Source of the DNA: Octopus vulgaris
Lineage: Eukaryota
Direction of reading: 5' to 3'
DNA: 64,000 nt
Assembly (NCBI GenBank): GCA_951406725.2
Contig: OX597818.1
Span: forward strand, 68,510,001 to 68,574,000
The notes beneath the pieces are model-generated. The model searched no databases and had not been told where the DNA came from. It worked only from the letters and a program-made list of their open reading frames with translations. Positions 1 through 64,000 of the stretch are shown in pieces (positions within the stretch are counted from its first letter, which is position 1; each line of letters opens with the position of its first letter). The position numbers were made by a program, and so were the translations under genes.

Positions 1-615
1 GCTATCTCCCTTTTATCAAATGTGCATGTCTTCTCCTTGTCTGTGTTTAGAAACATCTATACACTTGCATATTCGCTCACATGTGAATGTGTATGTAATA
101 TAGAACGGTGCTGTTACATGGATATTCATGGATGTATGCATGTATATATGGGAGCATGGGGACACTATTTACGTAGGGAGATAATAGGCAAACATTACTG
201 ATTTTTAAGAAACACGCAGAAGTAAGTAAAGCATGGTTCCATTGTAGGTAATTTAGAAACAGACTGAATGAGACTGTTTTATAATCAGGTTCGTCTGGAA
301 AACGTCACTACATTTGTCCAAGTACACCTTGCATCCACATCCTGAGGGTGACATGCTACTATATATATATAACCCAAAGCGTACATATACATACGTGTGT
401 GTGTGTCTTCATACTCACACACATACTTATGTACACACACATTCTTACACATGCATACACACGCATACACACAGACACTAACACATTTATATCTATCTAT
501 CAATATATATATATAAATACACACACATGCAAGTAAACACCTACGAGCAAAACAAAGTGGGAGAAATAGCACTCAAACACCAATAGTAGAGTAATATAAA
601 ATAGAATATATATAC

Positions 616-648
<33 letters not shown>

Positions 649-1422
649 CATTATATTTGATATTGTATATATATATATATGTATATGTATACATACAACA
701 TTATATTTAATATTATTTGTGTGTGAGTGTGTGTGTGTATGTGTGTGTGTATGTGTGTGTGTGCACAGTCATTTTTATGGCCGAATTCCCAATTCTGATA
801 TTATTTCCAATTAAACTGCTGAAGATTGATGCTTCCCAAATTGCAGTTCACCAAATGATAATGTCATTAATGGTATTTAAGTGCAACAATTCCCACTTAT
901 TGCAAATAAAAATATCTCTGTAACAATTTTAATAATATAACAAAACCATTTTTAGTGTTGGGAAAAGTTAATGAGTTTCCAAGAAATGAGAAAATAAAGA
1001 TAGGTTAAGCACTTAAAATATGCAAATTAGTAGCACCGGTTCTGTAAACCTACCGGATTAATCTTGTGTCTAAACAGATTATCTGCTTGCTTCTTTAGGA
1101 TTCATCAACTGCTATAGACACCTCAAATGAAACTACTCTAAGGCTCAGAAACTGACTAAGGCTAATTCTTGCGGTTTTTTTTTTTATCGATGGAGGAATG
1201 TATGTATATATGTATCTTCCTACCTATGTACCTACCAACTTATCTATCTATCCATCTATCCATCTACCTACCTACCTATCTGCCTACCAACTTATCTATC
1301 TAGCTATCTCGCTGGCTGTATGTCTGTCAGTCTATCTATCAAGGAGAAGAAGAAAAGGCTTTGCAAACCTTGTCATCGAAAATAGGAAGTCAATCTGTAC
1401 ATTTCTGAATATTTTCAACTAA

Positions 1423-1468
1423 GTAGCTACCGGTTTCCATCGTTTTGGGATGACCTCTTCATGTAAGC
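1423..1468 (-). ncRNA. Degenerate minimal hammerhead-like motif (Penelope type)
   Basis: Minus strand reads gcttac-ATGAAGA-ggt-CATC ccaaaac GATG-GAAA-CCGG-TA. It has a palindromic stem III (ACCGGT) and GUA triplet, but C3 is mutated and stem I pairs poorly. Confidence 0.35.
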
Positions 1469-1789
1469 ATAAAATGGAGAAAGAACAGAATTAAGTTGAA
1501 TGAAATTCAACTTTCATACTTTCATAATATCAGCTCCGGAAGTTCCTATATGCAGCACAGAATTCAGAAAAGCATCATTATGGGTCTGAGGATTGGGATG
1601 GACCTTTTTATGACTTTTTGGGTTTTTCATGTGTGAGTTTAATCCCTGGTCCTAATGAGCTACTTTTGTTGTAAAAAGCTTGCTTGAAAAGCTTGCTGGA
1701 TAGTAAGGGGCGATGGGGGAGGGGGCATATTTGGATTTCATGAAATGTGTTTATAGAGACTTGTATTTATATATATAATATATAATAAG

Positions 1790-2312
1790 TGAGACTGTAG
1801 CCATAGCCTATGCCAGTGTCACATGACCAGCTCATTTAAGAGTACCCTTCAATCATTGGGCAATATACTGTGCTTTAGAAAACCTATTGAGGCAAGTGAA
1901 ATCATTGTTGAGGCCGATGTCTGCCTGACTGGCACCCATGCTGGTGGTACATAAGAAGCACCATTCGAGCATGGTCAGTGCCAGTCCCGCTGGACTAGCT
2001 CCCATGTCAGTGGCACATAAAATGCACCATTCGGGCGTGGTCGATGCCAGTGCCACCTGACTGGTCCTGTGCTGGTGGCACATAAAAGTACCATTCGGGC
2101 ATGGTCGATGCCAGTACCACCTGACTGGACCCATAATGATAGCACATAAAAAGCACCCACTACACTCTTGGAATGGTTGGTGTTAGAAAGGGAATCCAGC
2201 TGTAGAAACCTTGCCAGATCAGACTGGAGCTTGGAATAGTCCCCTGGCTTACCAGTCCTCAGCCAAACCGTCCAACCCATGCCAGCATGGAAAGCAGGCG
2301 TTAAATGATGAA
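1790..2312 (+). mobile_element. Family C short retroposon (RTE 3'-end related) with internal ~55-60 bp tandem subrepeats
   Basis: Repeated GGTGGCACATAAAA-GCACC units, then ...GGCATCCAGCTGTAGAAAC-like core and GTCCAACCCATGCCAGCATGGAAA...(GAT)n tail. Same sequence recurs at ~11660-11885, 14335-14592, 16870-17037, 51845-52068 (+) and 26540-26800, 28488-28870, 34610-34745, 51148-51560 (-). Confidence 0.85.
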
Positions 2313-2883
2313 TATAATATATATAGAGATAGTGACTTTTTCATCCACAAAGCTAATTTTATAATCTTATACAACATATTATAATATGGTCATTTTAATA
2401 CGCTGTAAGAAATTATAAAATAAATTTTGTGGATGAACAAGCTTCCACACATTTTATTATTAATAATAATATATTCTCAAGACGTCTTTTGCCATCCAGC
2501 AAAGCATAGATGGAATTACACAATCCAGAAGTGACTAACAACAATAGTAATCACAGACATTAAATACTGGTTGAAGTTGTTAGCCATTAACTGGAGCTTA
2601 ACTGAGAGCTAATACGGTCTCCACCCAGATAATATATCCATCCAAACTCACACACACACATATATTAATAAAAAGTAATGTTTGTTGCCACTTCAACGGA
2701 ACAGCATTACTACTATTTTTTAACCCCAGGAGAACACCTTCTCCATCTGATTAACGACACAACCTGTGTCCAATACAATGCAAGCAGGAGAGTGACCCCC
2801 CACTACCATATAGTGAGTGGACAGGACCAGTAGAACAGCTTTGTTTCATAGTATTTGACTTGCCTCAATAGTTTAGAACTAGC

Positions 2884-2933
<50 letters not shown>

Positions 2934-4447
2934 TTTGTCTCTGTGTGTCTGTGACTTGTTGTGAGAGAGAGAGAGAAAGTATTTTCTCTCAAGATATCAA
3001 TAATTGCATCCAATTTCCAGTCATCACTGATCAAATGGCAACATTTTTCATAAATTTACACCTTTTGTTTTCATTCTCTTCCACCTTTCTCACAAGCAAA
3101 TAGTATCAATCTACAGCGAAAGAATCTGCTGCAATTGGTGAAGGTTTATGTAATTGGTAGCCTTAAATCTTTGGGAAACACCAAACTCAGATCAAGCTCT
3201 AACGAGATGCAAAATAATGGCAGAATAGTTATTCAAGAGAATTGAACTTTCTTCAATATAGGTTTCAAATAGTTTTAATCAATATCGAAAGGTAAATATG
3301 TGTAAATATACCCTAATCTGAATCTGCAGCTCAACCAATTTATAAATTTTATATTTATCTGGAATTGTATCCTTCATATATGGGAAGTTTATTGTGTTCT
3401 GTAAAGCAACTTTTCATTTCCAAATGAAATTTATCATGTCCCATGAAAATGCTGCAAATTCCCGCCTGAATTTTGGAATCCAAATGATCCCATCCCTCCC
3501 ACAGGTTAGTTCGGCTGTGGAATGCATGTAAGTAGATTTTGTAAACCTTAAACAGTATCTAGAAACAAATAGAACTTTGTGGTGGTTCTCAAATATTCAT
3601 AGTAACTTTTTGCACTTTCCTTGTGCAGATGTCAACTCTCACTGTCGTTTGATGTTTCAAAGAACTATTTCTAGTTCCATTTTTCACCACTAACCCCAAT
3701 GATACTGGAATTCAAATCTTGTGTTTAGAATTGAGAGATTTTTCTACAAAATCTTGAAATTTTCAAGGTAAAATCCCATTTTACAAACAAACAGGAGATG
3801 ACAAATATGAAAGAACAAATTAGAGAAGATGCAGACCATTATTTATCAGTTAAAACTCGTAAAATCTTCTAGAATCTTTCTAGAATGTTCTTGTTTTGAG
3901 AACTTCACTGAACATCTGATTTCTGTAGCTAGCTGTAACCAATGGCACTCTTTAAAACCCTTTTTCATCTCCCCTATTTTCAGGTACTCTTCTCCAGATG
4001 TCATTTCTCTGATTCCTTGGCTAATATCTCTTTCTGCTGATCTTATTTAAAAAATGCATCCAGTCACACACAGAAGGGACCATTTAGTGCAGACGGCTGA
4101 ACATTTGAAATGCATTGACATGTTTACCAACTTTTGGAATGGCAAACATGTCATAGAATTGTTACGCTATGATTTCTTAAAGTCTAAACATTCTCAGGTG
4201 AAATGGAAAAGCTGGCAGAGTTGAACTTATCCGGTCCTGATCCCAATTTCATTTTCAACTCTATTCTTTATTCCACTACAATACTATTTGGTGAGGGAGA
4301 GATTGTTTCAATAAGAGAGGTAAAGAAATTATTGCACTGAGTCCTGCCAAGCCCATCACTCCTTTTAATCGACAAAATCTTTGAAAGGAAACAAAAATAC
4401 TTATTTTCTGACTTTTGTGATCTCAAAACATTTTTTATTTTATTTTA

Positions 4448-4676
4448 CAGGGATTCCCCGACTTGCGTGAAATTCGACTTGCGCGAGCCACCTTTTGATG
4501 CCGAGTGTTCAGGTTGCACTTGTTGTAAAAATATTTATTATCCATTGCTTTGTCTGTTATCTTTCTCCAATAACAATATTTAGCAGCTATCCCGGAAAAT
4601 ATTTACAGAAAACAATATCAGGTACTCGACTTGCGCAAATTTCGAATTGCGCGTCCCCCAATTCGAGGAATCCCTG
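4448..4676. mobile_element. 229-bp MITE, pogo/Tigger-type non-autonomous DNA transposon
   Basis: TIRs CAGGGATTCCCCGACTTG and reverse complement CAGGGATTCCTCGAATTG (16/18). TA on both flanks (4446-47, 4677-78). Subterminal TCGACTTGCGC repeats near both ends. Confidence 0.9.
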
Positions 4677-6589
4677 TATTTCTTTTAGAGTTGTGATATC
4701 CCATTCCTTATCAGTCGAGGCATTGTGACTTGGGTGAGTTATTTCCCTTTAGTCAAACCAAAATTGAAACTCTTAAGTGCTGAAGTCTTCTACACAAAGA
4801 CTTTTTGCCTTTATTCCTTATGACACAATCTAATAAAGTACTACATGTACTCTATAACATGTACAATATTGCATAGCAATGAGTTAATTTATTGGCAGTA
4901 ATTAAAGGAAAATCTCAGCATTTAACTTGAAAAATTTAGATCATTAAATTTGACTAAAGAAACGAAATACATTTTCTTAAATTAAAGGAAAAATATCTTT
5001 AAAAATGTATAAATCCTATTTTACAGCAAATAATTCTTGAGTGTATAGTGTTGTTAAAATTGCATATCTTCAGAGATAGGAAGGCTGTTATGATTTCAAG
5101 TAAGTTGAAGATATGCATCCAACGAACACATCATGCATAAACAGTCTCTAATACAATAACATGCATCAGATGACAAGGAATGGAGCAGAAGAAGCAGCTT
5201 AAATTTAAGCTGTAAAGTGAAATCAAACTTAGCGAATTACTGAAAGCTACTCATTATCACAAGACTGGATTTCTATCTGCAACAAGCATATCACCAATAT
5301 ATTGAGAGGGGGGACGACACAATGTGATAATACACACATAAAAGTAAAAGAAGAAAAGAAAAAAAAATAATTTTAATTTCTTTGAAAGCAAATTTGATAT
5401 TGTTATCTAAATTTGGAGGAGATTATCTTGAAGAGACATTAGAAGAAGAAGAAGAATCTCTGTTCGGTATTCTCTAAAGTTGTTAATGTTTGTGGCAACA
5501 AACAAGAGAGAGATTTGTTTGGTATCTAGAAGAGTGACCTACAGAAACAAAATGCTATATTATTAACTGCTGTGTGTAAAGTTCTACGTTCAGAAAGAAA
5601 GATATCACACATTCCATAGCAAAGGTTTTATAGATACATCAAAATGCTTTCTTGCAAGTTATGTTGATAATTTTTCTTCAGAGTTTTCCAATCATCATCA
5701 TCATCATCACCATGAATGTCATCACTGTCATCACCATCAACATTGATGTTGGTTTAACATCACTTTTACTCACGGCTGGAAAGGCCGGAGCGCAAGTGGC
5801 GGCAGCGGTGGTGCTGGTGCCTGGTGGTGGTGGTGGTGGAAAATATCCCCAGAACTCTAATGGCTTTTTGATAAGAAATATACAATATGAAAGAGTGTCG
5901 GACAGATAGAAGAAATATTTGTCTGTGAAAATTTTCAATGTATTGCATGAGATAAGCAGAAGTTTTGCTGAAGAAAATATTATATGCCATATATTCTTGC
6001 TCAAGATATAAAATAAAATAATATCTTTGTTTGATATGAGTAGCACTTCAAGATAGGAGATATACTTTTGTTACTAAACTAATGGACAATTGACCTATTT
6101 CAAGTCCATTGAAAATCAGCCATTAACTTTGCTTTTATTTATTTACTATAAATGCAAAAATAACATATGATGGTACTCAAAATTGTAAGGACTCAATACA
6201 TTATTCTGAGTGACTATTCATTCTTTATTATAAAATAGTAAATATGACAAATTTCTTTCTTTTTATCCTTTATCCTTCAGCCATGTACATAACTGATAAT
6301 ATACATAACTGCCTTACTGTTAAAAATAATGGACATAAAGCGAGAAAAATCAAGAAAGAAAATAAGAAAACTGTAAAAGCCAGCATGTGAATAAAGCAAA
6401 GACGAAGAGGAACGGTGGCAGCAGTGGAAGAAGAAGAAAGAAAGAGAACTAAAACAAGTAGAAATATAAAAAGCAATAAATTAAAAAAAAGAGAAACATT
6501 TGTATCAGTAATGTAATGGATTAAAAGATGCTGGGAGAGTGAATGTAGATAAAAGAGATGTATAAAAGTAAAGGTTTTTGTGTGTGATG

Positions 6590-7120
6590 TTGTTTCGAAG
6601 ACGACTTATATAGCAATTTGTTTACAATCTAGCAATTGCTAATAAGAGAAATAATCAGGAAAGAAGTGAGGAGAGATGAAGAAAGTTTTTTAAATGTTTC
6701 TGGGTAAAATCTTCTAAATGGTGGAGCCAAGTGAAAGATAATGGTAAGGTATTCAAACTGAAGACATGAAACAATTATAAAATGTTGTAATAGCTATTTC
6801 TTGTAAAACAGGAAACTTATTTCAATAAAATAGAATCAGCTGGTAGGGTCGAAGTTCTGAATTTGTGTGTTAGTTATACCTCAATTTAAAGGGGATTCCG
6901 CATAAAGCATTATCTTCTTTAATAACAGACTCCTTATAGATGATGCTTTAGTGTTATAAAGTTTGTTAAACATCTATCATTTAAAGGACATGTGTCAGAG
7001 TTCATACAACTGTAATTGAATCAAATTAGAAACAACAGAAAATATAAGTTTTGTTGATGGTAGATCCAAACTTACTATCTTAATATTGGGTTATTTGCAA
7101 AAATCCTGTTTGGTTGTTTT
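6590..7120 (-). mobile_element. Penelope-like element remnant (GIY-YIG endonuclease region, frameshifted)
   Basis: Manual translation gives SCMNSDTCPLNDRCLTN...ALCGIPFKLRYN*H, resembling the CxC-x4-CPL-x3-CL and FKxRYxxH motifs of Penelope GIY-YIG domains. Many stops. Confidence 0.6.
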
Positions 7121-7443
7121 TATACAACATTTAGGAACACTCTCTCTCTCTCTTGGTACAAATTCTTGGCTTGAAATTATAAGTGGGATTGTACCATTAT
7201 ATTTTTGCATTTCTTTGAGTAATTAGACTACGGCCATGCTGCAGCACCACCTTGAAGGACTTTTCAGTTGAATGAATCGATCCCACTCTATATTTTCTTT
7301 TAAAGCCAGGCACTTATTCTATCAATCGATTTTTTCCAAAACCACTTTGACAGGGATGTAAACAATCCAGCACCAGTTGTGAAATGGTGGGGGAGGGGAA
7401 AGACAGACAAAAAGACACACACTCATATACGTGTGTGATGGGG

Positions 7444-7497
7444 TAGAGACTGCTGATGAGTCTGCAATTAAAAGGTGAAACTAGTCTGATGGCTTTC
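7444..7497 (+). ncRNA. Minimal type I hammerhead-like motif (Penelope type), decayed stem I
   Basis: CTGATGA (7453-59), stem II GTCT/AGGT (2 G-U pairs), GAAA (7477-80), palindromic ACTAGT stem III, GUC triplet. Stem I pairing is weak. Confidence 0.5.
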
Positions 7498-7636
7498 AGG
7501 TTTGCTCATGGGTTGGTTATCTCCCCTGTCGGTGTATATAAATGTGCGTTTATGCAGCTTTAAGGGTGTTAACACTTATTTCTAGCAATACAGGTGCTAT
7601 CCAGCACCCTCAGTTACAATTAGTGACTATTGTGTG

Positions 7637-7703
<67 letters not shown>

Positions 7704-8099
7704 TGTATGTATGTATGTATGTATGTATGTATGAATGTATGAATGTACGTACGTACAACAAGAGTCTTTCAATATCCATCAGCCAAATCCACCCACAAAG
7801 TTTGGGTCTGCGGATGCTATATAGTAAATGATACTTGATCAAAGTGTATGCAGTGGGACTGAACTTGGAACCATGTGGTTTGGAAGCAAGCGTCTTACCA
7901 CACAGCCACGCCTGCATTTCAAATCTCTCCCTCTAAGAATGTGGCTATTATTTGTAATTTCCTTCATAACCCTAAAGACACTCAGTGATAATGATTTACT
8001 ATTGTATTTATGAGATAGGTTATTAAATAAATTTCTTTCATATGCTTGGTATCAAAGATAATTCTTTTGGGATAATCTTTCAAAATTGGTCTCATGTAA

Positions 8100-8240
8100 G
8101 TGCAGGAGTGGCTGTGTGGTAAGTAGCTTGCTTACCAACCACATGGTTCCGGGTTCAGTCCCACTGTATGATACCTTGGGCAAGTGTCTTCTACTATAGC
8201 CTTGGGCTGACCAAAGCTTTGTGAGTAGATTTGGTAGATG
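8100..8240 (+). mobile_element. Family A tRNA-derived SINE, 5' part
   Basis: A-box-like TGGCTGTGTGG, B-box-like GGTTCAGTCCC, CORE-like ACCTTGGGCAAG. Followed by (TAGA)n at ~8260-8362. Confidence 0.85.
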
Positions 8241-8277
8241 ACTATAGACAGATAGACAGAGAGACAGAGAGAAAGAC

Positions 8278-8345
<68 letters not shown>

Positions 8346-8700
8346 GGATGGATAGATAGATATGTTTCTTTATTGGCCACACAGGGCTGAACACAGAGGG
8401 GACAAAATACAAAATAGAGCTTTTCTTTTTGAAAAGGAACAAAAAAAGGTGGGTGGTTGGGGGTAGAAATTTGTGATAGAAAGATAGAAGAGTGTGAATA
8501 TTTATTACTATACATATGCATGCATGTATATATTTGCATACATTTTTGCATGAATCTGTCTACTTATATATCCATGTATTTGCTAATTTTCCATTAGTTA
8601 CTTCTCAAATTGATGCTATTTATGGCTACCATCTCTCTTTCTCTCCCTCTCTTTCTCTCTTACTCTTTTGTCTTTTTATATCTCTTTACCTCTTTAGCAC

Positions 8701-8952
8701 ATAATAATAATAATAATAATAATTGTGTACAGTGCTCAGGTGCACTACAACTCATCTAAAGTCTATCTATAATCAGGTGTAGTTTCGACGGATTTCAGGA
8801 AGCATGAGGGCCTTAAAGGATGCAGTGTCATGGCAGTCAACAACTGATGCAGGCAGTTTATTCCACGCTTCAGCAACCCTGAGCGTGAAAAAATGTTTCC
8901 GAAAGTCATGGGAGTTGTGTTGTTTTCTGACTTTGTAGGCATGTCCACGTGT
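8701..8952 (-). mobile_element. CR1/L2-group LINE 3' end, 5'-truncated, with (ATT)n tail
   Basis: Minus translation TRGHAYKVRKQHNSHDFRKHFFTLRVAEAWNKLPASVVDCHDTASFKALMLPEIRRNYT* matches the CR1 ORF2 C-terminal TRGH...FF..RV...WN.LP..VV pattern. Confidence 0.85.
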
Positions 8953-9413
8953 ATATCCTTTCCCGATATATATATATATATGTGTATATACACATATATA
9001 TACATATATATATATCGTCCCTTATCTTTCTTTCTATCCTTTCAGCTTTTCTCATCTCTTGTTTTCCTAGAATCGATCTGCTAACTTGCAGTAACTGCCA
9101 TACATTGACTTTAATCACTATAATGAAGCCCTCATTAGCATTGTCTGTTTATTTCAAGGTTGGAAATCCATAATTTTGGAAGAAGTCTGAGATAAAATGT
9201 CTTTAATTACCGGAAATAGCTTTTCTTTTTCTTATTTCTCAATACAAATGTCAGCAAGGACCTTGAAACTTTACCTGCTGACAAATACATGCACAATTAT
9301 TCTATATGCATACATGCATTCACATATATATGTATATATATATATATATATACACATGCATATATATATATATATATTTATTTATATATATAAATATATA
9401 CATACATATATAT

Positions 9414-9454
<41 letters not shown>

Positions 9455-9465
9455 CATGTATGTGC

Positions 9466-9497
<32 letters not shown>

Positions 9498-9817
9498 ATA
9501 TCTATATTATTAGAAATCTTCCACTGAGGAGGGAGCTGGTTTCCAACAAAGATACACGGCTCCATCTTTGGAGTTTAGTTAACACAGACAAATTCACATT
9601 TGGAACTTGAGAAAAGTCTTGCATATTTTTACTGTTCCACTCATAGATTGCACTTGTAATGTACAAATCTTCCAGCCGATTTCTCTTTCTGAAAATCCCA
9701 CTTTATCCAGATCCTCCTTTAAACATTTACTAACAAAAACCTAGTGCTCCAATTATTGTTGGTATGAATATGAATTTATAGTCTGGATTTAGAAGCTGGA
9801 GATTTCAAAGCAGTTGT

Positions 9818-9925
9818 CTATGGATATCTTCTTTTTCTTTGATTTTCAACTGTTTGGGAGTGGTAGTTCTTCACATATCTCTCCTCATCCATCCTTAGTA
9901 CATGACCATACCAATGCAAACATGC
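9818..9925 (-). mobile_element. RTE LINE ORF C-terminal fragment
   Basis: LHWYGHVLRMDEERYVK...RKRRYP matches the RTE LxWxGHVxRM...RxRGRP motif. Confidence 0.7.
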
Positions 9926-10112
9926 CAAATGAGACTGGAATCTGGTGCTGCCTTCCAGCTTGCCAGCCTGGTCAAACCATTCCACCCTGAAAACTGGGAA
10001 AGGGACGCTGGGGGAGAACATGGGAGGGAGATATGTTATTCAGCACCTGGGAAAAAGAAAGAGGCTTCCGTGTTTGTTTGACATGTCAGCAATTGTTCTT
10101 TCACTTTAACCA

Positions 10113-10347
10113 ACCTATTTCTTTACTACCCACAAGGGGCTAAACACAGAGAGGACAAACAAGGACAGACAAATGGATTAAGTCGATTATATCGGCCCCA
10201 GTGCGTAACTGGTACTTATTTAATCGACCTCGAAAGGATGAAAGGCAAAGTTTACCTCGGCAGAATTTGAACTTAGAATGTAGCGGCAGACGAAATGTTG
10301 CTAAACATTTCACCTGGTGTGCTAACGTTTCTGCCAGCTCGCCACCT
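10113..10347 (-). mobile_element. Family B tRNA-derived SINE with Meta-like central domain
   Basis: GGCGAGCTGGCAGAAACGTTAGCAC...GTTCAAATT...CTTTGCCTTTCATCCTTTCGAGGTCGATTAAATAAGTACCAG...GTAGTAAAGAAATAGG. Close copies at 29070-29300 (-), 46222-46455 (+), 60331-60556 (+). Confidence 0.85.
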
Positions 10348-10479
10348 TTATTTCACTTTAACCTACCATCATTCAAACATGTTGATACATGCACATCTGC
10401 ATAGACACACACAGACACACATTCTTTTATTGTTTTGTGTGTTTCAGTCGAAAGAGTGTGACTAAGTGGGGTCACTGCC

Positions 10480-10830
10480 AGTGTAGTCATTTCATGGCCC
10501 TACTCTTGTCATCAGCTATAAATGAAGACAGAACTTCAGTATTGCTGCCCTCTTATGACATTCTTCCTGTGAAATAGGTTCATCTGGGTCGAGTTGTTTC
10601 TTGAAAACATCCAATGCTACTCCATGTATACCTCTGAAACATTTTGGCAAAATATTAAGTAGCCATGGGCCCTTGAATCGCAAACCATTGCAGTAGATGG
10701 TCCTCATGCTGGAACCTTTGACACAGGTCATCTGAATGCTAAATCGTTGATTTGTTGATAATCTGTTCAAATGTGGTGCATTAAATTTGATCGCATTTGC
10801 CCAATATAATTCTGCTTGCAATATGGTTAT
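10480..10830 (-). mobile_element. L2/Crack/Jockey-group LINE ORF2 3' remnant
   Basis: ORF 10516-10821 contains LRFKGPWLLNILPKCFRGIHGVALDVFKKQLDPDEP, matching the GPxLFNxLPxxLR...FKxxLD...PDEP C-terminal LINE motif. Confidence 0.7.
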
Positions 10831-11082
10831 ATGATAACTCTCAGTTCCTTCCCATTCTTGAATTTTCTGTGAGTTCCTTGTCTAATTCTTCCATGTGTCC
10901 CACAACAAAGGTTTCTGAAGTTTGTTATCCACAATATTTCTTTTTCACTTGTGAATATCAACTTTGTTAAGTGTCTTTTCGTTGCTGCCTTCAGTTGTTG
11001 ATCCTTTGCGTTTCTTTAAATCATTAATCTCACATCTGCTTCATCGTGTGTGTGTGTATGTATGTATGTATGTGTGTATGTT

Positions 11083-11145
<63 letters not shown>

Positions 11146-12777
11146 TCTATAAACCCAAGTTTTCACCAGTCAGTGCATTCCCACCCCGACTCAATACTCA
11201 TACCATTCTTTGCAATAACCTACTTTGCATGTATTACGACCTCCATACTTTGAGGCTATGCCCTGGCACCTGCCACCCTTTATCTCCCTCTTCCTAATTC
11301 TACCATCTCACCTATGCTCTGATTCCCTTTCCTTATAAGTATACCCAGGCACTTCACCACCATCTCTCTCCTGCTCTCTCTTGCACTCTTACTGTCTCCC
11401 ACTCTTTCTCTTTCTTTCTCTCTCTCTCTCCTTTTCTCTTCTCTCTGGCTGGGTAGCCATGTATCTCCTCTACAACAGCACACCTATTTCTGCCCTCATT
11501 CTCTCCCTCCCTCTCTCTCTCTGGCCAGGTAACCATGTACCTTCTTTACAGCAAGAAATCTGTTTCTGTCTCTCTGTCACACTCTAATCTTTCATCATCT
11601 GACACAAGATCCCTTCCTCCAATGTCCCCTCCCACCTCAAAGATTCCTCTTTGTCTTGCAAGTTCCTTGGTGACCCTGCCAGTGCTGGTGTCATGTGAAA
11701 AGCACTGAGTCCACTCTGCAGAATGGTTGGTGTCAAGAAGAGCATCCAGACCTAAAGTAAAAATCATACCAAAACCAACACTGAACCCTGGTGCAGTCTT
11801 CTGCCTGGCCAGCTCCTGTTAAACTGCCCAACCCATGCTAGCATTAAACGATGATGAGGAGGATAATGATGATGATGATGATGATATATATATATACTTT
11901 GGTCTCTTATATGTAGTTACATATATATATATATATATATAAATTTTGTACAACTCTTATTCTTTCATTTTTTTCATTCTTTCTATCAGACCCTACACAC
12001 TTACTTTGTTCTTTCCACTCTCCTTTCTTTCGTTCCCCCTCTCTCACATTTCCTGGCTTTCTCTTCATTCTCACCTTCCCTCCTCTTTCACTTCACTCTG
12101 TCCCTTTTCTTTTTTTCTCGTCCCTCCATATTCTTCTATCCCTGTGCCTCTACCTGTCTCTCCTCTCTCTCTCCACGTGACCAGTGTTCCACCAAGCCTG
12201 ACCTTTCTTTTTTTGGTTCATCTACCATTCGTGCAACATCTATATTCCTCCCCATGCCTGTCATCACTTATGTCCCTGCCATGAGGCTTCACTTTCACAC
12301 ATGCCAGCTTAATTTAATTCGTCCTTAGTCGAAAGACACCTATTGTTATGTCCTGTTATTTACATTTGTACTTGTGTACCATTTCTCTGTTTTTTTTTCC
12401 ATCCTTGTTTTCATATACATTCACTGCCTTCTTCCAAGGAATCTAGTGCTCTTAGCTTAGTTTTTCCTTGAGGCTGGCCAGATTGGAGCAATCTCAAGTA
12501 TAACCAGCCAAAATTGCAAAAATAACCTGGAACTCAACTGAGGAAAGAAAACACCAAATGACCCGTTCTTGTTTTTTCTTGTCCCTTTATTGTATCATCT
12601 AACTGTCTGGCTGTTTTGCATTCTTGTCTCATTTTTTGTATTCTTGTCTCATTTTTACATATATATATGTATATATGTATGTGTGTGTATGCATATATAT
12701 ATGTACACACACACACACACTGATAGATCATTAGCCACTACACACATTTTTTTCTCTCCTTGTTTTTTCTGTGTCCC

Positions 12778-12812
12778 TTTCTGTAGAAGAGTGTAGGCTC
12801 GAAATGCAAAAT
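12778..12812 (+). ncRNA. Decayed minimal hammerhead-like motif
   Basis: ttt-CTGTAGA-A-GAGT gtag GCTC-GAAA-TG-CA-aaa. The layout fits CTGANGA/stem II/GAAACGTA, but A6 and U16.1 are substituted. Confidence 0.35.
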
Positions 12813-12891
12813 ACTTTTTCTATTCCTGAGCATTATACTAATACATCTGTTTGTTTTGTGCACCACCTGTCTTCGTCTTTTGTTTTTTTCC

Positions 12892-12946
<55 letters not shown>

Positions 12947-13914
12947 CTATATAGTCTTGAACACACTTCATTGATCAGGCTGAGGTCAGAGAAGAAAAAT
13001 CTTTCTCACAGAGTATGCAATGAGATGAAATCCAAAAACAGAATTCTATGAAGTAAACATTACATCCATTCTTGCACTACACATGCATACACACAGACAC
13101 GTGCACCTGCACACACACACACACACAAATATGCACACTGAAACACACACATGATCCTGATATTTTCAGAGATAGACATAGATTGATAGAGATTTGACTG
13201 ATATGGAAATATTTTGACATTATGGATTTAAAAGTATGACTTATCGTCAAGCTAAAGTGTCGAAACAAATTAGCACTTGAAGCTGTGTGTATAGATTAAA
13301 GATTTGAAATGGATGATAAACGTAATATATAGCTGGCTTTAAGGTGATGCAGCCTAATGGAAACAACCTATAATATATGATGGTGGGTTGAATTTATGAA
13401 CTACTTAATGACAGAGGAAGTAGAATCAGGAATAAAGATATAATTAACATTAAGTACAGGTATAGCTGATCAATTAACGAGTTGCTTCTTCAAATATCCT
13501 GTGTGGTTCTTTAATTTCTATTACGTGGAGACTGGGAAAGTGTATTCTGTAATGAATATGGCTGATGGGAAATATCTCTGGGGAACTGCATTGTGTTAAA
13601 TATAGAGAATGGGTTTGGATATGTCATGGTTGCGATTGAAATATATATTGATCATGTGATTTAGGGTCAAGTGATCAATTGATTTAGGTTGAGGGGTGCT
13701 GCTGTACTTTCTCTCCAAATACAGGAAGAATCAATGTTTCATGAGGCGCTGAAGCAACTCTGGGGGTGATTCAGCTCTTCCATCAATGAAGGTTTGAAGA
13801 GTGTGACAGAGAAAAATCACTCTCAACTAATTCTTCCTTGCTTAAGCAAACACCGAAAGCAAACATCAAGAAATTAATGGCTCACATGATATATATATAT
13901 ATATATATATATAT

Positions 13915-14122
13915 AAGTTCAATAAAATTCAGATTCAGTTGAATATGGTACTTAAGTAAAAGGCACCAGAATTTTGGTATGGTATTATCCATATAATTCA
14001 AAATGGGGTGATTACAATCAAAATAAGCAACAAGGATATCCAGAGGTAATGCAGTACGATCGTTTCATGCGACTCCATTTAATTGAACAATGCAAATATT
14101 ACATCAGTTTTAAAATGTAGAT

Positions 14123-14125
<3 letters not shown>
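13915..14125 (-). mobile_element. Penelope-like terminal-repeat fragment between (TA)n tracts, carrying the 3' half of a hammerhead
   Basis: Minus strand has GAAA-CGATCG-TA-CTGCA (14050-14066; palindrome ACGATCGT). Homologous to 34441-34530. The CTGANGA half is lost at the (TA)n boundary. Confidence 0.6.
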
Positions 14126-14160
<35 letters not shown>

Positions 14161-14998
14161 TCATCATCATCTTCATCATGTAATGTTCAATTTTCCATAC
14201 TTGCAATGAGTAAGACAACTTATTGGGTTAGAATTTTTCTCTGACCAAATACTCTTCCTGTTGCCAAAACTCACCTCTTTCCACAAAAGGTAACATTCAG
14301 AAAGATAATATTTCTCAAAGCCAGACATATTTTGCATAGGTGGCACGTAAAAAACACCATTTGAGTGTGGCCATTGCCAGCACTGCCTGACTGGCCCATG
14401 TGCCAGTGACATGTAGAAGCATCCACTACACTCTCGAAGTGGTTGGCATTAGGAAGGGCATCCAGCTGTAGAAACTCTGCAAGATCAAGATTGGAGCTTG
14501 GTGCAGCCATCTGGTTTGCCAGTCCTCAGTCAAATCATCCAACCCATGCCAGCATGGAAAGCGGACGTTAAACGATGATGATAATGACGATGACTGGAGA
14601 TCACCAGCATCACTCATGTGGTGGTGAGGCTCATTTACTGCCATCCAGGATACAGACACACACTCACACACATAAAAGACATACATGTATACATACAAAT
14701 ATACATATTTATGATGGGCTTCTTTCAGTTTCCGTCTACGAAATCCATTCCTAAAGCTTTGATTGGTCAGCCCAATGCCATAGCAGAAAGCAGTTTCTTA
14801 AGCTGCCATGCAGTGGAACTGGACCATTCCCCTTTCACCGAGCATCAAGCTCATATATTCCTTATGTACATCTTCATGCTGTTCATTTTTATTTGTTTAT
14901 TTGAATTGACTGTAGGTGTGTATCTATGTATGTATGTATGTATATACGTGTGTGTGTGTGTATGCATGTATGTATGTATGTATGTATGTATGTATGTA

Positions 14999-15029
<31 letters not shown>

Positions 15030-15057
15030 TTGTATGTGTGTATATGTACTTTTTTTT

Positions 15058-15602
15058 TACTCTTTTACATGTTTCAGTCAGTTGAATGAGGCCGTACTGG
15101 AGCACCGCCTTTAGTCAAAAGAAATCAACCCCAAGACTTATTCTATCAGTATCTTTTGCTGAACTGCTAAATTTGGGGACGTAAACACACCAACATCGGT
15201 TGTCAAGTGATGGTGGGAGGACAAGCCCAAAAACACATACACATAAATATACATACACACATACATACACATAATACATGCACATATATACATACATACA
15301 TATATATACATGCATACATATACATACATACATACACATACATACATAAACATACATACATATACATACAAAAATATATGTACATACATAAATATATGTA
15401 CATACATAAATATACGTACATACATAAATATATATATATATGACAGGCTTCTTTCAGTTTCCATCCACCAAATCCACTCACAAGGCTTTGGTTGGCCCAA
15501 GGCTAAAGTAGAAGACGCTTGCCCAAGGTGCCATGCAGTGGGACTGAACCAGGAATCATGTGGCTGGTAAGCAAGCTTCTTACCGCACAGACACACCTGC
15601 GC
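15058..15602 (-). mobile_element. Family A SINE, full length, with expanded internal (TATG/TACA)n
   Basis: tRNA-like head at ~15602-15540, body, ~200-bp internal microsatellite, 3' part ending ...ACTGAAACATGTAAAAGAGT. Confidence 0.85.
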
Positions 15603-15799
15603 CTTTGTACATTACATGGACAAATGTGAGCAAGAGAAACGATATTCTTAACATTAAAATCCTGGAATAGTACAGGTGAAGTTATTACACTCGGAACAGT
15701 TCAGGAGAACCTATTACATCTGGTAAAGAACAGAACAGAGAAATTTTTTGCTTAAAATAATACAGCTAAGGATAAAATTTCAAATAAAATATGTATATA

Positions 15800-15833
<34 letters not shown>

Positions 15834-16049
15834 CCTGTACATCATCTCCAAACCTTCTAATATATATATATATGTAAATCAATAAATGGTGGGGTTGTGT
15901 TGACCGCACATGGAGAAATGATAGGTGAGGAAAAATTATAAAAAGGCAGAATGCTAAATTGAAGGTAAATTTTAATAAAAGTGGGTGTATGGAAAATTAA
16001 AAAAATTTTTTTTTAAAGTATTAACTCTAACTGGTTTTCATAGCAATGA

Positions 16050-16124
<75 letters not shown>

Positions 16125-17436
16125 ATGTATCTATGTATGTATGTATGTATGTGCATCTTTCTGTGATCCACCTCTGGCTTGACAACCGACATTGCTGTTT
16201 TTATATTCCTATAACTTAGCAATTTGGCAAAGAAGACTAACAGAATAAGTACCCGGCTTTGAAAAATGATTGAACTGAGTTTAATTGATTTGAGTAAAAT
16301 ACTTCAAGACAGTGCTCCAGCATGGCTGCAGTCTGATGACTAAAAGGAGTAGAAGAATAAAAGAATATATATATGTATGAATGTATGTATAATGTGTATA
16401 TATATATGCACAGCCTGCATGGCTGAAGAACACTTATTTACATATTCTGAGATTCGGTTCCTTTGTGCAGCACCTGAGGTAAGTATCCTTTATATTTGCT
16501 CTGTGTCAACCAATTCTTTGTGGCAAAATCTTGTTGATGGAATCTCAATTATGTTTGTGCTTTTAAGTGTAGCTGCGTAAATGTTTACAAGGATTGGTCT
16601 GTGGCCACGAAAGATGTTGTTACCATTTGTGTCTGAGCTGTATTCCATGATGTTGGTTGAAATTTCCTGTCAACAAACTGCTCAACAATTCTTTACTTTT
16701 TTAATGCCTTTGGAACCAAAGATTTCCTTTACTTGAAAACAGAAAAGTGAAGCCTGTCTCAAAATCCTTCCTTGGTTGCCTTCAATCTATACCATGGTAG
16801 GTTGGGAACCAGGAATTAAATAAAACCAATGAAGGATGGAAAAAGTACCGAAGCAGGTGCCTTATACAGAAAACAACCAGTACACCCGATAAAGGGGATG
16901 GTGCCAGGAAGGGCATCCAGCCACAGAGACCTTGCCAAAACGGACAGTTGGAGCCTGGTGCAGCTGTCTAGCTAGTCAGCTCCTGTCAAAACGTTCAACA
17001 CATGACAGCATGGAAAACGGATGTTAAATGATGATGAGACAGACAGACAGATAAAGCGAGAATCAGTTAGACAGATATGATTGTACATTTGTTATGAAAA
17101 GTGATAAAAATATCCATCATTTGCAGCCATCGTTTGAATCTTAAAATCAAAATAATATATTCAAATGCAGTGAATGCCAAAAAAGTGTATGACACAGAAA
17201 TGTAAGAAAGAATTTAGAAAATATTTATGTTTTATTATATAAAATTTAATCTCTTTTGTCCTTTCTCAAGTGAAAAATGCTACAAAATGTAGAATAAATA
17301 GATGTTTGTAATATGCACGAATGTACATTCATATATATATATATACACACACAAACACACACACATATATATATATGTATATTGATTTATGTATTTTTAT
17401 ATTTGTATATATGTACATATATATCGGTTATGTGTG

Positions 17437-17493
<57 letters not shown>

Positions 17494-18039
17494 ACATATA
17501 TATACATATATATACATATGTACATAAGTACATTCTGAATTAGTGATCACATCACATCTGACTTATTTTGGAGGGAAATAAATTTCATTTAGTCTTTACT
17601 TTTTTTTTTTCATTTTATTACAGTACAAATTCGAAATTGAAAGCATTCATTAACAAAACCCTTCAAACATTCCTTGCAAAGAGGAAAGAAAAAAATATAT
17701 AAACCCGCCTGTTGATACATTGCAAAAAAAATATATAGTTCTATGTGTGTGTGTGTGTTTGTTTGTTTTATTTCCTTTCTTTTTCCGGCACATTGCATAC
17801 ATGAAATAAAAAGATGTTGTAAAAGAGAATGTCGGAATATAACACTGAAGTATTTTGTAAATTCTTTGCTGAAGTCATTGAATAAATATAGAGTTGTGTT
17901 GGGAATGTGAGTCGAGGACATTTTAGTGTGTTGCAGGTCTTGGCAAATAACTAACACACATGCCTGCACTCGTGAACATGGATATGGGTGTGTGTGTGTG
18001 AGCTTATGCGTGTATGTGTACATGTGTGTATTCAGATCT

Positions 18040-19124
18040 GCATATACATAAATATCTATATATATCTACATAAAAATATATATATATAAATATACATAAA
18101 TATATACATATGTATGTATATATGCATGTATATATTTATATATATATATATACTTGCATATATACACACATTTATATGCATACAGAGATATATACACAAC
18201 ATGATACACTATGCACATATACAAATATATGCATAGATAATGCGATATTTAAGTGAGGTGTGTATACACACATATATGACTAACAATATTTACATCTACG
18301 ATGTGGACTGGTACATGACATTTATAAATTTGTTTTACAGTATTTATTTAATCCAATTCTACAACAATTTCAACACTCTAATATATCTTGACATATTTCA
18401 TATGCATACATATTCAGATAAACACTTTGAATTACAAATATATATACGTACATACATACATACATATATGTCTATATATACACATACATATATATCTATA
18501 TATATATATATATCTATATGCATATATATCTATATACATATAGATATATATATATATCTATACACATATATATATGTATATACATATATATACATAATAT
18601 ATATACACACATATATATATGCATAATATATACATATATATATATATACATAATATATACACATAATATATACATATATATATATACATATATACACATA
18701 TACATATATATGCATATATACACATACATATATATACATATATACACATATACGTATATACACATATACATATATAAACACGCATATATATATAGATATA
18801 TATACATATATATATATATATGTAAATATATATATAAATATATATATACATATATATATATACATATATATATAGATATATATACATATATATGTAGGTA
18901 TATATGTACATATATATACATATATACATATATATATAGATATACATCCATATATATTTATATACATCCATATATATATATACACATCCATACACACATA
19001 TATACACACATATATATATACATATATATACACACATATATATATGAATATACTTATATACATAAATAGATACATTCATACCAGCATAAATTCAAATACA
19101 TATACATATTTATGTGTGTGTATG

Positions 19125-19167
<43 letters not shown>

Positions 19168-19241
19168 TATATATCGTATATATATATGTGTGTGTGTGTG
19201 AGTGTATGTATATATTTTTATACATGCACAGACATTAGTTC

Positions 19242-19279
<38 letters not shown>

Positions 19280-19350
19280 TATATATATATATAGTTACCT
19301 GCATGTGTGTGTGTGTGTGTTGTATGCATGTGAGTATGTATGCATAAGTG
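18040..19350. repeat. Long cryptic (TA/CA/TACA)n low-complexity tract
   Basis: Mostly imperfect alternating purine-pyrimidine repeats over ~1.3 kb. Source of the many Y/I/H/T ORFs. Confidence 0.9.
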
Positions 19351-20052
19351 TGTGTATGTCTGAGAGTGTTGTTATTATATGTGCATATATATTGATTTTT
19401 AAATGTTTATTTTATGCTTTCTATTTCTTTTTCTTTTTTTTTTCCTTTGGAAATACTTCCGTTCGGATTTTTAACAATTCAATTCATTTCTTTTAGTCCG
19501 ATGCAGAGTATTTTTTTTTAAAAGGAAGAAAAAACATGTTGCAGTGTTGAAGAAAAGTGCTGTGTAAACAATTTTATTGATAGCGATAGAACACTTGTGT
19601 ATGATGTGGTTGTTATTGATGTGATATGAATGTTTATGTTTGTAAGGGGCTCGGGTGGTCGGTGTCGTGATGCGGTTGCCATTAGTGGTGGTCGTACAGT
19701 TGCTTGCTTTCGTCTTGATTTCTTGCTGCTTCTGTTGTTGTTGTTGTTGCAGTTTTTGTGGGATTCAAATTCATGTTCATCTCAAGGGAGTCTACAAAAT
19801 CTTTATTGAAAGATGAAAGTCACTTTTCATTTCGTCTGGCCTTCTCTCTCTCTCTCTCTCTCTCTTCACGAGTCCTACAACGTATCACCTTATATATACA
19901 CATATAACATATAGACACACACATGCACACACACACGGACACACACATATATATATATATACATATATATATATAAACACATATATATACATTAGAAGTA
20001 GCTAGATTGATAGTTAGATCGATAAATATTTATATATTACATATATACATAT

Positions 20053-20097
<45 letters not shown>

Positions 20098-20232
20098 CAC
20101 ACACACATACATATATATATTCATATATATAAAAATATACATACATGCTTACATATATATATATATATATATATACATACACACACACACATGCTTTGTC
20201 CAACCCATGCTAGCATAGAAAACAGACGCTAA

Positions 20233-20266
<34 letters not shown>

Positions 20267-20685
20267 CATGTGTGTGTGTGTGTGTAAAGAGAAAGGAAAA
20301 CTGGGAGTTAGAGCAAGTATGAAATGGGCAGAGTTGTTTGTTGATGTATTTTTGTGTTTATGTCAAAAGGGTTGTGCGTGTGTGTGCATGTGTGTGCATG
20401 CATGTGCACTTGAGTCTGCCTGCATTTAATTCATACTTACACACAAATATGCCTGCAAATGTATTTCAATGTGGTTTGTGTATGAATTATGTAAAGTTCA
20501 AGTGTGTACATGTATGTGTATGTTCGTTGATGTGTGTGTGTGTGTGTTTCTGCTTTAGCGTTTATGTACGTGTGTGTGTTTGTGTATTGTTTTTGTGTTC
20601 TTGATAAGTAATGCTATTTCCTCACCAAGATTTAAAAGGGCAGAGGGCATATATGTGTGTGTGTGTGTGAACGTATGTATGTATG

Positions 20686-20809
<124 letters not shown>

Positions 20810-21409
20810 TATGTATATGCACATAACGGAGACATCAACGTAAAACTATATATATTTCCTGATATTTTCTAATCTCATATATGTTATTTTGCATTTCTGT
20901 TAAGGTCTGTCTGGTTATGACATGAAAGCTTTGCAATGCTACGGTTATGAAATTCAAGTAGCAGAGACTGTTTTAAGGGGAGAAATAGTGGAAACGCTGT
21001 GTTATATGTTATGTAAGGAAGCTAAACAAGTTCGTTCTGTTTTGATTTGTTTTTCTCTTTTCTTTACATCAATGTAATTTTACAGACAGTTTCAATAGTT
21101 TATGACTGTAACTTCTCAAAGATCAGGGAAGTAGTGAAAAGCTAGAAGTCTTTTATTTTATTCCTTCACAGATATTTTACAACCCATGGAAATTGGTAGT
21201 TAAGAAGTTCACTTCCCAGGCTTCTGGAATGATTCTGGGTCGATCAAAGCCTTGAGGGTGGATTTGATTGGTTGGACCTCAAAGAAGTTATTTGCCAAAA
21301 ATAATGTTTATATTCGATTGCTGAACATGGACGGTGAGTACCCAGACCCAAAACTTAAGAATCAAAGGTCTCACTGTCTCCTTTGTCCCACACAAAAAAA
21401 AAAATGCTA

Positions 21410-21670
21410 TAAATACTTAGGCGACCCAAGGAAAGAATAAAATTCATTAGAATAGGAAGCTCTACATCATCCTTTCTAATCCATAGACCTACAACCATCA
21501 GCTTTTCACTTTTTCCAATTGCTTGAACATTTTACTTGTGGAAAATCTTTCAGAGACAGCAACACTCTCAAAACAGTATTCCTAATATGAAATGGCATTG
21601 TCAGTGAAAAATATAGAATGCTCTAAAAGACTGTTCTGAGACAGATATGGAGAATGTCATTGCTCTTGAA
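21410..21670 (+). mobile_element. Decayed mariner transposase C-terminal fragment
   Basis: Translation LE*EALHHPF*SIDLQPSAFHFFQLLEHFTCGKSF resembles WEVLPHPPYSPDLAPSDFHLF...FL.GK.F. Confidence 0.65.
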
Positions 21671-23604
21671 TGAATTCATACGCATCAGTTTGAGTATTAT
21701 TGCTGAAACATTCTCTTCAACACTTCTACCAAGGTTGGGTACCACTGCTTCGGATGGATAAGAAAAAAGTATGTACCATCAAAGAGGTCAGTTGCTCTGC
21801 TAATCTGTGGCACCATCAGGAATTGTCTTCTACTCATCTACCCTAGATGTGGGTCAAATGATGCCTTGTGAATAAATTTGGTTGAGGGAGACTGTGGGGA
21901 AACCCCATTTTAGATATAGGTGCAGGTGTGGTTCTGTGGTTTGTTCTGCATTCAGTCCAACTTTGTAGCACCTTGGACAAGTGTCTTCTTTGATAGCCTT
22001 GGGCCAACAGAGGCCTTGACAGAGGATTTTGGAGACGGAGACTGAAAAATGCCCATTGTATGCCATTGTGTGTGTGTGTGTGTGTGCATGTGTATGCATG
22101 TGTGCATATGTGTGTGTATGCATGTGTGTATGAGTATGTGTATGTGTGCATGCATGTGTGAATGCATATTTGTATGTGCTTGTATGAATGTGTGTATGTT
22201 GTATGCATGCATATGTGTGTGAGTGTGTGTGTGTATGTATATGTGTGTTGTGTGTGTACATGCATATGTGTAAGTACATGTGTGTATGTGTGTGTTTGTG
22301 TGAGTGTTTGTGTGTGTGTGTGTAAGTGTGTGTATGTTTTTGTGTCTGTATTTGTGCCCCACACCACTTGACAACCAGTGTCGGTGTGTTTGCATCCCTG
22401 TAACTTAGCAGTTTAGCAAAAGGGACTGACAGAATAAGCATCAGGCTTACAAAAGCACAATACACACTGGGGTCAATTCGTTAAACTAAGCCTTTCAAGT
22501 AATTGCTCCAGCATGGCCACATCCTATTGACTGAAACGAGCAGAAAGCAAAAAGAAAAAAAAAATCTTTCAAATCCACGTTGAGTGGGATTAACAAAAAA
22601 CAAAGAAACAAAAAACTTCATCTTTCGTTTTTGGATTTGGTTTGCAAGAATATTGGAAAAGTTGCGAGACGCAATGAAAGTTTTAGGAAAATAAAAATAA
22701 GAAAAAAGGGGAAATTTTACCAGTGAGTGTGTTACATTAAAAGGCATAAAAAGAAGATGACTCTCCCCAGACACAACAGAAAAAAACTTCATCCCTCGTT
22801 AGAGTTTGAACCCTCAACTGATAGCATCACAGGAGAACATACCTGGAAACTTGAGCAGAGCATTTATCTCATTTTGTGAATCTGCTGCGTATTTAAATGA
22901 GTAAATGAAGCTAAAATATATGGATGGCTTTAAACATGATTTTCCATCAAGGAACAGCAACGTGTATGAATGCGCACAAGGTTATGGTTAAAATTGATAG
23001 AGATATATTTAGCAAGAGAACTGAATTTTGAACTATGGCAAAGAAAAATAGATCTGCATTTCATGATGCTGAACAGCAGCAGATTGCTCTCCATTATTAA
23101 TAGCTTTAGTTTGCAAATGTTATCCAATGTATGAAGGAAGAAATATGCTAGAATCTACAGAATCAATAACATTAAGGGGAGAGATTTGTGTGATTCTTAA
23201 AGCTACGTTACATGATTAAAAATACCATGGAATAAAATTTGTTGGTTGAAGTAGATTTGAGTCGTCTTTAAAGGGACAAGCTGAAGTTCTAGAAGAATGA
23301 TAGATTCAAAGCCAAAAAGAGGGAGGGCTTCTGCCTGGTTGCTCAGTCTTTTAGAAATAGCAGCTAAATCTCCCTTAAACTACATACTAGTCTTTTATCA
23401 TTTGCTTGTTTCAATCATCAGATTGTGGCCATGCTGGGACACTGCCTTGAAGAATTTTAGTTACATGAATCAATCCCAGTACCTTTTTTGTTTCTTTTTT
23501 CAGCCTGGTATATTTTCTATCAATCTCTTTTGCCAAACTGCTAGGTTACTGGGATGTAAACACACCAATAATAGTTATCAAGTGGGACAAACAGACGTAA
23601 TCAT

Positions 23605-23641
<37 letters not shown>

Positions 23642-24065
23642 TACACATACACACATATCTATTTATATTTGGGGCTTTTTTCAGTTTCCATCTACTAAAT
23701 TCAGTCACAAGGTTTTGGTCAGCCCGAGGCTATAATAGAAAATAATTGCCCAGAGTGCCACGCAGTGGGACTGAACCTGGAACCATGTGGTTTGGCAGCA
23801 AACTTCTTATCACACACATACACACATACACACACAAACACACATAAACACACACACATTATGTCCAATAGAAATGTTGGATAGTTGTTTCTTTCCAGTT
23901 ATGTTTCACACTGGCTGGTGAGAGGGAAGAGAGAGAGAGAGAAAGAGTAAAGGGGAGAGTGAGAGAGTAAAGGAGAGAGAGAGAATAAAGGAGAGATACA
24001 GAGACAGTTAATATAAGTGCAGAATAGGAGCATGTACAATGTTTGGTGGCAGGCAATGAATAAAG

Positions 24066-24076
24066 TAATAATAATA

Positions 24077-24161
<85 letters not shown>

Positions 24162-24187
24162 TAATAATGATAATAATAATAATAATG

Positions 24188-24272
<85 letters not shown>

Positions 24273-24502
24273 TAATAATGAAATTATTGTATACAGTGCT
24301 CAGGTGGTCCACAACTTGTCAAAAGTGCATATAAAGTATATGCAGTAATGTACAAATGTCTGGAAAATGAAAAATGTATGAGTCAGATAGATGCTTGCTT
24401 GTGTATGGAGGGGAGAAAATCAGGTGTAGTATTGGCGAATCTAAGAAAGCATGGAAGTTTTGAAGGATGCAGTGCTCCGACTACAAACAACTGATGCTGG
24501 CA
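24066..24502 (-). mobile_element. CR1-like LINE 3' end with ~215-bp expanded (ATT)n tail
   Basis: 24285-24502 is homologous to 8724-8855 (GTAcAGTGCTCAGGTG..CACAACT; CAGGTGTAGT; GGATGCAGTG; CAACTGATGC). The adjoining (TAA)n at 24066-24280 is in the tail position. Confidence 0.8.
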
Positions 24503-25077
24503 TGACACACACACATGCACACATACATGGACATACACAGAGTGAGAGAGAAAGAATGATAGAGACAGTGGGGGATAAGGAGGAGGAGGAGTAAGAGTAG
24601 AGAGATTGAATGATAGTATCTATGGCAGGAGTTATGCAAATGAGAAATTGGTTTTACATAATTTTAAAGTTAATAAGTATATTTTGTTTTGAAAATTATC
24701 AATTTCTTCTCCTTGTTGTATAATGACCAAGAAATTTCAGAAAAGTTAAATTATATTTGTTCTATGTATGGCAGATGGATTCCAACTTTTGGCACAAGAC
24801 CAGCAAATTCAGTGGGGGTGGGGGAAGTTGATTACATTAACCCCAGGACCCAACTGGTACCCCTGAAGGATAAAACACAAAGTCAGCCTCGGTGGTATTT
24901 GAACTCAGGACATAATGATGGACGAAATACCATTAATCATTTTACCCAGAATGCCAACCATTCTGCCGCTCCACCAGCTTTCCTATTTATGGCATGCTTC
25001 CTGATATTATTCACAGTGACAAAAGAATATTTCCAAAGTTACCATTATAGTATTCCTATGTCTCTTTCTCTCTCTCT

Positions 25078-25118
<41 letters not shown>

Positions 25119-25889
25119 CACACACACACAGACACACACAGAGACAAACAGAGAGAGAGAGAGGTGGGGAGGGAGATATTCAGTGGTTTGATTGCTGAAG
25201 ACTGTCATCAAGAATGAAAGTATGTTTGGTTTACAGATTGAAATTATTGGGAACAGCTCCAGTTCCTGAGGTTCTACTTCTGAGAAACCTTCATGTATAT
25301 TTGGAAGAATGTTTGAATATAAATATAGCAGCATTTGGCATTTACTATGGAATCAACCAAAAACCACTGGAAGGCATTGTCAACTTGTAAAATTCACATC
25401 AGTTAATGACCATAAGACGTCACTATATAAGAACAGGTCTTCCTCTAAAGATTCTCGTCTGTTTAACTCTATCCTAAAACTGTCAGAAACCTGATCTTAA
25501 TTCTTGTAGAAAACCATGACAGAATAGCTTCCTTTCCTACTGACCTCATCTGCCACTTTCATAATATTACATGACAAGTCTGCCTAGAACTGTTTCCACC
25601 ATTTCATTGATACATCAATATTCCAAAAGATAGGGGTGCCTCTCTGTGGTAGAGTGACTGGCTAAAAATGGCAAACAAATTTCTCTCATATTACATGTGT
25701 ATTCTTTTAGGTTGACATGGTGGAGTATGCGATCAAACATATAAGTTATCAACCATGTTTTTTCATTGGTCAGAGTGTATTCTATTGTGTGGTCATCAGA
25801 TAGAAAGCTGACCTCTTCATAGTCGAATGGTTTGTAGTGAGAAGAAATAATCCTGCTTATAACAAACCAAAAAACAAAGCATTTTTTTT

Positions 25890-26290
25890 TTTACTTGTTT
25901 CAGTCATTTGACTGTGGCCATGCTGGAGCACCGCCTTTAGTCGAGCAAATCGACCCCAGGACTTATTCTTTGGATACCTAGTACTTATTCTTTCGGTCTC
26001 TTTTGCCGAACCGCTAAGTTATGGGGATGTAAACACACCACCATTGGTTGTCAAGCGATGTTGAGGGGACAAACACAGACACACAAACAAAACATACACA
26101 CACACACACAGACATATATATATACATATATACGACGGGTTTCTTTCAGTTTCCGTCTACCAAATCCACTCACAAGGCTTTGGTCGGCCCGAGGCACTAG
26201 TAGACGACACTTGCCCAAGGTGTCACGCAGTGGGACTGAACCCGGAACTATGTAGTTGGTTAGCAAGCTACTTACCACACAGCCACTCCA
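25890..26290 (-). mobile_element. Family A SINE, full length
   Basis: Complete head-body-tail matching 54503-54911. Other copies at ~7215-7440, 7755-7915, 23395-23815, 38995-39360, 46475-46855 (-) and 32720-32860, 34750-35055, 40245-40490, 43880-44230, 63085-63305 (+). Confidence 0.9.
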
Positions 26291-26796
26291 TCAGTTTGCA
26301 CCAGTCTTTATGAGATTTTGGTAACTGGAACACTTACCATAAACCTATTCAATCAGGCCACAAAGAAATCAAACTATGGCAGCTGCGATTACTACAACTA
26401 CTACTACTACTATGATAGTGAAAGGAACTTCTTAATCACATCACTGCCTACCCCAACCTCAAGGTTTACTATACTTACAGGCAAACATGGCATACATAAG
26501 GCAATACTTTCACTACATACACACATGCATATATATCCTCATCATTGTTTAACATCTGCTTTCCATGCTGGCATGGGTTGGATGGTTTGACTGAGGGCTG
26601 GCGAGCCAGATGGCTGCACCAGGGTCAATTTGATTTGGCAGAGTTTCTACAGCTGGACGCTCTTCCTAATGCTAAACACTCCGAAAATGTAGTGGGTGCT
26701 TTTATGTGCCACTGGCACAAAGGCTAGTCAGGTGGCACTGGCAACGACCACGCTCGAATGTTGTTTTTCACATGCCACCAACACATGTGCTGGTAA

Positions 26797-26835
<39 letters not shown>

Positions 26836-28412
26836 TAAATTCATGTATTTGTTACATACATATAAAGATTTCACCTATACATACACTGGATCTATACATA
26901 TATAACATACATCCATTATACTTGGCTATGCCAGTCTCCAAGCTAAGGTGTTCATGCATACATACCTGCATATCTAATTAAATACGTGATTAGACAGACA
27001 CATACATATGTAGATAAGCACATACATGTATGTACATATTATGCATACGTATATATATACACACGGACTCACAAACACACGCACATACATACATACAATT
27101 ACACTTACATGCACACATATACACATATGTATACATATATGCATATATACAAATGTGTATACAAAAATACTCACTTACGTACATGGATATCTTCCCCAAA
27201 CACTTGAAGATGACAATAACATTGACGTGAAGTGCAACCTCTCTTGGACTCATGACTGTTGCATCCTGTCACTCTTCAATTAAAATCAGGAGATTGTTAT
27301 GAAATCACAAGTAAACAGAAGAGACAGTGGAGTCCTTGGCATGCCAAGATGCAATCAAACACATTATGTCACATTTCTGTAGAAGACATCACACATGATT
27401 GGGAGCTGTCCAAAAGTGTCTTTCAGTTGCATTTGCTAAAACAATATACAATGCAATCTGAAAAAAAACTACCCTGGAAATAAATTTAGAGAATTCCTCC
27501 CTTTTGAAATGCATGAAAAAAACATCAACACAAGAAATAAGTGATGGAATATTCCCATCAGAATTTTTACCAAGTGTAGACATAGAAAGTCAGTATAATT
27601 CATTCTTGTATTTGGTTTGCCTGGTTCTTGGTGGGAATTCATGTCTTAAAGCAAATTTTGTTGTGTCTTGAGGAGGGTCATTATGCTAATAACAATAACA
27701 ACATGTGCACTGGTTTAATGTCACTTCTCTATTATTAGTCAACTGGTTGAATATCTGAACAATTAGTCAATTATTTATATAGATACAGTTGTTTGGAAAT
27801 GACAAAAAATATGTACCAACTCAGAGGTCAGCTGACCTGATGTAGAAATCTCTTTGAAAATCAAAGAGAAAGAGGAAAATTATGAACAAATTCCTCCAAA
27901 TCCTCAGCTTCTTTATCCAGATTATGAATTCCCATTTATTCCATTAATAATTGTTGCACTCGATTTTATGGATAAATGATTCAGTGACAATTTACGACGC
28001 AGGGTTTCTCAGAAAATTAAATAAACAAGCAAACAAGCTAACACACGCTACAGATACAATCTGGTGGCAAAGAAAGCTTCTTAATTGCACAGTCAAGCTT
28101 GCACATGTACGCACACACACACACACACACATGCACACACACACACACGCACGCACATGCACACATTGGCATAAAATCACTTTAAGGGCCACTTTTCCAT
28201 ATTTACAAAAGTTCAAAGGAATTTACTGAGGTAATATTCTCTATATCGTATGTGTTCCCTATCACCAAATCTTTTCTTTCTAAGCAAGGTAATACTTCGC
28301 TATCGCCAGCCATATTCTTGCAGAATATTGGAAATGAATCACATTGCTTGTTTAACAGTGACACTCATTTACAAATATCCTATAAATGTCAAGAGAAAGA
28401 CACACAAACACT

Positions 28413-28486
<74 letters not shown>

Positions 28487-30777
28487 CATTATCATCCTCA
28501 TCGTCTAACGTCCATTTTCCATGCTAGCATGGGTTGGACGGTTCAACTAGGGTCTGGGAGGCTAGGAGGCCACACCAGGCTCCAGTCTGATCGGGCAGTG
28601 TTTCTACAACTGGATGCTCTTCCTAATGCCAACCACTCCATGAGTGTAGTGGGTGCTTTTTACTTGTCACCAGCACAGGGGCCAGAGGAGGCTGGCAGCA
28701 TCCACGATCAGTTGGAGCTTTTTATGTGCCACCAGCACAGAAACCAGTCAAGGCGGCACTGGCATCAGCCACGTTGAGATGGTGCTTTTTATGTGCCACC
28801 GGCACAGGTATCACAACTACAATTTCCATTTGATTTTTATTTTGATGATGTACTTGACTCAATAGGTCTCATATATATATATATATATATATGTACACTC
28901 AACAGATTGCAGGAAAACTAAATTTCAAAAGCAATATCGTTGTTATCACCATTACCATCATAATTTAATAGCAACTGTCCATGCAGACATGGATTGGAAT
29001 TATTCGACAGGATTTGATTCCTTCAAGGAGAGCATTGTGCTCCCCTATCTTCAGCTGGATGTCTTTCTTATTTCTTTACTACCCACAAGGGAATAAACAC
29101 AGAGGGGACAAACAAGGACAGACAAAGGGATTAAGTTGATTACCTTGACCCCAGTGTGTAACTGGTACTTAATTTATCGACCACAAAAGGATGAAAGGCA
29201 AAGTCAACCTCGGTGGAATTCGAACTCAGAATGTAACTGCAGATGAAATACTGCTAAGCATTTTGCCCGGCGTGCTAGCGTTTCTGCCAGCTCGCCGCCT
29301 CTGGATGTCTTTCTTATTGCCAACCATTTTACTGTTTAGACTGCATGGTTTTTACATGGCACAAGCACTAGCAAGGTCACCATGCAGCTTGCAAGTCTGT
29401 GGACCACAAGAGAGGTGGTGCTATGCTAAGAGATGTGTGGTTAGATCATGAGAGAATAGGGTTCTTGCTGTGGAAGAGCTGCAAGATAACTCCCATTTTA
29501 GGAAAGTGAACGAGGGTGACAAAAGTACTGTTGGGCAGGGAACAACTAGTGTTGACGACATGTCTGAGGGGTCCTTCTGTGTATGAGGTGAGCAGAAGAG
29601 AACTAGGACAGAGGAACTAAGAGTATGTCGTTTGTGTCAGTTAGTTAGAAATGGTGAATGGAGGAAAGGTAAATTTAGAAAGTAGGAAGTAAAAGTGGTG
29701 AGATATGATAGGTACGTGAGGTAGGGGAGAGTAGGTGAAAGCTGTAAAGATTGGATCGCTCGGAGGAGTGGATGTAATGTATAATGGATAAGGCATGGAT
29801 ACGATCAATGAGGCATTTCAAGAACATTGATTTGAAAATATTTTGATTCTCTCTGTGATAGTAAAGAAGTTGAAAACTATTGAAGAATTTGATAATTTTG
29901 TTCTGAATTTTAAATTATCAATGTTAGACATTTCCAACATTGCAGCTTTCTTAGTTTTCCCTTTAAATGCACACTCATACATTTGTGTGGGTGCAAGTGT
30001 GTGTTTGTGCATATACATACACACATATATATATATATACATACACACTCACATTTATATACATATTTATGTGAGTGTATGTGTATATATGCTCTATAAT
30101 TGAATTCAGCAAATGGAAGCAAATCGAACAAAAATAAACAGAAAGAAAAGGATAATGAGAGGAAATTTTACAGAAATGTTTTGTAAATTTATTTAAACAT
30201 GAAGAGAAAAACTTAATTTGATGAAACCAAAATTTGGAAAATGCCAAAAATAAATGGAAGTAAAGGAACTGAAAATGTAATAATGTTTATGTTAAAAACA
30301 CTTTAAAGAGTCTGCAAATGAAAAGAGATCGATACGAATTAGAGCCAATTTCGGTTTAGCAGAATCAGTTTGTAGAATTCAAGATATAATATATGAAGTA
30401 ATCTAGTAAATTTTGTCATCGTTCTTTGACTTGAAAATTTAAATGAACTATTAATTATGTTAAACATTTTTCTATATATATTTTTGGTGGAGGGGAAAAA
30501 AAAATGAAAAAGAACAAAAGGCATTTTACATTCCTTTCAGATTTCATTGAAGGTATATCGAAATCTAAATTTATATATTTGCATTTATATGTACAGATGT
30601 GTGTATAAATTATCATTATCATCACCATCATTGCTTTTACTGTACATTTATATTCTTGCAAGATTTTGATAGAATTTCTCTAGATGGATGCCCTCCTTGC
30701 CACCAACACTTCACCCATTCCCAAACAAGGTAATATTGCCCATGGCTGCTCATGTTTTCACAGAAGATTGGAAATGT

Positions 30778-30943
30778 ATAACACCACTTATATAGCAGTG
30801 ATACTTGTTTACATCTATTGCAAAATGTCAAGGTATAAACACATAACCCAAACCCAGATGATAACACCACTTATATAACAGTGATACTTGTTTACATCTA
30901 TTGCAAAATGTCAAGGTATAAACACATAACCCAAACCCAGATG
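30778..30943. repeat. 83-bp tandem duplication (2 copies, 1 mismatch)
   Basis: ATAACACCACTTATAT...CCCAAACCCAGATG at 30778-30860 and 30861-30943. Confidence 0.95.
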
Positions 30944-31039
30944 CAAACATGCATATATATGTATATAAATAACTGTATACATATATATGTGTGTTTGTGT
31001 GTACATATATGCTTGTATATATATTATGTATATAGGTAC

Positions 31040-31710
31040 ACAGGTACAAGATTTTCTGGGCAGGAAACACTGATGGGGTTGGAGGCGTGGGTATACTTCT
31101 CGCTGAAAAACTGGTAGATAAGGTACTTGAGGTAATCAGAGTAAGTGACTGAATACTTAAGATTAGAATAGTGCTTCATCATAGATTAGCAACCATTATA
31201 TCGGCCTATGCCCCTCAGCCAGGGCTACCAGATGGCCAAAAAGACAGTTTCTATGACACCTTACTGCAGACCACCTCATTGACGAACGACAGGGACCTTC
31301 TCTTTGTGGCTGGTGACTTCAATGGGCATGTTGGACGACATGCTGGGGGCTTCCATGGCGTACATGGAGGCTACAGTTATGTTTCCCGCAACGAGGAGGG
31401 AACCAGGCTGCTGGAGTTCTGCAATGCGAATAGTCTTATGGTTTGCAACACTAACTTCAGGAAACCGACAAGCCACCTGGTCACCTACCGATCGGGCCGG
31501 CATACTAGCCAAATCAACTATATCCTTGCCAGAAAAAGGGAAAGATGGCTGCTTATAAATGCCAAAACCTTCCCAGGCGAAGAATGCACCCCACAACATA
31601 GACTGGTAGTTAGTGACTTTAGGATCAGGACTAAGAGGACGACTAGAAGACGACCAACATGGAGAAGAAGGGTCTGGAAGCTTAAAGACCCTGCGAATGG
31701 ACAGAGATTT
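31040..31710 (+). mobile_element. RTE-clade LINE apurinic-like endonuclease fragment
   Basis: YKIFWAGNTDGVGGVGILL...VSD*IL...ISAYAPQ...VAGDFNGHVG...RNEEGTRLLEFC...SQINYIL...QHRLVV are APE motifs typical of RTE. One premature TGA; no RT follows. Confidence 0.9.
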
Positions 31711-32165
31711 ATATATGGAAATTGCGGCTGTGATACCAGTGCCGGTGACAAGTAAGCGAACCATCCGATCGTGGCCGTTGCCAGCGCCGCCCCGACTGGC
31801 CTCCGTGCCGGTGACACGTAAAAAGCAACATCTGTTCATGGCTGTTGCCAGCCTCGCCTGGCCCCCGAGCTGGTGGCATGTAAAAAGCACCATCCGTTCG
31901 TGGCCGTTGCCAGCCTTGCCTGGCCCCCGAGCCGGTGGCACATAAAAAGCACCATCCATTCGTGGCTCCTGTGCGGGTGGCACGTAAAAAGCACCCACTA
32001 CACTCATGGAGTGGTTGGCGTTAGGAAGAGCATCCAGCCGTAGAAACACTGCCAGATCAGACTGGGCCTGATGCAGCCTTCTGGCTTGCCAGACCCCAGT
32101 TGAACCGTCCAACCCATGCTAGCATGGAAAACGGACGCTAAATGATGATGAGGATGATGATGATA
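31711..32165 (+). mobile_element. Family C element with five GC-rich subrepeats
   Basis: Five GTGCCGGTGGCACGTAAAAAGCACC-type units, then the conserved tail and (GAT)n. CpGs are largely retained. Confidence 0.9.
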
Positions 32166-32873
32166 TGTATATATGTTAATGTTTGCTTTATGTCCACTTA
32201 TAATTTAAACAAATTTACATTGATCTGATGGGTTGCTCTAAACCTTTGTAGAGTACAACTTTATTATCCATATACAAAAATCTTATTGACAGTGACTTGA
32301 AAGTTTTAGCAAGCTATGCCATCTTGGTCAGTAATTCATTCTAATTAATTTTGCCGCTGTTGAGTTAAGATTCCAAAAGCAACACAAATCCTGTCAAACC
32401 TTGTGTCGATCTAACAAAAGAGAAACACCTACAGGCTTGTTTACAAATTTTTACATCCAGGGACTAAATTCTAAACAATAACATAATCCAAAATTCAATC
32501 AATTAAAATTTTTCCAAAATACATTTCTATAACAACCAACCATAAAAACCTAATCACCACCCTACTCCCCCACAAACCCAAACAGGATTTTAACTCAACA
32601 AAGACTATATGCATGATTAACTCTAATCCATCGCAGTTCAATAATGGCTTAGCTGGCCAAAACTTCAAACTCACTGTCAACAACATTCTTCATTACGAAT
32701 ACTATATATATATATATAAAGAAGCTCATTTCCTGGCCACATGGTTCCAGGTTCAGTCCCACTGCATCAGTGCATGGCACCTTGGGCAAGTGTCTTCGAC
32801 TACAGTTCTGGGCCTCGTGTGTGGATTTGGTTGACAGGAACTGAAGGAAACCCATCGTGTATGTTTAAATGTT

Positions 32874-32918
<45 letters not shown>

Positions 32919-34420
32919 GACTATATACACAGTTACCATACTTAAACTTTGATGGTGGAAATTAATTTTGGTGCCGTATCCATTGTAAATTTACCCTCCA
33001 GTATTAAACATAATAAAATCATGGGATATTATGTTATATGGTGAATTATATTACATTACATATGTTATGTGATATGTGCTGTGTTATGTGGTGTGCTCTA
33101 TATAAAATTATCCCATGATAACCCCTGCCTATTTAGTCTGACTTCATCTTATTTTGGTGATTACACTATTTTCCTTTCTATAATATTCTGCCCTACAGAT
33201 CATAGCATGTTTACTTGTACTGACTTTATGCAAGTGAGTCTCCTTTTGACTAAATCGTATACCCCCTAGAAACTATAAAACCCCACATACAATAATGCCT
33301 GTAACATTACAACTTATAAAATCTCTTCCATCTGAATCCCTTTAACTGCCCTCACTACTTCTATACCTGTTACCCCCACTTTTCCAGTTACCTTTATCTC
33401 TTCCCTGCCTCTAATTTTAATCCCCTCTCTCTTTGTATGTAGGTTACATGTATTTCTTATTATTTTCTATTAATTCATGATTTTGTTTTCTTATTGTGAC
33501 ATCCTTACTTATTAACCTCTTATCTCTTATTAATTATTTTTCTTTTTCTTAAATTGATATTTTTCTTAAATTGATATATTTATACTATATCCATATAAGC
33601 GTATAAATATTTGTGTATGTATATATATGCACATATATATGTGCATGTGTGTGTCTGTATGCATTTTTACACTTTTCTGATTCATGGCTTAAAATTCATA
33701 GAAAGCATGTATATCTTTCCAGTTATTCCATACATTAATGCCTTGGGCAGTCTTTATAGAAACCACCTAATAATTAATTAATTAAGTACTTGAATGAATA
33801 TTAAACTGATTCTATGTAATCTTTCCTTTTTTAATGTTTACAATTGATATATACAAACCTTTAACTTATTTTGGTTATGATATCATTTTTGAAATTTTTA
33901 AATTCTATTTTTATACAACATAACAATATTGTTTATAAACATTCCCCCCTTAATGCCCCTGAATAAAATTTCCTTTGTATTAACATCTTAGGTTTCTTAG
34001 CATCTTTCCCCTTTAACTAGTCATTAACATCATGATTTAAAGTCTACCCCTGCCCTGCCTCTTTTTATAGACAGTTAGTTATATCCAACTGACTACTCCT
34101 AATGTCTCATTTCCTCCCAGAGGAAGATATGATAATATTTATGACCATACCTAGCCATGAGCTGTCAACTCACTCTTGTCCTTTATTCAAAATAGACACT
34201 GTCTTCTAGTCTTAGATTTAATAGTTGATAAAGAGATAAATGAATTAGAAATGAATTACATCCCTTAGAACCCTATGACCCATGCGATTCTTAGAAGTTG
34301 TAGTCTATTCTTAGCTACAATAGGGACAACATGAATTTCTTTCATCTTCTTACTCTGCTAACATATTTAACAAAATTCATATTAATGTGTCCTACTTGTT
34401 AAAATTCCATTTATTTATTT

Positions 34421-34508
34421 GTGCAGCTGAAGATAGCATTGTATTTCAATTGATGTAATGACTGCATTGTTAAATTAAATGGAGACACTTGAAATGGTCA
34501 TACTGCAT
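34421..34508 (+). ncRNA. Penelope-type type I hammerhead motif with long stem II insertion
   Basis: Stem I TGCAG/CTGCA (34422-26 / 34503-07), CTGAAGA (34427-33), ~57-nt imperfect hairpin, GAAA (34491-94), self-complementary ATGGTCAT stem III, AUA triplet. Confidence 0.6.
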
Positions 34509-34558
34509 TACTACTTGGTATCCTATTGCTGTATATATATATGATGGCTGTGTGTTGA

Positions 34559-34609
<51 letters not shown>

Positions 34610-35186
34610 CGATTTGACTGAGGACTGGTGAACCAGAAGGCTGCACCAGGCTCGAATCTTGATCTGGCAGAGTTTCTACAGCTGGATGCCCTTCCTAACA
34701 CCAACCACTCCGAGAGTGTAGTGGGTGCTTTTACGTACCACAGCATGAGGGATTTGGTAGTTGGAAACTGAAAGAAGCCCATTGTGTGTGTGTGTGTATA
34801 TATATATATATACATATGTATGCATTGTGTCTGTTTTTGTCCACCACCTCCACATCATTGCTTGACAACTGATATTGGTGTGTTGATGTTGCTGTAATTT
34901 AACAATTCAGCAAAAGAGACAGATAAAATTAGGCTTACAAAGAATAAGCACTAGGGTTAAGAAAAAAGTCCTCTGATCAATTTGTTTGATTAAAACCCTT
35001 CAAGTCTGTGCCCCAGCATGACCACAGTCAAATGGCAGAAACAAGCAAAACATAAAGGATACATGAATTTAATACTCAAACAAAAGAGCTATTAATAGTT
35101 TCATGCTTTTATGATACTTTAACTTGGCATACTCACACATACATACACACACAAACACACACACACATACATAGATTTATGTATAA

Positions 35187-35775
35187 CTAGAAAACAAACT
35201 CGGCCTTGCTCGGGATTAACTTAGCTTATTATTGTTTTACTTGTTTCGGTATTATAACCCAGTTTCATTCGGGTCTACGCGGGCCACATTTTAACAGATG
35301 AAGAATGTTGCTCTGGAGGCCACGCGTTTCAAATGAGCAAACTCAAAATTGCTATGCAAACTCGCCTGCACTTTTAACATAGGTGTGCAAATTTTCAGCT
35401 CAATCCAACCACATATGCACACATTTTATATATACATACGCATTAAATATATATGCATATATATACGCATTATATACATACACACATACATATATATATA
35501 TACGCATTATGTATACATATGTATGCACATTATATATACATACACATATATATTCAAATATCGATATATACACTTTATATATATACACACGTTATATATA
35601 TATATACATGTGTGTGTGTGTGAAGTATATTTGCCATCTCAATATGGTTAACCACTAAGGGTGGATGTTACTGTAGCTTGTAGCCCCAGGAGAACATCTT
35701 CTCCAGCTTTGTCGTGCAGTTACTGTCTATACTTTGTTCAGAGATTTATTATTGCTTGTATATATATATATATAT

Positions 35776-35837
<62 letters not shown>

Positions 35838-36063
35838 ATTAACATAATAAATATTTGATTAATAATATTTGTTATCATAATTGTGCGGTGGCGGTGGGCG
35901 ATAATAATTCACCGTTGTAAAAGCCCTCTAGCGGGAATATTTAAACTTCGAGAGAGTGAAATATATTTCCGATACAATATAATTATTTACTATTTTATTC
36001 CTCTCCATTTATTCTTCACACTTGCGGCTGTCAACTCTTTCTCTATATAGATACAGAAAGACG

Positions 36064-36119
<56 letters not shown>

Positions 36120-36498
36120 CTGGGGGAGAAAGAGCGACAAAGAGACAGCGAATACAGAGAGAGAAAGGGCGTGAGTAGAAACTGTCAAAAGCCGTTATAG
36201 AGATAAAAGGAGGGAAGGGGGAAAGAGAGAGATGGAAGAAGAAAGGGTGATAACCGTAAGAGAAAAACAACAAACACTTGTCAAAGTCCGTTTAAAGACG
36301 ATGAATTTTCACTCTTTTTAACATAACAACCACCTCTTTATAGCTTGCAAATTTTAACCATTGCGGGTCTCATCCTCACCATGCACTTAGTATCCCTGCC
36401 AATTTTCAGCTCAATCCTAGCCTCAGTTTGGCCGCCATTAACCGTCAAAGCAAAACGTGCATACAATTTTCGTTCAAGGACTGTTTTATAGATATAGA
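35187..36498 (-). mobile_element. Non-autonomous Helitron (possibly composite)
   Basis: Minus strand starts A|TCTATATCTATAAAA (36498) and ends with GC hairpin CCCGAGCAAGGCCGAG, 8 nt, then CTAG|T (35187). This is the canonical TC...CTAG arrangement inserted between A and T with no TSD. Internal microsatellites present. Confidence 0.7.
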
Positions 36499-36516
36499 TA
36501 ATTAAAAAATAGAAGA

Positions 36517-36627
36517 GACATACATACATACATACATACATACATACATACATACATACATACATACATACATACATACATACATACATACATACATACA
36601 TACATACATACATACATACATACATAC
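36517..36627. repeat. (CATA)n microsatellite
   Basis: Read directly from the sequence. Confidence 0.95.
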
Positions 36628-37405
36628 GAAATGTTAAAATTATTTCACACATATTTGGTGATAAGGAAAAAAGAAAAGGTACTATTCCCATTAATTTGCA
36701 GTTAATTAATCCCAAAGCATATTTTCACAATCACACAATTTCATTAAAACAATATGTACCGAAAAGCAGATTAACACAATCAAATTATTTTAAAACACAT
36801 AATTATGTATTCCAAAATACCACATCCAAAATACATTACTACAATCAAACTGTTTCAAGATTACGTAATCCAAAGAACATGAAAATTAGATACAAGTCAG
36901 TAAAATAACAGTTTCGTAATGTATCTTCTCATTTCGTAGAACAAAAAGTAGCAAACCAAAGAAAGTATCTTTATTTAGGTAGATCAAAATTAAAACCATA
37001 GATGCAAAAAAGAAACAAACACGCAATACAGCGAATAAATACACAGTAAAAGACTCTTGCTCAAGGTATCACACAGTGGAACTGAACCCAAAACCACGTG
37101 GCTGGAATACAAATTTCTTAACCACACTTCTATAATAATTATTTTTTAAACTTAGGTAGCAGGCCTCAAAGTTGACGGAGGGCATTACTGCCAGTCATTT
37201 ATCACAGTACAAGACTTTATTTTATGAACTCCAGAGACATTAATTGTAATGCTGGCAATGGCAAGATTTGAACACACAGCACAGATATTTAGAGATAATA
37301 CTAAGAGGCATTTTATCCAAAGCCCTAACAACTCCCCCAATCTACCCCCACTTCCCCATATACATATATATGTCATATATACCCTTTACATATATAATCT
37401 AAATA

Positions 37406-38693
37406 TTAAGTCGTTAAATATGAAATTTGTACAAAATTTTGCTAATGTTTTATAAATACAAGGAATAGTTTTATTCATCAAAGTATGCACCCATATTGTC
37501 AATACACTTTTGCCATTTCAGCGGTAGCTTGTCCAGCCTGGAACTGTAAAAGCCTGGCAATCTAGTGTCAATAAAATCTTGGTAGGCCTGTTTTATATCA
37601 TCGTCAGAATTAAATATTTTTCCTGTCAAAAAGTTATCCAAATTCTGGAAGAAGTGATAGTTAGTGAGGGCAAGATCAGGTGAGTAGGGTGGATGATGGA
37701 GAACTTCCAACTCCAACTCCTATAGTTTCGCCAATGTCATTTCTGCGATGTGTGGTCTGGCGTTGTCTTGCAGTAAAATAGGAGTGGATCTGTTAACTAA
37801 TCTAGGCAGTTTTTCTTTTGTAAGTTTCTGCATCATTTGGTCCAGTTTGCTGCAGTATACTTCGGCCATGATTGATGAGCCAGGTTTAATGAAATCATAA
37901 TGGATCACACCTGCACCAGACCACCAAACACACACCATCAGCTTCTTTTGATGGATTTCTCTTTTTGGACTGCGTTTTGGTAGCTCATCTTTGTCCAACC
38001 ATTGTGATGAACATTTATGGTTGTTGTATTGGATCCATTCCTCATCAAATGTTACATTTCGATTCAAAAATGATTCATTTTTGTGACGAGAAAGTAGCAT
38101 AATGCAGGCTTCCAAACGTTGCTGTTTCTGATTTTCATTGGGTTCAGGTGGAACCCACTTATCCAACTTTTTCACTTTACCGATTTGAACCAGGTGAGTC
38201 AATATTGTTTGCTTGCTAACACCAAACAACAACGATAATTCACGGGCACTTTGAGATGGATCTGACTAGATGGTGGCTTTCAGTTGGTCATTATCCACCA
38301 CTGGTTCCGGTCGACCGTGTTGCTCATTTGTGAGGTCAAAGTTACCAGAATGAAATTTTGCAAACCAATTTGATACTGTCTGCTGCGTAATAACATTGGA
38401 ATGAAATAATCCATTAATATTCCGAGCTGTCTGTGATGCTGTATTTCCAAGAAAAAAGTCACTTTGTAAAACCTCTATGAATTTCTGACGTAACCATTTC
38501 TAAACAAAAATAGAAAAAAAAAACGAATTATAAATACTTTATAAAGCACAAAATGTGTTAGAATGAAGAAACAGATGTGTCAGCTTTCTAACAACAAAAA
38601 AAGAAGATTGTCAAAATATAATAATGGCACAAAATAAGCAGCTGTCAAAATTTATCGTATACCTTACTACAAATTTCATACTTGACGACCTAA
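37406..38693 (-). mobile_element. Full-length (~1.29 kb) mariner transposon, Hsmar1/cecropia-like
   Basis: TIRs TTAAGTCGTTAAATATGAAATTTGTA and reverse complement TTAGGTCGTCAAGTATGAAATTTGTA (23/26). TA TSD at 37404-05 and 38694-95. Confidence 0.95.
37471..38497 (-). pseudogene. Mariner DD34D transposase pseudogene
   Basis: ATG at ~38497, early frameshift, then NTASQTARNIN...WFAKF...GRP...DNDQLKATI*...IGKVKKLDKWVPPEP...TFDEEWI...LLQDNARPH...AKL*ELELEVLHHPPYSPDLALTNYH. Two in-frame TAG stops; third catalytic D reads N. Confidence 0.95.
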
Positions 38694-40502
38694 TACATTT
38701 TCAGAGTCAGGAAAATCCAGTTTCGCAATGCTGACCTTTGAACTCAGTTGGACCCAAATGAATCCTGATCCAATAAACTTAGGGTCAGGTGTATTCCAGC
38801 CTTGACCATTTCGTCTTTTAATTTTGTTTTTTCAATTGTTTTATCTCAAAGATTATATTATCTGTAATACCTCATCCATTCATCAAAACGGTAGTGAACA
38901 GTTTTAGCTCCTATTTCTAGCTGGTCTAGTGACCAATTGTAGGCTCCTTTGACTCAGTTCTATTCAGTCCTATGAATATACTTATCTGTTATTTTTTGTT
39001 TGTTACAGTCATTAGACTGTGGCCATGCTGGGACACCACTATGGAGAATAGTTAGTGAAATGAACCAACCCCAGGACTTATTAATGTTTTAAACCTGGTA
39101 TTTATTCTGTCAGTTACTTTTGCTGAACGACTAAGTTATGAGGAAATAAACACACCAACACCAGTTGGCAAGCAGTGGCAGGGAACAAACACACACACAC
39201 ATGACTGGCTTCTTTCAGTTTATATACACCAAATTCCCTCACAAAGCATTGGTCTGAGACTATGGTAGAAAACTCTTGCTCAAGGTGCCATGCAGTGGGA
39301 TTGAAACCAGAACCATGTGGATGAGAAGCAAGAATCTTGCCGCACAGCAACACCTGCGCTTATAGCCTAAATATTAAAATATATTTTAGTTATCAACCTT
39401 CTGAACTGATTGGACAGCATTCACATAATTACATCTCTAATTGCTTGAACTTATTGAAATAATTAAGTCTCATGTCTATCCTGTTATCTATTTATTTGCT
39501 GCCAGAGCAATCAAACCTGGCAATTAGTCCTAATTATGGGAAATTCACAAGTGTTTTCAGTTGAAAATTATAAGTTCTTACAATGAGGGCAAAAAAATTT
39601 TGCTGAAGGGTTATAAATGTTTTTAGATGAAATGTATTTAATTTCTCAGCTTCAGTTTATTTGAATGAGAAGCCAATAAGAAATTCGCCACATGGTGGAT
39701 TTATTTGCAAGAAATAGCAGTCAAATTTCCTTTGAGTATGATTTTTTTTCCGTTTGAATAAATTAATCAAAGAAGAAAAAGCTGTTTTCATATTTGTTTC
39801 AGTGTCTGTGAGATTGAAGTCCAAGGCACATAGTTCAAGTCCCTGTAACTATGTAGGTGTAGAGGAGTGACCACAAAGCGATGTAATTAATATTTCAAAT
39901 TTATTTTCACAAGGGCAACTTGGGAAGGTGGGGAGGAGTTGATTACATCGACCCCTGTGTTCATCTAGTACTTATTTTATCGACCCCGAAAGGATGGAAG
40001 ACAAAGTAAAAATCAGCAGAATTTGAACTCAGAACACAGCAACAGGCAAAATACTGCTAAGCATTTCATCCAGCATGCTAACGGTTCTGCCAGTTTGCTG
40101 CCTTCTAATTCCGATGTATAAACTCTAACCGTATCAATCTGTTGTACCATGTTTTCATTGTCTGATGAGGAAGAAATTTTTACTCATGAAAATATGAAAG
40201 GAAAGGGAGAAAAATATTACAGAAAGAAAACATACTCAAGACAGGCATAGGCATGGGTGTGGGGTAAGATATTTGCTTCCTAAATTAAATGGTTCCAGGT
40301 TCAGTCCCACTGCGTAGCACTTTGGCAAGTGCTTTCTACTATCTTTTTTTGCTGACCAAAGCTTTGTCAGTGGATTTAGTAGAGAGAAACTGAAAGAAGC
40401 CTGTCGTAAGTGTGTGTGTGTGTGTCCACTACCGAAGCTTGACAGCTGGTGTTCATATACTTAAATCCTAGTCACTTAGCGGTTTTGTTTTATTTCATCT
40501 AC

Positions 40503-40885
40503 CTCCAGTATTCCTAAATACTTATACCACTGAAATTTCTCAACCACATTCACTGTTTACCCATTTGGCTTTTCAGTTCCTGGTATCCTTAAAATCATCC
40601 ACATTTCACTATCAATATAGAGCACTTTTCAATCCCAAATTCCATTCCTACATCATTTGAGAGAATGTGAACAGCATGTACAACATTTTCATAAAAAGGA
40701 GATGATTTGTCTGACCATATCCATTTACCAAATCATAATCTATTTTAACTTTTTGTAATATCAAACGGAATGGTATCATGGCTAATACGAATAATAATGC
40801 AGGAAAGCTATCACCTTGAAATATCTCATGTCTGATGTTCACTTTCCCAAGTCTTCGTCTTTCTACGGCCCATTCAGTGTTCCAA
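40503..40885 (-). mobile_element. R4/Dong-clade LINE RT fragment
   Basis: LGKVNIRHEIFQGDSFPALLFVLAMIP...NHLLFM...GMEFGIEKC...YLGILE. Cut at its 3' side by a family A SINE. Confidence 0.85.
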
Positions 40886-40899
40886 TGTTACCATTATTG

Positions 40900-42415
40900 T
40901 TTTTACCATCATCATTATTCTTATTCCAAGTATTAATGGTGTCCTAGATACAAGCCACAACCAATGTCCTTTGATATCGAGGACCTTTCTTATGATCCTT
41001 GCTGTTCCCAAAGGAGCAGTTATTCCATTGGGAACAGCAAGGATTGTAAGAACAGAGTAACTCAGAGTTGCTCCAATCTCAATAAGAGAACTACTAAGTC
41101 TGTTGGTGAAATACAACAGGGATTACTTTTGTAGAAACCATCCCAGTCTCTTCATAATTCCTGAGCCAATTCCTGGCTGTTGCCTATTTTCTCCGTTCTT
41201 TGGCCTCTACATTCATGTCTATAGATAAAGCCACATCTGTGATGAAGCATTCTTGTTTTCTTTTTCCAATGTTCAGAACCAAAATGTCTGGTTGCCTGGC
41301 ATGAATATCATTATCAGACTTTACATTAAAATCCTGAAGACCCTTATCTGGTCATTCTCTATTATACTTCCTGGTTGATGCTGGTACCATTTTCTTTCTA
41401 CTTCAAATCCTCTTGGCCATAATATGTCCCAGTGTAGTGCCTTGGCCCCACATTCGTGTCTGTATTTATATTCCTTCTGTGTCAGGGGACTACAGGAATT
41501 CCTCTTTCTCATTACATATTCTATTCTTGGCATTTTTTGCCGATTTGTCTATTTTGACTTTAATGATATTCATCTGCAGTGAATGGCATTGAGCAGACAT
41601 TATGAGTTCTTCCATTTCTTTCTTCAGGTTTCCATTCTTCAGCTATAACCAAGACTCCACTGCTGCAATGTCCTGTGTTTTTGTCTGAGATGCTGGTCAT
41701 GTAGTTCTTCTCCTCAGATGTTTCTTTCTCCTTCCTGTTTGCTTCTTGTCATCCATTGCAGTCTCTCCACAATTTCTTTCTCATCTCCTCTTCTGGCAGC
41801 AGAAATCAGTCTTTCTCAGTTGCTTCTCACAAACTCTTCTACGTCCCGTTTTGCCATCTCTACACATTTTCTTATTGATATCAGTCAATCCCATGCTCCT
41901 TCTGTGATAGGTAAAATCTACCAACACTGTCCCTGGGATGTAGTGACCTATACATGGCTTTCTCATTTCACAGATCATGTCTCTTAGTTCTTCCTTTGTC
42001 CAGTTCAGGAAAGCATCAGAATATCTTATTAGAGAGGCCACCCATGGCTTTACTGCAGAGATTCTTTTCCTGCCATTCAGCTTTGAATTTAGCAACTTTT
42101 TACACTCCTAAGATATTCCTTTCTCACTTTCTCTTTCATTTCTTGGCAGAGGATTCTATCTGTATCCAATATACCCAGGTACTTGCAACAGTCACCCTCA
42201 TTCAGTGCTCGGATTGATGTCAAATTTGGAAATGTAATATCTCCTGAATTGGATATTTTCCTTCTCTTTATCTCTAGCACCACACATTTGTCTATTCTGG
42301 TTGCCATGCCAATGTCATCACTCACAAATGAACCAGAGTCTGAACCAGTGAATCTAAGACTTTCTCACTTTTGGTAAATAATCTCAGGTCATCTATAAAA
42401 AGGAGGTGGTTTATT
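40900..42415 (-). mobile_element. R4/Dong-clade LINE, 5'-truncated (RT end, CCHC region, restriction-like endonuclease)
   Basis: NHLLFIDDLRLF...DDIGM...DKC...KYLGIL...KLNGRKRISAV...LIRYS...WTKEEL...YKYRHECGAKALHW...ARQPDILV...ITDVA...LGTARIIRKVLDI, with frameshifts. Short TAA-like tail. Confidence 0.85.
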
Positions 42416-42429
42416 GTCATAATAATAAT

Positions 42430-42860
42430 AATTAAATTTTTCTCTTTTTCTTTTAATTTGGATTTTATTAGAATTCTTAGAGTCTTGCATGCATAGCAGA
42501 TTTGATACTTGCAGTCTATTCTGTAACAGTTCTGCTGGGCACTCCATTCCAATTTCATTTATATTCCTCTTGATGCCTTTTGATACTGTCCCCAAGGATC
42601 CAACAATAATTGGCCCTACTTTCACTTTCATTTTCCATAGTCAGGCTGTCTCATATTTAAGAGGGTTGTATATGTCTATTTTTTTGCTTTCCTTCTTGCC
42701 TATTCAGGGTTCAAAAGATCAATAATAGAGCACACGTGATTCACCTTGTGCACCACCTCTAGATCTGGCTTGTTGTGGTCAAGCTCCTGGCCTGCTTTGA
42801 TTGAGAAATCTCATGGGAATTTGAAGCCTTTCACTACACCGCCCTTGCCAGTTTGTGCCC
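42430..42860 (-). mobile_element. R4/Dong-clade LINE 3' end (RLE domain)
   Basis: DHNKPDL...IID...KVKVGPIIVGSLGTVSKG...ELLQ is the restriction-like endonuclease C-terminus. Confidence 0.75.
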
Positions 42861-42869
42861 ATGCTACAT

Positions 42870-42930
<61 letters not shown>

Positions 42931-45385
42931 ACACAGGTTCCAATGCAGCACTTTCCCTACCTCATCATGGATCACGACTTACATTGGTCTTTTTGACAAT
43001 GATGAAGACGATGACGGTGATGTTGATGATATTGATGATGACAACGATAGTAGTAATAATGATGATGAGGAGGAGGTGGAGTAAGATGACGATGACAATG
43101 ACGATGATGATGATGGTGATGTGGATCATCATCATGATCATGCTGGTGATGTCAATGATCACCATCATCACCATCATTGCCATCATCATCATCGGCATCG
43201 TTGCCATCATCCCGATTATCCTCATCCTTTAACATTCAGGCTCCATGATCAATATGACTATCGTGAATGAAACCATGTTGACAGGATTTCAAGGTTAGCA
43301 GGAGAATCAATACCATTAATAGAACCAATTCCAGCTCCAACCCTGTCATCAAAAACATGAATTATTAAACTGTAGAACAAGCAAAAATTGGCAGAGGACG
43401 GTTGTCAGTAATCACAGAACACAATAACAATAAATTAAAGATAAATACATTAGATGAGTCTATTATTATTCCTGAAAGTAATATTTATCTTTAGAATTTG
43501 GTAACATACTATTAGCATATAATATTATTATGATAAAATATTATAAATAACAATTCTAAATTTAAATATTGATATAATTATTTAAAAAATAAATAAAATA
43601 TATAAATAAATATGATGTTTGGACCGGAAGAGATACAAGTAAATTTACATGATTATGGTGAATGAAATTAAGTCGTTTTGTTATTTAATCACTGTGATGC
43701 TTCTTGCTGACTCCATTCTCGGTTGCTTTCGGTAGATGTTGAATAAAGTATTTTCTCTCTTGATTTGGAAGCTTAAGTCTTAAACAAGGAATTCCAATCT
43801 GAGAAACCAGGTTTCGATTCATTCATCTGATCTGACCTGCAAGGAAAAAGAAAAACTGTACAGATTCAGGCAAGAATGTGTAGAGGTGTACATAGTTCTG
43901 GGTTTGTCCCTTGGCCGAGTGTCTTCTACTATAAGGATGAGCCAGCCCAAAGCCTTCAGAGTGGATTTGGTAAAGAGAACCTGAAAGTAGGATGTTATAT
44001 CTATATGTGTGTGTTTATGTTTTTGCTTGTGTTTCCCACCCACTCACCCAGACTGGTCTTGCTTTGTTTACATCCCTGTTACATAGTGGTTCTGCAAAAC
44101 AGACCAGATAGAATAAGCACTAGGCTCTAAAAAATACAAGTAATGAGGTTTAGTCATTCAACTAAAAATTCTTCAAGGTGGTGCCCCAGCATGGCCACAG
44201 TCTAATGACTGAGACAAATAAAAGATAAAAGAGGAAGATCTTGAAATATGCTTTTGGGACACTCTAATGTCTGGCAAAAGGCAGCTGAAGATGGTAATAA
44301 GTAGAGGCAGGTGTGCAGAAACGGTGCTGTTACTTTCCATGAAGGAAGTCCTGGGATTCACTAATCCAACTAAAATTCTCCAAGCTAGAGCTCCAGCATG
44401 GCCACAGTCTAATGACTGAGACAGAATAAACGATAGAATAATGAACAAGGCTTGAGATAACAAATCTGTACTCTTATTCTTGACTTAAGTTCATCCACAT
44501 CATCATCATCATCATCATCATCATCACCACCATCATCATCTCATGCCTGCTGCAGAGGTCCACTTTGCCATTCATCCTTTCAGGGTCCTTAAAATAAGTA
44601 CCAGTCAACCACGAGGGTTGAGGCAATCAACTTAGACCCTTCCCTGAAATTGCCGGCCTTGTGCCAAAAATTCAAATTATTATTATCTCAGGCCTGTATT
44701 TACTCACATGTTCTTTGTGTTATTTTTGAAGTCATCCAAATAACAAGGAGAATCCACTGATTGCCAAAATGGCAACTGATTCCTTCTTTTCCCCAACCAC
44801 ACAAACAGGATTCCACGTTATGTTCTCATTCTACTGTTGTGTTTTTCATTCTTTATTCCAAATCCAATATTGTGTACTTCAAAGCATTTCATTCTCTCTT
44901 TGGAGACTACAAGACTTTTAACCAATTTTCTGCCAATTCTATCTCCTTGGCTAGTTTTGGTGCAATATCTACTTACCATTTTAGGCAGCAAGCTGGCAGA
45001 AACATTAGCACACCAGGTGAAATTCTTAGTAGTATTTCGTCTGCCTTTATGTTCTGAGTTTAAACTCCACTGAGGTTGACTTTGCCTTTTGTCCTTTCGG
45101 GGGTCAATAAATTAAGTACCAGTTGCGTACTGAGGTCAATCTAATTGACTGCCCCCCCTCCCTAAAAATTTCAGGCCTTGTGCTTATAGTAGAAAAAGAT
45201 ATCTCCTTACCATTTTGTATTCTTCCACTATTCTGTGTAGAATTAGGGTTAGGCAGATTCTTCAGAAATATTTGCAAGAATGCTGTGTATTCTGAACTAT
45301 TTTCTCTTATTTCAGTCTTCTTTGTAATTCTTGATAATGGATGTCTTTGATCAAACAATTCTTTATTTTTTTTTTTATTTCACAG

Positions 45386-45437
45386 TTTAACTGGGAACAA
45401 ACCCTCTGATATCAGATGCAACCACGCCTGCCAGCAG
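45386..45437 (+). other. Candidate host exon (52 nt), product unknown
   Basis: Polypyrimidine tract and TTTCACAG acceptor, CAG|GTAAAG donor, non-repetitive higher-GC content. Confidence 0.35.
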
Positions 45438-46041
45438 GTAAAGATTATTAATGTTAGTGGCCGTGTGACAACCAATTTTAGAATAACTCTACGTTACATA
45501 TTCTTTAATTCTTACACAAAATTAATTAACTCCCTCATCACCCTGTAGCATATATTATGTAACTTTTTACAACTATTATAGAACAACACTTGGTAATGAA
45601 ACAGGTTAAATTAGTTTCAAATAATAAAAATAATAACAAAAATAATTGAAACAATACAAATAATAAAAATAGACTGACCAGAAAAACTTTTAAAGTAATT
45701 ATCTTCGTTGAAATGAACGAAATTTCATTATTTAGTAGCAAAATTGCTTGGTGTTTCTTATCTCATGACAACTTTAATCACGGCACCTGAAACTTAAAAA
45801 GAAAACACTGAGAATAATCATCGGCTGCAGTAAAAGACAGATATTTTATTGTGTCTGCGAGTTTCTTTTTCCTATTTTTCAAAATTTTCTTTCTTTCTTC
45901 CTAATTTTCAGTCTAATCCTTCTTGATTACTCTCCATTGCAGTTTTAATAATGAATGAAGGCAGTGAGTCTCGCAATAATTGTAGAGGAACAGATTAAAT
46001 GTCATATCATATTTATTTCTCTTATCTTTCTTTGTTCTCAG

Positions 46042-46145
46042 TTCAGCTCCTCGTGGTTTTGCAATTGCATTCCAGTCGCCCCAGGGTGGACAAAATCCAG
46101 GCCAACAGTATGGAGCTGTGGCTACACTTTTACTTGTCATATGAT
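46042..46145 (+). other. Candidate host exon, product unknown
   Basis: Long pyrimidine tract with tandem acceptors (TTCTCAG|TTCAG|). One frame reads APRGFAIAFQSPQGGQNPGQQYGAVATLLLVI*. Possible donor GTATGG at 46108. Confidence 0.3.
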
Positions 46146-46221
46146 GACAGATGACATTGCAAAGTGACATTTGCCAGCATGGGTAATATCAAGGAACTTG
46201 GTATGTCTTTTATCTTTGAAG

Positions 46222-46455
46222 ACAGCGAGCTGGCAGAAACCTTAGCACGCCGGGCGAAACGCTTAGCGATATTTCGTCTGCCGTTACGTTTTGAGTTCAA
46301 ATTCCATCGAGGTCGACTTTGCCTTTCATCCTTTCGGGGTTGATTAAATAAGTACCAGTTACGCACTAGGGTCGATATAATCGACTTAATCCGTTTGCCT
46401 ATCCTTGTTTGTCCTCTGTGTGTTTAGCCCCTTGTGGGTAGTAAAGAAATAGGTA
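46222..46455 (+). mobile_element. Family B SINE, full length
   Basis: Complete head (GCGAGCTGGCAGAAAC...GAGTTCAAATTCC), central domain and tail. CpGs mostly intact. Confidence 0.9.
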
Positions 46456-48657
46456 TATCTTTTATCTTCTCACTTTCACTTGTCTCAGTCATTTGACTGA
46501 GGCCATGCTGGGGCACTGTTTGAAGGGTTTTAAGCCTGGTGTTTATCCGATTGATCTCTTTTACAGAAAAAAAAAGTTATGTGGATGTAAACAAACTAAC
46601 ACCAGTTGGCAAGTAGTGTTGGGAGATAAATAAATATACAATGATACACTCCCACACACACACACACACAGATATATACATTTGCATATCTGTGATAGGA
46701 TTCTTTCAGTTTCTATTTCCCAAATCCACTCACAAAGCTTTGGTCAGCTTAAGGTTATAGCAGAAGATATTTGCCCAAGGTGCCACAAAGTGGAACTGAA
46801 CTTAGAACCATGAGCTTGGGAAGCAAGCTACTCACCACACAACCACACTTGTGCCTACAGGTACATACATACAATAATAATAATTCAGCTTTTATCAAAT
46901 TTCTCGATGCTAATCTAAAATCAAGAAATACAAATTTTCAAAATACAAACATTTGGCTTCAAATTCTTTTTTAACCCTTACAAACATTTAAACAAATTTA
47001 TTTTTCAAATTAAAATATAATGAAAAACTGGTGGGGTGGGAGAAGAATCACCATCTTGGAACTTCTTTTTAAGACTGCAACCATTGTTTAAAGATGAAAA
47101 CATCCTAGTTGGCTACCTTTTAGTGGAATACATTCTGCAAATGTTCCAGCATGAACTCCAACCTGAAGATCTCTCCTTCCCTTCACCCTAACACTCATTG
47201 AGCCCCTAATAAAGGAGTCAAGGTTCATTGCTTCTCTTCTCCTCGCTCAGTTATTAAAAAAAAAAACAACAGAAAATGCATTTGAACTTCAGATCTGTTC
47301 CATATGTATGCTGTTTCAATTCATCTGGACATAACTTGGAGATTGATGGATGAGCTACGGTAGATTAATTCATACTAGACACACTTCATGTGCATAAGAT
47401 CTTTAATGGTTCCTCAACCACCCAATGGATTTATGAAAGTCATCATAATCACCACTTCAATATGCACCACTTGCGCTCCACACTTCAAACATGTCAAGCA
47501 TTAACAGCACTTACCATAACCTGGCTTATAAGAAATCTATAAATCGGATGAGAGTTAAATCTCATTGAAAATATAATTGCTTAGAAGTGATTGGCAACAG
47601 TAGATTATGATTTATTATCATATTTATAGATTAAAAGATGTTGATATCGATACGCTATTTGTTTGCCATGTTGAAAGCTAGTTGCTATTACCGTGTTGCT
47701 ATGTTAATACTTCCCAACCGAAATGAAAGGAAATACATCTAAAAAAAATCTGGTTATTCTGTGGAAACTGATATTGGAACTATCTAGAAAATATTTTATG
47801 CCTTAATTGAGACTGGCATTGTGTCAATTACAAAGAGATGGATATTCTTTTCGGAACGTATATATTTCTTCATTTATCATAAGAATATTATGTCTCATTT
47901 ACCAAATTTCCAATTTTAAATCTATTCCATCTATTAATAGTTTCTATCACTAATTTTATTGTATCAACTCAAAGTCTGCGATACAAATTACTCTTCGTTC
48001 CCTATTCAATCGCCCCCACCTTAAATCTGTATCCTTATGATTCCTCTCTGAGACTTCCTTCTACATACATTACCAGACATTCTGTATTTTGCAGTGGAAC
48101 CAACATCTCCGCTTATCTCTCTCTCATAATGATGTTATTCAGCCATCAGATTATACAGAAGCTATATTTCATGTGGATGTCATTTCTTTCGACTCATTTC
48201 AAGCCATCTTTATTCCCAAGCCACTTTTCTCTGGCATTTACTAATATTTATTTTTATAGACAACGAGAACGTAAGTTTGCCAAACATCTTTTGATATATT
48301 TATGGCATTCACAAGAGAAGAGGTGCATCGCTAGTCTCTTAGTAGCCAATGAGATTTTCTCTCTTCAGATGACCATTGTATACAGGGAATAGATAGCTGG
48401 CCTAATGTATTAACTCGGCCACATCAAAGAAAGTTGATTCATTCATTTGTATTACTTAAGGTTTGAACATTTAAAAGGTTTCATGGATTACATGTTAAAA
48501 TGTCATTTTATACAACAGAAAATTCCATATTCATTGCATATTCACAACCAAATATACTCTACATTATCTTAATGTTAAATGAAGATAATCATTTTAAACA
48601 ATGGTTAAGAATAACAACAGAACATTTATTGAGGAGATTCAATACTGAAAGTAAAAT

Positions 48658-48850
48658 TCTTCTTCTCCTTCTTATTGCTCTTCTTCTTCTTCTTCTTCTT
48701 CTTCTTCTTCTTCTTCTTCTTCTTCTTCTTCTTCTTCTTCTTCTTCTTCTTCTTCTTCTTCTTCTTCTTCTTCTTCTTCTTCTTCTTCTTCTTCTTCTTC
48801 TTCTTCTTCTACTACTACTACTACTACTACTACTGCTTATTATTATTATT
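48658..48850. repeat. Compound (CTT)n-(CTA)n-(TTA)n microsatellite
   Basis: Read directly; explains the poly-L and poly-F ORFs. Confidence 0.95.
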
Positions 48851-49240
48851 TATTGTCTTTTCACAGCTTCTAATGCTAGAGATGTACTATGGTGTAAGCT
48901 GTTCACTACCAGTTCACATCCAGCTTTTATTTCCACTGAGATCGACTTTGCCTTTCATCCTTTCGGGGTCGCTTAAATAAATACCAGTTAATCACTGGGG
49001 GTCGATATAATTGTCTGTCTCCATGTCTGTCCTTGTTTGTCCTTGTTTCTCCCCTCTATGTTTAGCCCCTATAGGCAATAAAGAAATGAATTATTCCCTT
49101 TGTCTGTCCTTGTTTCTCCCCTCTATGTTTAGCCCCCTGTGAGCAATAAAGAAATAAATTATTATTATTATTATTAATATTAAGGTAGTGAGCTGACAGA
49201 ATTGTTAGCACCCCAGGTGAAATGCTTAGGATTATTATTA

Positions 49241-49933
<693 letters not shown>

Positions 49934-50002
49934 TATCTGTTTCAACACACGATTTCACATAAAAAATATTGCAAAACAAATATATAAACGTTATTATTAT
50001 TA

Positions 50003-50257
50003 CTTTTTTATTCTTCTTTCAAATTTGCTTCCATTTCTTGCCGAGTGTCTTCCCGACTCCTAGGGCAAAGAAACTCATAGTATACATTGGTAGGCCATTA
50101 AACCAAACTCACTAGTTCGTTCATTTTTTTTTTTTTTTTAAGTTAAATTAAAATACATGAGCAGCAACAGTTCTCACATCGACAATGCTCTTCTCAATAC
50201 GTGTGATGTAGCAGTTAAGACAATCTTTTGCACTTCTTGCAGGGATGGTAAGCCAGG
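50003..50257 (-). mobile_element. Dong-like (R4 clade) LINE 3' end flanked by (TAA)n on both sides
   Basis: PGLPSLQEVQKIVLTATSHVLRRALSM* plus 3' UTR. (TAA)n at 49991-50002 and 50258-50362. Confidence 0.75.
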
Positions 50258-50282
50258 ATTATTATTATTATTATTATTATTA

Positions 50283-50337
<55 letters not shown>

Positions 50338-51630
50338 CATTATTACTATTATTATTATTATTAAGGCTGTGAAATGGCAGAATCATTAGCTGGCTTGGCA
50401 AAAATACTTACCAGCATCCTGTCAGTCCTTACATTCTGAGTTCAAATTCCACCAAAGCCCATTTTGTCTTTCATTCTTTTGGGGTCCATAAAGTAAAATA
50501 CCAGTTAGACACCGGAGTCGATGTAATCAACTTACCCCTCCTCTGAAGTTGCTGGCCTTGTGCCCAAATTCGAAATCCTTTTTATTAGCATTAAGTGAAG
50601 AGCAGCACTTGCCATCAAAGTGACACTGGGGTACAATTACAGGAAACCCCAATATGCCCATCATGGCTACCCGTCTGATAAGGGTACAACACATGCAATG
50701 AAAACCATATGTGCATGATATAGTGACCTTATATCAAGATAAACAGGGCATGACTTGCAAGTGGGGCCCAGTTAGAATTTTCTTCAAGTAGCCCATTCCA
50801 GTAAACGTTACTGAATAAGGGTTGCTTAACGATGATGAATGAAACACCCATATTTGCCTTTCATCCTTCTGAGATTGTTAAAATAATTACCAGCTGAGTA
50901 CTGGAGGCAGTAATTGACTTCAACTCTTCCCCCCCCACCTAGGTTTCACTGTCTATTTTTGCAGGGTGTTTATGTTTGGATGCCCTTCCTAACACCAACT
51001 GCCCTGCAGATATATACATAGATAATGATAAGCATCTTTTAGTTTCTGTCTACCAAATTCATTCTCAAGGGTTTTCTTAGCAGCCCTAAAATTATCATAG
51101 AAGTCAGTTGTTTGATGTGTCAAGAAGTGGATCTGAACCTGAAACCACATCATCATCGTTTATCGTCCGCTTTCCATGCTGGCATGGGTTGGACGGTTTG
51201 ACTGAGGGCTGGCAAACCAGATGGCTGCACCAGGCTCCAGTCTTGATCTGGCAGACTTTCTACCGTTGGATGCCATTCCTAACGCCAACCACTCCAAGAG
51301 TGTAGTGGGTGCTTTTACGTGCCACCAGCCTTGGGGCTAGTCAGGCAGTACTGGCAACGACCTCACTCGAATCTTTTTACACATGCCAACGGCACAGGTG
51401 TCAGTAAGGTGATGCTGGTAACGATCCCGCTCAAATGGTGCCTCTTACATGCCACCGGTGTGGAAGTCAGTTAGCCACTCTGGCAACAATCACGCTCGGA
51501 TGGTGCTCTTAGCACCCTTCTAGCACGGGTCACAAGTGCCAGTAAGTCGAAGCTGGTCATGTTTAGGAAATAAACTTCTTAACCACACAGTCATGCTTGC
51601 CCTATACAATATTATTACAATATATTATAC

Positions 51631-51695
51631 TATAGGTGCTTGTGACTGAAGATGAGGCAAATAGCTCGAAACTGTGTCAGTTTCGCGATCCTATT
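51631..51695 (+). ncRNA. Type I hammerhead ribozyme, complete predicted fold
   Basis: Stem I ATAGG/CCTAT, internal loop, TTGTGA/TCGCGA; CTGAAGA (51646-52); bulged T; stem II GAG/CTC; GAAA (51668-71); stem III ACTG-TGT-CAGT; GUU triplet with predicted cleavage after 51682. Confidence 0.75.
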
Positions 51696-52396
51696 AGCTG
51701 CTAGGGGGTAGTAGGGTTCGCTCCCCCTGATAGTAATATATTGTCTATAAAGAGTGCAAAGTGTTGCAGCAATAACCAGCTGGCAGAGAATCTGCCTGGG
51801 GTTAAATTAGTTGTATCATTCTGATTGGATTAACTTAGTTGTAACATGACTGACTGGCTTCTGTGCAGGTGGCACGTAAAAAGCACCAACTGATTGTGGT
51901 CATTGCCAGCCCCACTCTGATTCCTGTGCTGGTGGCATGTAAAATGTTAGGAAACACTGCTAGATCAGACTGGAGCCTGGTGCAGCCACCTGGCTTCCTA
52001 GACCCCAATCAAACCGTCCAACCCATGCCAGCATGGAAAACGGACATTAAACGATGATGATGATGATGAATGTTTGATCTGATGACTGGATTTATTGTTT
52101 AGTATCTGTTACTACTCTGATCTCTTCTTGAGGTTTTATAACTTGCTATTTTGCTTGTTGCAAATCAGTGACCAATGGTCACTTTGCTTAAAATATATTG
52201 TTAGTGGAAGTGGATTCTGGCTAGCACACTACCATGCAGGTATTCGCAACTGAAGATGAACCAAATAGCTTGAAACTAGGGGTAGTATGAGTTTGCTCCC
52301 CCTGCTGGCAATATATCGTATATAAAGGGTTGCACTGATAACCAGCTGGTGGAGAATCTACCTGGGGTTAAACTAGTAGCAACAATCAACAACAAC
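51631..52396 (+). mobile_element. Two direct copies of a hammerhead-bearing structured unit (51631-51815 and 52236-52396) separated by a family C element and unique DNA
   Basis: Shared CTGAAGATGA..CAAATAGCT.GAAAC, AGGGG-TAGTA...GCTCCCCCTG, and ATAACCAGCTGG..GAGAATCT.CCTGGGGTTAAA. Copy 2 lacks 29 nt covering stem III and the cleavage site. Confidence 0.75.
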
Positions 52397-53355
52397 CACT
52401 TCGATGTGGCAACCAGTTTTGCTGTAGACTATATTTTACTATTTTACTGTATCAAAATACAGAACTGTAACTTTACAATGGATAAAAACAATTCGAAAAG
52501 TATAGACTGCCAGTAATATTATGAAAGTATTCCATATGGATGTTAAAGAAGTTTAATAGCCTCCTGCATTTACCAAAGTTACAAGAGGTTGGACTGTTTC
52601 TGCAAAGAAATGGCTTTGATCTTTTAGAATATGTGCTTCATGTCTGGATGCACCATTCCTAGCATGGAAGCTTCAATTGCAAAATATTAGATGTAGATTT
52701 GTTTCGGTTATGTAAACAGAGGAAAAATAGATTGCTATGTTCTGCAAAGACAAGGATAATATTTCTATCAAAGAATATATATATATATAATTCATGGTGA
52801 ACAGAAATGAGAATTCTAAGCAACCAACTACTAATTTTCCATAATTTTCTGCAGAGAATGGAAGATTGAAGCAATTTTCAAATTTACAAGCAGCAAGTTT
52901 GAAACAAATAATTTTTCTTAGCTTTTTTTTCTTTATTTTCTTGAAATCTGGTGGAACATAGAAAACATGAATGTAGTTTGCATTATATAATAACACTGAC
53001 ATGAAGAAATATTAAAATATGTCTTCACACTTTTGTTTAGTTAACACTAGAAAAACATTGTGAAAATTTACAACTGGAACTAAGAAAATATTCATATAAC
53101 CATTTATATTTCAGACAAAGAACTTTTAGAATTAGAAACATTCTTCAGTGATTTTGGTTTAAAGGTGATTCCCAAAGTTTCCAGGTTTCTACAATTCAGT
53201 CGTTGATTCTACATACTCTGTTCAATTCAACTTTAAGTGGATCTCATAATGGAATGGACATTAGAAAGAACCATATGGAAGTAGAAACATTCAAGATGTA
53301 ATCTTTAAGTAGAAATTTACTCTCAGAAATGTCAAGACATGAAATATTCTGCTCT

Positions 53356-53540
53356 TTAACCATTCTGACTCTTTCTGACTCTTTCAAATGTGATCCTCTT
53401 ATTTATTCATACAATTCTGAATTCATTATGTTTTATCTTGAAGGGTCAAGATTTCAAGGCTGCAACGGTCTGTGTTTAGAATGACATTGTAGAGTAAGTC
53501 CAAGAGGCCAAATCAAGCCGGTTTAACTGCTAAAGGGTTA
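53356..53540. mobile_element. Possible TTAA-type MITE remnant
   Basis: TTAACC at left and TGCTAAAGGGTTA at right. Left terminus is degenerate. Confidence 0.35.
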
Positions 53541-54229
53541 CATATTCCTGACCTTTAGAATTCTAATAGGTTTCTAGAAATTTATGAAGGTATCACACAG
53601 TACAATTTCTCTTAACCTTTATAAATATATGTCCCAGAACTCAATGATAGAACCTTGAAACAGTCATTTGACTTACAAGAAATAGCAGCAAAATTTCCTT
53701 CATATTGCACACTATCATCTTTGATAAAGGATTATACATTCTATAATGTAATCTATGATGTACAACATGGGGGTGGTCACTACTGGAATGTCTATAAACA
53801 TGCACCAGCTAAATCAGAGCTGATCTGGGGCTAAAGAAAAACAAATGTATATATGAGTACCCAAACATATTTGAAAAGGATTAAAATCATAGTCACTGCT
53901 TTTGATAATTGTTTTCGGTATCTGTAAAATCAGAAGCAGACATACGTTTGGCCCTTCCACCCTTCAGCTCGTGGGTTATAGAGAATGAGAATATTGGGAA
54001 GAAAAGGGAGAGTTTCACCAGTGCCAGGTCAGCACTTGTTCATTGCTGAGGATACTGAAGTCACATGACATGAAGTACCTTGCTGAAAAGTACTCGATGA
54101 GCCACCTACCCCCACCAGGAAGTACAACCATGCCTTTATGCATGTGATCCCAACACCTTCACTCGGAGGTGACATGCCTTTACTGTATAAGGAATCAGGT
54201 AAGTGTAGTTTGTTTCTCTCTGCACATAT

Positions 54230-54651
54230 AGGCCCAGCTGTGACTGTGTGGCAAGAAATTTGCTCCACAACCACATGGTTCCAGATTCAGTCCCCCTGCA
54301 TGGCACCTTGGGCAAGTATCTTCTAATATGGCCTCAGGATGAGCGAAGCCTTGTGAGTCGATTTGGTAGAGGAAAACCGAGAGGTCCGTCATGTGTGTAT
54401 GTGTCATTGTCTTTGTGTGTTTGTTTAACGATTGGTGTTGTGTTTATGTCCCCTAACTTAGCAGTCCACTAAAAGAGACTGATAGAATAAGCACCAAGCT
54501 ATAGTGGTAAGTAGCTTGTTAACCAAGCACATGGTTCCGGGTTCAGTCCCACTGCATGGCACCTTGGGCAAGTGTCTTCTACTATAGCCTCGGGCTGACA
54601 AAAGCCTTGTGAGTGGTTTTGGTAGATGGAAACTGAAAGAAGCCCGTCGTA

Positions 54652-54691
<40 letters not shown>

Positions 54692-54998
54692 TGTGTGTGT
54701 TTGTGTGTCTGTGTTTGTCCCCCTAGCATTGCTTGACAACCGATGCTGGTGTGTTTATGTCCCTGTTACTTAGCGGTTCGGCAAAAGAGACCGATAGAAT
54801 AAGTACTGGGCTTACAAAAGAATAAGTCCCGGGGTCGAGCTGCTCGATTAAAGGCGGTGATTCAGCATGGCCGCAGTCAAATGACTGAAACAAGTAAAAG
54901 AGTAAAAGAGTACTGGGGTTGTGTTATTCAACTAGATTCTTTCGAGGCATTGCTCCTGCATGGCCGCAATCCAATGAGTGAAGCAAGTACAAGATAAA
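54230..54998 (+). mobile_element. Nested family A SINEs (younger copy 54503-54911 inside an older copy)
   Basis: Older copy stops at GATAGAATAAGCACCAAGCT (54500) and resumes at TACTGGGGT... (54911). A nearly complete copy lies between. Confidence 0.8.
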
Positions 54999-57179
54999 TG
55001 ATACGTAGATAAAAAGATAAAAGATTTGCAAGATGGAAATATGTATAATGGCTTCACTCTGTTGTCATCCTATTGCTGCTGTAATACGCTGTTGCTGTTT
55101 TAATTAATTCCAAAAATAATGATGAATTTCATAAAATAACTGTCATTATTAAACTGATGTTTGGAATATGAAATAACATGAGTGTTTAACGAAAGGTTTT
55201 AATTTAGATTACTTTAAAACAAAGATTGTATCTGATAAGCTGGGGTTGTCACGGGTGGGTTGGCATCAAAAAGATTAAGATAGCAATAATTTAAATAAGA
55301 ATATGATATTCATTTATGGTTGACATAAAATTCAAAGAATTCTTCTTAATGACCCATCTAAATTGTAATGAAAGGAATATTAATATATGCCATATTGATG
55401 AGGATAAATGAGAGATCTTGCCAAAGGAAACGTCCCTGATAAATAAATATTGAGAAAACATCTACAATAAATGTTTGTTTTATGGGTTTTCAGAGATTAT
55501 TCATTAAACATGCTGAGAGGGAAGGATTCGAATATTGTTTGTTTGTAGAGAGGAAATAATATCAAGTATAGAGACTAAGGTAGAATGGTTAGCATGAAGG
55601 ATGAAATCCTTAGTATCATTTTGCATAGCTTTGTGTTGTGGGTTCAAATTCTGCTGAGGCCAGCTTTGTCTTTTATCCTTTTGAGATTGATAAAATAAAC
55701 ATTTGTTGGGCGCTGGGGTCGATTGTAATCAATGTACCCCTTCACATCCCCAAAATTGCAGGCCTTGCATCAAAATTGAAATGTAACTGTTTTGGCTTTG
55801 AGAAGTCTCTTTTAAAGATGAAAACCTCAAAATAAACAATTGCTCGTCCTCATCATCATTTTAACGTCCACTTTTTCATGTTGGCATGGGTTGGACAAAG
55901 TTCTATTGAAGCAGATTTTCTATGGTCAGAGGCTCTTCTTGTCACCAATGCACAACTGTTTCCAAGTAAAGCAATAATTTTCTCATGGCTACAAATGCTT
56001 ACTCAGAATAATGGCAATCAATGACATGCACATTGTCGATGTGTATATGTGTGTGTGTGTGCATGTGTATGTGTGTGTATGTGTGTGTGTATGTGCATGT
56101 GTGTGTGAATGTGTGTGTACATGTGTATGTGTGTGTGCACATGCATGTGTGTGCATGTGTATGTGTGTGTATGTGTGTATGCATGTGCATGTGTGTGTGA
56201 ATGTGTGTGTGCACATGCATGTGTGTGCATGTGTATGTGTGTGTTTGCACGTGCATGTATGTGCATTGCATGTGTATGCACTCTTAGAGAGTCTGAAATG
56301 GAATCTTTCAGTGAATATTTGTGTTTGCTTTTGTAAGTGTTGGGTCACAATCAGTATTTACCTGGCTACTTCCCTATCTATAAAATCTATGTTTATTTAC
56401 CTACCTGTCTGTTTGCCTACCAATCTCTTGTCTATTTATTTATCTGCTGATCAGTTTATCATCATCATTATCATCATCAACATCAGCACAACAACTACCA
56501 ACAGCAAAACCAATACAACAACCACATTCACCATAATTTCTGCCACAAACAACAACAACAATAATGCCATGGATAAGATAAGCAACTGCAATCATCAAAA
56601 TGCAGTTACATGAGAAAATGTGGTGCCCTACTTTATTTTAAAATTTGAATGCAAGATCTTTGCTCTTCAGTCAATAAGGATTGAAATTTAACAGGAACAA
56701 TAATACAATTAATGAAATAACCACCACCACTGCCAATTATACCACCCGCCATCGTCAACAACAAAGACAATACAATCAATACCACCATCTCTACTAAACC
56801 ACCAACATTTTATTAACTAGCTGGCAGTAAACAAATAATAGTGCAAGCATGTTAGCAATGTCTGTAGCTACATATACTGTATGTCATTACAGCAGTGTGT
56901 ATGTGTATGCATATGTATGTGTGAGTAGATAAAATGTAATGGTTTTATGGTTCATTTCCAAGATGCAAGGTGCAAAGTGCCCATGAACTAACTGTAATCA
57001 CTCAGTACATCCCCCACTTCTCTCACATTTCTTCTTCTTTCCCTTCTTAATATCCATAGAAATATGATCACAAATTTTTGCTCTCACATAGAAATTCATT
57101 TCTTGTGCTTTTTTTTCCTTTATTACATATTTAGAGATAATTGTGGGTGGCTGCCACTGTTGGATTTAACTACAACTCA

Positions 57180-58560
57180 AGATGACTGAAGGGAAGCTAT
57201 CAACTGGAAGTGAAGATAACAGTGTGAAGAGGAACCACAAAAGCGTTACACTGGATATTAAACTTGATGTTTTAAAAGGCTTCATGGAAAAGAAAGCATC
57301 AGCAACATTATGAAGAACATTCAAGCTTGTAATGTCTGCAGTGAGAACAATATTTGACAATAAAGAGAAAATTATGCTAAGTGCTGAAGAAGTTTATCTC
57401 ATACCTGTTCAGTGGGCGTATTTTTAATCATAGATTTAATGTGATGCTTAAAATGGGATGGCTTTGAGGAGTATGAATTGACAATCAAACTGGAGTTTTA
57501 AAAAATAACAAAAAAATTATATGATAATTTGACAGTTCTGACACAAATTGCTGCTAGTAATTATACTGAGCAGTTGAAAATTAAAATGATTGCTAAAGAT
57601 GGCTAAACACAGGAGCAAGTATAAGATGACATTGCAACTGTATTGAGGAGGAAAATCAGGATTTTAAAGTTTCCAAAAGTCTTTTGATGATTCTCCTGGG
57701 TGGAAATGTTCAGGATGATAGGAAATTAAAACCCTACTTATGTATCACTTTGAAAGCTCAAGGGTTTTCAAAAGTTATGCAGAGCTGAATCTACCTTCAA
57801 ATAAAATGGAGTAACTAAAAGTTTTTTCAAAGAGTTGTTTGCAAACTCTCTTTTCTCCTGCTGTAGAAAGATAAAGTGCAACACAAAATATTCCACAAAG
57901 CATTGTTCCTTTTAGACAATGCCTCAAGCTGCCCAGTGAACTTCAATGAGCTTTTAGATAGTAGAATATGTTCTCATGACATTACTTTAATGGCTAACTT
58001 CAAGGCATATTATCTGAGAACTTCAAATGTATGAAGGCATTTGACAAGGAGAAAAACATTTTAGTAAAGGATTTCTAGAAGAATGGATTCTTTGGCTAGC
58101 ACAGCTGTATCATGAGATGAAGTGAAACACTTTTGAAAAGTGCTTGGGAAAATATATGGCCAATGGGTAACTATGGCAACAGGTTTACCTCAAATTCAGG
58201 AAGTTATTGTGATATTTGCAAATGATGTTGAGTTTAAAGAAGTTACAGATGATATGGTTGAGATACTAGTGTCTTGTAGAGAAAGTTTTTTCTAACAAAG
58301 AACTGATGCTGTTTGAACAAGAATCAGTTGAGAAAATGTATAAGGACAAGGAAATTGCAAAACCTTTCCTTAAAGAATGTTGTTAAAAGCTTGGCACATG
58401 CAGCGGAAGGTCTGCAAGGTTTCACTTATAAAATCCCAAATTTTGAATGTAACCACAAGAAATTACAAGAAAAATTAACGATGAATTCAGTTCCTTCATT
58501 GTAGAAAGAGATGATGCAGATAGACATCAAACCATTTTGTATTTCTTCATCTCTCAAGTA
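57180..58560 (+). mobile_element. Decayed Tigger/pogo (CENP-B-like HTH + DDE) transposase
   Basis: SVKRNHKSVTLDIKLDVLK...SAVRTIFDNKEKI (HTH-psq-like), LLGGNVQDDRKLKP, LLDNASSCP and ANFKAYYLR resemble Tigger LLGANAAGDFKLKP / LLIDNAPGHP / FKSYYLR. Many stops and frameshifts. Confidence 0.8.
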
Positions 58561-58699
58561 GATGACGGAAGATGGTGTCCTTCATCCTCTCTGTAGCTCC
58601 TATTTCATTCTGTTTGTATGCAGAAGGTGCACAGGAGCCATAGAAACTACAGGAACCTGATTTTATCAGTACATGAAACTATAGGAACCTGATTTTCTC

Positions 58700-59602
58700 A
58701 AATGCCCTGGGGGCTCATTAGAGGTTGTGAATAATTTCTGCTACCCAGGGGACTAAATCAGTAGCGGGGGAGGGAAGCTGTACAGAAAGTGTAATCGGCA
58801 GAATAAGAAAAGGATGGAGAAAATTGAGGGAGATTTTACTGCTGTTGGCAACCGAAAGTTTCTCTCTTTTGTATGATGCATGCATATGAACAGTAAATCT
58901 AAATGATAGTAAGACATGGGCCCTGAATGCAGAGGACATGCAAAGGCTAGAGAGGGACGAAGATAGTATGCTATGCTGGATTTGTATTGTCAGTGTACAT
59001 GTGTAGCAGAGTGTTAGTGTATTGAGAGAGAAGTTAGGCTTCAGAGGAATGAGATGCAATGTGCAAGAGAGGAAACTAGACTGGCTTAGTCCTGTAATGG
59101 GGATGGATGTAGACAATCCCATAATGAAGTGCCAATCATTCAAGGGGAATGGAAGTGGGGAGACCTGGGAAGATTTGGGATGAAGTACTGAAGGACGATC
59201 TGAGAATGCTGTACCTTTCAGATGAGATGACAAAGGGCCAAGATATCTGGGGCTTTGCTTTACTCAAGAAGATCCATCTTCCACAGCAGAGCTGTTAAGA
59301 CTGAAGGGGATCGGCTTGTAAAAGCAGCTGTGCTGGTGCCACGTAAAAGGTGTCATATTGGCACCAGGTAAAAAGCTCCTTTACCTGTGCCATGTAAAAG
59401 CACCCATGCTGCTGCTGCCACATAGAAAGCACCCAGTATACTCTCTAAGGTGGTTGGCATTAGGAAGGGCATCCAGTCATAGAAACTCAAGCCAGATCAG
59501 ATTGGAGCCTGGTGCAGGTCTCCTCGATGCCAGCTCTGGTCAAACCATCATCCAACCCATGCCAGCATGTAAAACAGACATTAAATATTGATGATGATGA
59601 TG
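58700..59602 (+). mobile_element. RTE LINE 3' fragment running into the family C tail
   Basis: RIRKGWRKLREILLLL...YDACI...SKTWALNAEDMQRLER...MLCWIC...LREKLG...ERKLDW, then GTGCCACGTAAAAG repeats, GGAAGGGCATCCAG and TCCAACCCATGCCAGCATG...(GAT)n. Confidence 0.85.
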
Positions 59603-59661
59603 AATATATATATATCTTTTATTTTCTACTTGTCTCAGTCATTAGAAGGTAGCCACGCTGG

Positions 59662-59722
<61 letters not shown>

Positions 59723-61700
59723 TATTATATTATATTATATTATATTATGCTATATATATATTATCCCAAATTTTTCTGGGTCTCTCTCTTCCATCCACTT
59801 TAAATAATTGGCACTTCTTTATGAGATTGTCTACATCCGTCCACATTACATGATTAAGCCATTGATTTAATTATTGTTATTTTAATCTTTTAGGCTTAAT
59901 TGAAACAAAGAGAATATGTTGGATTTTTGCTGATAATAAATTATATTAATGCTTTATCTCCAATTTCTTAAATTTTTTCAATATTTATAAACCAAGATTT
60001 ATATTTAGACCTATCATTTTATGAATATTATTATTCACAAAAAAAGTATTAGGTAATAAACCAATAATTCATTGAATATTATTTTCCCTTAACGAGGCTA
60101 TTTTAACCTCTAATTGAATGTGTGTATGTGTGTATATATATATATATAATTGAAAGTCAAGAGGTGGGGAAATTTATTCACATCCCAGACTTTTTTATTA
60201 ACAAGTTTTCTACAACATTTATAACAATGACCAACACACACACATATAGATAGATATTATATAATATATTATATATGTATATATGATATATACACATGTA
60301 TGATATATATGTGCATATATATCATATATATGGCGAGCTGCCAGAAACATTAGCACACTGGGCGGAATGCTTAGCAGTATTTCATCTATTGTTACATTCC
60401 GAGTTCAAATTCCGCCGAGGTTGACTTTGCCTTTCATCCTTTCAGGGTCGATAAATTAAGTACCAGTTACACACTGGGGTCGATGTAAGAGACTTAATCC
60501 CTTCATCTGTCCTTGTTTGTCCCCTCTGTGTTTAGCCCCTTGTGGGTAGTAAAGAAAAAAATATACATATATATATACATAGAGAGAGAGAGATATATAC
60601 ATGTCTGTGTGTGTTTATGTATATATAAGAGACTATCAGTTTTTATCTACTAAATCCCCTTATAAGGCTTTTGGTTGGCCCCTGAGGCTAATATAGAAGC
60701 CACTTATCCATGTTGTTGAAGAGCAGTAGAACTGAACCTGAATCCCTCTGGTTGGGAAGCAGCTTTGTTACCACACAGTCATGCTTGCCCATACTTCCAA
60801 GCATTCACTGAGAAACTGTCTTCTCCTTTCATCCTCCTTTCATGACTGACACCAAAGAAATTTCTCAGTGTGTCTGTGCTCGGTGACAGCTTGTGTACTT
60901 TAAGAGAAATCACGGTACTTTTGCTGAAATGCAAGTTTTCTGTATGGAAACAACAAATGTATGCACAATTCTAATTAATTAATCTGAGCATTTGATGTTC
61001 AAAAGACTTGCATACTTGAAACGGTTTGTCTGGCCTTCTTTGCTATAATATTAACAAACCTGTCCACCATTCAAAAGGAAATTACCTTTGGGTCAAATAA
61101 ACCGATTTTATAACCAGTACACTACATGTCCCCCAAATGCCTACATGTTTCTTGTTAATTCTGCTAAAATGGGACCTTTGTGCTACATCAGTCACTTTAC
61201 ATTACTATGAAGTAGATCAGATGCGATTGATTTCCTTCTGTGTAAGATTTATTCTTCCCTGTAATCACTAAGAGAAAAAGGTTTTCTTTGATTCCAAGCT
61301 GATTCTTAAGGCAATTTACCAAACTTATGCCACAATAGAGAGAGAGAGAGATGAACACACACACACACACACACACACACATATGTTTATATATGTGTGT
61401 GTGCATCCCACCCACGCTAGCATGGAAGGTGGATGTTAAACGATGCTGGTGATGACAAGGATTATATATATATGTATATATATATATGTGTGTGTGTATA
61501 CATATATATATATACACACACACACATACAAGTATTTACACATACATCCACCCACACACAGACACACATAAATATATATATTCCCATGACAACTAAATAT
61601 GTCACATCCTTATTACATTCTATCTCTTTTTCTTTTTCTTTCGATATTTTCTTCCTTGCATTCCCCCCTCCCCCTCCTGTTATTCTTTTGTTCTTTCTGT

Positions 61701-61736
<36 letters not shown>

Positions 61737-62199
61737 ATTTCACCGAATACAACCCACAATTTCATCTCCTGCCTCTTCTTTTTCCCCTTTTCTCTTTCTC
61801 TTTCCCAGATTCCATGTCCACCTGCATTGCCATATAAACAATGAACAAAACTACTCTTCCCAAGGTTCTTACCTCCTCCAATGCATCCATCTTTCTGGTA
61901 GTTTGTAAGAATTCACAAACACCTCATTAAATCAACAGAACCTTTTCATTGGCAGACAATGATTAATATCCTGAAGTCTAAGCAACAAAGAAACCTGACT
62001 GAAACAGAAGCAAAAATGGCTTGAAGAATTATGCATGTCAAATTCATGGACTCCCAAAGAGTCCATGGATATTATGAATAATATTTAATAATAGCCTATG
62101 GATATGGTGAGGTGGTCCCATAAAAATGCATGTCATGCCGGAACACATGTAGCAAAACATTAATAACAATATAAAATCTCCATCCATGAGGTATTCTTC

Positions 62200-62662
62200 A
62201 TTATTGATTCATTTATCCTATGCTTCATGGAGCGCTGCACACGTAATGATCCCATGCAGTTAACTTGTCATGTTGGGAATAATATGGTAGCCAGCCACAT
62301 GTGGCATAGAATCTTTTTTTGAGCACACTGGTAGACGTCTGCCACATAAAATACAAAGATCGTATCACAGTATCTTGCAATCGACAAGACTATTGGATGT
62401 TGTTATACATCACTGGTCACTATGCACTTCACAGGGTCTTAGCTTTTGAATGATGCCAAACTACTGGGTAGGCAAGCAGACCAATACCACCCCGCCCCCT
62501 GATCAGAAGGCTATTCTGTCACAGGGTTACCAATTTATAGCAGAATGGAGTGGTGCAATGTGAGATGAAGCGTTTTGCTCAAGAACACAGCACACCACCT
62601 GGGAATCGAACCAATGGTCTAGTAATTTTGTGTGCAACATGCTAACCATTAACCCACATGTC
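62200..62662 (-). mobile_element. Fourth tRNA-derived SINE family (V/CORE-like), decayed
   Basis: Minus strand has TGGGTTAATGGTTAGC (A-box-like), GGTTCGATTCCC (B box), and GTGTTCTTGAGCAAAACGCTTCATCTCACATTGC. Confidence 0.6.
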
Positions 62663-62744
62663 TTCTCTCCCTCTCTTTCACACACACACACACACACACA
62701 CAAGTATAGGTATATACATTTATATGCACATATATGTTAGTTAA

Positions 62745-62930
62745 TTTTTGGCTCAAAAGCAAATAGCAAGGCCATGTAGGGGGACATGGAGTTAAGTACA
62801 GGGTGGTGTTCATGTAAAGAATTCAGGCCACTTGAGGTCAAGGGAGACTTTGAACAAAGCGGTCGTCGGCATCTTCACCATCTCATCTGGCAGCTTGTTC
62901 CACGGATCCGCAACCCGGACGGAGAAAGTG
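62745..62930 (-). mobile_element. CR1-like LINE 3' end (different subfamily)
   Basis: FSVRVADPWNKLPDEMVKMPTTALFKVSLDLKWPEFFT*. Confidence 0.75.
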
Positions 62931-63329
62931 AAGAACAGCTCTTTCGAGAGGTTACACTTTCTGCTTATGATGTTGTGAGCGAGAATGAGAATGAGAATGA
63001 GAATGTATGTACGCTATGAAAAGAAATAACTGATGCAATTGTTATTGGACAATAATTACATGAAATTCAGCTGTAAATGATGGTCTTTAGGTCTGTGTTT
63101 GTCCCCCACAACACCAAAACAACTTGACAACTGGTGTTGGTGTGTTTGCATCCCAGTAACTTAGCAATTTGGCAAAAGTGATGGCTAGAATAGGTACAAG
63201 GCTTAAAAAATAGAATACACTGGACGATTCATTCAACTAAAAGTCTTTTAAGGCTGCGCCCCAGCATGGCCACAGTCTAATGACTGAAACAAGGAAACAG
63301 TAAAAGATATATATAAATACATATATATA

Positions 63330-63705
63330 TATACGTGTGTATATATACATGCATACATGCATGTAAGCAAGTATGTATGTACGTATGTATGCATGCATGT
63401 ATGTATGTATGTATGTATGTATGTATGTATGTATGTATGTATGTATGTATGTATGTATGTATGTATGTATGCATGCATGTATGTATGTATGTAAATATGT
63501 ACTTATGTATGTATGTATGTATGTAAATATGTACATATGTATGTATGTGTGTGTGTATGTATGTATGTATGTATGTATGTATGTATGTGTGTGTGTGTGT
63601 GTGTATGTATGTAATTATGTATGTATGTATGTATGTATGCATGTATGTGTGTAAACATGTATTTATGTATGTAAACATGCATTTATGTGTGTATAAATAT
63701 ATGTA
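63330..63705. repeat. (TATG)n-dominated microsatellite
   Basis: Read directly from the sequence. Confidence 0.95.
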
Positions 63706-64000
63706 TTTATCAAAATTGCTGATGGCTACCCCACCTTCATGCTATGGCCAAACCAATGCCACAATTTGATTGATGATAATGATCAGTAAATAGAATATGG
63801 TAAAGAAGAAGCTTTTGTAAAAGAATCGAAGATAATTCTTCAGATTTAAAAGTGCAAAGCTTTGACTATTCTCATACAATTGAAAAGCTAAGTAGAAACA
63901 ACATATTTTTTTTTCCTTTTTAACCATCTTTTTAAATCAATTTTGACATATGCCAGTGTTTTTTTAGCACCATGGCAGCATAGCAGTTGGTTACTTTGCA

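What the first reader, a model, noticed from the sequence alone, without database searches (positions are those of the whole stretch)
51631..52396. Candidate retrozyme or ribozyme-headed non-autonomous retroelement
Seen: the hammerhead heads a unit present twice in direct orientation, with cores 604 bp apart (~380 bp if the intervening family C element is removed). Each unit has a hammerhead, an AGGGG(G)/(C)CCCCT hairpin, a terminal hairpin, and TGGGGTTAAA; copy 2 ends in a (CAA)n-like run. There is no tRNA head and no ORF. Known: metazoan non-LTR retrozymes are short tandem repeats with type I hammerheads that yield monomeric and circular RNAs. Inference: this is either a cephalopod retrozyme dimer or a SINE-like element whose 5' end is made by self-cleavage rather than a Pol III promoter. 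I cannot tell whether the family is already catalogued.
Basis: partly seen in the sequence, partly recalled or inferred. Interest (0 to 1): 0.75.

Follow-up and report, generated by a model that had tools for sequence, protein, structure and literature searches.

The report
Decayed Penelope-borne hammerhead retrozyme copy
This is one broken copy of an old, scattered family of 362-base protein-free repeats that carry a predicted self-cutting hammerhead RNA motif and were likely pasted into the genome by Penelope-type retrotransposon enzymes, a kind of element already known in animals.

Summary
Copy 1 holds a complete type I hammerhead motif (51640-51688). Copy 2 does not: a 30-nt deletion removes half of stem III, the cut site and one stem I strand. 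The two copies are consecutive parts of one 5'-truncated, about 1.6-unit insertion of a circularly permuted 360-364-nt monomer, split by an unrelated repeat. The hammerhead lies inside the monomer, not at its head, and the (CAA)n run is internal, so the SINE reading fails.

The family is dispersed and old: best identity between loci is 88.6%, and none of 50 loci has two complete hammerheads. Insertions show the Penelope footprint: 55 of 72 arms end at one of two fixed sites about 57 nt apart, mostly beside microsatellites; 5' ends are scattered; 22 of 50 loci have an inverted arm. The unit closes on itself and no ORF is attached, so it is not an ordinary pseudo-LTR. No autonomous partner was found. 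Cleavage and circular RNA are untested.

Verdict: an apparently extinct non-LTR retrozyme-type family, a new member of a known kind. The scan has noted younger families of this kind on other DNA of this genome and in at least one other.

The parts
51634..51821 (+). Copy 1: 5'-truncated part of the monomer, positions 165-353 of 362
   Evidence: 89.9% identical to the family column majority
51640..51688 (+). Type I hammerhead motif: stem I 51640-45/51683-88 (6 bp, 2 G-U), core 51646-52, one extra U at 51653, stem II 51654-56/51665-67 (fourth pair is a G-G mismatch), GAAA 51668-71, stem III 51671-74/51678-81, predicted cut between 51682 and 51683 (GUU here; C at this position in 51 of 62 family pieces)
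   Evidence: sequence
51690..51752 (+).
   Evidence: predicted fold
51822..51846 (+). About 25-nt linker resembling a local duplication of 51799-51819 (86% over 21 nt); origin not resolved
   Evidence: family D12
51847..52069 (+).
52072..52427 (+). Copy 2: a full turn of the monomer (position 362/1 round to about 27 of the next turn, family 3' site A) with deletions of about 30 nt and 9 nt; exact end blurred, weaker alignment runs to 52444
   Evidence: 86.8% identical to the column majority
52182..52240 (+). 5' arm of the long rod (monomer 109-167)
   Evidence: predicted fold
52250..52275 (+). Remnant of the second hammerhead: core and GAAA present, stem II weakened, 3' half with the cut site deleted
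52379..52396 (+). (CAA)n-like run: internal monomer sequence (about positions 345-359) with a 3-nt insertion, not a tail

Best explanation
This is one decayed, 5'-truncated insertion (about 1.6 units, split by another repeat) of an old dispersed family of non-coding 362-nt repeats with an internal hammerhead motif, likely a non-LTR retrozyme that was copied into the genome by a Penelope-type reverse transcriptase-endonuclease, probably from a one-unit RNA circle. Shown: the monomer, its circular permutation, the hammerhead motif, two fixed 3' ends about 57 nt apart, scattered 5' ends, inverted 5' arms, microsatellite flanks, and the age of the copies. Inferred, in falling confidence: (1) a Penelope enzyme nicked AT-rich or microsatellite DNA and started reverse transcription at one of two internal sites of the RNA, often on both DNA ends, giving back-to-back arms with one end of each kind (about 0.85); (2) the ancestral hammerhead cut multimeric transcripts into monomers (about 0.8); (3) the template was a ligated circle, which lets the enzyme pass the cut site and run beyond one unit (about 0.55); (4) the family C fragment and the deletion came after insertion. 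The locus today would give no unit-length RNA; copy 1 alone might still cut a transcript that reads through it.
For: Monomer of 360-364 nt in 6 of 6 measurable copies among 9 tried. 28 of 72 arms span more than one monomer, 4 span two cut sites, longest 635 nt. 3' ends: 37 at site A, 18 at site B, 17 elsewhere, i.e. 55 of 72 against 11% expected; simple repeat at the flank in 34 of 55 A/B ends, 0 of 17 others, 10.6% of 10,000 random positions. Opposite-strand arm head-to-head in 22 of 50 loci (counted by eye); of 12 with both ends classed, 10 have one A and one B end (p 0.0065). Independent set: 14 of 28 arms end at A or B, and 8 of 17 loci have an inverted arm. These match the published Penelope signature: partial tandems, inverted 5' copy, tail on one end (10.1101/2021.04.23.441226, passages); two internal start sites, AT-rich target, both strands extended (PMC11167929, passages). 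Pieces within one locus share 247 non-majority bases against 97 expected over 52 pairs (about 208 against 92 without two probable later duplications). Column-majority circle folds at z -6.6; 21 natural copies at z -0.6 to -5.7. Three rod pairs switch T-A to C-G between two subfamilies. Penelope-type RT plus GIY-YIG elements with an open 765-aa ORF exist in this genome. Copy 1 stops at position 353, not a family end, and copy 2 starts 9 nt later in register.
Against: No autonomous partner shares sequence with the family: 0 hits in 30 GIY-YIG loci and 8 extended regions, out of 6136 candidates of which 150 were scored. No array of two or more full units and no locus with two complete hammerheads among 50. 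Covariation is thin: the three double changes track one subfamily split, only 1 of the top 25 mutual-information column pairs is a predicted base pair, and RNAalifold on the decayed copies found no stable consensus fold. The hammerhead fold lies 3.8-4.5 kcal/mol above the predicted minimum. The two window copies share 2 non-majority bases against 2.0 expected, so their common origin rests on register alone. Copy 2 has no clean microsatellite at its 3' flank. Samples are biased to long, well-preserved copies that contain the hammerhead, which inflates the 59 of 72 arms crossing the cut site. An uncut multimeric RNA would leave the same footprint as a circle.
Confidence: 0.8

Rival explanations
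1. The family is the ordinary pseudo-LTR (3' end) of an autonomous Penelope-like element, seen as solo and truncated pieces.
For: Same insertion footprint as Penelope elements. Penelope pseudo-LTRs carry type I hammerheads with an extra base between positions 9 and 10.1, as here (PMC4209133, passages). Retrozymes are related to pseudo-LTRs in frogs (10.64898/2026.07.22.740005, parts 1-3 of 5). Penelope ORF remnants lie within 1.5 kb in 2 of 50 and 1 of 17 loci.
Against: Sequence past both 3' ends leads back into the same monomer, in 28 of 72 arms for more than a full turn. The remnants are not contiguous with the unit, and the one beside L028 has a different short hammerhead motif next to it. 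The 5' flanks of 32 loci without an abutting inverted arm share only a SINE and short simple or unassigned matches. The hammerhead has canonical 6-bp and 4-bp helices rather than the minimal form.
Confidence: 0.07
2. Penelope-mobilised, but the template was an uncut linear multimer read from a master array; the hammerhead was a passenger and no circle was involved.
For: In vitro, hammerhead cleavage was not needed for Penelope insertion and unprocessed RNA was the main substrate (PMC11167929, passages). Only 1 of 9 frog retrozyme dimers cleaved in vitro. The active fold is not the predicted minimum. No arm exceeds 1.75 units.
Against: No master array was seen among 67 distinct loci. The hammerhead and rod are complete in the column majority of the family. 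Related mussel, coral and axolotl elements make circles (PMC7229834, passages and sections 14 and 17).
Confidence: 0.3
3. A SINE-like element whose 5' end is made by hammerhead self-cleavage and whose 3' end is a (CAA)n tail.
For: No tRNA head; copy 1 happens to begin just before the hammerhead.
Against: 5' ends are spread over the whole monomer, with 3 of 72 near the cut site. The hammerhead is internal and its cut lies 3' of the core. The CAA run is internal. Copies run through the unit junction.
Confidence: 0.02
4. Two independent insertions of the same family landed side by side.
For: The copies are 80.5% identical, no closer than unrelated loci, and share no excess of diagnostic bases.
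Against: They join in register within 9 nt, same strand, and copy 1 does not end at a family 3' site. Old tandem pieces elsewhere are about as diverged.
Confidence: 0.08

Closest known systems
Metazoan non-LTR retrozymes (Cervera and de la Pena 2020, PMC7229834; read: passages and sections 14 and 17; supplement not readable)
   Same: Non-coding monomer in the 350-390-bp range of the mussel family, canonical type I hammerhead, head-to-tail arrangement, strong predicted self-pairing, co-existence with Penelope elements.
   Different: Old and dispersed; no long arrays and no intact dimer in the loci seen; GC 45.0% is at the stated limit; no RNA evidence. Octopus and cephalopod do not occur in the paper's main text; its supplement could not be read and may list more species.
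Animal retrozymes as non-autonomous Penelope derivatives (Li, Clavereau, Pollet 2026, 10.64898/2026.07.22.740005; read: parts 1-3 of 5)
   Same: Proposed dependence on Penelope elements; families with many monomers and few repeats.
   Different: Their evidence is co-occurrence and pseudo-LTR homology in 35 species without molluscs; here the evidence is insertion anatomy and no homologous pseudo-LTR was found. The locus fails their definition of an active retrozyme.
Penelope-like elements with endonuclease (Craig et al. 2021, 10.1101/2021.04.23.441226; Frangieh et al. 2024, PMC11167929; Cervera and de la Pena 2014, PMC4209133; passages only)
   Same: 5' truncation, partial tandems, inverted 5' copy, two 3' ends, AT-rich or microsatellite targets, type I hammerhead with an extra base after A9.
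   Different: No ORF; the spacing between the two ends is about 57 nt against the usual 30-40; the unit closes on itself.

Membership tests
Non-LTR retrozyme | Canonical type I hammerhead motif | tested here: met
   Complete by my criteria in 10 of 59 spanning pieces, including window copy 1; core intact in 26 of 59; sub-threshold Rfam hits in 6 of 6 best copies
Non-LTR retrozyme | Short non-coding monomer (150-450 bp) | tested here: met
   360-364 nt; no long ORF
Non-LTR retrozyme | Tandem head-to-tail copies, dimers to multimers | tested here: inconclusive
   28 of 72 arms exceed one unit and 4 span two cut sites, but none reaches two full units; only the best 40 candidates were scored per search
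Non-LTR retrozyme | Highly self-paired RNA | tested here: met
   Predicted only: z -6.6, 70% paired; covariation thin
Non-LTR retrozyme | Self-cleavage | not testable with these tools
   Needs in vitro transcription
Non-LTR retrozyme | Monomeric linear and circular RNA in tissues | not testable with these tools
   Only assembled contigs were available
Active retrozyme (Li et al. 2026 definition) | [quoted passage not shown] | tested here: not met
   Copy 2 deleted; 0 of 50 loci have two complete hammerheads
Penelope-type insertion | Two fixed 3' ends (tail on one end) | tested here: met
   55 of 72 arms; 10 of 12 two-armed loci have one of each
Penelope-type insertion | Inverted 5'-truncated copy and variable 5' ends | tested here: met
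   22 of 50 and 8 of 17 loci; starts spread over the monomer
Penelope-type insertion | AT-rich or microsatellite target | tested here: met
   34 of 55 against 10.6% background
Penelope-type insertion | Identifiable autonomous partner sharing sequence | tested here: inconclusive
   No homology in 30 plus 8 regions; 150 of 6136 candidates scored
Pseudo-LTR of an autonomous Penelope element | Repeat contiguous with an RT-endonuclease ORF | tested here: not met
   0 of 67 loci contiguous; 3 with separate remnants nearby
SINE | tRNA-derived head or fixed 5' end, and a simple-repeat tail | tested here: not met
Catalogued repeat family (Dfam or Repbase) | Match to a named consensus | not testable with these tools
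   No repeat library available

The most novel reading that the evidence does not exclude
The family is a fossil record of rolling-circle reverse transcription of a ribozyme-made RNA circle by a Penelope enzyme working from both ends of a DNA break: one end starts at site A and the other at site B, both in small U-rich hairpin loops of the circle, on a single template, with the hammerhead held in an inactive fold. The papers read here propose this step but do not show it.
Probability: 0.45. Interest if true: 0.5.

Novelty: new member of a known kind. Interest (0 to 1): 0.3.

Why it matters
It extends retrozyme-type elements to a cephalopod-type genome (octopus by the scan's earlier notes; taxon not tested here) and gives footprint evidence, from an old family, that Penelope enzymes carry them, a link so far argued from co-occurrence and homology. 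It also shows that such families have come and gone over time. This particular locus is a poor experimental subject: the second ribozyme is deleted and no young copy was found. Four paper searches listed no report of cephalopod retrozymes; most subscription journals and repeat databases were not searched.

Tried and rejected
Rfam: no hit at curated cut-offs in the window, and no hammerhead among 11 weak hits over the locus.

Autonomous partner: family profile against 30 GIY-YIG loci and 8 extended regions gave 0 hits. Remnants beside L028 and L030 were followed and are separate. A comparison of 3' ends of autonomous elements was swamped by microsatellite matches and gave nothing usable.

Expression: no RNA holder listed. 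Four guessed-RNA contig sets laid on L020 gave only fragments of other copies; one laid on the window gave no cover over either hammerhead. Contigs cannot show ends, level or circles, so this is no evidence either way.

Pre-insertion state: contig sets X10-X12 cover 51527-51793 and 52350 onward, and two of them the right junction of the inserted repeat; no joint skipping the repeat was among the 15 of 260 joints shown.

Selection on the core: conservation 0.94 at 11 core positions against a median of 0.90 elsewhere, in a sample picked partly by the core; not taken as evidence.

Covariation by mutual information and RNAalifold: not supportive.

Target-site duplication for the inserted repeat: no clear one found by eye.

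Young subfamily: none seen; best identity between loci 88.6%, median 78.0% over 1836 pairs; exact 29-nt core 6 times and exact 20-nt 3' motif 23 times in 2.8 Gb.

Rows dropped: 16 of 66 loci as overlapping; arms scoring under 80 left out of the tallies; 6 of 23 loci already held; 1 of 17 new loci gave no arm.

Full report
Observation. The two copies are real, with cores at 51646 and 52250. Copy 1 has every element of a type I hammerhead: a 6-bp stem I, the conserved core, one extra U, a stem II reduced to 3 bp by a G-G mismatch, GAAA, a 4-bp stem III and GUU at the cut site. It is the only hit of my descriptor in the window, against a mean of 0.0 in 100 shuffled windows. An extra base at that position and 6-bp and 4-bp helices are described for metazoan hammerheads (PMC4209133, passages). 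Copy 2 lacks about 30 nt from within stem III to past the cut site, so it is not a ribozyme. Rfam misses the window copy and gives sub-threshold hammerhead hits on all 6 best relatives.

The family. Searches of the window's own genome gave 642 and 884 first-look candidates, 40 scored each, at 75-87% identity for the main matches. 66 loci reduced to 50 distinct ones. The unit is a 360-364-nt monomer that is circularly permuted: past its end the sequence re-enters its start. The hammerhead lies at positions 171-219, at the tip of a predicted rod (109-167 with 221-284); the column-majority circle folds at z -6.6 and 21 natural copies at -0.6 to -5.7. Three rod pairs change on both sides, but all follow one subfamily split, and a mutual-information scan does not single out paired columns, so structure support is mainly complementarity. 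The family is old: median 86.5% identity to the majority in 63 pieces, at most 88.6% between loci, 6 exact copies of a 29-nt core in 2.8 Gb, 10 of 59 hammerheads complete and never two in one locus. Copy number is probably in the hundreds; this is an estimate from candidate counts, not a census.

This locus. Copy 1 covers monomer positions 165-353 and copy 2 resumes at 362/1 and runs a full turn to about position 27. Between them are a 25-nt linker like a local duplication and a fragment of an abundant unrelated repeat, 51847-52069. Copy 1 does not stop at a family end and the register is kept within 9 nt, so the simplest reading is one arm of about 590 nt (1.6 units) split later. Shared-variant analysis does not add support for this pair (2 against 2.0 expected).

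Insertion anatomy. Of 72 arms scoring 80 or more, 37 end at site A (positions 15-36), 18 at site B (74-90) and 17 elsewhere; 11% would fall in A or B by chance. Simple repeats follow 34 of 55 A/B ends, 0 of 17 others and 10.6% of random positions. 5' ends are spread, with 3 of 72 near the cut site. 22 of 50 loci have an opposite-strand arm back to back; 10 of 12 classifiable pairs have one A and one B end (p 0.0065). A second set picked by a 20-nt motif repeats the pattern more weakly: 14 of 28 arms at A or B with a lower score cut-off, inverted arms in 8 of 17 loci. Pieces within a locus share more rare bases than pieces from different loci (247 against 97 over 52 non-independent pairs), as expected if both arms came from one template. 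Both sites fall in or at the edge of small hairpin loops in the predicted fold. Published Penelope insertions have partial tandems, inverted 5' copies and a tail on one end, and a purified Penelope protein starts at two internal sites, prefers AT-rich DNA and extends both strands.

Partner and rivals. The genome holds Penelope-type elements with RT and GIY-YIG domains and open ORFs, but none examined shares sequence with the family. No family copy is contiguous with an ORF in 67 loci, which argues against a plain pseudo-LTR. A circle explains arms that pass the cut site and exceed one unit (28 of 72), but an uncut multimer would do the same, and cleavage was dispensable in vitro for the one Penelope element tested. 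Expression could not be judged.

Comparison and verdict. It works like the non-LTR retrozymes of mussel, coral and axolotl and fits the proposal that they depend on Penelope elements. Membership is met for motif, size and fold, inconclusive for tandem arrays, untested for cleavage and circles; the definition of an active retrozyme is not met. The scan's earlier notes report younger families with the same footprint in this genome and at least one other; a look-up by sequence found none for this stretch, and I did not test whether any of their 358-362-nt families is related. I had noted the monomer, inverted pieces and microsatellite ends before reading them; the term 'two-armed' and the idea of copying one circle from both DNA ends come from those notes. 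Verdict: real but partly misdescribed, a decayed copy of an apparently extinct family, new member of a known kind, interest 0.3.

Noticed in passing
L004, L014, L023, L025, L034 (5' ends of arms); window about 51567-51610, minus strand: The head of an abundant SINE-like repeat faces away within 60 nt of an arm's 5' end in 5 of 72 arms, against 0.47 expected from its density. In L004 and L014 the whole SINE sits 10-20 nt inside the inverted arm near the inversion tip, so it came later. The window copy has a similar short head fragment about 30 nt upstream, seen by eye and but not counted by the script. Possible causes: preference for the AT-rich palindromic tip, or better survival of interrupted palindromes.
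   Followed up: partly
window 2707-2888: A second, more decayed fragment of the same family on the minus strand (positions 186-348, E 1.2e-10), with a weak plus-strand piece beside it.
   Followed up: no
L097:430-5672 (G000:C16): Young autonomous Penelope-type element: 456-bp direct repeats 99.3% identical, a 346-aa ORF without Pfam match, a 765-aa RT plus GIY-YIG ORF, (TA)n flanks; no canonical hammerhead found by my motif scan; many copies with the same 781-aa open frame.
   Followed up: partly
L099:726-1625, minus strand (G000:C4): A near-identical tandem repeat of about 495-nt period with its own hammerhead-like motif in each unit, between (TA)n runs, about 1.8 kb downstream of a Penelope ORF; unrelated in sequence to this family; either that element's pseudo-LTR or another, young retrozyme.
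   Followed up: no
L105 about 6420, minus strand (G000:C2): Short hammerhead-like motif at the 5' edge of a decayed Penelope remnant, about 150 nt downstream of a family copy.
   Followed up: partly
window 51601-51633: AT-rich 30-nt stretch just upstream of copy 1 that resembles the near-palindromic segment of the rod arms; it may be a remnant of an inverted arm or of a longer 5' part. Not resolved.
   Followed up: no
window 51686 and 51691: Contig sets X10-X12 (three organism labels) carry C-to-T differences here; the first turns a stem I G-C pair into G-U, so the hammerhead is still changing among close relatives.
   Followed up: no
window 51148-51243 and 51967-52062: Two family C copies face each other as a 96-nt inverted pair, 90% complementary, enclosing copy 1; probably chance given the abundance of that repeat.
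   Followed up: no
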